Positions 1 to 64,000 of a stretch of 64,000 nucleotides of DNA are shown piece by piece. A program made the translations under genes and the position numbers. The stretch comes from Plasmodiophora brassicae. Lineage: Eukaryota. A model generated the notes under the pieces. It was given only the letters and a program-made list of their open reading frames with translations, made no database searches and was not told the origin of the DNA. Within the stretch, counting starts at the first letter, position 1. The number at the start of each line of letters is the position of its first letter. The stretch is taken from the NCBI GenBank assembly GCA_036867785.1, contig CP145420.1, positions 806,001 through 870,000 on the forward strand, written 5' to 3'.

Positions 1-124
1 TTGGGAATTTCCCTCTCTAAATACTCACGCTGACGACCATTCCCTTGTTGACGTCCACTCTCGAACGAACCTCTATCAGAACGAATTTGAAAGGCGAGGC
101 GTAAATGAAACACAAGACGCCACT

Positions 125-1663
125 GTGCACGTATGGCAACCAAATTCCAACGGGCACCGTCTCGTCGACTTCCGCCCTTCAGTCAACCCCTGTCGTTGCG
201 AACTGGATTCGCAAGACGTTAGCGAAATACTACAAGACTCCACATCGAGCACATGGCCAACCGACGCCAACGGGAACTTTGCCTTTGACATCCACACTCT
301 TACCGACCTCTGTGATATCGACTTTGAATCGCCAGGCGCTACCGAAATAGTACTACAAGGTCTCACTCATGTGAACACGTGGCCAGCAGACGCCAATGCG
401 CCCCTTGCCGTTGACATCTACCCTCCAGCCGACCTCTGTCATATCGGCTTTGAATCGCAAAGCGCTACCGACGTACTACAGGCCGCCACTTTGAGCAATT
501 GGCCAACCATGCACCCTGGCGCCGCCCATGTTCTACATCGTTTCGATCCCGGTTGCACAACACTTCAAGCCGAGGCGCGTATCTCAGGCGCATCCGATTC
601 TGCGCTTTCCCACAGGCAGGAGTTGCCCGGCGACAGTGGACGCTTGATGTGGACGGCGACCTCGAACTTGCTTTCCGCCGGTTCCCCGGTATTGCAACCG
701 ACTCTGTGCTCACAGGATCAAGACGCCATCGACCAATACGACTGGAACATGTTCATTCCAGAATCACCCGCGCCGGTTCCCCTACACTCGCTCGCGACAT
801 CCCGCCATGACGGTTGCACTTTTCCCCCGTTTACGCTTCAACCTGTGGGGACTCAAGGTTCCACTGAAGAACCGGCCACCATGCACGGGTGCCAGTCGCA
901 ACCTTCGCAGAACGAGCACCATGGTCGTGGCAAATACCCCAGAAAGAAATGCGAGCATGGGCGATTGAAACATGGGTGCAGGGTTTGCTGTCCGCACCTC
1001 TTCTGTACTGAACATGGGCGACAGAAATGGGGTTGCAGGCCGTGTGGCGGATCAGGCATCTGTGTGCATCGTCAAATCCAGTACTACTGCAAGGCATGTA
1101 AAGGGAAGGGCATCTGTCAACACGGCCGACGGAGATCCCGCTGTACGGCGTGTGTACGTGATCGAGGTCAAGTCGGCATCTGCGAGCACAACCGGCGTAC
1201 AAACGTGACTGCGGAGGCAGTGCTGCGCGTGTCGTACGCCAACGACCGAATCACCGATGCACAAGCCAACGCGCGACGAAACGTCGGGTCTGTGCCGCAA
1301 GCGAGTATTCCGCCGGAAGCGCCGCCGCCGCCGCCCGTCGTCAAACGCCGCGGGGGTACCTTCGACGCGCCATCGCGTGGTTTGTTGCAATATTGTCGCA
1401 GAGCTTGGCAACGGTTGAACATTGTCCTTCGTGTCGCTGATGAGCTCAAGCAGCGGCAATCGAAAGAACTGACGGAAGGGTGCCGGCAGTTTCAGTGCAC
1501 AGTTGTAAAGCCTGTCGTCGCCTGCTTCCAGCGGCATCACGGATCCAATCCTGAGGCGTTTCTGGCGAGATGGCCCGAATTCTTTCCGTCGAAATTCGGC
1601 TCCAAGTGCTGCGATGCGTCTACTGATGATTGCGGTACTACCAAGTCGAAGGCCAGGACCTGA
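125..1663 (+). CDS. Cys/His-rich repeat protein (CxHGR-x3-CxxC type zinc-binding repeats) with an N-terminal ~39-aa duplication
   Basis: 512-aa ORF with tandem CEHGRLKHGCRVC, CTEHGRQKWGCRPC, ICVHRQIQYYCKAC, ICQHGRRRSRCTAC, ICEHNRR. The N-terminal TWP(T/A)DAN...DLC.I.FES..AT block occurs twice. Annotated start is not ATG, so the true start is uncertain. Confidence 0.6.
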   Translation: MHVWQPNSNGHRLVDFRPSVNPCRCELDSQDVSEILQDSTSSTWPTDANGNFAFDIHTLTDLCDIDFESPGATEIVLQGLTHVNTWPADANAPLAVDIYPPADLCHIGFESQSATDVLQAATLSNWPTMHPGAAHVLHRFDPGCTTLQAEARISGASDSALSHRQELPGDSGRLMWTATSNLLSAGSPVLQPTLCSQDQDAIDQYDWNMFIPESPAPVPLHSLATSRHDGCTFPPFTLQPVGTQGSTEEPATMHGCQSQPSQNEHHGRGKYPRKKCEHGRLKHGCRVCCPHLFCTEHGRQKWGCRPCGGSGICVHRQIQYYCKACKGKGICQHGRRRSRCTACVRDRGQVGICEHNRRTNVTAEAVLRVSYANDRITDAQANARRNVGSVPQASIPPEAPPPPPVVKRRGGTFDAPSRGLLQYCRRAWQRLNIVLRVADELKQRQSKELTEGCRQFQCTVVKPVVACFQRHHGSNPEAFLARWPEFFPSKFGSKCCDASTDDCGTTKSKART

Positions 1664-1699
1664 TCAGGGTCGTGACGTCGTCCATACGTACAAACCACA

Positions 1700-2200
1700 C
1701 ATGTACCTCGGTCAACCCCCGTCGACGACAGTACTGTCCCGACTTGCATACGCCGCCGATACAGGACGTGCCCCGACACCTTGTCCAGATCCGTTGTTTC
1801 TCGAAGCGCAATCAGATTGCGCTTCGTTCAGGCGCAATTGGCCGGTTATCGGCCCCACATGGGCCGTGCGCCATGTACGAGTTGACCAAGTCGTGCAGAA
1901 GCGGCCGGCGCTCCGGGTGGTCTGGGATTTCCGTCCACACCAAAGAATCGATTAGGGCGACGTTGTCGGTCGTCATCTGGCGCCAGATCAGGATGGGCGC
2001 AAATCCCCGCCTCTAGAACTCGATCGTCAACACGTGCGCCACTGACGAGCTGCCCGTCGAACACCTTCTTCTTGAACAAATCGTTCATCAGCGCTTGTAG
2101 CTTGATGTGGAAGGCGCGGGCGACACTAACGGTGCGGTCTGGTGTGGAAGAAGCTGGTCCTAGATCTCCCGACATTTCGGGTCGCGATTCATGGTCATAA
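1700..2200 (-). mobile_element. Degenerate Helitron Rep (HUH endonuclease) fragment
   Basis: Minus strand across frameshifts reads VARAFHIKLQALMNDLFKKKVF, then HVLTIEF*RRGFAPILIW (IEFQKRG motif with TAG at 2013-2015), IDSLVWTEIPD, LHDLVNSYMAHGPCG and SGHVLYRRR. This is the motif order of Helitron Rep. Confidence 0.8.
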
Positions 2201-2529
2201 ACAGGTACCGCGACAAGCTTCTGTCGAGGCCCTCCCAGTACAATCACCGGCTTCTTCTTACTGAAAAAGCTGGTAATTGTACTAGAAAGGTCTCGACAGA
2301 AGAGGGCCGTGCGTACGAGGGCATCGAGTGGATGGTGCAGAATCGAGGCGTTGGAACTGGACCAACAGCGCTTCAAATTAAAGCGAGCCAGCTCATTAGG
2401 TCCATCGTGTACTCCTGCCACTTCCGGCGACGGCAGAACCTGAAGGGCGGCACAAAGTAACGTTTGATTGCAGGTTGTGATTGCTTCATTTTACTTCACT
2501 CTGCAGGTGATCTGACTGTCCCGTCTGGT

Positions 2530-2548
2530 CCCCCCCCCCCCCCCCCCC
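2530..2548. repeat. Poly-C tract (19 nt)
   Basis: Direct reading. Confidence 0.95.
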
Positions 2549-2673
2549 TGCACGGCAAATGACAGTACCGTCCAGAGTGCTCCGGACCCGGACGTCCAAC
2601 AATCGCTGCAAACCTCATCCAACCTTTGTATAAGAAAAGGTGGCCTTTTCTGCACAGAGTCTGACTGCCCGCG

Positions 2674-2875
2674 TCAACAATAATAGCGCGCACCGACACG
2701 GCCAGCCACGGTCCAACAATAATAGCGCGCACCGACTGGTGCCCGAGTCAAGCCCCGCTCCGCGCGGCACGCGAGCGACTGTCGACTGACATGCCCAGCC
2801 ACGGTCCAACAATAATAGCGCGCACCGACTTGTGCCCGAGTCAAACCCCGCTCCGCGCGGCACGCGAGCGACTGA
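2674..2875. repeat. Tandem duplication of ~95 bp (2 copies plus a partial copy)
   Basis: CAACAATAATAGCGCGCACCGAC occurs three times. CCCCGCTCCGCGCGGCACGCGAGCGACTG occurs twice. Confidence 0.85.
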
Positions 2876-2930
2876 CACCACGGACGCGGCACCTGGGCCG
2901 GGTGCTCCATTTGCAAATTGCGTTCGTGCC

Positions 2931-4816
2931 ATGAAAGTTGCCACTGTTCCAGTCCCATGCGCTGCCGCCGCGCCGTGTGCCGATCACGAGCTGCTGTTCT
3001 CTGGGGCGTCGTTGGGCCCGTCCAAAGCCGATGTCAATGCGTCTGCTGAGGGCGTCCGTGGCAGCCGCAGCCATCCCCGCTGCCCTTGTCATTCCAAACA
3101 CTCCGACGTCAGCCCGCGGTGGAGATCTTCGCGTATCCTGCCGTCGCTCGCTCTCCTTCTGGCGCCTGTCCTTCTCATGGGCGTAAGTGTGGCTTGCAAA
3201 TCGTCGTAATACTAATTGCCCCACCTCTTGGATATGACCGTGCGCGTAGGTTGTGCCGGTGGTGACCTCGGCGTATCCGCCGATGGTGACCCCGAGGTCT
3301 CCGCTGCAAATCCTGGACGCGGCGAACTTTCAGGGCGATGGGTGTCCGAGCCAGGATATTGTAGACAGCGCGGTGGTCTATCTTAAGCAAAAGGTCCTTC
3401 AAGCCTACGATTTCCAAGTACTACCGCACCTCGCCAGTACGCTTTCGAAGCGCAGGACGTATAATCGTATGAGATTGCCATTCACATCACGAACCATAGC
3501 CGTCTCTGAGACAGCAATTCCTGCCAACAGGTGTGCTCTCCGCCATTGCTGTTGCTCTGCAACGACGCCAAGAATGCATTAGCGGCTACAATGCCAGATC
3601 TACGGCAATGCTTTTGCACTCGCTTGCCAGGGGACGCATCAATAGGCCCACCCTGCTCAATGCCCTCGGCAAACATGCGCTGACCATCATGACGCTGTTC
3701 GACGCAGAGGATGTCGCCAATACGGCGTGGGCGTTCGCGGCATTGTCGATCAAGAACCACGACCTGTTCAATGCCCTTGCCAATCGTGCCCTGTCGATTA
3801 TGACAGAATTCAAGGCACACGGTGTCGCCAGTACGGCGTGGGCGTTCGCGACATTGTCGATCGAGAATCGCGACCTGTTCAGCGCCCTAGCCGATCGTGC
3901 GCTCGCGACCATGAGGCACTTCAGAGCACAAGGCGTCGCCAATACGGCGTGGGCGTTCGCGACAATGTCGATCGAGAACCGCGCCTTGTTCAATGCCCTT
4001 GCCGATCGTGCGCTCGCGACCATGAGGCACCTCAGCGCACAGGGCGTCGCCAATACGGCGTGGGCGTTCGCGACCTTGTCGATCGAGAACCGCGCCCTGT
4101 TCAGCGCCCTTGCCGGTCGTACGCTGTCGATCGTGACGGAATTCAACCCACAGGATGTCGCCAATACGGCATGGGCATTCTCCGTTGTTCGTTTCCACCC
4201 CGATGATAGTGTCTTTGAAGCCATTGTCGGCCGCGTGTGCTTCTTCTTTTCGAGTGGTTCGTTCGCCGATGAACAACTTGTACAGCTGCATCTATGGCGA
4301 CTCTCCGTTGGGGAACGCGCTTTCGATTCGGTTGTCGACGGCGTCTGTCACGTGAAGACGGACGTGATGGTGAGCAGTTTCAGGGATGCGATGTCCCGCC
4401 AGGGGCAAGGTACGTCACGGATGGAGCATGAAGTAGTCGGTGCTCTTCAGCGAATGTACTCACCCGGTTCTGTTCATCGTGGCGCCTTCTGCGAGATCAC
4501 CGGTTATTCTCTTGATGCCGCTTGTGTATTGCCGTTTGGACGTCGCATGGTCGCTGTCGAAGTGAATGACCGTACACACTTCCTCCGAGATTGCCATTCC
4601 GATGGTTTCACGTCGATCAATGGGGCTTCCAGGCTGAAGCGCCACTTACTCGGGCGGTACGGCTGGACAGTGGTCGACGTGAATTTCGGAGACTGGGACA
4701 AGGCGAACGGGATCCCTGAACAGCAACAGGATTTACTTCTGAAGCTTCTGCGGCGTACGTATTCAGATGAACAAAGGGCAGCGTCGACTCCTGGCTACTA
4801 CAATATCGAGGCGTGA
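2931..4816 (+). CDS. Heptatricopeptide-like (37-aa) repeat protein with C-terminal RAP domain (FASTK-like); putative introns 3183-3249 and 3467-3530
   Basis: Five tandem (D/G)VA(N/S)TAWAF repeats spaced 37 aa apart. C-terminal YSLD...AVEVND.THF...LKRHLL...GWTVVDVNFGDW. Both GT-AG introns keep the frame. Confidence 0.85.
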
Positions 4817-5435
4817 CGTTTCCAATTCAAATTGAATAACAACAACAGCGATGCTGTTCGATCTTCAATGCATGTGTATCGCTGCCTCGTCTCCGGCCTG
4901 GCCGATTCTCGTCGTCGTTGCCTGCGGGTGCGCTCATCGCCGATCGACTCTACCTCATTCGCGTGATCTGCGCTCATCTGTCCTGTTCGTAGCTGGGCCC
5001 CCGGGAGCTGCGCCTGGTCAGCAGGCGCCTCGTCGGCGCGTACGTTCTAACGCGCCCGGCCAGGCCGGCATCGCGCGCTGCGATCGATCCCGGTCGTCGT
5101 TCGACATGGCGATACGCTGCTCCTGGCCGTGTCGCCGTCCTCATCGCATCGGTACGGCGACGTTCCGCCGCGCAAATGCAACGTGCCGACGACGATGCTG
5201 ACCGTAATTGGCGTTGACGTCCATCGATCGCCAGCAGCTGTGGCTCTGTTGTCGCAAGCGCTGCCGTGCTAGATGTGGTAGGCCAACACAGAACCCTCAG
5301 CCCCATGTCACAGAAGCGTAAGGCACCCTGGCCGGAGCTGAGCCGGAGCTGAGCGAATAGCATATTTGAAGGCGGCAATGGCATTCCCCGGCAGATACCC
5401 CGTCAACAAGTTTCGATTTCTCGTCCACGTGCGAT

Positions 5436-6780
5436 TTATCGATACGAAAGGCACCCGGGGCAGTTGTGCAGCGATTCATGGATGTACTGATCGCAGTCCC
5501 AACAGAACACCTGCGTGCATGACTCGCAGCGCAGAACGAGGGATTCGTCGACTTTGATCTCGATGCGGCAACCGTAACACTCGACAGCGTGCCTGTGCCA
5601 GAACTCACCCGTCAGAAACGTTTGCTCTGGGAGGTACACACGAAGGTGAACCTGTCAGATAACTGCTCGGTGACGTCCATAAAGGGCGCCAACGGGAAGA
5701 GATGATGATACGAGCGAGCAAGATGAGGTGACGACACAAGCGTTAGCGAGCACACGACGCACTGGGTTGGCAATTCGCAACATTTTGATTTGCACCTGGG
5801 ACACTGGTACCCTTCGTACGAGAAATTGCCATGGCATTGACAGAGCGTTGGAAAGTCGAACGATGACTTCATGGGGAATCCCATGAACACCCATTTGCGT
5901 TTCCTGGCCGCTACCTGCGGCACGACGGGAGGGCTGACGTGCTCAGCGAGGTGAGCGGCCACAGCCGATGTTCCGCTACAGACGCGATACGTTCCGTTTG
6001 TTGTCGTGGCCAGCCTTCGACAGACGAACAGTTCGGCAGAGAGCGTGACGACCGAGCAGCGGACACCATCCCGTTTCATCGTCTCGATCGTCTGGAACAC
6101 GTCGCCCGGATCGCACGTGTTCAGACTGGCCATGACAATAATCACCTCGCGGTTGCCATAGTCGGGCGTGTTCCGCAGGCTGCTTCGGGCCAACTCCAGC
6201 GAGTTCTCCAACGAAAACTCGCCAGACGTATGGTGGTCGGCTTGTGCCTCGAGCAGTCGGATCTGGTGCAGCGGGTTGCCCGATAGGTCGGTCAGCATGT
6301 ACGCCTTCTTGCTGTGCGTCGTAATCAGGCCCAGGTGCGAGATCGGGTTCTGGTCGAAGAAATCGCGGATGAACTGACACACGGCTTCTATAGCGACCAG
6401 CTTTCTCGACGGACGATAATCATTCAAGTCCATCGACGACGACAGGTCCACAACGATAAACACGTATCGAATCATGCCCTTCTCAACAAGCCGTTCCCGA
6501 CCGCGGGCCTCCAATCGCTTATGCGCCGCCTTACGAAGCTCACGCTGGGTCGCATGCTGTGCCACGCGTAACCGCCCTTCGTCGTCCTCTTCGATATCAT
6601 CCCAGGACCTCTAGCACGAGTGGGCCGATCAGTCAGGTCCCGCGCGCGTACCAGGTGGAACGCCCCGACCAGAATTGGCGCCTCCCAGGAGTGCTGCACC
6701 AAATCACGATCCTGGCCGCCGCCATCGCCTTCGTCGTCCACGGACCGCAGCCAGTCGTGCACGTCGCCGTCAGCTTCCAT
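5436..6780 (-). CDS. GTF2H2: TFIIH subunit p44/Ssl1 (spliced)
   Basis: KGMIRYVFIVVDLSSSM, FFDQNPISHLG, REVIIVMASLNTCDPGD, CPRCKSKCCELPTQC, LVSSPHLARSYHHLFPL, FCWDCDQYIHESLHNCPGC. Confidence 0.95.
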
Positions 6781-6950
6781 AACGACAGTCAGGCGCGACT
6801 GCGCCGTATGACGCGTCCGCAGGTGCGCGAACTGCACGAACTGCACACGCGGCGCACCGGGCAGCTGCAGTGGTGCAGTCAGGTGGCGCGGAAATGGTAA
6901 CGTTCGGCTGGCAGCAACAACTGTAAAGTATAATTGTGTACCGGGTGTAG

Positions 6951-7457
6951 TTACGGGGTCGAGTTGGTCTGGGAGCTGGACGAGGTGGTGGTGGTGGCAT
7001 GGGCGAGGAAGTTTCGGATGTCGCGAAGCAGACTGCGCCCGGATCGGGGCGACCCGTTCTCGGTGACGCAGAACAACTGCAAGGGCAGGCGCTGTGATCC
7101 GATGTTGGCGTCGCAGAGGCGGCCGTCGCCGAGTTCGACGCCGCGATGCGCGATCCGCACGGACGCGCCGTCGCGCTTGACGAATGCGTGCGACCCGATG
7201 TCGTGTTTGATGTCGTCGATGGGCGTCTCGACGGGGATGTCTATCGTCCACGATTTCAGCTCTTTGACGTTCGTGTAGACGCTGATGGTGCAGCCTATGG
7301 ATCGGCGTCGATCCCTGGGTTGCAGGTAGGCGACGCCCCAGGGCAGGCGGACGCAGACCGAATGGGCGCCGCTGTGCTCTGTGTCTTCTTGGCCGAACCC
7401 ATACGGCGTCCACACGGGCGTGCCATCTGGCACCCTGTTCACTATCGACGAGGCCAT
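6951..7457 (-). CDS. Hypothetical protein, possible ubiquitin-like C-terminal domain
   Basis: 168-aa ATG ORF. The segment TIDIPVETPIDDIKHDI...VRIAHRGVELGDGRLCDANI resembles a UBL fold. Confidence 0.5.
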   Translation of the reverse strand: MASSIVNRVPDGTPVWTPYGFGQEDTEHSGAHSVCVRLPWGVAYLQPRDRRRSIGCTISVYTNVKELKSWTIDIPVETPIDDIKHDIGSHAFVKRDGASVRIAHRGVELGDGRLCDANIGSQRLPLQLFCVTENGSPRSGRSLLRDIRNFLAHATTTTSSSSQTNSTP

Positions 7458-7570
7458 CCCAATGGCCAGTCACAATCGCGCAGGGGTATCCCCGCGATCG
7501 TGCCCGTATCTTTAGCGCCTTTATTGCACTGGTTTATCGGACGCCCTGGCCGCTTTTTACACTTCGTTCG

Positions 7571-8159
7571 TTATATTCCGCCCTCTGCTGTGAAACGATA
7601 TCGCGTCATTTCCAGGTGCTCTTCTTCTTGAGCCTGAACAGGCCACCGATGAGGCCGCCGGGATCCACCGGGGTCCCGTTCTCTTGATAGCGTTCGATAG
7701 GGGCCCTGAACAGGGTACAACAGCTCAGAAGTAGAGCCCGAAGGCATGCTGATGATTGGCAAATACCGGGGAGGAGTGGTGCCAATGGTGGATAACGCCG
7801 CCCGCATGTCTTCGAATCTGCAGTGGGTGGCCTCGACCCAATCCTCAAACGTAATCGAGCCGCGCATCAGATGATTGTCATGGCCGCGCGTAGCGAAGGC
7901 AAACATGTCCCTTATGAACGCGAAATTGTACTGCAGGCCGAGTCGCTTAACCGCCTTTTCAAGATCGGCCAAGGAGACATGGTCCACCTGCCAGCGGAAA
8001 CGATGAGCGATCGCGGAATGAGCTCGCAGGGCGGTGCATGAACCATACGCGCCGGCGATCGAACTGCCTGAACACGATCCGAAGTTCCTTGATCTGGCGA
8101 CGTGTTAGCTGCGGAAATACTTTCCTAGGCTGTAAGATCGCGAACAGATCGTTCGTCAT
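7571..8159 (-). CDS. EF-hand (calmodulin/centrin-like) protein, spliced
   Basis: LTRRQIKELRIVFRQFD, VSLADLEKAVKRLG, FIRDMF, GSITFEDWV. Confidence 0.55.
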
Positions 8160-8273
8160 GGCGTCCAACCAGCCATATGGATATTGAGACGTATGCCGAG
8201 GGCGATCCGGAGATATCTTCCAGCAGCGATACACACGAGCAAAGATACGCCCTGGGGTGTCACCTATCAGTCT

Positions 8274-10654
8274 TTACTCGTACATAAGCGCAAACGTATG
8301 GCGTGTCCAGGGGCCAGTCGTTCGCCAGTCTGTCGAAGAACGAGAAGCCGGCAGATGATACTGAAACAGCAATTTCAGTCTTGGCCTCTTCAGAGGAACC
8401 GAACACGTACCAATGGAGTCATTGAAGTGGAACCAGTTTCCTTGGCGGCACGCGTGTTCGAGCTGTTGCCCTTTGAGGCCGTTCGACATGGCACTCTGAG
8501 TAACGGCAACGGCTTCATCGCTATGCCTACGACATGGTGTCAGTCCACAAGTCATACAAGTGCATGGAGCAGACCTGGCAACCGTGTAATAGTGCCCACT
8601 TTCGGCACGAGAACCGCTGTGAACGATGACGGCATACAGAGCGTACACATGACTGCCGAGCGGAAGGACCGTCGGAAAGGTGACAGGGTCGAATACCTTC
8701 TTCCTTGACATTGTGCTCGTATCGAACGTGAACCGCTTGAAGCAGAAGGGAAGAAAACGACGGCATGTCTTCAGAGTTGCCTTCGTGACGCCAGAGCTGC
8801 GAACACCACAGCCTTCGCATAGAACAGCATTATCGCCGTCGAAACGCGTACCAGTAAAGTGTTCACCTAGCAAATGCTCTGTAGGGAAATTGGAATTAGA
8901 GCCGCACCATATAAGTCACGTTCCCAGATAGTACCAAGCGATTGTCGGCCGCGCATGGCGAGAGGAAGCTCAACAAATGGCTCTTCGCGAAGCAGTCTTG
9001 AGATACCACAAGCATCGCACGTTAAGAGCGTAGCCATTTGACCACCGAAAGAAGTCTCATCGTCAGTCGGTAAACTCTTCTCGATCGTATCGTGAAGAAA
9101 CAATCCGAACTCGGATACGTCTGCTTCTTGTCCAGTGACGAACCTCTCATCCGAAATTGCATTCATCAGTGCCCGAGGTACAACCTCACCCACTGCTGCT
9201 CGTGTCAACTGCCCTAGAATATCGCGAAGCGCAGCAGTGATTGGAGGGCCACCTGAACTTGCTAGTACCCGACGACGAAAGTCATCTGACATGAACAGCA
9301 TCTGCAGGTACGAAGCCATGTAACAAGTGTGGCCAAGATTCCGGAGGCCAGACAGACCCGACGGGTTCACAACTCGTGGTATCGTGTTGCCGACAACCAG
9401 TGACGGTTTCGTGTCGACAGAAGTCCACGAAAATTCACGAAGCAGGTCTGTAGATACGGACGAGCTCCGGTCGCCATGAAACCGATCCGAAAACCGCCCG
9501 AAAGCATGTCCCGAAGAAGCGAATCGATGCATTAAGCAACGAACAGCGTCGACGATCTCTGTCCTCGATGTCTCACTGAGCGATGAATCAGGGCCGACAC
9601 GCTCGTACAGCAGCGGCAACGCGTCGAGAAACAGGTCAGAAGCGTGCTGGTACCCAAGCAGGAGACGCCGGGCAACCTGCCAGCACTCCTCGGGGTCGGC
9701 ATCGGACCGAGACAGTATTTGTCCAATGCACTGTCGTGACGCAGCAAGAACGAGGGATCGCTTGCCAGCAGCGACATATGCCTTCAGCATTGTCAGGATA
9801 AACGATGTCGTTCCAGGCGCTGGTTTCCATTGCAGAATGCGTTGCAGGGCAGTGCTGAGTTGCAAGTCTGTCAGCCCTGAACGGCACTTCAGCATGAAAC
9901 TGTTGGCGGCGTCTTGCGACACGTGAGCGTATGGAATGAGCGCCTGAAGCCTCGACGAGGGGCTCCGATCTGCCAGTGACGGCGATATCGGGGACCCTGC
10001 CAGCAGCCCAAAGACGGTCTCCAGCGTCACCAGCTCAAACTCTGGCGCTCCGAGCCAGCAGTACGTTATGGCTTTAACGATCAGCGTCGCAGTGTAATCG
10101 CATGACGGCCTGTCCTCGAGAGCAGCCAACCTGGAATACAAATCAGAACGCTTCGGGACGAATAGGGCAAACTCAACCTCACCAGCAAACCAGTACGTCG
10201 CAACGAAACTGGACATGAAGCGGAAGCGCCTCTGTTGGCAGCAATAGAACTGCCACCTGGACCCGACGTCAGAGCATGCAGAGGAACTGGGCCACGCAAC
10301 GAGACCTGAACCGATACCGGAGGTATTTCAGGGCTGGCAAATATGACGTTGACCATGGCGGCATGCAGGGCGTTATAGTCCGGCGACGCGTACGGAAGCA
10401 CGAGCCGAAGTTGCACAAACGACAGCTGGGCGTTGGGATCGCACAGACCTACGACCCGGTTCACAATCGGTGCGGCAGCGTCGACGCCCGCGTCCCGTAC
10501 CGGGCGGCAGCAGTTGGCCCAGGAACGTGTCGTCGAGGATGGCCCGCAGCGTGTCCGGCGAGAACTGCTTCGGGATGGCGTTCCGGATGCTGGCGATCAG
10601 GTCCGGGCGCCGCGCGGCCTGCAGCAGCAGGCGCAGCTTGGCGGCGTCGGCCAT
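8274..10654 (-). CDS. Ubiquitin-specific protease (peptidase C19, USP35/38-like architecture), spliced
   Basis: Cys box GLRNLGHTCYMASYLQML, QEADVSEF, FKRFTFD, His box YALYAVIVHSGSRAESGHYY, WFHFND, long helical N-terminus. Confidence 0.9.
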
Positions 10655-11109
10655 CACGTCGACCGCCAGAACGAATCAGGCGCCGCGATGATGACGGACT
10701 TCCCGCGTGTTCAAAACGGCGACCGCAACAACCATGGGGAAATTGACGTCCAGAGACCGTGCCGCCCTCGCACAAGGACGTCGGCATCGTCGACGGCAAC
10801 CTGGTACGCGGGTGTATGTCCGGCGAGGTCGCCGGGTGGCTGACTGGCATCATCGTCGTGGGCACAAGTTGTTCCTATTATCGCCCGTCAGACGGGACTG
10901 CCACACGCAACCTGACGAGTTCGAGTTGCTGTGTATGGCCCCAGGCGACGTTCTACTGCCAGCGCCGGAGCTCGAGGAAGCGTTCCTGCCTGAAGGGCCC
11001 GCCAGATCTTCGTGGGCCTCTGCGCCAGGCCATCGAGTTGATCACCGACGCTCTCAGGCCACATACGGTGATGTCGTCCAGGATCGCGTCGTCCTGGCAC
11101 TGCGGTGAC

Positions 11110-12118
11110 TGGTGATGGTCCATCCTCATTGTTTGGACGTCGGTGGTGGTGGTGACGATGGGCGTGTGCGATGCCTTGCCAAACGGCTGGCTGCTGTGGA
11201 GACGGATATCAGTGTAGGCCGACGGCTTGCGTGTTCGTGTCTGGTATCGCCCACAGCGTATCGCTCGCCGGGGATGACCTGCGGGCAGAACGGTGGGTGC
11301 ACTGTTCAGTGCCCATCCAGTAGCACGCCATGCGGTGCTCAGTGCTTAACTAAAAGTGGCACGTGCTGCGATAACGGAAGTATGGGAGCGTTGTTTCGCA
11401 CAGGATGAGCGTACCTGGTAATCGAATATCGCCGGCTATTACTGCCCCGTAGGGCGTGCATGCGTACCATCAGGGACATGTTCAGTCGTTCAGGGACCGT
11501 TAACGTGCGGTCCAGGAGCTGCTCAATGCTGCAAGTCGAACGGTTGTGCGTCCCTTCTCTGAATTCTGAGTGGTCGTAGCCTGAACAGATCAGTGCGGGA
11601 TCGATTTTCAATGCTGTGCCGGGACCTGCAACTCAACTGACAAACAATGTTGTGCGTCCAGCGGTATGAATAGCGATAGTCAGAAGCTCCTGACATTAAC
11701 AATGGTTGACTAGGTCAGTGCTCGGTAAAACTCGCAGGGATGCGATCCCGATCAAGTTTGTATCGGCAAGCAGTCACGCCTGGCCCTCACCGACATCCTA
11801 ATCGCCTGCGTCGCCTGAGCCTCACTGACATCCTATCGTCTGCGTTCTATCGACGTCTGTCGCTGTAGCAATTGCTTACCTGTGCGCCACCTGGCGAACG
11901 AAATAGAAGAAACCGGGCGCACCCCCGCCTTTGAATTAATTGCCAAGTACTGCCCGATGTACCCATTGCAATCGGTCATTGAACGTGGTAAGGACTGCAA
12001 GAAGTGCAGCCAAGAAGATGGTCAGCCTGTCTCCGCGTCCATTCCCTCCGTTGGCGGCGTCATAGCCGTCGGCGCCAGCGCCGACAACCCGCATAACTCC
12101 GCTCGCTTCCTGAAGTGA
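11110..12118 (+). CDS. Probable multi-exon cysteine-rich protein (CC-containing modules); structure unresolved, possibly degenerate
   Basis: Short plus-strand segments read GCCGDGYQC, TPCGAQCLTKSGTCCDNG, CGPGAAQCCKSNG, QCCAGTCNSTDKQCC and GCDPDQVC, separated by intron-like sequence. Confidence 0.4.
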
Positions 12119-13237
12119 CGACCCCGTCTCCTGAGCCGACAGAAAGCATTGCCTCGTTTGCCCTAGGAAGTAGCACGTGTGCAGGTGCTCGCGGAACCAG
12201 CTGGGCGACCGGAGACCCGGGCAACGGGACCTGCGCACCAGGAGCAGGTGACCGGATGGGATCGGTGCACCAAACGCAGGTGAAGCAGACGGGGCCGGCG
12301 GGATTGGTGCAACAGGGTAATTGGCGAAGTCGGGTTGGACGCTGTCGCTGGAGACTGTGGTGCTTCGCCCAGGGCAGACGTTCTGTTCCAGCCGGGTACG
12401 TTGCCGGCCAAGTAGGGGCACTACACGATGCACACGCATAGCCAGGACGAGATCAAGGGACGACGAGGATTAAGGCGATGTTGTCGGCGACTGCGTCAAG
12501 GTCTCGAAGTGCTCGCACTTAAAGGGCCTCGATCTGGGTTCAACTTCAAAGGGCAAGGGCACAGCAGGCGCTGAGAGGATCGGATCTCCACTCGAATTGC
12601 GACGTCCCGTCGACGTCTATCCCAGCCCACCAATATACACGTTCTCGCGCCTGCCCAGATCAGGGCAGGGCACGGTCGCCAGCACCTGACGAGGCTTTCA
12701 CACAGGACGGCGCCGTCGCCGCCTGCGGTCGACGGCGATGCCACCGCAGGTGACGCGTCGGCGTGTGTCCGATCAGGAGGCCTCTGTTGACTAGGGCCCG
12801 CTGGAAGCAGAGTACCGCCGGACGCTCGGTTTCGTCTTCATCGACGTGGACCCGGCGGCGCAGGACGAAGACGTCGACTGGGTCCATGTTGGCAGAGTCG
12901 GCCAGGTGCCTCCGAAACCTCCGCTGACGTTCGACGACGTTCTTGCCCTCATTGATGCCGTGCTTCGGCGAGTAGGTGGATCTGGACTTTCACTCAGTGG
13001 AACGTCCGCGCGACGGCTGGGTCGGCGATGGTCGCGAAGCGTCGTCGTCGAGTCGAGAAAACGAACGCAGTGGACACCCAGCACGGCGCACAGGTTTCAG
13101 CAATCAGATTAAGTGTTGTCAACTTCGCCGCCGTGCCCGTGTCGGGTGAGATTGGCCGGGTGCCCCCACGACGATGATAACGATCTATTACACCTACCAT
13201 GTAGCGGTCTGCTCTATCGTCCAGTGAGCGCGCTAGC

Positions 13238-14059
13238 ACCTGGAATTTAGGGCCCCGATCACCACTGGGGCGATCAGGGCCGATGGGATGGCGTGACGTA
13301 CGCCCGTGGCGACTGGTCAGTGGCAGGACTGGCACCGAAGTCCCTCATTTCGGAGATCTCGCGCGACATTGGCGATGGCGGCGAACCACGCGCCTTTCAT
13401 GCGCACGATCACTGGTTCTAATGGCCGATTCAGTGTGGCCGTATCCGGATACTGACGTCGGGATCGTCTCTGTGCCGGCGGCGCGCTCGCTGCAGCAGGG
13501 CATGTCGGCCGTCGGCGGCGGCCTACGCGGGAAGCGATCACGGTTGGGTTGGTGTCGTTCCTCTTGCCGTTGACGATTCGGTCGACTGCCGATATTTCTT
13601 CCACAACGCCCGCGTGATGAGGACGCTGAGACAAGTTACGCCGGCTATGATTGCCACCGTCCGGAGGGTGTCGGAGTATGCTGGTAGGTGGAGGTGGAGG
13701 TGTAGATGGAGATTGTGCTGAACCTCGACCTTGACTCGGGCGCCGTCCTTGGCAGCTCCGGCGACGGCTACGAGGCCGTCGCCGACGGCCGACATGCCCT
13801 GCTGCAGCGAGCGCGCCGCCGGCACAGAGACGATCCCGACGTCAGCATCCGGATACGGCCACACTGAATCGGCCATTAGAACCAGTGATCGTGCGCATGA
13901 AAGGCGCGTGGTTCGCCGCCATTGCCAATGTCGCGCGAGATCTCCGAAATGCAGGACTTCGGCGCCAGTCCTGCCACTGACCAGTCGCCACGGGCGTACG
14001 GCACGCCATCCCATCGGCGCTGATCGCCCCAGTGGTGATCGGGGCCCTAAATTCCAGGT
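13238..14059. repeat. Inverted repeat IR1: 287-bp arms (13238-13524 and 13773-14059)
   Basis: ACCTGGAATTTAGGGCCCCGATC...GGCCT and its reverse complement, with a few substitutions. Confidence 0.95.
13538..13876 (-). CDS. Small single-TM protein, 'MADSVxPYPD' family copy B (112 aa)
   Basis: MADSVWPYPDADVGIVSVPAARSLQQGMSAVGDGL...TVAIIAGVTCLSVLITRALWKK. Homologous reading frames recur five more times in the window. Confidence 0.6.
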   Translation of the reverse strand: MADSVWPYPDADVGIVSVPAARSLQQGMSAVGDGLVAVAGAAKDGARVKVEVQHNLHLHLHLHLPAYSDTLRTVAIIAGVTCLSVLITRALWKKYRQSTESSTARGTTPTQP

Positions 14060-14220
14060 CGCACTGTGCGCGTTCACTGCCCCGCAGTCCGCGGGGTCCA
14101 GGCAGGCGGCAGGCCGCCGCGCTATACAAGGCGCTCCACGCCATGGTGCGCACCCAACGACGAGTGGGTCGGCGGACGGGCATATCGGCGCCGCAAGTTG
14201 ATGACACGTAGTGACATGAA

Positions 14221-15138
14221 ATGGTGGCCGCACCGTATCGGATCGGGGTCGACCTGGGCGGTACCAAGACCGAGGTCGTCGTGGTCGACGGCGCCGGGGT
14301 CGAGCACGTTCGCCGTCGAGTCCCTAGTGCACGCGACGCCTACGATGGGACGCTATCGGTCATCAGGGACCTGGTTGCCGACGCCGAACGCGACTGCCGG
14401 GCGGCGACGGGCGCCCCGATCGGTGTCGGCATACCCGGGTCGATCAGCAAGCGCACGGGCCGCGTCAAGAACGCCAACTCGACGTGGCTGAACCGGCGGC
14501 CGCTCGCTGCCGACCTGAAGGCGTTGTTCCCCGGACGGGACGTCGTCGTTGCGAACGACGCGAACTGCCTGGCGTTGAGTGAGGCGACAGACGGGGCCGG
14601 CGCTGGATACGATCTCGTATTCGCTGCCATTCTGGGTACAGGATGCGGTGCCGGCCTAGCGTACCGACGACAGGTACTGCCGGGCGCCAACGGTGTCGCT
14701 GGCGAATGGGGCCATAACCCGTTGCCATGGGACGACGACGCCGTTCCCCGCCAATGCTACTGTGGGCGCACGAATTGCATTGAAATGTTCCTGTCGGGAC
14801 CAGCCCTGACAGAAACGTACGCCACGATGACGGCTGGCGCTCGCCTGTCCGCTAAGGACATTGTCCAACTGGCAGACGATCGCCCAGACAGCGACGCTGG
14901 ACGAGCGCTGGACGCGTACCTGGACGCACTGACCAAGTCTCTGGCATCGGTGATCAACGTGGTCGACCCGGACGCGATCGTCCTGGGTGGTGGCATGTCC
15001 AATTGCAGAGCGATCTACGATCGGGTGCCGGCCAGCCTCGAGCGGTTCGTCTTCGGCGGCGAATGTGAGACCCCGGTGCGACCTGCCCGGCATGGTGATT
15101 CCAGTGGCGTTCGTGGAGCCGCATGGTTGAACCCGTAG
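14221..15138 (+). CDS. mak: ROK-family sugar kinase, bacterial Mak (manno/fructokinase)-like, intronless
   Basis: RIGVDLGGTKTEV, VGIPGSIS..TGRVKNANSTWLN, ANDANCLALSEATDGAG, ILGTGCGAG, AGEWGHNPLPW, CYCG...CIE, DPDAIVLGGGMSN, HGDSSGVRGAAWL. Confidence 0.92.
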   Translation: MVAAPYRIGVDLGGTKTEVVVVDGAGVEHVRRRVPSARDAYDGTLSVIRDLVADAERDCRAATGAPIGVGIPGSISKRTGRVKNANSTWLNRRPLAADLKALFPGRDVVVANDANCLALSEATDGAGAGYDLVFAAILGTGCGAGLAYRRQVLPGANGVAGEWGHNPLPWDDDAVPRQCYCGRTNCIEMFLSGPALTETYATMTAGARLSAKDIVQLADDRPDSDAGRALDAYLDALTKSLASVINVVDPDAIVLGGGMSNCRAIYDRVPASLERFVFGGECETPVRPARHGDSSGVRGAAWLNP

Positions 15139-15475
15139 TAGGACGAACAATATACAATGCGAATGGCTCACAGATGAAATGTACGTGGAAAGCGGTCACG
15201 GTTGCGTGCCGTTGTTCGTGTCGCTCCTCTTGCCGTCGACGAATCGGTCGCGAATCGGCCCGCCTCGAAGTCGGGACGTTGACGACGCGCTCGCGGCCGG
15301 CACCGCATCATTTATCCACAATCGCAGCGAATAACGAGACTATGTCCACAGTGGCAGGCCTGACATCGAAGTCCTGCACTCCCGGGCGATAAACGGTGCC
15401 GCTGGCGAATGGCGCCATAACCCGTTGCCATGGGACGACGTCGCCGCTTCCCGCCCGTGCTACTCTGTGCTCATG

Positions 15476-15501
15476 GTGTGTGTGTGTGTGTGTTTGTGTG
15501 T
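15476..15501. repeat. (GT)n microsatellite
   Basis: Direct reading. Confidence 0.9.
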
Positions 15502-15734
15502 GAACGTAGCGCTGCTGCGTCCTGCGTATGGAACCGTCTGTATTATACGCTGTATTATACACACCTGTATAATACGCGTATAATACACATTTCATCGCCG
15601 GAGAGTGTATACTACAAATCCATAGTCCTGCGGCCTGAACCCGCGGACAGCAGCTGGGCAGCGAACGCGCGCGCGTGTACAGTGCGACCTGGAATTTAGG
15701 GGCCCCGACCACCACTGGCGAGGCTACGGGATGC

Positions 15735-16310
15735 CCGGCAGTCGCGTTCCGTTGGCAACCAGATCCCTGATGACCGATAGCGTCCCATCGTAGGCGTCGC
15801 GTGCACTAGGGACTCGACGGCGAACGTGCTCGACCCCGGCGCCGTCGACCACGGTCTTGGTACCGCCCAGGTCGACCCCGGTGCGGCCACCATATCATGT
15901 CACTGCGTGTCATCCACTTGCGACGTCGATGTGCCCGTCCGCCGACCCACTCGTCGTCGGGTGCTCACCATGAGCACCTGCCTGGACCCGCGGACAGCAC
16001 GGCGGTGAACGCGTACAGTGCGACCTGGAGTTTAGGGCCCCGAACACCACTGGGGCGAGAGCTGACGGGATGGCGTGCCGTACGCCCGTGGCGGCTGGTC
16101 AGTGGCAGGACTGGCACTGAAGTCCTGCATTTCGGAGATGTCGCGTGACATTGGCGATGGCGGCGAACCACGCGCCTTTCATGCGCAGCACCACAGGTGC
16201 TAATGGCCGATTCAGTGTTGCCGTATCCGGATGCTGACGTCGGGATCGTCTCAGAGCCGGCGGCGCGCTCGCTGCAGGAAGGGATGTCGGCCGTCGGCGG
16301 CGGCCTTGTT
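15735..16310. repeat. Inverted, internally deleted copy of ~13770-14405 (mak 5' end, intergenic region and small-ORF 5' part)
   Basis: For example GATAGCGTCCCATCGTAGGCGTCGCGTGCACTAGGGACTCGACGGCGAACGTGCTCGACCCCGGCGCCGTCGACCAC is the reverse complement of mak ~14281-14357. Confidence 0.9.
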
Positions 16311-16463
16311 GCCATCGCGGATTCTGTCAAGGGTGGCGTCCGCATTGACCTACACCTGCAACTACCACCGGCGAAAGAAACTTTGTGCATGGCAGCGATC
16401 ATCGCCGGGGTTACCCTGCTCTACGTCATAATCTCGCGCTCAGTGACGAAGACGTATGACTAA
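16203..16463 (+). CDS. Small single-TM protein, 'MADSVxPYPD' family copy C (86 aa)
   Basis: MADSVLPYPDADVGIVSEPAARSLQEGMSAVGGGLVAIADSVKGGVRIDLHLQLPPAKETLCMAAIIAGVTLLYVIISRSVTKTYD. Confidence 0.6.
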   Translation: MADSVLPYPDADVGIVSEPAARSLQEGMSAVGGGLVAIADSVKGGVRIDLHLQLPPAKETLCMAAIIAGVTLLYVIISRSVTKTYD

Positions 16464-16557
16464 ACGGAACTGTCCAGCTTTCCTTCTGATCGTCGTCCCG
16501 CGTCCCGGCACAGCTGCCGCTATCAGGCACCAGTTAAAATCGTCGCCGTCCAGGCCT

Positions 16558-16826
16558 TGCACGAATTGCAATGAAACGTTCCTGTCGGGACCACTGTCAG
16601 AAACGTACGCCACGATGACGGCTGGCGCTCCCCTGTCCGCTAAGGACTTTGTTCAACTGGCAGACGATCGCCCAGACAGCGACGCTGGACGAGCGCTGGA
16701 CGCACTGACCAAGTCTTTGGCATCGGTGGTCAACGTGGTCGACTCGGACGCGATCGTCCTGGGTTGTGGCGTGTCCAATTGCACAGCGATCTACGATCGA
16801 GTGCCGGCCAGCCTCGCGCGGTTCGT
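16558..16826 (+). pseudogene. mak internal fragment (copy of ~14768-15050) fused to small-ORF copy D
   Basis: TNCNETFLSGPLSETYATMTAGAPLSAKDFVQLADDRPDSDAGRALDALTKSLASVVNVVDSDAIVLG. Confidence 0.9.
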
Positions 16827-16831
16827 GTTTC

Positions 16832-17782
16832 TTGCCATATCCGGATGTTGACGTCGGAATCGTTTCCGAGCCGGCGGCACAGGCGCTCAAAGACGGCATG
16901 GTACGTGGGCGTCGGCGGCGGCCTCGTTGCCATGGCCGAAGCACTCAAAGGCGGCGTTTGCGTTGACGTCGACGTTCAGCTGCACTTCCCACCGGTCAAG
17001 GAGACGGTGGTGTTCAGGGCCGCGATAGTCACCACGGCTGCAGTTGTCTACGGCGTCGTTTCTCGGGTTCTGTTCAAGAAGTAAAAGAGCTGAGCTTTCC
17101 TTCTGGCCATCGTTCCGCTTCCCGGCGCAGCCACGCACACGACCGCTGACGTCCGTCGCCAGTTAGCATTGTCGCCGGTCGATCCCGGCCGACCGGCCCG
17201 CGTCTTGGCCGTCTCGCCGTCCAGGTGCTCCAACATCACCACCTCAAAACAATTATTTGGTCCGTCGTCATTCTTGTCAGGCTTTGCGAGTCGGTGGATG
17301 CGCTGGCGAATGGGAGCCTCAAGAGCGGCAATCTCATAAGAACGACGGTGGACCAAATTCTCTTGAGGTACTGTGGTGACGTTGGAGCACCTGGACGGCG
17401 AGACGGCCAAGACGCGGGCCGGTCGACCAGGATCTACCGGCGACAGTTTAACTGGCGACGGACGTCAGCGGCCGTGTGTGTGGCTGCGCCGGGAAGCGGA
17501 ACGATGGCCAGAAGGAAAGCTCAGCTCTTTTACTTCTTGAACAGAACCCGAGAAACGACGCCGTAGACAACTGCAGCCGTGGTGACTATCGCGGCCATGA
17601 ACACCACCGTCTCCTTGACCGGTGGGAAGTGCAGCTGAACGTCGACGTCAACGCAAACGCCACCTTTGAGTGCTTCGGCCATGGCAACGAGGCCGCCGCC
17701 GACGCCCACGTACCATGCCGTCTTTGAGCGCCTGTGCCGCCGGCTCGGAAACGATTCCGACGCCAGCATCTGGATACGGCAA
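16832..17782. repeat. Inverted repeat IR2: ~410-bp arms (16832-~17241 and ~17373-17782), carrying small-ORF copies D (+) and E (-)
   Basis: Near-identical ORFs on opposite strands (16887..17138- vs 17476..17727+; 16764..17084+ vs 17530..17769-). Confidence 0.95.
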
Positions 17783-17797
17783 CACCGAATCGGCCAT
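17530..17797 (-). pseudogene. Small-TM family copy E with a 4-nt (GTAC) frameshift or cryptic intron
   Basis: MADSVLPYPDAGVGIVSEPAAQALKDGM, then in another frame VGVGGGLVAMAEALKGGVCVDVDVQLHFPPVKETVVFMAAIVTTAAVVYGVVSRVLFKK. Confidence 0.6.
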
Positions 17798-18031
17798 TAC
17801 AACCAGTGATCGTGCGCATAAACGAGGCATGGTTGTCCGCCATCGTCACGCACGCACGAGATCGAATGGAGGATTTCGATGCCAGCGCTCTCCCATCAAG
17901 TCCTCACGGGCATACCCCCTGTCCCCCTTCCCATCGGCCCTCGCCAGTGGTGATCGGGGCCCTAAATTCCAGGTCGCACTGTACAGACGCGCTTGCGTTC
18001 GCTGCCGTGCTGTCCGCGGGTCCAGACCGCA

Positions 18032-18228
18032 GTGTCCAATTGCAGAGCGATCTACGATCGTCGGGTGCCGGCCAGCCTCGAGCGGTTCGTGCTCGGCGAC
18101 GAATGTGAGACCCCGGTGCGACGGGCCCGGCATGGTGATTCCAGGGGCGTTCGGGGAGCCGCGCATGGCTGGCAGGACCAGAAACATACAATGCCAACGT
18201 CTCACAGATGAATTATACGTGGGAGCGG
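18032..18228 (+). pseudogene. mak 3' fragment plus downstream region (copy of ~14996-15200)
   Basis: SNCRAIYDRRVPASLERFVLGDECETPVRRARHGDSRGVRGAA. Confidence 0.9.
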
Positions 18229-20716
18229 TCACGGTTGTGTGCCGTTGTTCGTGTCGTTCCTCTTGCCGTCGACGATCCGGTCGCGAATCGCCGGGAATCG
18301 GTCCGCCTCGAAGTCGGGATCGTTGAGGACGCGCTCGCGCAGATCGGCGATCAGCTGGGAGCGGTACGCGCGTTCGAGTTCGTCGGTGACGTTACCAGGC
18401 TGGCCGCCAGCACGTTCCACCTGCCGTTCCAGACTGGCTCGCGTGTTCGCCGGCTTATTGCGTTCAGCACGACGCGATTCGGCCAGCTTGCGTCGCTTGC
18501 TGTCGTGGCCCTCGCTGTACGAGTCGCTGAACGGGCGCTGCGGCTCCATGCACCTCTGCAGAGCGGCGTCGCGGTCGATGGTGCGCTGCCATTCCTCAGC
18601 GACGTCGCTGGGCAATTCCCGCATCCAGCGTTCGGTGCCGGATGTGTCCCGCTCGAGCGCCCGTTGCTCCAGGAACCTGGTGTGTGTCCGCATCATCATG
18701 GTGGCGATGGCGCCGCTCGCCATCGTTGACAGGAACGAGAACTCGGAGCCGAGCGATGAGACGCCTTCGGAAACGACACCGCGAAGAAGGGTGCCGACCG
18801 ACGTCGTGCCGTCGTCGAACAGCTGCGACGCCATGTCGACCCATTCACCGACCGCCATTGCCACAGCGGTCTGTAGCGGCTCGGCGAACGGTCGGCTGGG
18901 GCCAGGTTCTGACATGATCAGGTTGACGATGCCCCGAACGTGAGGATGGATCAGGTCGAACGACGTCTCGGCCAGTTCAGCATTGGGTCGCAGGTGGGAC
19001 GCGACAGGCGCCAGCGCCGTCTCGCTGGACAGGTACCCAACCAGCCATGCCGTCAGCTCGTCGGTCAGCTGGCGGCGAGACGCGGGCGTATCGGACCCAG
19101 ACAGGCCGTGCTGAAAGAGCTCCTCGCGCAGCTCGCCGTGAAGGGGCTGAAGGGCAGACCAGTTTCCGGAGAACATCGCGAACAGGTCGGGCATCTGCAG
19201 ACGGGACATGACGCGCGACAGAATGGATTCCACCGGCGACATCTCCTGCGATTCGTCGTGCGATGCAGCCGCCTGCGATGGCATCAACGATGCGGCCAGC
19301 TCTGCAAGGCTGCCACCACCTGAACCTGAGCCAGACGACCCCAGGATCGATGAGACCATCGGCATGAGCTGGGCCATAATATCAACGGCGGGAGCGACGT
19401 TAGATGCGGGCGCACTGGACGATGATGACGGGTGAGGGCGGGCAGGGCTTGGGCTCCGGGGACGACGGTTCGTCGCAGACGGAGGTTGCTGCGGGGCCGC
19501 AGAAGGCGGGGGCGGCGCGTTTCCCTGCTGACCCGACCGTTCCGGTGGTCGTGACGCGTTCTGGGCACGGGAGATCATGCCGGTAACAGACTGGAGCATG
19601 CCCTGCAGATCAATCGCAGGCGCGCCCGATGCGGAACTTGACGACTGCTGAAGAGACGAGCCCAGAGCGGCGAACGCATCTGGAAGGTTGACGACAAACG
19701 GCGGGATGGACGGGTGCGATGACGACGATGACGCATTGAAGGTAATGGATTCCCGGCCAGGCGCGGTGCCCAAACGTGTACCAGACAGGGCAGACGCCAA
19801 GGTGGACAGCGGACCCACCATCTGACTCAGTGCCAGGCCAATCTGGGCGGATTGTTGCTCGGTATTGGCTCGCAGAGTGGGGTCCGTTGCCTGCGATGGG
19901 CGCTGAAGCACTGGCTGCACGTCCTCTAGCATCTGCATCAGGCGGGCCAACAGGGCATGGACCTGCGCCGTCATCTGGCCCAGCGATGGGACGTCGTTCG
20001 CGAGACGAAGGTCGATAACGGCGCTGGGCAACGCAACCGTCCCAGCGACCGTGTTCAGCTGTTGGCGGATCGCGTCGATCGATGCGAGGGCGGGTGTCGC
20101 AGCAGGTACAGGCTGGCGTTGAGGTTGTTGTCGGTGTTGTTGTTGCTGTTGTGAAGATGGTTGTTGTTGTTGCTGTTGCGCAGGCGTCGGTATCGGCGGT
20201 TGCGATGGCTGAGGAATGGGAACGGCACCAAGAGCAATGCCGCCGTCGACGAGGCCGACTCCCGACGAAATCGACGACAGCATGCGGTTGACAATCATGT
20301 TGAAGTCTGGAAGCGCCTGACCACGACGTGTTTCAGTCTAAACATTGACGGGCAATGCGACGTGTTTATACCTCTCCGTCGCCAATGTTCACAGTGGACA
20401 CGAAAACGCCACTGTTCGCGGCTGGCATACCCTGTTGCGCCTGCTGTTGCTGCTGCGGGGGTTCGGTGGCGGGTGCTTCCGATGGGGCATCGTCGGGTCG
20501 GACGACCAGATGCACGACGGAATCGGACGCGACGCCGTACTCGGCCAGCAGGTGGCCGTCCTTCAGGACCTTGCCGCGGAATATGATTCGCTGACGCTCG
20601 GGCGGCGTGCCATTCGCCTCGGCCACCGCCGATTTCAAGGCGTCGACGGGCGTCGACGGGTCGACCTCCAGGTCCACCTGGAACTGCCCGCCGTTCAGCG
20701 TCTTGACGAGCACCAT
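18229..20716 (-). CDS. BAG6: BAG6/BAT3-like protein (N-terminal ubiquitin-like domain, polyQ/Pro-rich middle, C-terminal BAG-similar region), one intron near 20.32-20.37 kb
   Basis: MVLVKTLNGG...QRIIFRGKVLKDGHLLAEYGV...VHLVVR. C-terminal WQRTIDRD...QRPFSDSY...KRRK...YRSQLIADLRERVLNDPDFEADRFP. Confidence 0.8.
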
Positions 20717-21152
20717 CGGCGGGGAATGCGACGCGGACTTTGCCGCGCGCTCTGCAAACAATGGACCTATCCGGAATACATACCTATTCGCCAGCCGGCC
20801 GCAGAACAACATCGTGTCGCAATCGCGATGCCGCTGACCTCGTCGAACCGCGTCCGAATCGCGTTGCTGGTTTGCACCTCTGTCTGGCTGCCGGCGACCT
20901 CCGGGACGCCCCCTGCCCAGCAAGCACAGGCCTGATCTAGTGGGCGTCCTTCATGTCGACGATGTACGACGTCGCTGATGTCAAAGCAGACCATCAAAGG
21001 CAGAACCACGGGTCGTGAACGCCTGCAGCGATTGCAACATGAGGTTCCCGGTGATCGGAACGCGACATCTTCCTAGAGGCGGTCCATCAGGCTCCAGACC
21101 ATGGCTGATGGCGCCCACTTCGGTACTGAGCTGGATAATGGGTTTAATCGCA

Positions 21153-21804
21153 TCAGTGCGACTGCTGATGTCGCAGGATGGCATCGACGAGTTCCGGTTT
21201 CTCAGACAGGCCGCGGTAGTCGACGTGAGCGAATGCCAGGATGCGTTTGAGGTCGTTGGCGCGCATGGCCATCAGGTCTTGGCGTGTTTTCCCGGTGACG
21301 TCCAGGGATCTGTGCTGGTCCAGGGCCTTGAGGGCATCTTCGACGGCGCTGTCCAGTTCGCTGTTGCCCGGGTGGCCGTTCCAGACCACCTGCCCGAGAT
21401 GGTTGATGAGGAACGCGGCAGGAATGCCAGAACAGCGGAACGCCTTCATGTACTGATCCGTAACGCCTGCCCGGTCACAGGCAACCCGGTATTCAATCGA
21501 CGACCCCGAGATGAACGAACGTGCAGCATTTTCGTCTTCGTTCGTGACGCCAAGTACGACCAGCCCTAGCTCGCGATACTTGGCCTGCAGGGAATTCTAC
21601 AAACGGCGGCGTCATCGTTAACAACGACGACGCAGAGTTCGCCAGGCGCGGCATCCCTACGAGGTGCGGCACTGACTTGCGACAGGGCGGGCACCATGAT
21701 GCGAACCGCTCCAGCAGGAGGACGCCGCGCCCCTTGACGTCGACCTCGATGGAGACGGGATCGCCTGATACGAACGACAACCCGTCGATGGCGAACGCCT
21801 CCAT
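21153..21804 (-). CDS. TlpA/thioredoxin-like redoxin with C-terminal SAP-like helical domain, spliced
   Basis: LLERFASWCPPCRKSVPHL, GIPAAFLINHLGQVVWNGHP, MRANDLKRIL...DYRGLSEKPELVDAI. Confidence 0.75.
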
Positions 21805-21883
21805 ATTCGGCGAAACAATGTGCGCGCGTCGAACCATCCACACAGCTTATTGTACATCCTGCAACACTGATACGACGCTGACT

Positions 21884-21901
21884 GACACACACACACACAC
21901 A
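21884..21901. repeat. (AC)n microsatellite
   Basis: Direct reading. Confidence 0.9.
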
Positions 21902-22197
21902 GCTGCGACGTCGTGGAACTACCAGCCGAACGGTTTCATTCAGTACGGATCGCTTGCACGCGTCTGGGCGAATTTCGTCAGCGCCATCGCCTGGGGGACG
22001 AGCGTCGACGGCGACGCGGGGACGGAGAACGCCTGTAACGCGGAGGGGAACGCGAACGCTTGCGGTATCGTGGGCCGGGACGGCGCCGAGAATCTAGGGA
22101 CGGGCTTCGTCTGCGATGGTACGACGATACCTCCTCGTCCTCCTCGATTTCGCCAGACGTGTCCGAATCTTCCGCTGCGATCTGAACGGCGATAACG

Positions 22198-24558
22198 TTA
22201 GGGATCGCTGAGTTCCACGATAGGATGCGCTCCTACCTCGTGGCCAGGGGCCGACAGTGCCTCAACGTGCTTAGCGAACATCTCCGTCCGGACCGCTTCA
22301 GGGAGTTTCTTGTAGCAGGAGTGGCTGTCGAGCATGGGCTGCGCAGAGTCCATCGACATTGGCCGGCGAACCTTCTTCGTCAACAGCTTGGAAAACAGGG
22401 CAGAGTACTTCTCGATCCGTTTCGCCGCATGCTGGGCACGCGACTGCGCATGGTCAATAAACTCAGCCAGCAGGACGCGGACATGCATCTCAGGGACGCC
22501 TTGGATCGCATCTGCACCGCCCAGTCGTTCACAGAGGCCGTCGACGGTATCGGTCTCCGACACTGCCGCGACTCCCGCGTTCGCAAGCGCCTCTTTCAGT
22601 TTCTTGCGACTATTGTGGACACGATCCTGAATGATGACGTTAGGGCGCGACCAAGTGCAGCATGGAATAATAGCACGTCAAGCGTACCTCAAGATCATCG
22701 CAGAAGTCATCAAAGAGCGTCTGCGGAGAGAACTTTTCGTCTTGGGACAGAGCAATGAACCGCGCGTCGTCACGTATCGTTTCCGCGAATGAGCGCCACC
22801 TTGTGCGTAAATGGAGTTTACCAGCTTGGACTTGTTCCTGGAGGAGATTGCGGTAATCGACGCGACGCTTCTTCTCGGCTTCGCGAAGAGCCTCTTTCTC
22901 CGCTAGCGCCTTCGCGGCTTCTTCCCGCTTCAGATCTGACATGACTCCTTCAAAGACCTGCTCACCATGTCAGATACTGAAAGCGAGACTCCCCTCGACA
23001 ACATTACCTTAAGCGCATCAGCAGGATCCAAAGCCTTGTACGTTGGTTCGGAGGCGAGCGTTTCAAGTAGCTCGCGCCACTGAGTATTGAGAGTAATTAT
23101 TTCCCCGGATTGAAGGAAGTCTCGAAACGCGGCTTCGGCAGCCTGGCGCGCTTCAATTTTCGCCTTACGCTCCGCGTCGGCAAGCTTATCGATGTGGTCG
23201 TAGAACAGATCCTCACGTGTGCGAGTATCGCAAGCAGTGTACCTGACGTCCTTTAGCCTCCAGAAACGCGCTGTCCAAATACCGAGCTCACCTTGGGTCA
23301 AGGCGGATTTTTGGTTCCAGTTCGACGAAGCGCATCCGGGAACGGATGATGTTAGAATGCTCTGCGAGCAGCGCCAAGAAGTCATCACGTTTCTGTTGCT
23401 CGGCGCGCAATGCGTTTTCTTTCTCCCTTTCCGCATGTTCGACACACCACGACTTGAACACTTCTTTTCGGTCGGCTAGTTTTGGCAAAGCCGTGTACCG
23501 CTTGTCGTTCACAATCTTCGGAAGCGCTTGTTCCCAGGTTGCCGTCGAAGGGACACCTGAGGATGTTAACATCTCGCGGAACGCGGCCTCAGCCTCTTCT
23601 CGGTTCGCATACTGCGACGCATACGCGGCCTTGTAGGGGACCGCTACGACAGGATCCTGAATGACTTCGACAGGTTCCTCTGGCTTAGGACGGCTCGGCA
23701 ATTCCGGATGGGCCTGTTCACCATCGCGCGTTTCTGTCGGGATGGGCGATGGCTCTCCCGACAGCTCCGCCGTATGGTCCTGGTCAGCTGACTCTGCAGC
23801 CGTTTCCGAGTCAGCTGCTGATGCTGATTCAGGCTTGGTCCACGACGTTACGTTCGTTCGCGCATTATAATAGTACGGCTTGCCCTCGTTCGTATAGAAC
23901 GTTTGCCATTCGTCTTTAGGTTCCGTGGTGACCCCCGACGAGGTAAACTCTGGGGGGCAAGTCCACGTCGTTTCCTGTCCGCACGTCAGATCGGTGATGA
24001 CGCCAGCACGATGCAAGGCATACCTGTGTTTTGTTATTGAAATAGTAGACTTTTCCTTCAGGGGTTGTGAACGACGACCAATCGCCGACGGTCTGGCACG
24101 TGAAATGTCAGCAAACACGCAATCAGAGAATACAGGAAAAATAATTACACAATACCTTTGGGCCTTCCGGGGTCGCAGCGGGGCTCGCTTTCTCCTGACC
24201 AGCAGCGACCACTCCAGATGCTGGAGGTTGCCCTGCGGCAGGATAAGCGCCGTATCCGTATGGTGCAACGGGAGCACGTTGCATAGGTGAATACCCAGCA
24301 GACGGGGCCCCATATCCATAAGGCGCATATCCTGAAGGATATGGATACCGTCCTGGGTACGATGGCGCTCCTCCGTATGGTGCAGACGCCGGGAACGTCG
24401 TCGTCTGTGGGGCCGGCGGCGCGTCGCCGCCGTGCGACATGGCTGACGGCACGGCCGGCTGGTCCGGCCTACCCATCATCTTGAGCCTGTCCGGGTGAAT
24501 CTACACACGCACGTCAGCGGCGTGCATCACACAGCACACGGCAGTACGCGCATACCAT
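22198..24558 (-). CDS. PRPF40: Pre-mRNA processing factor 40 (WW and FF domains), multi-exon
   Basis: EWQTFYTNEGKPYYYNARTNVTSWTKP, AEAAFREML...TWEQALPKIVNDKRY...RKEVF, further FF repeats. Probable ATG-only first exon at 24556-24558 followed by GTATGC. Confidence 0.9.
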
Positions 24559-24756
24559 GATGAGATGTCCACCTAGCTCGCACCGAGCACCGACGTCGCG
24601 CTCACGTCTGCGTCGACAACACGTCAACTACTCCGCGGATATTTGCGCAGGTCGAGCACCGAAGTCCGACAGAGGGGCCTGGGAGCTGCGGGAACGCGTG
24701 CGTTCGCCATATCTGGACATTCTAGTTGACCTGACGCCTTTCAAATATGTGACAGT

Positions 24757-25695
24757 TTATTGCATTGTTTCGGCTGGCTCGTGTTCGACAAATTCGGACA
24801 CAATTTTGTCAGCCAATGGAACTGCATACGGCGGCTTATTCGCCGCGAGCTCCCACAGCACGAACCGACCCGACGTCGCCGAATTGACCCCCACTTTTTT
24901 CCACGTCGACGTGTCGGGGTTGACAGGAATGGGGAGTCTTATGCGAAATGTCGTTCGGGGCGCCTGACTGTACGATGGACGGTGGTGCGCGAGTTCTTCA
25001 TCGAGCGCATTCAGGCGTCCGTAGTATGTCTGCGGTTCGTCCGTCGATGCCCAAGTCGCGCACATGACCTGGGGTGAGAATAACGCAGCCGGCCAGCCAT
25101 AGGAAATGATGGCGGTCTGGGCGTCGTCCTCATCTAGATCGACATGGACGTCCTTGGCGTCGGGAATGCCGAACATCCCCGCACAGATGACCACGCGGTC
25201 CGTCTTTGTCGCTGCATCCCGGTAGACGGCGGCAATCACGGGAGGATTGTCGATATCCACGCCGGTACGGGTCTCCGACTCGCTGGGCAGAGCAAGCTTG
25301 TACCTCTTCCGACTGCTTTTTGAATCCGAGTCATCGCCATTCGATTCATCATTGTCCTCGCTCTTGTCTTCTGGCGCGCTTGTATCACCTCCTTCATTGT
25401 CGCCTTCTTTGCCTTCTTCAGACGAGCGCACTGGAGTACATATTAGAATAAATAAACGTAATGGTGTACGTTGCTTACGGAAAGTGCCCTGCTTCAGCTT
25501 CGTCTCGTTAAAATGACGCCGGAACTTGTCCATGGTGTACGCCTGGAAATCTGGATACTTATTGTATACGTCCTGCGGCCGAGTCGTCGAGGTTATCGTC
25601 CCGTCGGCGCAAAGCCTGTCCAGCAGTCGTTGCGCCGCAGACTTCTGGGTCCAACGCTTCATTTTAGGGTGTGTCGCGTTCTCACGTTGCAACAT
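24757..25695 (-). CDS. Transposon accessory ORF (probable DNA-binding partner of the transposase)
   Basis: 312-aa ORF inside the TIRs with helical N-terminus WTQKSAAQRLL...PQDVYNKYPDFQAYTMDKFRRHF and an acidic linker. A possible in-frame intron lies near 25.43-25.48 kb. Confidence 0.7.
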   Translation of the reverse strand: MLQRENATHPKMKRWTQKSAAQRLLDRLCADGTITSTTRPQDVYNKYPDFQAYTMDKFRRHFNETKLKQGTFRKQRTPLRLFILICTPVRSSEEGKEGDNEGGDTSAPEDKSEDNDESNGDDSDSKSSRKRYKLALPSESETRTGVDIDNPPVIAAVYRDAATKTDRVVICAGMFGIPDAKDVHVDLDEDDAQTAIISYGWPAALFSPQVMCATWASTDEPQTYYGRLNALDEELAHHRPSYSQAPRTTFRIRLPIPVNPDTSTWKKVGVNSATSGRFVLWELAANKPPYAVPLADKIVSEFVEHEPAETMQ

Positions 25696-26343
25696 CGGTC
25701 ACCAGATGTTTCAACGCAGTTCTCCCTCCGTTCGTCTAATTGGGCCCCGTTTCGGATTGGGCCCCCTTCGTCGGGTCGGGCGACCCCCTCGTCGGATCTG
25801 GCACCCGGCATCCCGTTTGTCGGATCGGGGCTCTACGCCAATGACGTATTTGGCGGGAAGGCAATCGACGGCTTTTGCAGCACGCCAAATACGTCATTGG
25901 CGCCTGTAACGTAACGCAGGAACGTCTACTCATACGACTTCTCCGTCATACCCTGTGTGGACGATACGGTCTATGACCCTGGTTAGCGAGTAAGTTAACA
26001 CACCATATCGTGAACACCTTATACGTACCCTGCGGAATCGATAATGAAGGATTTCTCTTGAAATGCGGGCATTTGAACTTGAACATTATGCCGGTGCCCC
26101 GACCATTTGTGAACCTGATTATAACACAGCCATTTATGTGGAACAGAATTAGTCACGATTGAAAGAAAGTCGAATGTACGTAGCAGCCGGCAACTATCAA
26201 AGAAGAAGATATCGCGAAGCTATAGACGAGATATTGGCACTGGAATTGGTGTAGTACCGACGTTTCATCAACCTACGGACGTTTTGCATGGCGCCAAAGT
26301 CGTATTTGGCGTCAAGCCAAACGTCAACATTGGCCGCACGCAA

Positions 26344-27255
26344 ATGTCGACTTTGGCGGAGGCTGCCACAGCCGACGACTTCTGGGAGTTGGGACATACC
26401 CTGACCCGGCATCGGGTATCGCATGGAAGAGCCACCGGGCATCGTCGGTTCCGGGCGATGTTTGGTGTTTCCTCAGACGTTTGCTCTCTGCTGTGGGCAT
26501 TATTGCGAGGTGACCTGCCGCAAACAGCGAAGCCGATTCACTTATTGTGGTCGCTTCTGTTCTTAAAACGGTACGATACTGAGCACATCAACCGAGCAAT
26601 AACGGGAGCCGATGAAAAAACGTTCCGGAAATGGGTATGGGCGTTCATACAGCGGCTTGCCAATCTTGCAGTGGTATTATTCGCATACAACTGGCATGTT
26701 TAATTCCTGGTTGACCTGTGCATTCAGATCCAATGGAAAGACCGCTTCGCCGGTGCTCCAAGGCATTGCAATTGTTTCGTGTCTTTGGACGCGACTGATT
26801 GCCCCATACAGGAGCCGTCGCCGTTCGATCGAAAATGGTATTCCCACAAAATCAATGGGCCAGGGGTCCGGTACGAGGTTGGAATATGTATTAGAACTGG
26901 TCGAATTGTCTGGGTCTCCGGGGGTGTTCCTTGTGGTGATTGGCCCGACCTAAAGCTGGCACGGTTCGGTTACCTGGCACATGTTCGCCAAGGGGAAGTA
27001 ACGATTGCGGACAAAGGTTACCGTGATCGTGGCTTTTTCAAGTGGCCTGAAGATGATGATCCAATGAACACCATAATCAAACGCATTTTGGCCCGACACG
27101 AAACGGTCAACAAGCGTCTGAAGGTGTTCGAAGTGCTGAACCAGCCGTTCCGACATCCGCGCTATCGCCATCCGCAATGCATGCATGCGGTCGCCAACGT
27201 TGTGCAAATGATGCTGCAGAACGGCGAACCATTATTTAGTGTCCAACCAGTATGA
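26344..27255 (+). CDS. DDE transposase (DDE_Tnp_4/Harbinger-like), intron ~26674-26728
   Basis: FRAMFGVS, PIHLLWSLLFLKRY...DEKTFRKWVW, SLDATDCPI, WYSHKINGPGVRYEV, IADKGY, ARHETVNKRLK. Confidence 0.9.
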
Positions 27256-28107
27256 TCCCACAGCATATGCATCGATCACCACTGAGCATATGGCGCATAT
27301 TCCCCAACATTTTGTTAAACGCTTTCAGTTCAACGCGCCAGCAGCTTTGCCAGCTCTCGTATATGGAAATTACTACCGGGTGTTACTAAGTCCATACTCT
27401 ACGATGTCACAAGGATGCAGATTTATTATCATTGTTGGGTTCTGATCAATTATTGTTATTGGTAGCAGATTTCGTAATGTATGACGGTTCCCGCAGCTCC
27501 CTGGGCCTCCATCCATCCCGCATCGTCTGTCTCCGTCGGCGTCCGTTCCCGGAATGTTCGCAGTTCGCATTTGGAGGACCGGCTGTCGCCTTCCCAGCCG
27601 TCGCATTACGGCATGTGCAGGGTCGCATCTGATGCAGATTCAGGTTTATTGCAAGGCCCACTTCCGTGCTGGAACAAGTCGGAGAACTCTCGTGGTGAAT
27701 TCGGGACTGATGTACGGCACAGTTGCTCGCAGACGTTTCACATCTGGCTGCTTTAGTGGGTTTTTGCGCTTCTCACATGCGACCACGACACACGTTGAGG
27801 GCGCGTCCACGGCGGAGCGGAAACCGTAAACGTGTAGCCGGTCATTTATGCAAAGCCACCACGCAAGGTGCCAGTCGCGCAAAACAAACCCATTGCCGCG
27901 ACTGGCGACTGGCGCAGAGCACGCCCGGCCGGCACACCAAAGTGGCATTGGGGTTGACCTCCGACAGTGGGGGGTAACTCCGTCCGTGTCCCGCCAAACG
28001 AACGACGGGTCCCGCTCCCAACTCCCATCCCTTTGCCTGTGGGCTGAGCGCCTTTTTGGTCCGAACCTCATAACACTATCCGGCGGGTGGCAGTCGGCAT
28101 GTCGACG

Positions 28108-28491
28108 ATGTCGAGGGTGGCCCAAGCCGTGGTAATGGTCGCCGTAGTTACGCTGTCGCTCGTCTCGCTTCGTCCAGCCGGCGTTGTCGTGCCCGACAGC
28201 GCCGTTCGTAATGGACGCGAGCGTCCACCTGCTGGGAGGCCTGCAGTACCGCAGAGCAAGGGGCGAGCGGAGTCGGACAAGAAGCGTCACGATGACGTCG
28301 ATCGTGTACAGAGCAAGCCGACACCCTTCTTCGAGAAGCACTGGCTGACGATCGTGTCCGCTGCTGCTGTCACCGTCGTCGTATGTGTCCTCGCAATCGT
28401 GATCGTCATCTGTCGTCGCAAGCGCAGGAAAGCCCCTGCTGCCGACTGGTCAACAATGACGTTCGCCATCTCTCATCCGGAAGTGGTCTGA
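28108..28491 (+). CDS. Small type I membrane protein
   Basis: Hydrophobic N-terminus (AVVMVAVVTLSLVSL), TM segment WLTIVSAAAVTVVVCVLAIVIVIC, then RRKRRK. Confidence 0.6.
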   Translation: MSRVAQAVVMVAVVTLSLVSLRPAGVVVPDSAVRNGRERPPAGRPAVPQSKGRAESDKKRHDDVDRVQSKPTPFFEKHWLTIVSAAAVTVVVCVLAIVIVICRRKRRKAPAADWSTMTFAISHPEVV

Positions 28492-28727
28492 TCGCGTCCA
28501 GCTTCGTTCAGGTTGGGTTATCTTAATATATCAGCCTGCGATTCGTTGCGCTGTGCTCCGGAAACGTGTCGTCAATGGTTCCAGTACGACAGTGCTGTCA
28601 TGGTTACCGCTGGGATGCCCTCCCCGTCGTACGCGGCAGGATCTGTACTGGTGGTTTATTCTAGTAACAGATGAACGCGTCACTCGTTCAACAATGGTTG
28701 CATGTACAGGAGGAGGTCAGTATTGGA

Positions 28728-30279
28728 TCAGGCGAACTGCTCCATATCAGTGTGGTTGGAAAGCGGCTTGCCGATCGCGTACACTTCGAAGCCGATCTTT
28801 CGCAACGCCTCGTGGTCAAGGATGTTGCGGCCGTCGAAGACGAACGTCGGCCGCTCCATCACAGCATAAACCTTCGCCCAGTCGAGCGTGCGGAACTCAT
28901 CCCACTCAGTCATGATGGCGATGGCGTGCGACCCCTTGGCGGCATCGTACGCATTCGCATGCATCGTGACGACATCATTGTGGTTAACGTCCTGCGCCAG
29001 CTGGGGCTCGTAGTACTGCAGGTCGGAGAAGACCTGATCCGACTCGACCTTGGGGTCGTACACCGCGAGGCAAGCGCGATCTTCCATGAGGTGCTTCGCG
29101 ACGTACACGGCCGCCGTCTCACGCGTGTCACCAGTGTCCTTCTTGAACGCCCAGCCGAGGATTGCAATACGCTTGCCGGAAACCGTGTTGAACATCGTCT
29201 TGATGATGTTGCGAGCGAACCGTGACTTCTGGTAGTCGTTCATGAGGACGACTTGGTCCCAGTAACGGGCGACCTCGTCGAGGCCGAACGATTCGCACAG
29301 GTAGACGAGGTTCAGGATGTCCTTCTGGAAACAGCTGCCGCCGAATCCGACAGACGAGTTCAGGAAACGCGAGCCAATTCGTGAGTCCCGCCCGATAGCG
29401 TATGCGACCTCGGAGACATCCGCACCGGTCACCTATGCCAGGCATGTCAACCCTCTGGAGAACCACATGTACCTGCGAACGACGTACCTCACACAGTGCC
29501 GAGATCGAGTTGATAGACGAGATACGCTGGGCAAGGAACGCGTTCGCGACGAGCTTGGAGAGTTCAGAGCTCCACAGGTTCGTCGTAATGACGTTCTCGC
29601 GGGGAACCCAGTGTTCGTACACCCAGACAAGACGGGCAACAGCCGCTTGGCCGGCTTCAGTTGTGGGCCCCCCAATCAGAACACGATCAGGCTTGAACAG
29701 GTCGGCAACCGCCGTGCCTTCGGCCAGGAACTCTGGGTTCGACAGGATCTGGTACCGGTGGCCGTTCTCGTTCGCATGAAGGACACGCGCCATGGAATGC
29801 GCCGTCCGCACTGGCAGCGTGCTCTTCTCCACGACGATCTTCGGGCCATTCGACACACGCGCGATGTGTCGCGCCGCCAGCTCCCAGTTCTTCAGGTTCG
29901 CAGCACGCCCAGCACCGACGCCATGCGTTTTCGTAGGCGTATTCACCGACACGAATATGATTTCGCATTCGCGAATCGCCGCGTCGATGTCAGTCGTGAA
30001 GAACAAGTTCACGCCGCGCGACTTCTCGACCTAGAAGCGACAGTCAGGGCACTTGAGCAGCGTCAGCTGGGCGGTAAACAAGTGGGGTACCAGTTCCTGC
30101 AGTCCGGGTTCGTAGATCGGCAGGTTCGACGAGTTCCAGGCCGCGATCTGTTTCGGGTTGATGTCGCAGACGGTGACCTTGACGTTCGGGCACTTGGCCG
30201 CGATCACGGCCATCGTTGGCCCGCCGACGTACCCGGCTCCCAGGCAGCAGATCTTGCATTCGAACGTCGGCATGACCAT
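28728..30279 (-). CDS. UGDH: UDP-glucose 6-dehydrogenase, spliced
   Basis: [94 protein letters not shown]. Confidence 0.97.
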
Positions 30280-30610
30280 TAGTCGCTTCAAGGGAGACGG
30301 CGCTGATCCCGATCCACGACACTCAGTCCAACCTGTGCCCGTCTCGCGTTCAGGCCTCACGTCAGACTGAAACGCAGCGCAACCAACGTGGGCCTGTTAA
30401 AAATATCTCCAGAGGCGCCTTTGTTTTGCTGTCGGGTCCCTGGCCACGTCACTGGTGCCGGACGCGCGACGTGTCCCAACTCCCAACCCACCACGCTGCG
30501 GCAGCAGCCAGCCGGGGCGGACTCGGCGCACCCTCTGTCTGGCGGCTGCGCTGGCGACGAAACCATGTCGTGCGATAATAAATACGCGGGCGTTTAACCA
30601 ATGGACCCCT

Positions 30611-32647
30611 CTACCAGAAGTCCTCACAGGAGCACTTCCCGTCGCGGAAGTGATGGTGCCTGGTCGAATCGCGGACAAAGACCTCGCGGGCGAAGACGAC
30701 GGAGACGTGCTTGATTGCCTCGTGGCAGTCGGGGCAGACGCGCAGGTTCTTCGCCAGGCGAATGGGCTCGCCGGGCGGCACGCTCCGCAAGGCATGGGCG
30801 ACGGCGATCTTCTCGCTGTGACCGTAGACGGCGCGCCGCGCCTCGTCGTCCGTCCGTGCCGACCTCGTCACGTATGACAAGTCGGGGATGTACCCGTGCT
30901 CGACCAACTGATTCATCATGCTGGCGTGCATCGCGGCCAGGTCACGATCATTGCGGAGCCGCCTGTCGTTCGACGAGAAGTCCAGGCAGCAATCGGCGAG
31001 TTGCAGCGACGTCTGCCCGGATGCCTTGACGATCCCTCGGGTTCGGACCTCGTGACGCAAACGAGCCACGTCGGCCTGGCGCCCAGCCCGATAGTACATG
31101 TTCGACATGGAGACGTAGGCGCTGGCCAGGTCCTGGGTACCCGCGTCCGAACGCGACACGATGGCCGAGAAGGCGCGTTCGGCGCGATCCAGGTCGCGAT
31201 GCTTGACGCAGGCGGCCAGCACCATGTTCCACGAGATGACGCCCGCAGCAGGAGACGAGGACGCAAGCTTCTCAGCGGCATTCAGGTCCCCCAATCGACC
31301 GTGCATGTCGATCATGATGTTCACGTGTTGGTAATCGGCGGCAACGTTCCAGACGGTGGCGAATTCGGACAGGAACGCGTAGGCACGCGCCGTATCGCCA
31401 GCACGACAGCACCCGGTAAGGAGCGCAACGAGAGTCGACCTCGTCGGTCGCAGGTTCACCGCCTTCAGCCGTTCGTATACGCCGACCGCGTCGTCAAGCA
31501 GGCCTTGGTGCGCATAGGCGGTCATCATTGAATTGAACACGGCGGCGTCGGGTGTGAAAGCCGCACATCGGTCCTCGAACGCGGCTCTGGCACCGACAAG
31601 GTTGCTGCAGTGGCCGTAGGAGGCCACCAGCGCGCTGACCACGAAGTCGTCGTGCAGAAGGGACCTCGCTCGCGCATGCTCATGAAGCGCCTGGACGCCC
31701 GACAGGTTCGAGCAGCGCCCACACGCCTCGATCAGGCTGGTGAACACGCGGACGTCGACCGGGGCGTTACGCTGCAGCATGGTGTTGAACAGCGAGAGCG
31801 CCACAGAGATGTGCGCGTGCTTGCTGACGGCGAACAGGACGCGATTGTACGTGCTCTCGGTGGGTGCCAAGCCGAACGTGTCGTGCATGAGCGTCAGCGT
31901 GCTGACCGCTAGCCCGAATCGCTTCTGCTGCAGCAGCGCCTTGATCAGGTTGAAGAACGTCGGCTGACCGGCGTCGTGCGGGGCACGGTTCGACCGGAAC
32001 AGGTCCAGCATCTGTTCGGCGGCGTCAGCGCCCGCCGGGCACCCTGATTCCGCACAGCACGCCGCGACAATGGTCACCAGCTTCTTGGTGAACGCCACGT
32101 CGGACGCGATGGCATGTGACAGCAGAGGGATCGCTAACGCGGGCTGTTTCGACGCCCGGCATAGGTCGAAGACACCGAAGACGGCGATGGGCGTTCGCGG
32201 GCCACATTCCTTGTACAGGTCAACCGCTTCCTGAACGGGCGGAGGGTTCGCCGCCTTACAAGCGGACAGGAACGTGCAGAACAGGGCCTCGGTGATGGGA
32301 ACCTGGCGCCTGCCGGCGACACGAAGCACGTCGGCGGCCTTGTGCGGTTGGACGCGCCGGCAGAATTGCATCATCGGGTGGAACAGGCGGACGTCGACCG
32401 GGCACCCGGACTGCAGGACATGCTCGAACGCCGACCAGACCCGCACGGGATCGTCGTCGTGCAACGCCAGCTTGGCGGCAATGGCCGGCGTCGGATGCCG
32501 AAGGAACGTGGCATGCATGCGCAGCGGCGACCCGGTCGCGCTGTCGCCCACGTACGACGACAGCGCCCGCCATCGTCGTCGTGCAGGACGCCGCGAGAGG
32601 CTCTGGCCCGACAGCCATGCGATCCTCTGGCAGGCGACCCGCGTCAT
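30611..32647 (-). CDS. PLS-class PPR protein with C-terminal DYW deaminase domain (ends DFW), intronless
   Basis: PPR motifs (VVSALVASYGHCS, FNSMMTAYAHQG, MIDMHGRLGDL), GYIPD, HSEKIA, KNLRVCPDCH, HHFRDGKCSCEDFW. Confidence 0.93.
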   Translation of the reverse strand: MTRVACQRIAWLSGQSLSRRPARRRWRALSSYVGDSATGSPLRMHATFLRHPTPAIAAKLALHDDDPVRVWSAFEHVLQSGCPVDVRLFHPMMQFCRRVQPHKAADVLRVAGRRQVPITEALFCTFLSACKAANPPPVQEAVDLYKECGPRTPIAVFGVFDLCRASKQPALAIPLLSHAIASDVAFTKKLVTIVAACCAESGCPAGADAAEQMLDLFRSNRAPHDAGQPTFFNLIKALLQQKRFGLAVSTLTLMHDTFGLAPTESTYNRVLFAVSKHAHISVALSLFNTMLQRNAPVDVRVFTSLIEACGRCSNLSGVQALHEHARARSLLHDDFVVSALVASYGHCSNLVGARAAFEDRCAAFTPDAAVFNSMMTAYAHQGLLDDAVGVYERLKAVNLRPTRSTLVALLTGCCRAGDTARAYAFLSEFATVWNVAADYQHVNIMIDMHGRLGDLNAAEKLASSSPAAGVISWNMVLAACVKHRDLDRAERAFSAIVSRSDAGTQDLASAYVSMSNMYYRAGRQADVARLRHEVRTRGIVKASGQTSLQLADCCLDFSSNDRRLRNDRDLAAMHASMMNQLVEHGYIPDLSYVTRSARTDDEARRAVYGHSEKIAVAHALRSVPPGEPIRLAKNLRVCPDCHEAIKHVSVVFAREVFVRDSTRHHHFRDGKCSCEDFW

Positions 32648-32784
32648 GCGGGGTCCGCAACGACAAGGAACTACCTACCCCGCGTCACGAGCAGAACCAA
32701 CCCGGACACCTCGTGCTGGTTATCAGCAATTTATTTTCATATAAAAAACGTGAATTCCGACAGGAAAGAGTTACGGACGGCGGA

Positions 32785-33243
32785 TCAGAACTCCTGGGAG
32801 CCGGACGCCTTGCCGCCCTTGGCCTTGGTGGCGGTCTCCTTCTTCGGCGCCGGGGCGGGCGTCGCCTCGCCGGCCTTCTTCTTGGGCAGCAGGACGGAGT
32901 GGATGTTGGGCAGGACACCGCCTTGCGCGATCGTGACGTCGTGCAGGAGCTTGTTCAGTTCCTCGTCGTTGCGGATGGCGAGCTGGACGTGACGCGGGAT
33001 GATACGCGTCTTCTTGTTGTCACGGGCAGCGTTGCCGGCCAGTTCGAGGATTTCGGCGGCCAGGTACTCGAGGACGGCGGCCAGGTAGACGGGCGCGCCG
33101 CCACCGACACGGGCGGCGTAACGGCCGTCACGCAGGAAACGGTTGATACGACCGACGGGGAACTGCAGGCCGGCGCGCGCCGAACGCGTCTGCGACTTGC
33201 CGCCCTTGGACTTGCCGCGCCCACCCTTGCCCTTGCCCGACAT
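32785..33243 (-). CDS. H2AX: Histone H2A.X-type variant
   Basis: [12 protein letters not shown]...[23 protein letters not shown] core, C-terminal SQEF. Confidence 0.95.
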
Positions 33244-33399
33244 GCTGACGGCTCACAAACGACGCGCGACAACCGGCAGGAACACCAACGGAATGAAGTG
33301 TGAACTCCGTGGGCGGACGTTGCCCCACGCGACGACGGCAGGGCGCGGCCCACCACTCGCCACGACGCCCGTCGCCACGCGACACGGGGGCCGCCCGCG

Positions 33400-33435
33400 T
33401 TTCCCGCCAAAATCCGGGGAATTTGCCCGCCAAAA
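33400..33435. promoter_or_regulatory. Tandem E2F-like sites upstream of H2A.X
   Basis: TTTCCCGCCAAAA (33400-33412) and TTTGCCCGCCAAAA (33422-33435). Confidence 0.5.
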
Positions 33436-33760
33436 CTCGCCGGCCCACTCAACTGACCTGCAGCAGTTGCACAGCGTCAAGTCAGCGCCAGACAGGGGTC
33501 TGTCTGGCCTCCCGCCCGTGTCGCCGCTCGCCCCGCGTACGCCGTGTTCCCGGTCGGGGGGCACCTGGCACCCCCTGTCCCGGCCACGTATCGCGCACGA
33601 CGACGAGATCGAAACGAGACACTGCGATCGTTGGGCTGTCGGTCCACCGTGTACCTAGTGCGATAAACGCGTCGATGGTTTTCGTACTGGAAGCCGTCGT
33701 GGGGGTTGTACGCGCGACCAACGTGGCCGGCCCACTTTTCAGGCGTGCGCTCCGTGCGTG

Positions 33761-35027
33761 ATGCCGGGTGTGGATCGCTCGCGGCCGTTTGCGGTCGGCG
33801 TGCTGGGCGCGTCCGGGTACACCGGGCGGCTGGTCGTCGAGCGGCTGCGGGCGGCGCGCCCCGACTGGAAGCTGGTCGTGTTCGGCCGGCGCCCGCAGCA
33901 CCTGCGCGCCGCGTTCCAGACGACCAATGTGGACGTGTACGCCGAGCCGGTCGACGTCGACGCGCCGGCCAGCCTCGTCAGCGCCTTCTCGCAGGCGTCC
34001 GTTGTGATCGCCTGCGCCGGCCCGTTCTCGACCCTGGGCGAGCCTGTCGTTCGCGCGTGTATCGCCACGCGAACGCACTACGTCGACATCACGGGCGAGG
34101 TCGACTACATGCGCTCGTTGATCGATCAGTTCTCGCGCGCGCCCATCCTCATCGTGCCCGCGTGCGGGTACGATTCGGTCCCCAGTGACCTGGCCGTTCT
34201 GTACGCCGCCAAGCAATTGCATGCGCCCCTGAAGCGAGCGCGGATCGCGGTCTGGGCCCGTTACCCGTTGGCGTCTTTGATACTAACTGGGGGAGGGCCG
34301 CTAGGTGTCGATGCGAGGCAGCGTTTCAGGTGGGACGTTCAGGACGTTCATCGACACGCTGTCGAAGGCGTCCCAGCAGCAGGACGCTGTTCTCAGCGAC
34401 CCATTCGCGTTGAACGCCGCCGACGACCCCGTCAAGGCGCCGGGGTCGTCGTTCAGCGCTTTCGAATCCGACGATGTCCCCGTAGAGTATGACGCCAGCA
34501 GCGGCCTGTGGACGGGTCCATCGGCCATGGCCCCGATCAACACGCGCGTTGTCCGCCGAACGGCGTCGCTGTCTCGCTGCCGAGGCGCCCTGTCCGATGC
34601 CTACGCCAAGGAATTCGAGTACCGCGAGGTGCAAGCGTCGACATCGCGCCTGGTCGCCATGCTTCCTAAGGCGCTAACCGCGATCAAGCCTGCCCTTCAG
34701 TTCCTGTTCTCCTGGACGCCGGTCAAACGCCTGGTGAGCTATCTGGCGCCGACGGGCGCGAACGAGACCGCTCGTGCCAGGAACTGGTTCGCCTACAAGG
34801 TCGATGCGGAGACGTCGGACGGGTCGCATGCAACCGTGCACCTGAAGGGTCCCGATCCCTACGTCGCCACTGCCGAAACCGTGGCCCTGGCTGCTGTCTG
34901 CATCGTGGAGAACGGCGGCAAGGTCATGCAGCGCGTTGGCGCCGGTGGCGTCTACACGCCCGCGTTCGCTCTCGGGCACGAGTACCTCCAGCTCCTGATG
35001 AAGTCGCCCGTCCTCCAGTTCTCGTAG
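33761..35027 (+). CDS. SCCPDH: Saccharopine dehydrogenase-like oxidoreductase, one intron near 34.26-34.30 kb
   Basis: VLGASGYTG, VIACAGPFSTLGEPVVRAC, HYVDITGE, IVPACGYDSVPSDL, SGGT, MAPINTRVVRR, DPYVATA, GVYTPA. Confidence 0.85.
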
Positions 35028-35078
35028 GCGTTCCCGTATGCAGTACAAAGCGGCACGTGTTGGCTGTTCGTGTTATTG

Positions 35079-36127
35079 TTACTGGCAAGCGCCTGTACCC
35101 GTCCTGCCAGCGTTGCACGTCTGTGTCGCGCCGCACGAGCACGGGGAGCACTGCGGGCCCCAGTAATTCGGTGCACACGACTGGCAATCCGACCCGGCCC
35201 AACCCGTCAGGCACTTGGTGCACTGCCCCGTCCCGTCTCTGCCGTCGTCGCACTGGAACAGCGCGCGCGTGCACTGCTGGCACTGTGCACAATTGGACCC
35301 GTAGTACCCGGGCAGACCTGTTTAGGGGGGGTCCCGTCAGTACAACATCGTTCCCGGGGGCGTGCGGCCGCTGCCTCACATTGGTCGCAGTTCGCTCCCG
35401 TCATGCCTGGCGAGGGGCAACCCTGGATCGGGCGCACCGTCCCACAATCTGTGTACAAGGTTGAGCTGGGCGGTGCGCACGCGACCTGTCTGAAACATGC
35501 GTTAGGCGCGTTCGGCACCAGGTGCGGGTGCGCGCGCGCCGCGACGTACTGTGTCGGAGCGCTCCGTAATTGCAACCGGGAGACGCCCTGGGCCGCCAGG
35601 CTGCTGCCCGGCTGCGCCAGCCACGCCGTCAGGTTCCCGAACACGGCCGACAGGGCCGGCCCACCCATCGGGAATTGCATGGTGACGCTGCTGGGCGCTT
35701 GGGTGACAATCGTCGGGGACGACCCCGGTATGGTCTGCTGGACGAGCGCCATCAGCACCGGCGCGCTGAGCGTCCCGCTGGCGGCAATGAAGTCGGCCTG
35801 GTGGTCGTTCGCAACGGTACCGCCCGACGACGATCCTGTCGACGACGACGCCGATGACGACGATACGATCGGGTTCACGGCGAACACGACGCCAAGGACG
35901 ACCAGGACGACAGCGATCAGGATCAGCAGGTTACGCCGTCGCCGCTCCGACACCGACTTTGGCTTCTTCGTCCTGTCGCGCGCCGGCGACGGCACGCCGT
36001 CGACGACGACGGATTCGGGAGCGGAGATGAACCGCTCCGGCGACGGCGGCGGGACGATCTTCAGGTCCGGCATCCTCCGCTGCCCGTCGTCGATCGCATC
36101 GCCCATCGACTCCTTCTCAGCGCTCAT
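35079..36127 (-). CDS. Type II membrane protein with C-terminal laminin/EGF-like Cys repeats, spliced
   Basis: RRRR followed by TM LLILIAVVLVVLGVVFAV. Final exon reads PGYYGSNCAQC...CDDGRDGTGQCTKCLTGWAGSDCQSCAPNYWGPQCSPCSC...GTGACQ*. Confidence 0.7.
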
Positions 36128-36220
36128 CCTGCATTACACGATACGCTCTGGGGTGGCGCGTGCCTCTTTCGTTCGGGACACCCCACTGATGCTGCGATAA
36201 CGAATCATCACTGTATTGTT

Positions 36221-37531
36221 TCAAGGAAGAGCGTTGACGTTGGCGGCGACAGCGTTGCCAACGGTCAGGCCGGCGATGGCGTCAAAGTCGAAGTGGATGC
36301 CCTGGTACAGGTTGGCGGTGACGACCTCGTCGGCGGCCTCGCTGAAGTTGTGGAACACGTGCGGGGCGAACTGGACCGCCGGGCCGTTCACGACGACGCG
36401 GCGCGCGTCCGGGAACAGACGCGACAGGACGCCGGACGCGGCGCCGGCGAACGCTGTGTGCATCGAGACGAACGACGGGACGTCCGTCGGCGTCAACAGC
36501 CGCGACCGCCACAGGCTGAGGCCCGGTTGCGACGCGATGGCCTGCTGCGGGTTCCAGCTGTTGAACTTGACCTGGGCGTACCGCGTCATGATGCCGGCGT
36601 CGGCGAGCGCCTCCGACACCTTCCAGTAGACGCGCGCCTCGTCGGCGAGCGCCAGCGGCGGGTCCAGAGCGGACATGAAGTCGGCGGCGATGCGGATCCA
36701 GATGGCGGCCGGGCCGAGCGTGTTCGGCCCCAGGTACCAGACGGCGGCGACCTCGGTCTGGTTCGCGTCCTGCGGTTCCTCGATCGACCCGAACGCCTGC
36801 GACTTGATCATCGACCATTGGAACGCGTCGCTGCCGAACGCCGGGGGCGGGACGGCGCCGCTGCTGGCGAACATCGATTCCGAGGACGTGCCCGTTGCGA
36901 ACATGATCGATCCGCACATCGCTGGCGGCGCCGGCGACGCTCCCGAACTGAACTGGCCGAAGCCCAGCTTCCCGGTCACCTGTGGACGCGTCTCGTGTCA
37001 GTCTGCGATGGAGCGCTGGCGATAACGCGCTGCAACCGGGTAGGTGATGCCAGCGAGGCAGGTGGCGTCGTGCAGGCGGATGCCGTTGTAGTACTGGGCG
37101 ATCGATTCGCCGAGAGCGACCTCGCCGGGGAAGACGTCGGCGTAGTTGGGCGGGAAGTTGCCGAGACGGTTCTGGATCAGGGTCGGGAAGTTGTTGCTGG
37201 TGAGCAGGTTCTGCAGGTTGGAGAGGGCGATGAGGAGCGTGAGGTTGACGTGCAGGCATGAGGAGGACGGTGGGACGGTCGGGGTGGTGAACGCGGGCGG
37301 ATGCGGGTTCCCGGATAGGACGTTGGCGATGTCGAAGAACATGCCGTTGACGATGGCGAGATCGCGAGCGACCTGAACCGGGTCTTGACGAACGGCAGCG
37401 ACGCCCAGCTGGGCTTGCCAGTACCGAGCCTCGTCCCTGCCTTCGTTCACCGATGCGGTGCAGTCGTCACCTTGAACGGGGGCCATGATCGCCGCAAGCG
37501 CCATCACCAGCATTACCGTCGCCGCCGCCAT
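36221..37531 (-). CDS. Secreted vanadium haloperoxidase/PAP2-fold protein with degenerate active site, one intron near 36.98-37.04 kb
   Basis: Signal peptide MAAATVMLVMALAAIMAPVQG; ALADAGI...KFNSWNP, PSFVSMHTAFAGAA, FSEAADEV..ANLYQGIHFDFD...GLTVG. Confidence 0.75.
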
Positions 37532-38480
37532 GTTAGACTATGAGCACGATCCATGCAGGACCAGACACGCTCGAGCAAAGGCAGCGCGTGCCACCATGCC
37601 AGATATCGCTGCGATATCTCTTGTTCGTGCGCCCCACCGAACCTGGCGATCGCCCTTCGTGTACCGTCATCGTGGGCATGAAACGTCATGATCAGATCTT
37701 TCCGAACGAATTCATTGACGCAAGAGGAGGCGACACGAAGAACGGCAATCGCCGTTACCTGTGGAACTTGGAGCAGCTCCCAAGGGTCCCTACCGGAAGG
37801 CGATTCACGCAGTTAACCGATTCCGATCCAGGCATTAACCAGTTAACCATAGTCGTCGGTTGACAATCGGGTCAATCGCGAACCGGGACCGCAATAGGTG
37901 CCCTGTCGCCGCGATGCCGCCGCGGACTGACGCTGGTTTCGCGCGCTTGAGACTGCGGACGTTGGCGCTCCTGCCTTCTGGATCCAACCACCAACGCTCG
38001 AAATCCAGTAGGTCGACATGCAGGTGTTGCTGCCTGTTGTATTTGCGGCGATCGCGTCGGCTGCGTCGATGTATGAATGCGAGGATCTGCGATGGTATCT
38101 GTTGAATCGCGATACGAGAGCAAGGGTAGTCGAACAGCACTGGAAAAATAGGAGTGCCAAATTGGTGCCCCTACCTTCCCCGAGTGCCGAGGAAAGTGCC
38201 GATTCCAGGAGCCAACAATAGGGAAGTGCCGATGTGGTGCAGGTGCATATCCTGGAGTGCCGAAATAGTGCCAACAGGTCCAACGCGCCAAAAAAGATTG
38301 TGACGTCAAGCCGCCGGAATGCCCCATTTTTTGCGCCAGTCGTTGACTTCCGATCGTCGTGTTCGATCTGTGGACGATCGTTGTACCTGTGTGTGGGACG
38401 CGACAACGGCACCAAACTCTAGCTCACCTCGCTTCGACGGCTTCGTCTGGATCTGGCTATCGTCCATCCGGTTGGATACC

Positions 38481-41400
38481 ATGGAGGATGCTAACCCCAT
38501 CATTCGTGCATTTCCACGAGAAGGCTTTCTTGCCGCCGATGCAAGAAACGACCCTATTCTGAACCCGCGCCATGGTGTCGGCATCCCTGACGAAATGGAT
38601 CGTCCGATCAGACAAACAATGGCTGTATCCTGGCTTCATGATGGTCCGCCGTTAATCGATTTCGACTTCACGGCCGGCTTATCAGACGACGTTGCAGGGA
38701 TGTCTGCCGACCACATCCGGTCGGCGGAATTCCTTCGGAAGTACCGGAATGAGGTCGTCCTATCCGAGTTCCTCAAAGTCGAGATTCCGAAGCGCCTGGT
38801 TTCGTTGCAGGTGGATCCGTCCTCCATACGTGCGCTGGAGTGCTTGGATGAGTTTGCCCGCGGGCAGCATACGCAGGCGTCCCTGTGTCGCTCATTAGAA
38901 CGACTAAGCAAGGATGACGTAAGGCGCCAGGCCGAGTATACGAAATTCGTAAGCACCGTGTCTGACGAACGTTAGCTGTGTCTCTAATTCTGGTAGTTTA
39001 AGGAATACGCTGCCAGCAAGGGCTGTCCTGTGGACGACCTTGAAGAATGTTTAAACGCCGATCCTGTTCTTTCGCTGCAACGTTCTGGGGGCATCACCAC
39101 TCTTGCCCAGCTACGCTCCTATCTGTCGGAGTCGGGCGTTTCGATACCGTCCCTCGAGTATCGCGTTTGCTGCAACGGTCACATGTGGCCAGCCTGCGAC
39201 TCTCCACCGGACCAGGAGTGCTGCTCGAAGGCATCCGAACGTTTCTTCTACTTTTCCCGCATCCTATTTCTCCAATCGTTGTTTCGGTCGGCACACATGT
39301 CTGGCATCATTCGGTCGGAAATCGACCGACATCGAAATATTCTCTTGGGAGTTCGTTCTTCTGACACCATTCGCGACTGGACAGACGGCCAGTATTTCAA
39401 AGATACGTATGGTCCTTTCATGCTGGAGGCGCTGCGCTTCAACGAATACCCTCTTGCGGTGACGTCTGGCATTGACGGCGCCGACGTCTTGAGATGGGGA
39501 TCGGAATCGGTTACTCCGCTCATTCAGATACTCTTGAGTCTGCCTCCTGAGGTCCGGTGTAACCTCGGCCTTATCCATGCAGTCGGTTTAATACCGCACA
39601 TCGCGCGAGGTCATCGTGCAGCGTTTCTTCGCCTCGACACGTTCGAATTAAACCTGATGTTCCAACTCGGGTTCCCTGTGTTCGATGCGACAACTGGGAC
39701 GGCAACTGCAAGGGCAGTTCTATCGTGTGCTGTACGTACTCCCTTCTCCATCTGCTCGTGTCATTTCTGCTTACATATATCCAATTTGTGACAGACATTA
39801 GATTACAAAGAGTTCAGCCTCACAACTCGTTGCTCCCAAGGCGGAAAGCTGGACGCCTGCAACCGGTGTCACGTTCAAGGCTATCATTTCGCGGCGAGCC
39901 ACGCTACTGTGTTTCCAGGTCTTTGGCGATGGTCTTCTGAAGACGTCCGAGAGGCTGTAAGCCGCTATAATATTCACGATTTGCACGGCCGTCTAAGACT
40001 TTGTACTCAGATGAGCAGATCGTTTTTCACGTCGATGACCGAACTGGGAAGAAGTAAGTTCCCGGAAAGTCCAGACGACCGAGATCGCGATCGAACTAGA
40101 CGGCAGGAATGCCAGTTTCTCAAGGATGCTCAACCGAAACTGGATTCCGAGATGCGTCTGCGAATGACATCTGGTGATACCGGTGGGCATCGAGTCCCTG
40201 GCCATGACATTTATTCAGTCGGATTATTGAGCGGGTTCGGCCATGCTTCGCAGTACGTGCATGATCCCATGCATGCATTCTGTATGCGTGTTATCCCGCG
40301 TCTGGTCAAGTGCTTCGATTGGCATGGGAATGGCAAAGAATTGCTTTCTCCAGAGGTTTGATCGCAATTTGTTGTACTTCATCGTCAAACTCATTTGCGG
40401 ATTAGATCGATCGTGCGTTTGGTCGCGTTGTTCCCGACGTTCCCGTGTTGACGATTCCCAACAATCGCCGTTTTCCAGCGACGACTTTGGCTTCGTCTGC
40501 TGCAAGGCAGATTGGTAGTGCGATAGAGTCGTTGGAGTGGCCCACCGGAAACTGTGACCGCCCGAAGAACCCGTACCAGTCTTCGATGAAATCTCACGAT
40601 TGGCTGATTTGGGCAAGTGATGTCGGAATCGCCATCTTTGCGGGTTTGATTGGCACGGCCCTGTTCAACAGTTCCGATTCTGCCCTATCCTGGGGAACTG
40701 TTTTCGCTTTCATGCACTCATCGATGATGATTCTGTCGAAGTCCTTCGACCGGTCGTCGTTCGACACTGTGGCGCAAACGTTCCTCGATGCGTGTGCCCG
40801 GCTGGAAACTGTAATTCCTGGCAAGCTGTTGACGATATCGGTACGTGCCCCGATTATCAATGTCGTATCTGTACATTCATCGCCGCACTGTTGCCGTTCA
40901 GATGCATTCGATGATCCACCTTCCGGAAGTCATTCGCCAATGGGGCCCTCTTTCTGGTTTCGTATGGACCTATCCAATGGAACGGTGGATCAAGAGGATG
41001 AAGTCGATCCTGACAGCCACGCAAGGCTTCACAATGAACATCGCCGGCAACGTTCAGCTGATCTCCGCGGCAGCGTTGCTGAGGCTAGACCTACACAGTA
41101 TGTACATGTTCGACAACGACAACCCGTTTCTGTTCGGGTGCCCGGACTCGTTTCCGGCGTCGCTACCGATTGAATTCAAAGGCGAAATCAAGGCGTACGT
41201 GCTGAACACTATGGAGCGAGCCTGGCTGCATGCGACACTGGTCGACGAGGAGCAGTGGCCCAGCTTACGCAACCATCCGTGGAGGCGCAAGTACGTTCAG
41301 CTTGTCGAGCAGTTCGAACGTTCGACTGGCGTTCAGATATCCTCGTATCACCACGTCAGGCGCCAGCTGTCAAACTTTGACGCTTTTTGTCAGACTGGGG

Positions 41401-42022
41401 ACATTCAGCAGCAGTACCATGGTCTATGCCTTCCAAGTCGCCTGGATTGCTGCGATCGTCTTCTAGTCGGTACGTCTTTCGTAGGGCGGATGCTGCTGTT
41501 AATCGTATTTAATCGTTGCAATTCTTAGGTGCGTGTCTCTTTCGAACACATGATGCTGATACCTCCTACCGGAAGTCGAGCAATCGTCACTTCTTGGCGA
41601 ACTTCACTGACGACGGCCTGTACCTTGGAACAGCCGAAATGTTCTGCATGCTGGAGTTACCGTATTACGATGGTCATGGCCAATCTACCCTTTTCCCGAT
41701 CATCCGCGTTTCCGCCTGGAAGAAGCTCAAGCGTGTTGGGGGATCTGTCGGCGGGAGACTGCCGCAGTTCATCAGAGGTTCGCATGCTCTTCGTGGATGT
41801 TTCTCATGTATTGATTTGTACATTTGTTCAGGCAATCCTATCCGTCCTGGCGATGACGAATCGCCCTGGGTTGCTGCCAATGAGATCGAAAGCAACAATG
41901 TCGTCCTTGTTGCCTGCCAAATTCCGTGTGGTGGCCGTCATGTACACGCTAAACTCGTCTGCGTAGTTCCTCGTGGCAACATGGCACCGAGCTGTCTATA
42001 TTCTACAGTGCCCAACGAATAA
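38481..42022 (+). CDS. EnSpm/Transposase_21-like transposase, multi-exon
   Basis: CCNGH, DWTDG, GIDG, HDPMH, MKSHDW, HSMIHL...WGPL...WTYPMER in order across intron-separated ORFs. Confidence 0.8.
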
Positions 42023-42134
42023 AAACATTCTGCACGGCGCGTCTAACCTTCACAACCGTAGCGCCTGAGCGGGCGCCCCTTTCGCAGCGCCGGCTCGGTA
42101 GTTCCCCACCAGGGCACCGTTTTCTTCCGTCCCG

Positions 42135-43069
42135 ATGGGGCCCTCTCCACCACACGATTGTCGAATGGGGCCCGACGCTGTTCCTCCACCACTCACTGAC
42201 AAGGTGGCGCGCGATCCAAATTCCGATCCGGGCCCCGACACCGACGACGACTTGGCACCCGCATCCTCATTCTTCAAATGCCATCGGCAGCAGACGCATC
42301 GGTATACGAACGGTTCGCAGCGCAAGGACCTCACCGGGCCCTGACGCCGGAGCGCAAGGTTCTGTGCGCTTGGTTTCCTGGTCTGTATGCCAGGTATTCG
42401 TTTGTGTGTGTCCGAAGTCAAGGACGTTAATTGCTCTCGTTTATCAGTGTGTACACGTCAGGCCATCGGGAGCGGAACTGTCCCACTAAGAACGCCGTCC
42501 TGCATCAGAGAATCCTGGCGGAGGCGGCGGTACAGCTGGGCTTAATTGCCCGCTCAAGAGTGGACCATGGAAGACACCCGCCAGCGTATGTCGATTGTTT
42601 GGAATTCCACTTTATATGCGTTTCTAATTTGCCGAAGTCATCAAGCAGTACAGGAGGGCGCTACACAGAAGGACGGGGCAGGTTCGTCGCAGGACCTCAT
42701 CAAATGCCATCTTCCGTGACCTCTCACGTACTCGACCACGTCTGCCTCCGGCGTTTGATTTGATAACAGTCAGCTTGATGTGCAGTACGGAACGATAACC
42801 TATTCCAGTTCCTATTCCAGTTGAGGAACGAGTACATCCAAGCGGCGGAGGAACCCGTCTTCGCCAGCACCTCATTTTATTCTTTATTCTCGGGCGCGAT
42901 CAAGGCGGCGCTGCGGGACGCGGTACGTATTCGACGGTTCTGGCGACTCCATTACTTACAATGCGTTCGGATGCAGTCCCAGTATCAAGTGCCTTCGCAT
43001 CCGGCTGGCCCCAATGGTACGCAACGACAGCGTTTAACATCATGTGTTCCCTCATTGCGTTATGTATGA
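42135..43069 (+). CDS. Probable second CACTA ORF with Cys/His (zinc-knuckle-like) segments, spliced
   Basis: FFKCHRQQTH, GHRERNCP and FWRLHYLQC in short plus-strand ORFs within the element. Confidence 0.35.
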
Positions 43070-44038
43070 ATATAGGCGGCCTTGCGGGTAGGGGCGGTGG
43101 AGGGTACGACCGTTGTTGTTCACATCCAGTTGCATCATTTGACATGCAGGTTTTAGGCCCTGAGGATGTTCGTGGGTGGCGGACAATGAAGCTCTGCCAC
43201 TTAGGCGATCCGGAAGGCATATTGGCGTCGTGGTTAACGGCGGATCGGCGCCCATCAAGAAACAGCTACCGTTCAATAAACCATTCGTTAATCTTATTCT
43301 ATTCTATTGTTAACGGCAATACCAAATACGATAGTGTCTCAGAATCTGGGGTACCATTCTATTCTATTACTGGACGGAGCAAAAATTCAATCGAGATTTT
43401 TGGAGAATGCCCGTGGAGCGCATTTTTTGGGAAATCCGGTCCCGAAAACGGCACTTAATTGGCACTACCTAGTGCCGAATTGGTGCCGCTAAACGCCGAA
43501 AAGGTGCCGATTGGGTAATGAAGGGGACGGCACTAATTCGGCACTGATATTTTTCCAGTGCAGACAGCCAAACTGGAGCACCTGGCGACATGGTCGGATG
43601 CAGTTCTTGGTCAAGATGGCGGGAACGATGCCTTCGTGACAGCAAACGGGACGGTGGCGTTAAACACAGTGGCCGTGACGTCGCGGCGAAGCATGGTACT
43701 CGGGCATAAACGCATCATGGGATGTTTCTTCCATGCCTGCACGATCCGCGACATGGTGCAGGCACGGACAACGCCACCTGGCGTTCGCAAGCGCCGCGCC
43801 CGGTTCACCCTCAGACATGATCGTCGAACTCCCAGAGCTGGCACCCACCTGAGGACCTCCACCATAATGACCACAATCTAGGAGTGTCTCATTACAGCAT
43901 GTCAATCGTAAGACGTCCCGGTCATTTGACAACGGCCATCTGAGGATCGGGTCATCAAGTAGCTCACAGATGCGACGAAGACGATACGGTGGCGCACGAC
44001 TAGGGCAAGCAACGCGTGTGCCGGCTCAAAGATACAAG

Positions 44039-44294
44039 TCAGACCGGTTGTGATCCGGTGCGAATGGCTCGCAGGTCAGGTAGTTGACGACGAGCTGCCT
44101 CGCATAGTGTCTTCTTGGCCGATGGGGTGTGCAGGTGCAGGTGTAGGTCCATGCGAACGCCGTCCTTGACAGCATCTGTGATGCCAACGAGGTTGTTGTC
44201 AACAGCCGATATACCGTCCAGAGGCCGGCCGGGCCGCGGGCTCAGAGACGGTTCCGACGTGAGCATCCGGATAAGGCAACATTGAATCGGCCAT
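44039..44294 (-). pseudogene. Small-TM family copy F (frameshifted, TM segment lost)
   Basis: MADSMLPYPDAHVGTVSEPAAR, then LDGISAVDNNLVGITDAVKDGVRMDLHLHLHTPSAKKTLC. Confidence 0.7.
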
Positions 44295-44665
44295 TACAAC
44301 CTGTGATCGTTCGCATGAGAGGTGCGTTATTGTTCGCCACCATGAGCACCTGAAGAACACTATACCGCGGAAACGGCGCACGCGCCCTCCCACTCGGTCC
44401 CGTGTGGTAATGCCGCACACCTGTACTCGACTTCCCGACGCTGTTGCCCGGCACAACAAGAGGCTCTGACGACATACAGTGCGGGAAGTCTATAGGCAGT
44501 AAATAAGTCCCGGCTTCTACAGAGGACTTGGGATATCGACATGTAAGGAGTAACGTTGCGCCTTGATGCGAGGAACCGATTGAGCAATGATCCTAAAAGT
44601 AGACCAGTCCCAAATTTTCAGACGCCACCTATTTTTAGAAAATATGCCAGCTGGCCAAACCAGCA

Positions 44666-46631
44666 ATGCCGCGCCCAACTGCGCGATCGAGACGGGCGAT
44701 CGCTGCCGCCACCCGTTCTGTTGCTGCTAGAGACGGCACTGCTGCATCCGCTGCGAGCGTCGCGTTGAGCGATGCCACGCGTGTCCTCAGCGTCCCCGTG
44801 CAGGGAGCGGTGTCGAACAACGCTAGCGTGGCGATCGATATTCCCAAACTGCCTTCTCCCAGTCCATGCCCCGAATCATCATCGACTTCCGAATCAACGT
44901 TGACGTCGGGAAATTCATCCGAGTACTGGAGATCTGCCTGGTCGGACGAGTCCACGGCGGCACTCGTCGATGCAGTGATCGCCAAGGTTCCTTGCCACGA
45001 ACTGCCAAGCGCGGACCATACAAGGGCGACAGCAGGAGCACCAAATTTCGCAAAGCGGCTGCCACGAAAGAGATCAAAAGGTCCAACCGCAGCATTCTGG
45101 ATTTCATCATCCGGACGCCGGCGCCGTCATCTCCAAGTAGACCCGACGACAGCGATGTTTCCAGCATGGACGCGAGCGGGCTTGGCAACGACGACGGATT
45201 CGACCCCAACTTGCCGCCTCCGCTTCAGTGAACCAGGCGAAGAGCCGATGGCACCCTACAATGCAGACTGCGAAGACGACTCTGTAGCGAGCTTGCGCCG
45301 TCGCATGATCACTCAGGCCGACCTGGACGCGGCCAAGTCTGCCATCAAGGCGCAACGCAACCTGCCCAAGATGCCCGACGACCTCAGCGTCCTCCGTTGC
45401 ATTGAGCACTGCTGGTTCAACTTGTTGCGACAGCCGAGCCGGACGCGCGCGCGAGCCGGACGTGACGCCGTTCTTCATATTCTGCAGAAGGGTAGGCTTT
45501 GTTTGCAAGTGGTACCTGCTGTAAATCTACATATGGAATGTGATCCTGTACTTCATAGAATCGACACATGCGGCGCGACGCGTGCGGAACCTGGCGCTGG
45601 AATCTCAGCGCACTGGCGACGTCAACGAGTCCGGTCAGGGTCGCCATGCCAAGCGCAATCGAATAATCGACATTGAGTTTGTTCACGCCGATTGCACGGC
45701 AATGCTTGATGATCGTCGTCGTACTTCAGCGCGCCAGTTCCATGAGTGGCTGAACCAGTACCTGGAGCATCATGGGTCCCAGATGGTCACGGAGCGCACG
45801 TCGCGCAAGTCGCTGACGATCGACCTGGGGTTCCGCCGCCACAGTCGCAAGAAGGGCGTTTATTACAACGGTCACGACCGCGAAGACGTGCAGCAGTACT
45901 TGCACGATGTGTACATTCCTGCGCTGGAGCGGATTGACTCGCGCTGCCGCAAGTACTACGGCGACACCATGGAGGTCGAATTCCAACGCGAGAACATCTC
46001 GCTGCCCGAGATTCGGAAGTTCTTCCATGACGAGTCGATCTTCTACACCGACGACGCCGAGAAGCACTATTATGCTCGAGATGGCGACCAGGTGCTGCGG
46101 AAGAAGAGTCTCGGCCGCTGTTTGCACGTGTCGGACATGATCAGCGAAGATTGCGGGTTCCTCGACCTCCAGAAGGCTCTGTCATCTTCCGGATACGAGC
46201 AGTTACAGCGGGCCGGGACGCTACCAGCCAACACCAAATCACGCGGTATCATCCGTCCTGGCAAGAACGCCGACGGCTGGTGGGACCACGAGCAACTCGT
46301 CAATCAGGTGATCCATTTTATGGATCTGTTCGAGATCGCTTACCCGGGAGAAATCGTCTGCCTGTTCTTCGACTGCTCGGCCAACCACGCGGCGTTCGCC
46401 AAAGACGCGCTTGTGGTGAACCGCATGAACATCAATCCCGGTGGCAAACAGAGCGTTATGCGTGACGCACCGTTTGTGCACAAGTGCAGAGGCATCTGCC
46501 ACTTGACCAGCAAGTACACGTGCCTCAGTCGATGGTGTACGCCAACGATCATGAGCACTCTGTCGGCCTGGCGAAGGGCATGCGCGCCGTTGCGACCGAG
46601 CGCGGATTGGTCGACGTCGACCAATCCGCGC
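44666..46631 (+). pseudogene. IS630/Tc1-like DDE transposase, truncated by fold-back inversion
   Basis: KKGVYYNGHDREDV, FFHDESIFY, LRKKSLGRCLHVSD, IIRPGKNADGWW, FEIAYPG...FFDCSANH, MNINPGGKQSVMRD, AKGMRAVATERGL. Frameshift near 46485. The 5' boundary is approximate. Confidence 0.75.

Positions 46632-64000: not shown

Follow-up and report, generated by a model that had tools for sequence, protein, structure and literature searches.

A small gene family and a ROK kinase

The window, the 64-kb stretch of DNA of the clubroot pathogen Plasmodiophora brassicae analysed here, carries a small gene family whose copies are designated A to F. The earlier note had described six copies of an 86-112-aa ORF, two intact and four truncated or frameshifted, and had proposed TBLASTN as a measure of family size. 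A tblastn search of the whole window with the family returned these six copies, at the same start positions, and none more; B and C are open, and the other four are broken by truncation or frameshift. Copy A (plus strand, ATG at 13421) has only 34-35 homologous codons, which end at a palindrome boundary at 13524 and are followed by unrelated sequence up to a stop at 13573. Copy B (13538..13876, minus strand) is an open ORF of 112 aa and copy C (16203..16463, plus strand) one of 86 aa. Copy D, on the plus strand from 16832, begins without its first 5 codons; a frameshift follows about codon 28, and the frame ends at 17084. Copy E (minus strand, ATG at 17797, stop at 17530) shares the frameshift of D in this window, whereas in the annotation of another isolate it is intact, encodes 98 aa (PBRA_007686) and is unlike D at that site. 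Copy F (44093..44343, minus strand, ATG at 44294) is dispersed and has no adjoining kinase fragment; it is frameshifted after codon 22 and its hydrophobic segment is lost.

Divergent from copy B lies an intact ROK-family sugar kinase of 305 aa (14221..15138, plus strand; PF00480, E 4.7e-69). Among solved structures, bacterial N-acetyl-D-glucosamine kinases come closest (2ap1, 8.9e-50; 4db3, 2.2e-46). The protein falls in one 90% cluster with PBRA_007689, labelled 'fructokinase' by its source. Named Plasmodiophora brassicae proteins share 90% clusters with this kinase and with a PPR-DYW protein encoded in the window, which by protein identity places the window in this species. The 344 nt between the two divergent genes (13877..14220) are presumed to be a bidirectional promoter with the 5' UTRs of B and the kinase. 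Copies B and C differ at 9% of sites upstream of the ATG and at 29% within the ORF. In A, B, C, E and F the family ATG is preceded, at a distance of 47 nt, by a conserved ATG that is out of frame.

Self-BLAST and tblastn together gave a tally of six family copies, one intact kinase and four kinase fragments. The fragments correspond to residues 157-180 (15392..15473, plus strand, found by tblastn), residues 7-57 at the 5' end (15733..15913, inverted, minus strand), residues 184-278 (16559..16830, plus strand, adjoining copy D) and residues 259-301 with the 3' flank (18032..18339, plus strand, 84% identical to 14996-15295). The second belongs to an inverted cassette copy, 15733-16342, that matches 14402-13737 at 84%, and the region upstream of copy E (17798..18025) is homologous to 13877-14101. 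The fragment next to copy D, with 7, 5 and 4 differences at the three codon positions and a pN/pS of 0.79, looks to be decaying neutrally. The last ~18 codons of copy B (13538-13591) are 77-78% identical to the kinase 3' flank, at 15182-15250 and 18216-18283, and its long tail is therefore a rearrangement-derived extension. Since only two of the six copies are open and the C-terminus of B is a product of rearrangement, the family may be heading for loss.

The view that the repeats were built around the small gene alone had to be abandoned, because what was duplicated is a cassette of two genes that includes the ROK kinase, four fragments of which lie in the scramble. The region is probably a locally amplified, scrambled head-to-head cassette of a small orphan gene and a NagK-like ROK kinase, a likelihood that we attach to the best explanation as a whole.

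Palindromes and their transcription

Palindrome 1 consists of inverted arms of 287 nt (13238-13524 and 13773-14059) that are 97% complementary and have 248 nt between them. The left arm, in plus orientation, contains copy A and 183 nt of the family upstream region, the right arm, in minus orientation, contains the first 34-35 codons of B and 183 nt upstream of them, and the body of copy B (13525-13772) forms the loop. Palindrome 2 has main arms of 334 nt (16832-17165 and 17449-17782; 98%) and an extension of 73 nt (17170-17242 and 17373-17445; 95%). Its left arm as a whole (16832..17242, plus) holds copy D and its right arm (17373..17782, minus) most of copy E; main arm and extension add up to a potential duplex of ~410 nt. 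These lengths agree with the earlier description, in which read-through of the inverted pairs of copies would produce 290-410 bp of dsRNA. The predicted minimum free energies of the palindromes were -951/-959 and -751/-731 kcal/mol; mononucleotide shuffles, five of each, gave values of about -335 to -386.

The palindrome structure is not an assembly artefact, since the junctions are bridged by independent DNA and RNA runs and a separate annotation has distinct D and E proteins. A contig of the independent DNA run X5 (13488-13809) crosses both inner junctions of palindrome 1. RNA contigs cross arm D at its outer as well as its inner junction (16674-17234) and pass from the loop of palindrome 2 into arm E (17228-17762). 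Proteins derived from D and E, different from each other, are present in independent public annotation. The structure, which the earlier note had left open to failure, is thus backed by independent runs.

Three further runs, X15, X16 and X18, come from three studies. They were taken as RNA because they have in common a 55-nt CT..AC joint at 20315/20371 that is absent from X5, and because their depth at 15408-15691 is ~0 in all three, compared with 68 in X5. The zero depth there indicates that the kinase transcript stops short of the gene's own inverted 5' fragment. Copy C is covered by RNA contigs (15824-16627), as are arm D with both of its junctions (16674-17234; 16709-17168) and the loop of palindrome 2 with arm E (17228-17762). 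RNA depth bins over copy B range from 22 to 132, and none of the RNA pieces among the contigs listed lies over it. A loose contig end occurs at 13581 in all four runs, and part of the depth over B may stem from a contig whose further sequence the window does not contain. Both palindromes, loops included, are under RNA contigs at a depth lower than that of neighbouring genes; among the contigs listed, which are strandless, there is none from RNA that reaches from one arm of a palindrome to the other. Additionally, X15 contains a joint from 16580 to 16709 with CT..AC ends, equivalent to GT..AG on the minus strand, and with an anchor of only 21 nt, which hints at a spliced minus-strand transcript through arm D. 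RNA contigs from three studies therefore cover the small genes and the palindromes; the absence of transcripts, which the earlier note had named as fatal to its reading, was not what was found.

Small ORFs are coding sequence under moderate purifying selection

The NG86 dN/dS ratio was 0.26-0.57 in all six pairs, with a bootstrap share at or above 1 of at most 0.04, and it was below 1 in each half of the ORF. Substitutions at the first, second and third codon positions numbered 27, 20 and 40 between B and C, 24, 13 and 41 between C and E, and 38, 29 and 52 between B and E. The upstream sequence has no codon-position pattern, and neither does the adjacent kinase fragment, which serves as a neutral contrast within the locus. 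The excess at third positions and deficit at second positions persist even in the old 3' halves, which are 55-60% identical. In a six-frame control of three pairs, pN/pS was lowest (0.45-0.58) in the sense frame of every pair, with no stops there, and four other frames exceeded 1. GC content by codon position was 0.66/0.50/0.71 in B, 0.64/0.45/0.70 in C and 0.69/0.54/0.74 in the kinase; the antisense ORFs have a GC2 of 0.69-0.71. The small ORFs are thus real coding sequence under moderate purifying selection. The substitutions, which had looked conservative on first inspection, are so by measurement, and the ratio is clearly below the value near 1 that would be expected otherwise.

It could be argued that the copies are not genes at all: their frames would be open by chance, in duplicated GC-rich DNA from the intergenic or promoter region of the kinase, and the palindromes would be assembly artefacts. 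Four of the six copies are broken, copy B is lacking from every public annotation found, neither the profile search nor the JGI metagenome contigs gave relatives elsewhere, antisense ORFs of 135-203 aa are open too, and the noncoding upstream DNA is better conserved than the ORF. However, only the sense frame combines the lowest pN/pS with zero stops, the codon-position bias holds in the oldest segments, GC by codon position follows the pattern of other genes in the window, and the hydrophobic segment and basic tail are kept in B, C and D/E. Moreover, the copies are under RNA coverage, and contigs of independent DNA and RNA runs cross the palindrome junctions. We consider this explanation very unlikely.

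The protein is predicted to have a disordered, acidic, proline-rich N-terminus, then one helix, then a C-terminal transmembrane helix. The top 19-aa hydropathy window has a mean of 2.0-2.3, with 7-8 residues beyond it in C and E, and AlphaFold2 placed helices at 18-43 and 58-85 with low confidence (mean pLDDT 56.5). Coding constraint and hydropathy are in accord with the idea of fast-evolving small proteins with a single C-terminal transmembrane segment. Tail-anchored proteins include Sec61-beta, cytochrome b5, the small outer-membrane TOM subunits and the like. As in that class, the protein is small, has a soluble N-terminal part with no N-terminal hydrophobic segment, and has a C-terminal end made up of its sole hydrophobic helix and a short basic tail. 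Unlike the known members, the family has a topology that is predicted and has no sequence similarity to any of them (Pfam, atlas, profile search); copy B departs from the layout with a tail of 21 residues made by rearrangement. From its layout, the small protein (about 86-98 aa) looks tail-anchored, its N-terminal portion facing the cytosol.

When 1.84 billion representatives were searched with a profile, five hits were returned, three of them proteins of this locus in P. brassicae and two spurious giant repeat proteins. No family hits were obtained in JGI metagenome contigs, Pfam gave no significant hit, and the best atlas score was 0.85. An initial homology search with B came back empty, though the collection contains relatives; word-based searches are leaky, so the absence of relatives is carried mainly by the profile search. 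As far as these collections reach, the family is restricted to Plasmodiophora brassicae.

The family had been called unrecognised. This is correct for B, which is absent from every public annotation and protein collection found, but not for C, D and E, which are annotated as hypothetical proteins. PBRA_007688/PBTT_07192 is the same gene as copy C (99% over 81% of the query), PBRA_007687/PBTT_07193 contain copy D, and PBRA_007686 is the intact allele of E. The PBRA/PBTT locus tags of the family are not mentioned in full-text papers. The public model of copy C is a spliced 82-aa protein in which an upstream exon of 13 codons and a predicted intron of 58 nt take the place of the first 17 codons, and public gene models conflict with our reading of the start of this copy. 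In the start segment that is spliced out, changes between copies are mostly synonymous and at third positions, and RNA contigs of two runs cross it unspliced. The public model of copy D is a chimeric 135-aa protein, with a kinase fragment joined through a predicted 62-nt intron and D as its 3' part; that intron is also crossed unspliced in two RNA runs. The public intron models of PBRA_007686-688 are doubtful.

Small-RNA silencing and the origin of the repeats

PMC13547706 describes 21-nt sRNAs in P. brassicae, two AGOs and a Drosha-like RNase III, PbDRL, that cuts long dsRNA, and presents the organism as lacking both Dicer and RdRP. It catalogues 234 miRNA and 78,890 siRNA entries, places most sRNA loci in intergenic regions or transposable elements, states that the origin of siRNA precursors 'remains unclear', and reports a palindromic region that yields miRNAs (Fig. 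2G legend, section 2.2). That region, from which 21-nt small RNAs are reported, resembles the present locus in organism and palindromic structure; the text of the paper does not name the present locus. Since RNAi in this host works without RdRP according to that source, hairpins would be a natural source of dsRNA, and the AGOs and Drosha-like RNase III make the transcribed palindromes credible siRNA precursors.

Fold-back transcripts of the palindromes would likely be cut into 21-nt siRNAs acting on the family itself. The arms of palindrome 1 have 29-35 exact 21-mers in common with copy C and its upstream region, and their siRNAs would target B and C. Between arms D/E and copies B or C, the number of exact 21-mers in common is 0. 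Perfect matching thus gives palindrome 2 no means of silencing the copies that are intact in this window; its siRNAs would target copies of the D/E type, to which the intact E allele of other isolates belongs.

Hairpin RNA (hpRNA) loci that produce endo-siRNAs include the Drosophila hpRNAs, among them the Nmy/Tmy suppressors of Dox, and the pseudogene endo-siRNAs of mouse oocytes. Like these, the present locus has transcribed, long, near-perfect inverted duplications of part-genes close to intact paralogues, in a host where dsRNA must arise from fold-back or overlapping transcripts. The locus differs in that palindrome 1 takes in the 5' end of a still-intact gene, whose own read-through transcript would consequently fold back; that candidate precursors are known from sequence and RNA contigs, with no known drive or toxicity; and that the processing enzyme would be Drosha-like, not Dicer (PMC13547706).

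Selection might keep the palindromes as hpRNA genes, whose siRNAs would adjust or shut down expression of the small genes, and possibly that of the kinase, as in the Drosophila hpRNA/target pairs or mouse oocytes. The arms are 97-98% identical, compared with 68-90% for other paralogue pairs, and the low-depth RNA coverage, loops included, the 21-mers shared with copy C, the joint in X15 with its 21-nt anchor and the RdRP-less host, in which hairpins or convergent transcripts must supply dsRNA (PMC13547706), are in keeping with such a dedicated locus. However, recent origin and gene conversion explain the arm identity equally well, and the E arm varies between isolates. The mismatch of arms D/E with B and C, and the kinase transcript's failure to reach its inverted fragment in all three RNA runs, also count against it. 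Furthermore, a third palindrome of similar geometry lies 28 kb away, at 46118-47013, in an unrelated transposase-like ORF, so that the palindromes look like the result of a general mode of duplication rather than a dedicated suppressor, as had been proposed. A selected hpRNA locus is therefore possible but rather unlikely.

The earlier note had also compared the locus to a selfish element, in which the small membrane protein would be a toxin or meiotic driver checked by a matching hairpin suppressor. The resemblance is only formal: the family is young, multi-copy and of fast turnover, some of its copies are inverted pseudogenes, and an intact copy is polymorphic among isolates. However, no similarity to known toxin, driver or antidote families was found (Pfam, atlas, profile search), neither half of the ORF reaches a dN/dS of 1 and nothing points to an arms race, the 64 kb contain one locus and one dead dispersed copy, hence no proliferation, and an ordinary metabolic kinase is part of the duplicated unit. 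This reading is hardly credible.

Under the preferred explanation, an amplified and scrambled cassette, we infer an origin by fold-back duplication and gene conversion. Old duplications would have given the B-, C- and D/E-type paralogues, whose 3' halves show ~60% synonymous divergence. The kinase-proximal parts would subsequently have been reshuffled by inverted duplication of segments, by deletion and by gene conversion, which left the kinase intact once and as four fragments, and the small gene intact in two copies (in three in another isolate) and dead in four, with the two near-perfect palindromes as by-products. Gene conversion is suggested by the frameshift site of copy E, which equals that of D in this window but not in the other annotation, and by segments of mixed age in the cassette: identity between the B and C units jumps at ~13737 from about 55-60% to about 90-98%, and pS is 0.07-0.12 in the kinase fragments and about 0.6 in the 3' halves of the small ORFs.

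Small membrane-protein family and its coding status

The locus comprises tail-anchor-like proteins of an orphan family and a NagK-like kinase, in a duplication that has been scrambled and includes transcribed palindromes. A tblastn search of the family against all 64 kb recovered the six copies of the small ORF (A to F) described in the earlier note, whose coordinates and counts were correct, and no further copies. Copy B (13876, minus strand, 112 aa) and copy C (16203, plus strand, 86 aa) are open. Copy A (13421, plus strand) is reduced to 34-35 family codons because it ends at the palindrome boundary at 13524. Copy D (16832, plus strand) is without the first five codons and has a frameshift after about codon 28 in common with copy E (17797, minus strand), and in copy F (44294, minus strand) a frameshift follows codon 22 and the hydrophobic segment is gone. 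In all, four of the six copies in the 64-kb window are dead. An out-of-frame ATG lies ~47 nt upstream of the family ATG in A, B, C, E and F (13374-13420, 13877-13923, 16156-16202, 17798-17844 and 44295-44343, respectively) and opens the peptide MA(A/D)NHAPFMRTITG... An overlapping upstream ORF with a limiting effect on translation may begin here, the numbers being too small for a test. Copy F has a 3-nt in-frame indel in this stretch, and its homology to the other copies starts at this ATG.

The copies begin with the consensus MADSV(L/W)PYPDADVGIVS(E/V)PAA. AlphaFold2 predicted a helix at residues 18-43 and, with low confidence, a hydrophobic helix at residues 58-85 of 86; between them lies a short linker of variable length, rich in His/Leu or Val/Asp repeats, and the end is basic (RSVTKTYD, RVLFKK). 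The mean pLDDT of 56.5 marks a poor model. The best 19-aa Kyte-Doolittle window had a mean of 1.98-2.30 and is followed by 8 residues in C, 7 in the frame-joined E and 21 in B, while the next-best non-overlapping window reached a mean of 0.96-1.28 at about residues 24-48, away from the N-terminus. Tail-anchored proteins have a single transmembrane segment within roughly 30-40 residues of the C-terminus, and a single predicted segment near the C-terminus was found here. This predicted arrangement corresponds to that of tail-anchored membrane proteins; the firmest label to which we commit is a small, predicted cytosol-facing, membrane-anchored protein of unknown partner.

Pfam assigned no significant family to B or C. 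A match of C to Gly_transporter (E 0.0089; 16.3 bits, the cut-off being 23.5) was set aside as a sub-threshold transmembrane match. With B as the query, the best score in the atlas search was 0.85, below the meaningful level, and a word-based homology search returned nothing at E up to 1; the word-based search with C, in which the 'longer' and 'shorter' length classes were left out, returned only P0007 and P0006. Copy C gave 598 pattern matches among JGI metagenome contigs, of which 0 were confirmed. When the family profile was compared with 1.84 billion representative proteins, five hits were obtained, three of them P. brassicae hypothetical proteins of this locus. Two giant repeat proteins, P0009 (4096 aa, 28 stretches) and P0010 (2208 aa, 6 stretches), were rejected as summed low-complexity matches, because each repeatedly matches nothing but a Gly/Val/Ala-rich stretch of 25-50 residues. 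A full-text literature search found no mention of the PBRA or PBTT locus tags, the papers listed for P. brassicae siRNA and inverted repeats dealt with other subjects, and among the matches listed for P. brassicae orphan genes or tail-anchored proteins none concerned pathogen genes. As far as these searches reach, the family appears to be species-restricted. Its description as unrecognised holds in that no known family was assigned and it is uncharacterised, but C, D and E are already publicly annotated as hypothetical proteins.

The substitutions between copies had been taken for conservative and the ORFs for real coding sequence, and five lines of evidence support the small ORFs as genes. 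Substitutions at the first, second and third codon positions numbered 27, 20 and 40 between B and C, 24, 13 and 41 between C and E, and 38, 29 and 52 between B and E (~97-103 sites each); the upstream DNA had no codon-position pattern. For these alignments the frameshifted copies were frame-joined, with two frames read, for analysis only. A dN/dS near 1, named beforehand as one of the outcomes that would count against the earlier reading, was not seen: NG86 values were 0.26-0.57 in all six pairs (B-C 0.43, B-E 0.44, B-F 0.51, C-E 0.34, C-F 0.26, E-F 0.57), and the bootstrap share at or above 1 was 0.04 or less in each. Both halves of the ORF are constrained, with pN/pS of 0.29-0.90 in 12 of 12 comparisons and a Fisher p below 0.05 in eight. 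When these alignments were read in all six frames as a control, pN/pS in each of the three pairs was lowest in the sense frame (0.45-0.58), which was free of stops; the antisense frame that shares third positions gave 0.59-0.68 with 1-2 stops, and the remaining four frames gave 1.02-2.59. GC content by codon position (0.66/0.50/0.71 in B and 0.64/0.45/0.70 in C) resembles that of the kinase and other window genes, the long antisense ORFs having a GC2 of 0.69-0.71. A contrast within the locus is provided by the 90-codon kinase fragment adjoining D, whose differences from the intact kinase (7, 5 and 4 by codon position, pN/pS 0.79) indicate neutral decay.

Duplicated cassette and its kinase

Self-BLAST showed that the small ORF was duplicated not alone but with a kinase-containing unit. 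In the reference unit (13538-15295), copy B occupies the minus strand and shares an upstream region of 344 nt with an intact 305-aa ROK kinase (14221-15138) on the plus strand; this kinase is full-length, its residues 8-303 aligning with positions 2-290 of the 294 in PF00480 (E 4.7e-69). The kinase belongs to the 90% cluster of PBRA_007689, which bears the source label 'fructokinase'; the closest solved chains are bacterial N-acetyl-D-glucosamine kinases (2ap1, 8.9e-50; 4db3, 2.2e-46). The spore walls of P. brassicae are chitinous, and a NagK-like kinase would fit chitin turnover.

The other pieces of the unit are scattered. An inverted copy at 15733-16342 runs from kinase aa 7-57 through the upstream region into the start of C, and a piece with kinase aa 184-278 (16559-16830) directly adjoins D. 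Copy E and its upstream region (17483-18025) directly adjoin kinase aa 259-301 with the kinase 3' flank (18032-18339), and a kinase scrap lies at 15392-15473. The last ~18 codons of B overlie a stretch (13524-13584) like the 3' flank of the kinase, matching 15182-15250 and 18216-18283 at 77-78%. A remnant of this sort would be expected from a former tandem array of cassettes, and it indicates that the long C-terminal tail of B is a product of rearrangement.

Identity between the B and C units switches at ~13737, from about 55-60% in the 3' half of the ORF to about 90-98% in the 5' half, the upstream region and the kinase's 5' end. Synonymous divergence falls from about 0.6 in the 3' halves to 0.20-0.39 in the 5' halves and 0.07-0.12 in the kinase fragments, and the palindrome arms differ by 2-3%. 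Copy D is identical in the window and in the other public annotation, while E carries the frameshift of D in the window and is intact in that annotation, as the 98-aa allele PBRA_007686, differing from D at the frameshift site and at one more residue. On the simplest reading of these patterns, the copies would be old paralogues in which ectopic recombination or gene conversion, also between the palindrome arms, has overwritten the kinase-proximal parts again and again, and fold-back or template-switch duplication would have produced the palindromes.

P. brassicae, a rhizarian that causes clubroot in Brassica crops, is not culturable without its host, so that knowledge of its genes comes largely from sequence. 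The locus offers a worked example of the birth, reshuffling and loss of an orphan family in a parasite, and the intact and frameshifted E alleles are a natural contrast between isolates. It is also unexceptional, in that small orphan membrane proteins are common, and so are inverted pseudogene duplications.

Transcription and palindromes

Contigs of an independent DNA run (X5) and of three runs from three studies (X15, X16 and X18), chosen among 20 runs from 9 studies, were compared with 12000-20500. The records of X15, X16 and X18 bear no RNA label; these runs were read as RNA because of a spliced joint and a gap of near-zero depth. At the joint (20315/20371) all three skip 55 nt with CT..AC ends, and X5 reads through; depth at 15408-15691 was 0-0.6 in the three and 68.5 in X5.

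RNA contigs cover C and its flanks (X16, 15824-16627; X18, 16147-16627; X15, 16223-16580), the D arm with both of its junctions (X18, 16674-17234; X15, 16709-17168) and the loop with the E arm (X16, 17228-17762). The last has seven differing letters and one inserted, all at 17426-17479; the other RNA contigs named are identical to the window. Bins over A and B had a depth of 22-132 across the three RNA runs, and no piece lies there among the matches listed. A lack of transcription, which the earlier note had also named as evidence against its reading, was accordingly not seen. No RNA contig of the three runs spans both arms of either palindrome, and contigs carry neither strand nor level. The zero-depth gap indicates that the kinase transcript stops short of its own inverted 5' fragment, so that the 104-nt, 98% repeat 14280-14383/15750-15853 is not made into a hairpin. 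A 128-nt joint in X15 (16580 to 16709) has GT..AG ends on the minus strand and an anchor of only 21 nt; it would put the D arm on a spliced minus-strand RNA from the E side, and is a hint and no more.

One X15 contig is without 16581-16631 (joint 16580 to 16632, 51 nt, CC..CC), a segment between 8-nt direct repeats. An intron was rejected here, as none of the seven possible cuts has canonical splice ends, and the gap is read as a deletion in that isolate or an artefact of template switching. Contigs of the DNA and RNA runs also leave the window at 12661, 12711, 13581 and 17678 into sequence absent from it, the ends at 13581 and 17678 being present in all four runs. These loose ends may stem from additional partial copies at other places in the genome, or from other organisms present in the samples that overlap by chance.

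The inverted pairs are as first described, with a duplex of ~290-410 bp. Palindrome 1, which holds A and B, has 287-nt arms (13238-13524/13773-14059, 97%) and a spacer of 248 nt. Palindrome 2, which holds D and E, has 334-nt arms (16832-17165/17449-17782, 98%) and a 73-nt extension (17170-17242/17373-17445, 95%), giving a total duplex of ~410 nt around a core loop of 130 nt. Both have the long near-perfect inverted repeat and short spacer of an hpRNA locus. The predicted minimum free energy of either strand of each palindrome was -731 to -959 kcal/mol, compared with about -335 to -386 kcal/mol for mononucleotide shuffles (n=5 each). The arms are also complementary to intact genes, as those of an hpRNA locus are to its target: the arms of palindrome 1 contain the 5' end of B itself and have 29-35 exact 21-mers in common with C, while those of palindrome 2 share 0 with B or C and correspond to the intact form of E annotated in another isolate. 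Palindrome 2 would hence act only on D/E-type sequence, elsewhere including the intact E allele.

A 2026 paper (PMC13547706) describes 21-nt, phased, 5'-C-biased small RNAs in P. brassicae, two functional Argonautes, a Drosha-like RNase III that cuts long dsRNA, and one palindromic region that yields miRNAs; it reports no Dicer and no RdRP, and states that the origin of the siRNA precursors 'remains unclear'. With a Drosha-like RNase III and neither Dicer nor RdRP, as reported there, transcribed stems of 290-410 bp are obvious candidate substrates. Whether the palindrome arms give detectable siRNAs we regard as evenly balanced.

The possibility was considered that the palindromes are a selected regulatory device, with the hpRNA features as just described. 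However, a third palindrome (46118-46485/46646-47013; 368-nt arms, 98% complementary, 160-nt spacer) is unrelated in sequence to the family and lies inside two ORFs, 45702-46892 on the plus strand and 46239-46994 on the minus strand. Towards its N-terminus, the plus-strand ORF is similar to DDE_3 transposase clusters (atlas score 0.93 with 179 features shared, a lead only), and Pfam had no match here at E up to 0.01. With three palindromes of like geometry in 64 kb, their formation looks like a mutational habit of the genome, and we consider a selected device unlikely.

The earlier note had further proposed a toxin or driver with a hairpin suppressor, of which we take the Dox/Nmy type to be an example. 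The observation was confirmed and the note's interpretation as a whole partly supported, but the toxin or driver has formal resemblance in its favour and nothing beyond. No similarity to a known driver or toxin was found by Pfam, atlas or profile search; there is no sign of an arms race, dN/dS being 0.26-0.57 in all six pairs and, when the two halves of the ORF were taken separately, under 1 in 12 of 12 comparisons; and there is no copy-number expansion, with four of six copies in the 64-kb window dead. A toxin or driver is therefore highly improbable.

A broader reading, which is possible though somewhat doubtful, joins these results. Palindromes made of partial genes, two here and the one at 46118-47013, would be the missing RdRP-independent source of dsRNA for a Dicer-less RNAi, and the orphan family's own pseudogene hairpins would provide the siRNAs that silence it. 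Gene conversion of one arm by the other would keep the hairpin and, in some isolates, spread the frameshift into the last intact E-type gene, so that isolates would differ in the members they express. Three long near-perfect palindromes in 64 kb, two of them with RNA contigs, point to a concrete and testable source of siRNA precursors, a question left open in PMC13547706.

Public gene models and neighbouring genes

The three public gene models at the family are probably wrong. In the model of C (PBRA_007688/PBTT_07192), a 13-codon upstream exon and a 58-nt intron (16196-16253) remove MADSV...IVS, and that of D (PBRA_007687/PBTT_07193) is a chimera with the kinase fragment, joined via a 62-nt intron (16821-16882); the third is PBRA_007686. 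Within the 'intron' of C, five of the six changes between C and E are at synonymous third positions. Moreover, each predicted intron is crossed unspliced by RNA contigs of two runs, although contigs can hide minor isoforms. On these grounds both intron models were judged unlikely. Copy B was absent from the public protein collections searched. The gain for annotation is three corrected gene models and one added, expressed-looking gene, B.

The 55-nt joint is a minus-strand GT..AG intron (20316-20370), found in all three RNA runs and absent from the DNA run. It lies just upstream of the ATG of a 689-aa low-complexity ORF (18229-20298), which therefore has at least one more 5' exon. The window also encodes WW/FF, UCH, RAP and PPR-DYW proteins by Pfam, which together with the intron mark it as eukaryotic, and its assignment to P. 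brassicae follows from the 90% clusters that the kinase and the PPR-DYW protein share with named proteins of this species. The PPR-DYW protein (57999-60362) has 787 aa, ends in a DYW deaminase domain (PF14432, E 6e-23) and belongs to the cluster of PBRA_007664, the public models having 749 aa. To our knowledge, DYW-type editing factors are uncommon outside land plants.

What the first reader, a model, noticed from the sequence alone, without database searches (positions are those of the whole stretch)
30611..32647. DYW-type PPR deaminase in a non-plant genome: candidate organellar C-to-U RNA editing system
Seen: an intronless 678-aa PPR array ending in HSEK, CPDCH and HHFRDGKCSCEDFW, preceded by an Arg/Ser-rich, acid-free N-terminus (MTRVACQRIAWLSGQSLSRRPARRRWRALSS). 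Established: PLS-DYW proteins are the site-specific cytidine deaminases of land-plant organelles and occur only sporadically elsewhere (for example Naegleria, Physarum, bdelloid rotifers). Inference: this protist-like genome imports a DYW editor into mitochondria. That would imply unrecognised mitochondrial editing or another RNA-processing role, with either ancient retention or horizontal gain. The PG box is degenerate (KASG), so activity is not guaranteed.
Basis: partly seen in the sequence, partly recalled or inferred. Interest (0 to 1): 0.9.

Follow-up and report, generated by a model that had tools for sequence, protein, structure and literature searches.

The report
Clubroot parasite's plant-type RNA-editing gene
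This is a real, intact gene for a plant-style PPR-DYW RNA-editing protein in the genome of the clubroot parasite Plasmodiophora brassicae, one of a family of about forty such genes, and whether the parasite's mitochondria actually edit their RNA remains untested.

Summary
ORF 30611..32647 (-) encodes a 678-aa protein with a full-length DYW deaminase domain (Pfam 3.8e-32). It is co-linear over residues 281-678 with a solved synthetic PPR-DYW editing factor (9kfx, 9.2e-88).

The window is Plasmodiophora brassicae (Rhizaria), not plant DNA:
- A second PPR-DYW gene in the window is 98% identical to P. brassicae PBRA_007664.
- GC3 of the gene is 0.83, like its neighbours.

The gene belongs to a lineage-specific family:
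- I assigned 56 rows to it; 21 of the 24 clusters with a name check are named P. brassicae.
- 54 of 56 rows share a conserved 215-aa N-terminal PPR-like module that none of 99 plant-like or other rows has.
- Of 40 DYW-bearing members, 21 keep HxE and CxxC, this one included, and 19 have lost them.

An AlphaFold model (pLDDT 93.2) shows 12 helical hairpins in P-L-S order, then E1, E2 and a DYW fold. Residues 1-36 are disordered, Arg-rich and free of acidic residues.

Mitochondrial C-to-U editing is the best reading (about 0.55) but was not tested: no mtDNA was available and read laying did not complete. DYW domains in Rhizaria are already reported (2025, 2026 papers). This is a new member of a known kind.

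The parts
30611..32647 (-). Complete intronless coding sequence (678 codons plus stop) of a PPR-E1-E2-DYW protein (P0001)
   Evidence: ORF listing and translation. Pfam DYW_deaminase 3.8e-32 plus PPR families. PDB 9kfx 9.2e-88. AlphaFold2 mean pLDDT 93.2, pTM 0.85.
32540..32647 (-). Residues 1-36: presequence-like leader, Arg/Ser-rich with no acidic residue before D35, predicted disordered
   Evidence: 8 Arg and 0 Asp/Glu in the first 34 residues. The longest uninterrupted hydrophobic run in the first 40 is 4 residues, so there is no signal-peptide core. pLDDT is below 50 for residues 1-22 and 24-36. Mitochondrial targeting is inferred, not tested.
31859..32515 (-). Residues 45-263: family-specific N-terminal module of six PPR-like helical hairpins
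   Evidence: No Pfam hit even at E up to 10. Six helix pairs in the model. PPR-like by ESM Atlas features and structure. Matched at 70% coverage or more in 54 of 56 family rows and 0 of 99 other rows. Identity to P0001 is 0.39 in family rows against 0.12 in plant-like rows.
31241..31858 (-). Residues 264-469: PLS array P1(35 aa)-L1(35)-S1(34)-P2(35)-L2(36)-S2(31). Residues at position 5/last are ND, TD, SD, NT, VD, NG.
   Evidence: Motif borders come from helix starts in the model. Co-linear with the solved synthetic PLS-DYW protein 9kfx.
31025..31240 (-). Residues 470-541: E1 and E2 helical motifs
   Evidence: Pfam E_motif covers residues 483-547 (3.2e-06). Helix pairs 470-497 and 504-537. 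Aligned to the E1/E2 part of 9kfx.
30614..31024 (-). Residues 542-678: DYW cytidine-deaminase domain. Divergent PG box at S543-G544; H610-x-E612; C638-x-x-C641-H642; H664-666; C672-x-C674; C-terminal DFW.
   Evidence: Pfam profile covered 1-93 of 93. Residue table from the family alignment. The PG-box strands 545-549 and 554-558 form in the model. Foldseek: DYW1 domain 7w86 TM 0.90 and rmsd 2.1 A; OTP86 DYW 7o4e_B TM 0.86.
57999..60362 (+). Second, paralogous PPR-E-DYW gene in the same window (787 aa from the first Met; P0011 printed from an upstream GTG). It shows that the finding is part of a gene family.
   Evidence: Pfam DYW_deaminase 6e-23. HSEK, CPDCH and CSCADYW are intact. 731 of 749 residues identical to P. 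brassicae PBRA_007664. About 37.5% identical to P0001. Best N-module match to P0001 at 198 bits.

Best explanation
This is a nuclear gene of the clubroot parasite Plasmodiophora brassicae (Rhizaria, Phytomyxea). It encodes a PLS-class pentatricopeptide-repeat protein ending in E1, E2 and a catalytically complete DYW cytidine-deaminase domain.

Shown here:
- The architecture: a disordered Arg-rich leader, six family-specific PPR-like hairpins, a P-L-S-P2-L2-S2 array, E1, E2, then DYW.
- Conservation of both zinc sites and of the catalytic Glu.
- Membership of a lineage-specific family of about 40 DYW-bearing paralogs.
- Native base composition.

Inferred:
- The leader directs the protein into the mitochondrion. 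To my knowledge (recalled) that is the only genome-bearing organelle of this plastid-less organism.
- There the PPR tract binds a short sequence just upstream of a specific cytidine in a mitochondrial transcript. As recalled from plant editing factors, the S2 motif sits opposite nucleotide -4.
- The DYW domain then deaminates that C to U.

The position-5/last residues are P1 ND, S1 SD, P2 NT and S2 NG. By the recalled plant PPR code these suggest roughly 5'-U-n-G-Y-n-Y-nnn-C-3'. Identity and architecture: about 0.95. Editing as the function: about 0.55.
For: Architecture:
- Pfam DYW_deaminase 3.8e-32 over the full profile, plus PPR and E motifs.
- 9.2e-88 to the solved synthetic PPR-DYW 9kfx, with residues 281-678 co-linear with its P2-L2-S2-E1-E2-DYW part.
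- AlphaFold2 pLDDT 93.2. Foldseek top hit is 9kfx_A at 2.4e-26, and the DYW domain superposes on DYW1 (TM 0.90) and OTP86 (TM 0.86).
- Motif lengths 35-35-34-35-36-31 follow the P-L-S rhythm.

Catalysis:
- H610, E612, C638, C641, H642, the HHH at 664-666, C672 and C674 are all present. Meanwhile 19 of 40 DYW-bearing paralogs have lost HxE or CxxC. Loss is therefore tolerated in this family, and retention here is informative.

RNA specificity:
- Positions 5 and last of the P and S motifs are mostly T/N/S and D/N/S/T/G across paralogs and differ between them. Plant site-specificity factors show the same pattern.

Targeting:
- The leader has 8 Arg, no acidic residue in the first 34 positions, no hydrophobic core, and is disordered.
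- The second window gene has a similar Arg-rich leader, with its first acidic residue at position 31.

Organism:
- The neighbouring paralog is 98% identical to P. brassicae PBRA_007664.
- 17 of 20 looked-up family clusters, and 4 further hits, are named P. brassicae.

Precedent:
- Naegleria and Acrasis have 11-12 DYW proteins and verified mitochondrial C-to-U sites (PMC4202320, passages).
- Endomyxan paradinids have PPR-DYW plus C-to-U editing (PMC11946409, passages).
Against: No editing site is known:
- I could not obtain the mitochondrial genome or lay any reads.
- The paper describing the 114,663-bp P. brassicae mtDNA mapped transcriptome data to it, and the passages I read report no editing. 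'RNA editing' occurs there only in a cited title (PMC6823432).

Features that weaken the case:
- The mtDNA is 26.2% GC. Fu et al. suggest that very low GC could explain the low editing activity (two confirmed sites each) in the AT-rich mtDNAs of Naegleria and Acrasis.
- The PG box differs from the plant and heterolobosean consensus PGxSWIEVxGxxHxF at all but the G and F positions. To my recollection plant editing factors need this box.
- Only six PLS motifs precede E1. That gives low predicted specificity unless the N-terminal module also binds RNA.
- Half of the family is catalytically degenerate, so the family as a whole cannot consist only of autonomous deaminases.
- Targeting rests on composition alone.
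Confidence: 0.55

Rival explanations
1. The protein is a mitochondrial RNA-binding factor with a job other than editing, such as intron splicing, transcript end formation, cleavage or stabilisation. The DYW domain would then serve as a structural, RNA-binding or nuclease-like module rather than a deaminase.
For: - P. brassicae mtDNA is strikingly intron-rich (54 introns, 41 of them in 12 respiratory-chain genes). It also has unusual splice borders and alternative start codons (PMC6823432, passages), so it needs many RNA-processing factors.
- 19 of 40 DYW-bearing paralogs lack HxE or CxxC.
- Acrasis and Naegleria carry 11-12 DYW proteins for two known sites each. The authors of PMC4202320 suggest other roles such as cleavage or splicing.
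- The PG box is divergent.
- No editing is reported for this mtDNA.
Against: This particular member keeps every catalytic and zinc ligand, although the family demonstrably tolerates their loss. The DYW domain superposes on active plant domains. Its C-terminal P2-L2-S2-E1-E2-DYW block is co-linear with an editing factor solved on its target RNA.
Confidence: 0.3
2. The gene is a decaying or functionless paralog of the expanded family.
For: The family is large and many members have degenerate active sites. P0001 has the shortest PLS array I examined among the full-length members. Its PG box lacks the Pro, and it also lacks the His that sits next to the final Phe in several paralogs.
Against: - The 678-codon frame is open, with the complete domain order.
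- All catalytic residues are intact.
- The fold is predicted with very high confidence from a 57-row alignment.
- GC3 is 0.83, in the range of neighbouring genes.
- The identical protein was seen on 3 contigs.
Confidence: 0.05
3. The protein is delivered into the host plant cell and acts on host mitochondrial or plastid transcripts, as an effector that mimics the host's own editing factors.
For: P. brassicae lives inside plant cells and the protein is of the plant editing-factor type. Infected Arabidopsis roots show a night-time rise of host PPR and 'RNA modification' transcripts (PMC13247141, passages).
Against: - There is no signal-peptide-like hydrophobic core; the longest hydrophobic run in the first 40 residues is 4.
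- The family forms its own group, split from 45 plant-like rows by a 100% SH-aLRT branch.
- It carries an N-terminal module that no plant-like row has (0 of 99).
- Its PG box differs from the plant form.
- The cited paper concerns host genes only.
Confidence: 0.03
4. The locus is plant (host) DNA in the assembly, or a very recent transfer from the host.
For: The best matches outside the family are land-plant PLS-DYW proteins: Diphasiastrum, Selaginella and Ginkgo.
Against: - Those plant matches are only 24-31% identical.
- The gene's GC is 0.65 and its GC3 0.83, like the adjacent H2A gene (0.88).
- It lies 137 bp from a histone H2A gene and about 300 bp from a UDP-glucose dehydrogenase gene in a compact protist-style array.
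- The paralog 25 kb away is 98% identical to a named P. brassicae protein.
- The nearest relatives are P. brassicae paralogs.
Confidence: 0.01

Closest known systems
Land-plant PLS-class PPR-E1-E2-DYW organellar RNA editing factors (solved examples: synthetic PPR-DYW on its target RNA, PDB 9kfx; OTP86 DYW domain, 7o4e; DYW1 DYW domain, 7w86)
   Same: The order P-L-S...P2-L2-S2-E1-E2-DYW with plant-like motif lengths. HxE and CxxCH catalytic zinc site, the second H/CxC site and a DFW tail. Sequence match 9.2e-88 to 9kfx. Structural match TM 0.86-0.90 on the DYW domain. Intronless gene.
   Different: Only 22-28% identical to the plant-like rows of alignment A1. It carries a conserved 215-aa N-terminal module of six PPR-like hairpins that 0 of 99 plant-like or other rows have. 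The PG box reads SGQTSLQL...L.F instead of PGxSWIEV...HxF. Only two PLS triplets. The host organism has no plastid (recalled).
DYW-type PPR proteins of heterolobosean protists (Naegleria gruberi, Acrasis kona), where mitochondrial C-to-U editing is verified
   Same: A non-plant protist with a lineage-specific expansion of nuclear DYW-type PPR genes and an AT-rich mitochondrial genome (PMC4202320; PMC6823432).
   Different: Those proteins keep the plant PG box and number 11-12 per genome. Here the family has about 40 DYW-bearing members, with a divergent PG box, a common N-terminal module, and about half of the active sites lost. I had no sequences from these protists, so no direct comparison or tree was possible.
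PPR-DYW proteins of paradinids (Ascetosporea, Endomyxa, Rhizaria), reported together with massive mitochondrial A-to-I and C-to-U editing (PMC11946409)
   Same: The same rhizarian subgroup (Endomyxa) as Phytomyxea. A DYW domain with conserved H, E and two Cys, and predicted mitochondrial localisation.
   Different: Paradinids yielded one and three DYW sequences, said to share a deletion with fungal DYW proteins. That paper does not mention Plasmodiophora (0 occurrences). I could not align its sequences.
Plasmodiophora brassicae paralogs annotated 'DYW domain-containing protein' (for example PBRA_007664, PBRA_004378, PBRA_002194, PBRA_001489)
   Same: The same N-terminal module, PLS-E-DYW plan and PG-box flavour; 33-43% identity.
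   Different: No paralog is more than 43% identical to P0001. Array length varies, with proteins of 621 to 1189 aa. P0001 keeps its active site, and about half of the others do not.

Membership tests
PLS-class PPR-DYW RNA editing factors | Tandem PPR motifs in P-L-S order (about 35, 35-36 and 31-32 aa), ending in P2-L2-S2 | tested here: met
   Helix-pair borders in the AlphaFold2 model give 35-35-34-35-36-31 aa. Co-linear with the PLS protein 9kfx. Pfam PPR_2 5.4e-26.
PLS-class PPR-DYW RNA editing factors | E1 and E2 helical motifs between the PPR array and the deaminase | tested here: met
   Pfam E_motif 3.2e-06, 27.7 bits against a cut-off of 27.3, which is marginal. Two helix pairs at 470-497 and 504-537. 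Aligned to E1/E2 of 9kfx.
PLS-class PPR-DYW RNA editing factors | DYW deaminase domain with the zinc-binding catalytic signature HxE(x)nCxxC | tested here: met
   H610, E612, C638 and C641. Pfam DYW_deaminase 3.8e-32 over profile 1-93 of 93. TM 0.90 to 7w86 and 0.86 to 7o4e_B.
PLS-class PPR-DYW RNA editing factors | Second zinc site (His plus CxC) and the C-terminal D-Y-W tripeptide | tested here: met
   H664-666, C672 and C674. The tail is DFW (Y to F), a variant also seen in 1 of 9 plant-like rows and in 3 of 40 family rows, P0001 among them.
PLS-class PPR-DYW RNA editing factors | PG box (PGxSWIEVxGxxHxF) at the start of the DYW domain | tested here: inconclusive
   Only the G and the final F match: SGQTSLQLADCCLDF. 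The two beta strands of the box still form in the model (E545-549, E554-558; mean pLDDT 92 and 89 for the 10-residue blocks 541-550 and 551-560). The effect on activity is unknown.
PLS-class PPR-DYW RNA editing factors | Import into a genome-bearing organelle | tested here: inconclusive
   A presequence-like leader by composition and disorder. No targeting predictor or localisation data were available.
PLS-class PPR-DYW RNA editing factors | Site-specific C-to-U conversion in organellar transcripts of the organism | not testable with these tools
   No mitochondrial genome was held, and read laying was unreachable in 8 attempts. No report was found in searches.
Plasmodiophora-type PPR-DYW family (defined here) | Conserved N-terminal module of about 215 aa directly after the leader | tested here: met
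   54 of 56 family rows against 0 of 99 other rows match residues 45-265 at 70% coverage or more. The two misses are a truncated row (P0060) and a 305-aa fragment (P0118).
Plasmodiophora-type PPR-DYW family (defined here) | DYW domains group apart from land-plant DYW domains | tested here: met
   41 family rows are split from 45 plant-like rows by a branch with SH-aLRT 100. This is a quick LG+G4 tree of 86 rows by 153 columns, using 45 of the 81 available other rows. No other protist, fungal or rotifer sequences were included.

The most novel reading that the evidence does not exclude
P. brassicae runs a plant-like mitochondrial C-to-U editing system built from about 40 paralogs that all share one N-terminal docking or RNA-binding module. 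About half of them have dead deaminase sites. These would act as pure specificity factors and borrow catalysis in trans from intact members such as this one. That would be a parallel, evolved independently in a rhizarian parasite, of the plant arrangement in which E-type factors recruit DYW1/DYW2-type deaminases. The intron-rich, hard-to-annotate mtDNA would then owe some of its odd start codons and frame problems to unrecognised editing.
Probability: 0.25. Interest if true: 0.65.

Novelty: new member of a known kind. Interest (0 to 1): 0.42.

Why it matters
P. brassicae causes clubroot, a major disease of brassica crops. Its 114.7-kb mitochondrial genome is described as difficult to annotate: 54 introns, non-canonical splice borders and alternative start codons (PMC6823432).

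A family of about forty plant-type editing-factor genes predicts that some mitochondrial codons are corrected at the RNA level. That would change the gene models and would add a second rhizarian lineage with DYW-linked editing.

The family's features offer a natural experiment on how DYW editing systems diversify outside plants:
- a shared N-terminal module;
- a non-plant PG box;
- about half of the active sites lost.

Against this, DYW proteins in protists have been known since 2010, and in Rhizaria since 2025-2026. These P. brassicae proteins already carry the automatic name 'DYW domain-containing protein' in public databases. A specialist would therefore be interested rather than astonished.

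Tried and rejected
Tools that gave nothing:
- Whole-genome search: no genome is held for this window.
- A word-indexed homolog search on the DYW region (residues 545-678) found only one unnamed plant-like protein. The same search on the N-terminal module (45-265) found only one unnamed Logan protein. Both were limited by the 5-residue word index and say nothing about distribution.

Expression:
- The look-up of sequencing runs listed 24 runs. Twenty hold all sampled words, from 9 studies under four coded organism labels plus 'plant metagenome'. No RNA holder is listed.
- Read laying on window:27500-35500 with runs X1, X4, X14 and X12 was sent 8 times. Each time the machine was busy or unreachable, so transcription and the neighbour's introns were not examined.

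Papers:
- The J Exp Bot 2023 review and PMC3858438 (the 2013 DYW survey) are not held.
- Table S10 of PMC13386178 lists which Rhizaria carry the 31 DYW domains.
- Searches 'Plasmodiophora'+'DYW' (2 papers, neither relevant) and 'Plasmodiophora'+'C-to-U' (3, none relevant).
- 'Plasmodiophora brassicae'+'mitochondrial genome'+'RNA editing' (11) and 'Spongospora'+'mitochondrial genome'+'editing' (13, 10 listed). No listed title or abstract start concerns editing in phytomyxid mitochondria. I read passages of three of these papers (PMC6823432, PMC7194472, PMC13746701).
- 'Plasmodiophora'+'pentatricopeptide' (22 papers) gave one paper noting two P. brassicae PPR genes as differentially expressed (PMC8298192).

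Readings rejected:
- Plant contamination or recent transfer, on composition, neighbours and the 98% P. brassicae paralog.
- A signal-peptide effector, on the N-terminal composition.

Left unresolved:
- I considered testing editing indirectly from mitochondrion-encoded protein sequences. No route to those sequences was available.
- The origin of the family (transfer from plants or older inheritance) is not resolved. My tree is unrooted and holds only family rows and the best-scoring plant-like rows.
Full report
**Observation.** The ORF lies exactly at 30611..32647 on the minus strand. It starts with ATG and encodes 678 residues. Pfam finds a DYW deaminase domain over the whole profile (3.8e-32, positions 1-93 of 93, residues 585-678). 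It also finds several PPR families (PPR_2 5.4e-26) and an E motif just above its cut-off. Against solved structures the best match is a synthetic PPR-DYW editing factor crystallised on its target RNA (9kfx, 9.2e-88). Residues 281-678 align end to end with its P2-L2-S2-E1-E2-DYW part, and the isolated DYW domains of DYW1 and OTP86 also match (2.9e-27 and 3.7e-22).

**Organism.** No genome is held for the window, so I identified it through relatives.
- The best named relatives of the protein are all from Plasmodiophora brassicae.
- The window holds a second PPR-DYW ORF at 57987..60362 (+). Its product is identical at 731 of 749 residues (98%) to P. brassicae e3 protein PBRA_007664.
- A 787-aa member of that same 90% cluster is name-masked and lies on a 1,260,905-bp contig, the length given for the longest contig carrying P0001.
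- The gene's GC is 0.65 and its GC3 0.83, like the adjacent histone H2A gene (GC3 0.88).
- It sits 137 bp from that H2A gene and about 300 bp from a UDP-glucose dehydrogenase gene that is broken into three ORF pieces, presumably by short introns.
- Twenty of 24 listed sequencing runs hold all sampled words of the gene. They come from nine studies, under four different coded organism labels and 'plant metagenome'. That pattern fits an obligate parasite sequenced inside its hosts. I draw nothing else from that list.

The window is therefore P. brassicae, from a strain other than e3, or an extremely close relative. It is not plant DNA.

**Anatomy.** An AlphaFold2 model from a 57-row alignment has mean pLDDT 93.2 and pTM 0.85.
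- Residues 1-22 and 24-36 fall below pLDDT 50. That stretch has 8 Arg, no acidic residue before D35 and no hydrophobic core.
- Fourteen helix pairs follow. The first six (residues 54-263) hit no Pfam family even at E up to 10, but they are PPR-like by language-model features and by structure.
- The next six measure 35, 35, 34, 35, 36 and 31 residues, the P-L-S-P2-L2-S2 rhythm. E1 and E2 come after them.
- The DYW domain (542-678) has the two PG-box strands, the HxE helix and the CxxC helix.
- Foldseek ranks 9kfx_A first (2.4e-26). It superposes the DYW domain on DYW1 (TM 0.90, rmsd 2.1 A) and on OTP86 (TM 0.86).
- The catalytic and zinc residues are all present: H610, E612, C638, C641, H642, H664-666, C672 and C674. 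The tail is DFW.

**The PG box.** The PG box is the weak point. Against the plant and heterolobosean consensus PGxSWIEVxGxxHxF (quoted in PMC4202320), the protein reads SGQTSLQLADCCLDF. The P-to-S change alone is unremarkable, since 6 of 9 plant-like rows have AG at those columns. The loss of SWIE is shared by the whole family, where many rows read PGRT(S/T)L.L (my reading of the rows).

**The family.** An exhaustive HMMER search found 14,547 proteins at E up to 1e-3. Of the 150 best, about 55 representatives are 33-43% identical to the query. The rest drop to 23-32%.
- I treated 56 rows as the family. That count includes the window's second gene, which is not a search hit.
- Names were checked for 20 clusters. 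All 10 and 7 of 10 hold a member named P. brassicae. Three are unnamed metagenome proteins.
- Four more family rows were named P. brassicae.
- The best-scoring rows outside the family that I looked up are lycophytes (Diphasiastrum, Selaginella), Ginkgo and four unnamed records.

Three features set the family apart.
1. Residues 45-265 of P0001 match the N-terminus of 54 of 56 family rows at 70% coverage or more, and none of 99 other rows. The two misses are a truncated row and a fragment. In the alignment this module is 39% identical within the family and 12% in plant-like rows.
2. In a quick maximum-likelihood tree of the last 150 residues, a branch with SH-aLRT 100 splits 41 family rows from 45 plant-like rows. 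The tree has 86 rows and 153 columns and uses 45 of the 81 available other rows. It is unrooted and has no other protist, fungal or rotifer sequences. It therefore cannot tell transfer from plants from older inheritance.
3. I kept 40 DYW-bearing family rows, dropping the window's second gene as the same gene as P0017. Of these, 21 keep both HxE and CxxC and 19 do not: the Glu is lost in 12, the His in 4 and CxxC in 7, with overlaps. P0001 is among the intact ones.

Across paralogs, positions 5 and last of the P and S motifs are mostly the residues that specify bases in plant PPR proteins (T/N/S and D/N/S/T/G), and they differ from paralog to paralog. Alignment of the upstream triplet is less certain, because array lengths differ.

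**How it most likely works.** The protein architecture, the intact active site, family membership and native composition are shown. The rest is inferred.
- The Arg-rich disordered leader takes the protein into the mitochondrion. To my knowledge (recalled) this is the only genome-bearing organelle in a phytomyxid.
- The PPR tract binds single-stranded RNA one base per motif.
- As recalled from plant editing factors, S2 lies opposite position -4 from the target cytidine.
- The DYW domain then deaminates that cytidine.

By the recalled PPR code, ND specifies U, SD specifies G, and N at position 5 favours pyrimidines. This gives about U-n-G-Y-n-Y-nnn-C. The N-terminal repeats carry non-code residue pairs (A/D, H/T, C/T, F/T, T/G, F/T). 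Because they are conserved across paralogs, I think they serve a common function rather than site recognition.

**Evidence against, and rivals.** No editing site is known for this organism.
- The paper on the 114,663-bp mtDNA mapped transcriptome data to the genome, and the passages I read report no editing. It does describe 54 introns, non-canonical splice borders and alternative start codons (PMC6823432).
- That mtDNA is 26.2% GC. Naegleria and Acrasis, also very AT-rich, have 11-12 DYW proteins but only two confirmed sites each. Their authors suggest splicing or cleavage roles for the excess proteins (PMC4202320).
- A non-editing RNA-processing role is therefore the main rival (about 0.3).
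- A decaying paralog (0.05), a host-directed effector (0.03) and plant contamination (0.01) are much less likely, for the reasons given in their entries.

**Comparison with the literature.**
- DYW-type PPR proteins outside plants are established for Heterolobosea, Amoebozoa, rotifers, fungi and Malawimonas.
- A 2025 paper found PPR-DYW proteins together with C-to-U editing in paradinids, which are endomyxan Rhizaria like Plasmodiophora. It does not mention Plasmodiophora (PMC11946409).
- A 2026 survey counts 31 DYW domains in Rhizaria. The species are in a supplementary table I did not see (PMC13386178, section 7 read whole).
- The P. brassicae paralogs already carry the automatic database name 'DYW domain-containing protein'.
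- I found no paper in the held library that discusses them. This does not cover subscription journals.

**Verdict.** The presence of such a gene here is a new member of a known kind rather than a new kind. The family-level features deserve a follow-up: a shared N-terminal module, a non-plant PG box, and half of the active sites lost. The decisive test is a comparison of RNA and DNA reads on the mitochondrial genome.

Noticed in passing
window 57999-60362 (+): A second complete PPR-E-DYW gene lies about 25 kb from the first. HSEK, CPDCH and CSCADYW are intact and it has an Arg-rich leader. It is 98% identical (731 of 749) to P. brassicae e3 PBRA_007664, which means 18 amino-acid differences between strains in one gene.
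   Followed up: partly
family alignment of proteins fetched (not in the window): 19 of 40 DYW-bearing family members have lost the catalytic Glu, the zinc-binding His or the CxxC pair, yet they keep the C-terminal CxC and mostly the DYW tail. This suggests trans-acting catalysis or non-editing roles.
   Followed up: partly
window 31859-32515 (-) and the N-termini of 54 of 56 family rows: A conserved module of about 215 aa, made of six PPR-like hairpins, has no Pfam match and is absent from all 99 plant-like and other rows examined. Its function is unknown.
   Followed up: partly
window 3533-4816 (+): An ORF with a RAP domain (Pfam 1.6e-08). RAP is another family of organellar RNA-binding proteins.
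   Followed up: no
window 28728-30360 (-): A UDP-glucose 6-dehydrogenase gene is split over three ORF pieces in different frames, presumably by two short introns. Both PPR-DYW genes, by contrast, are intronless.
   Followed up: no
proteins P0061, P0118 and P0045 (unnamed metagenome records): These environmental relatives of the family come from unknown organisms. P0061 and P0118 have a PG box intermediate between the plant and Plasmodiophora forms, and in the tree they sit on the plant-like side of the midpoint root (SH-aLRT 85).
   Followed up: no
window 14221-15138 (+): An ORF with a strong match to the ROK family of sugar kinases and repressors (4.7e-69). To my recollection this family is mostly bacterial. 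I did not examine it further.
   Followed up: no
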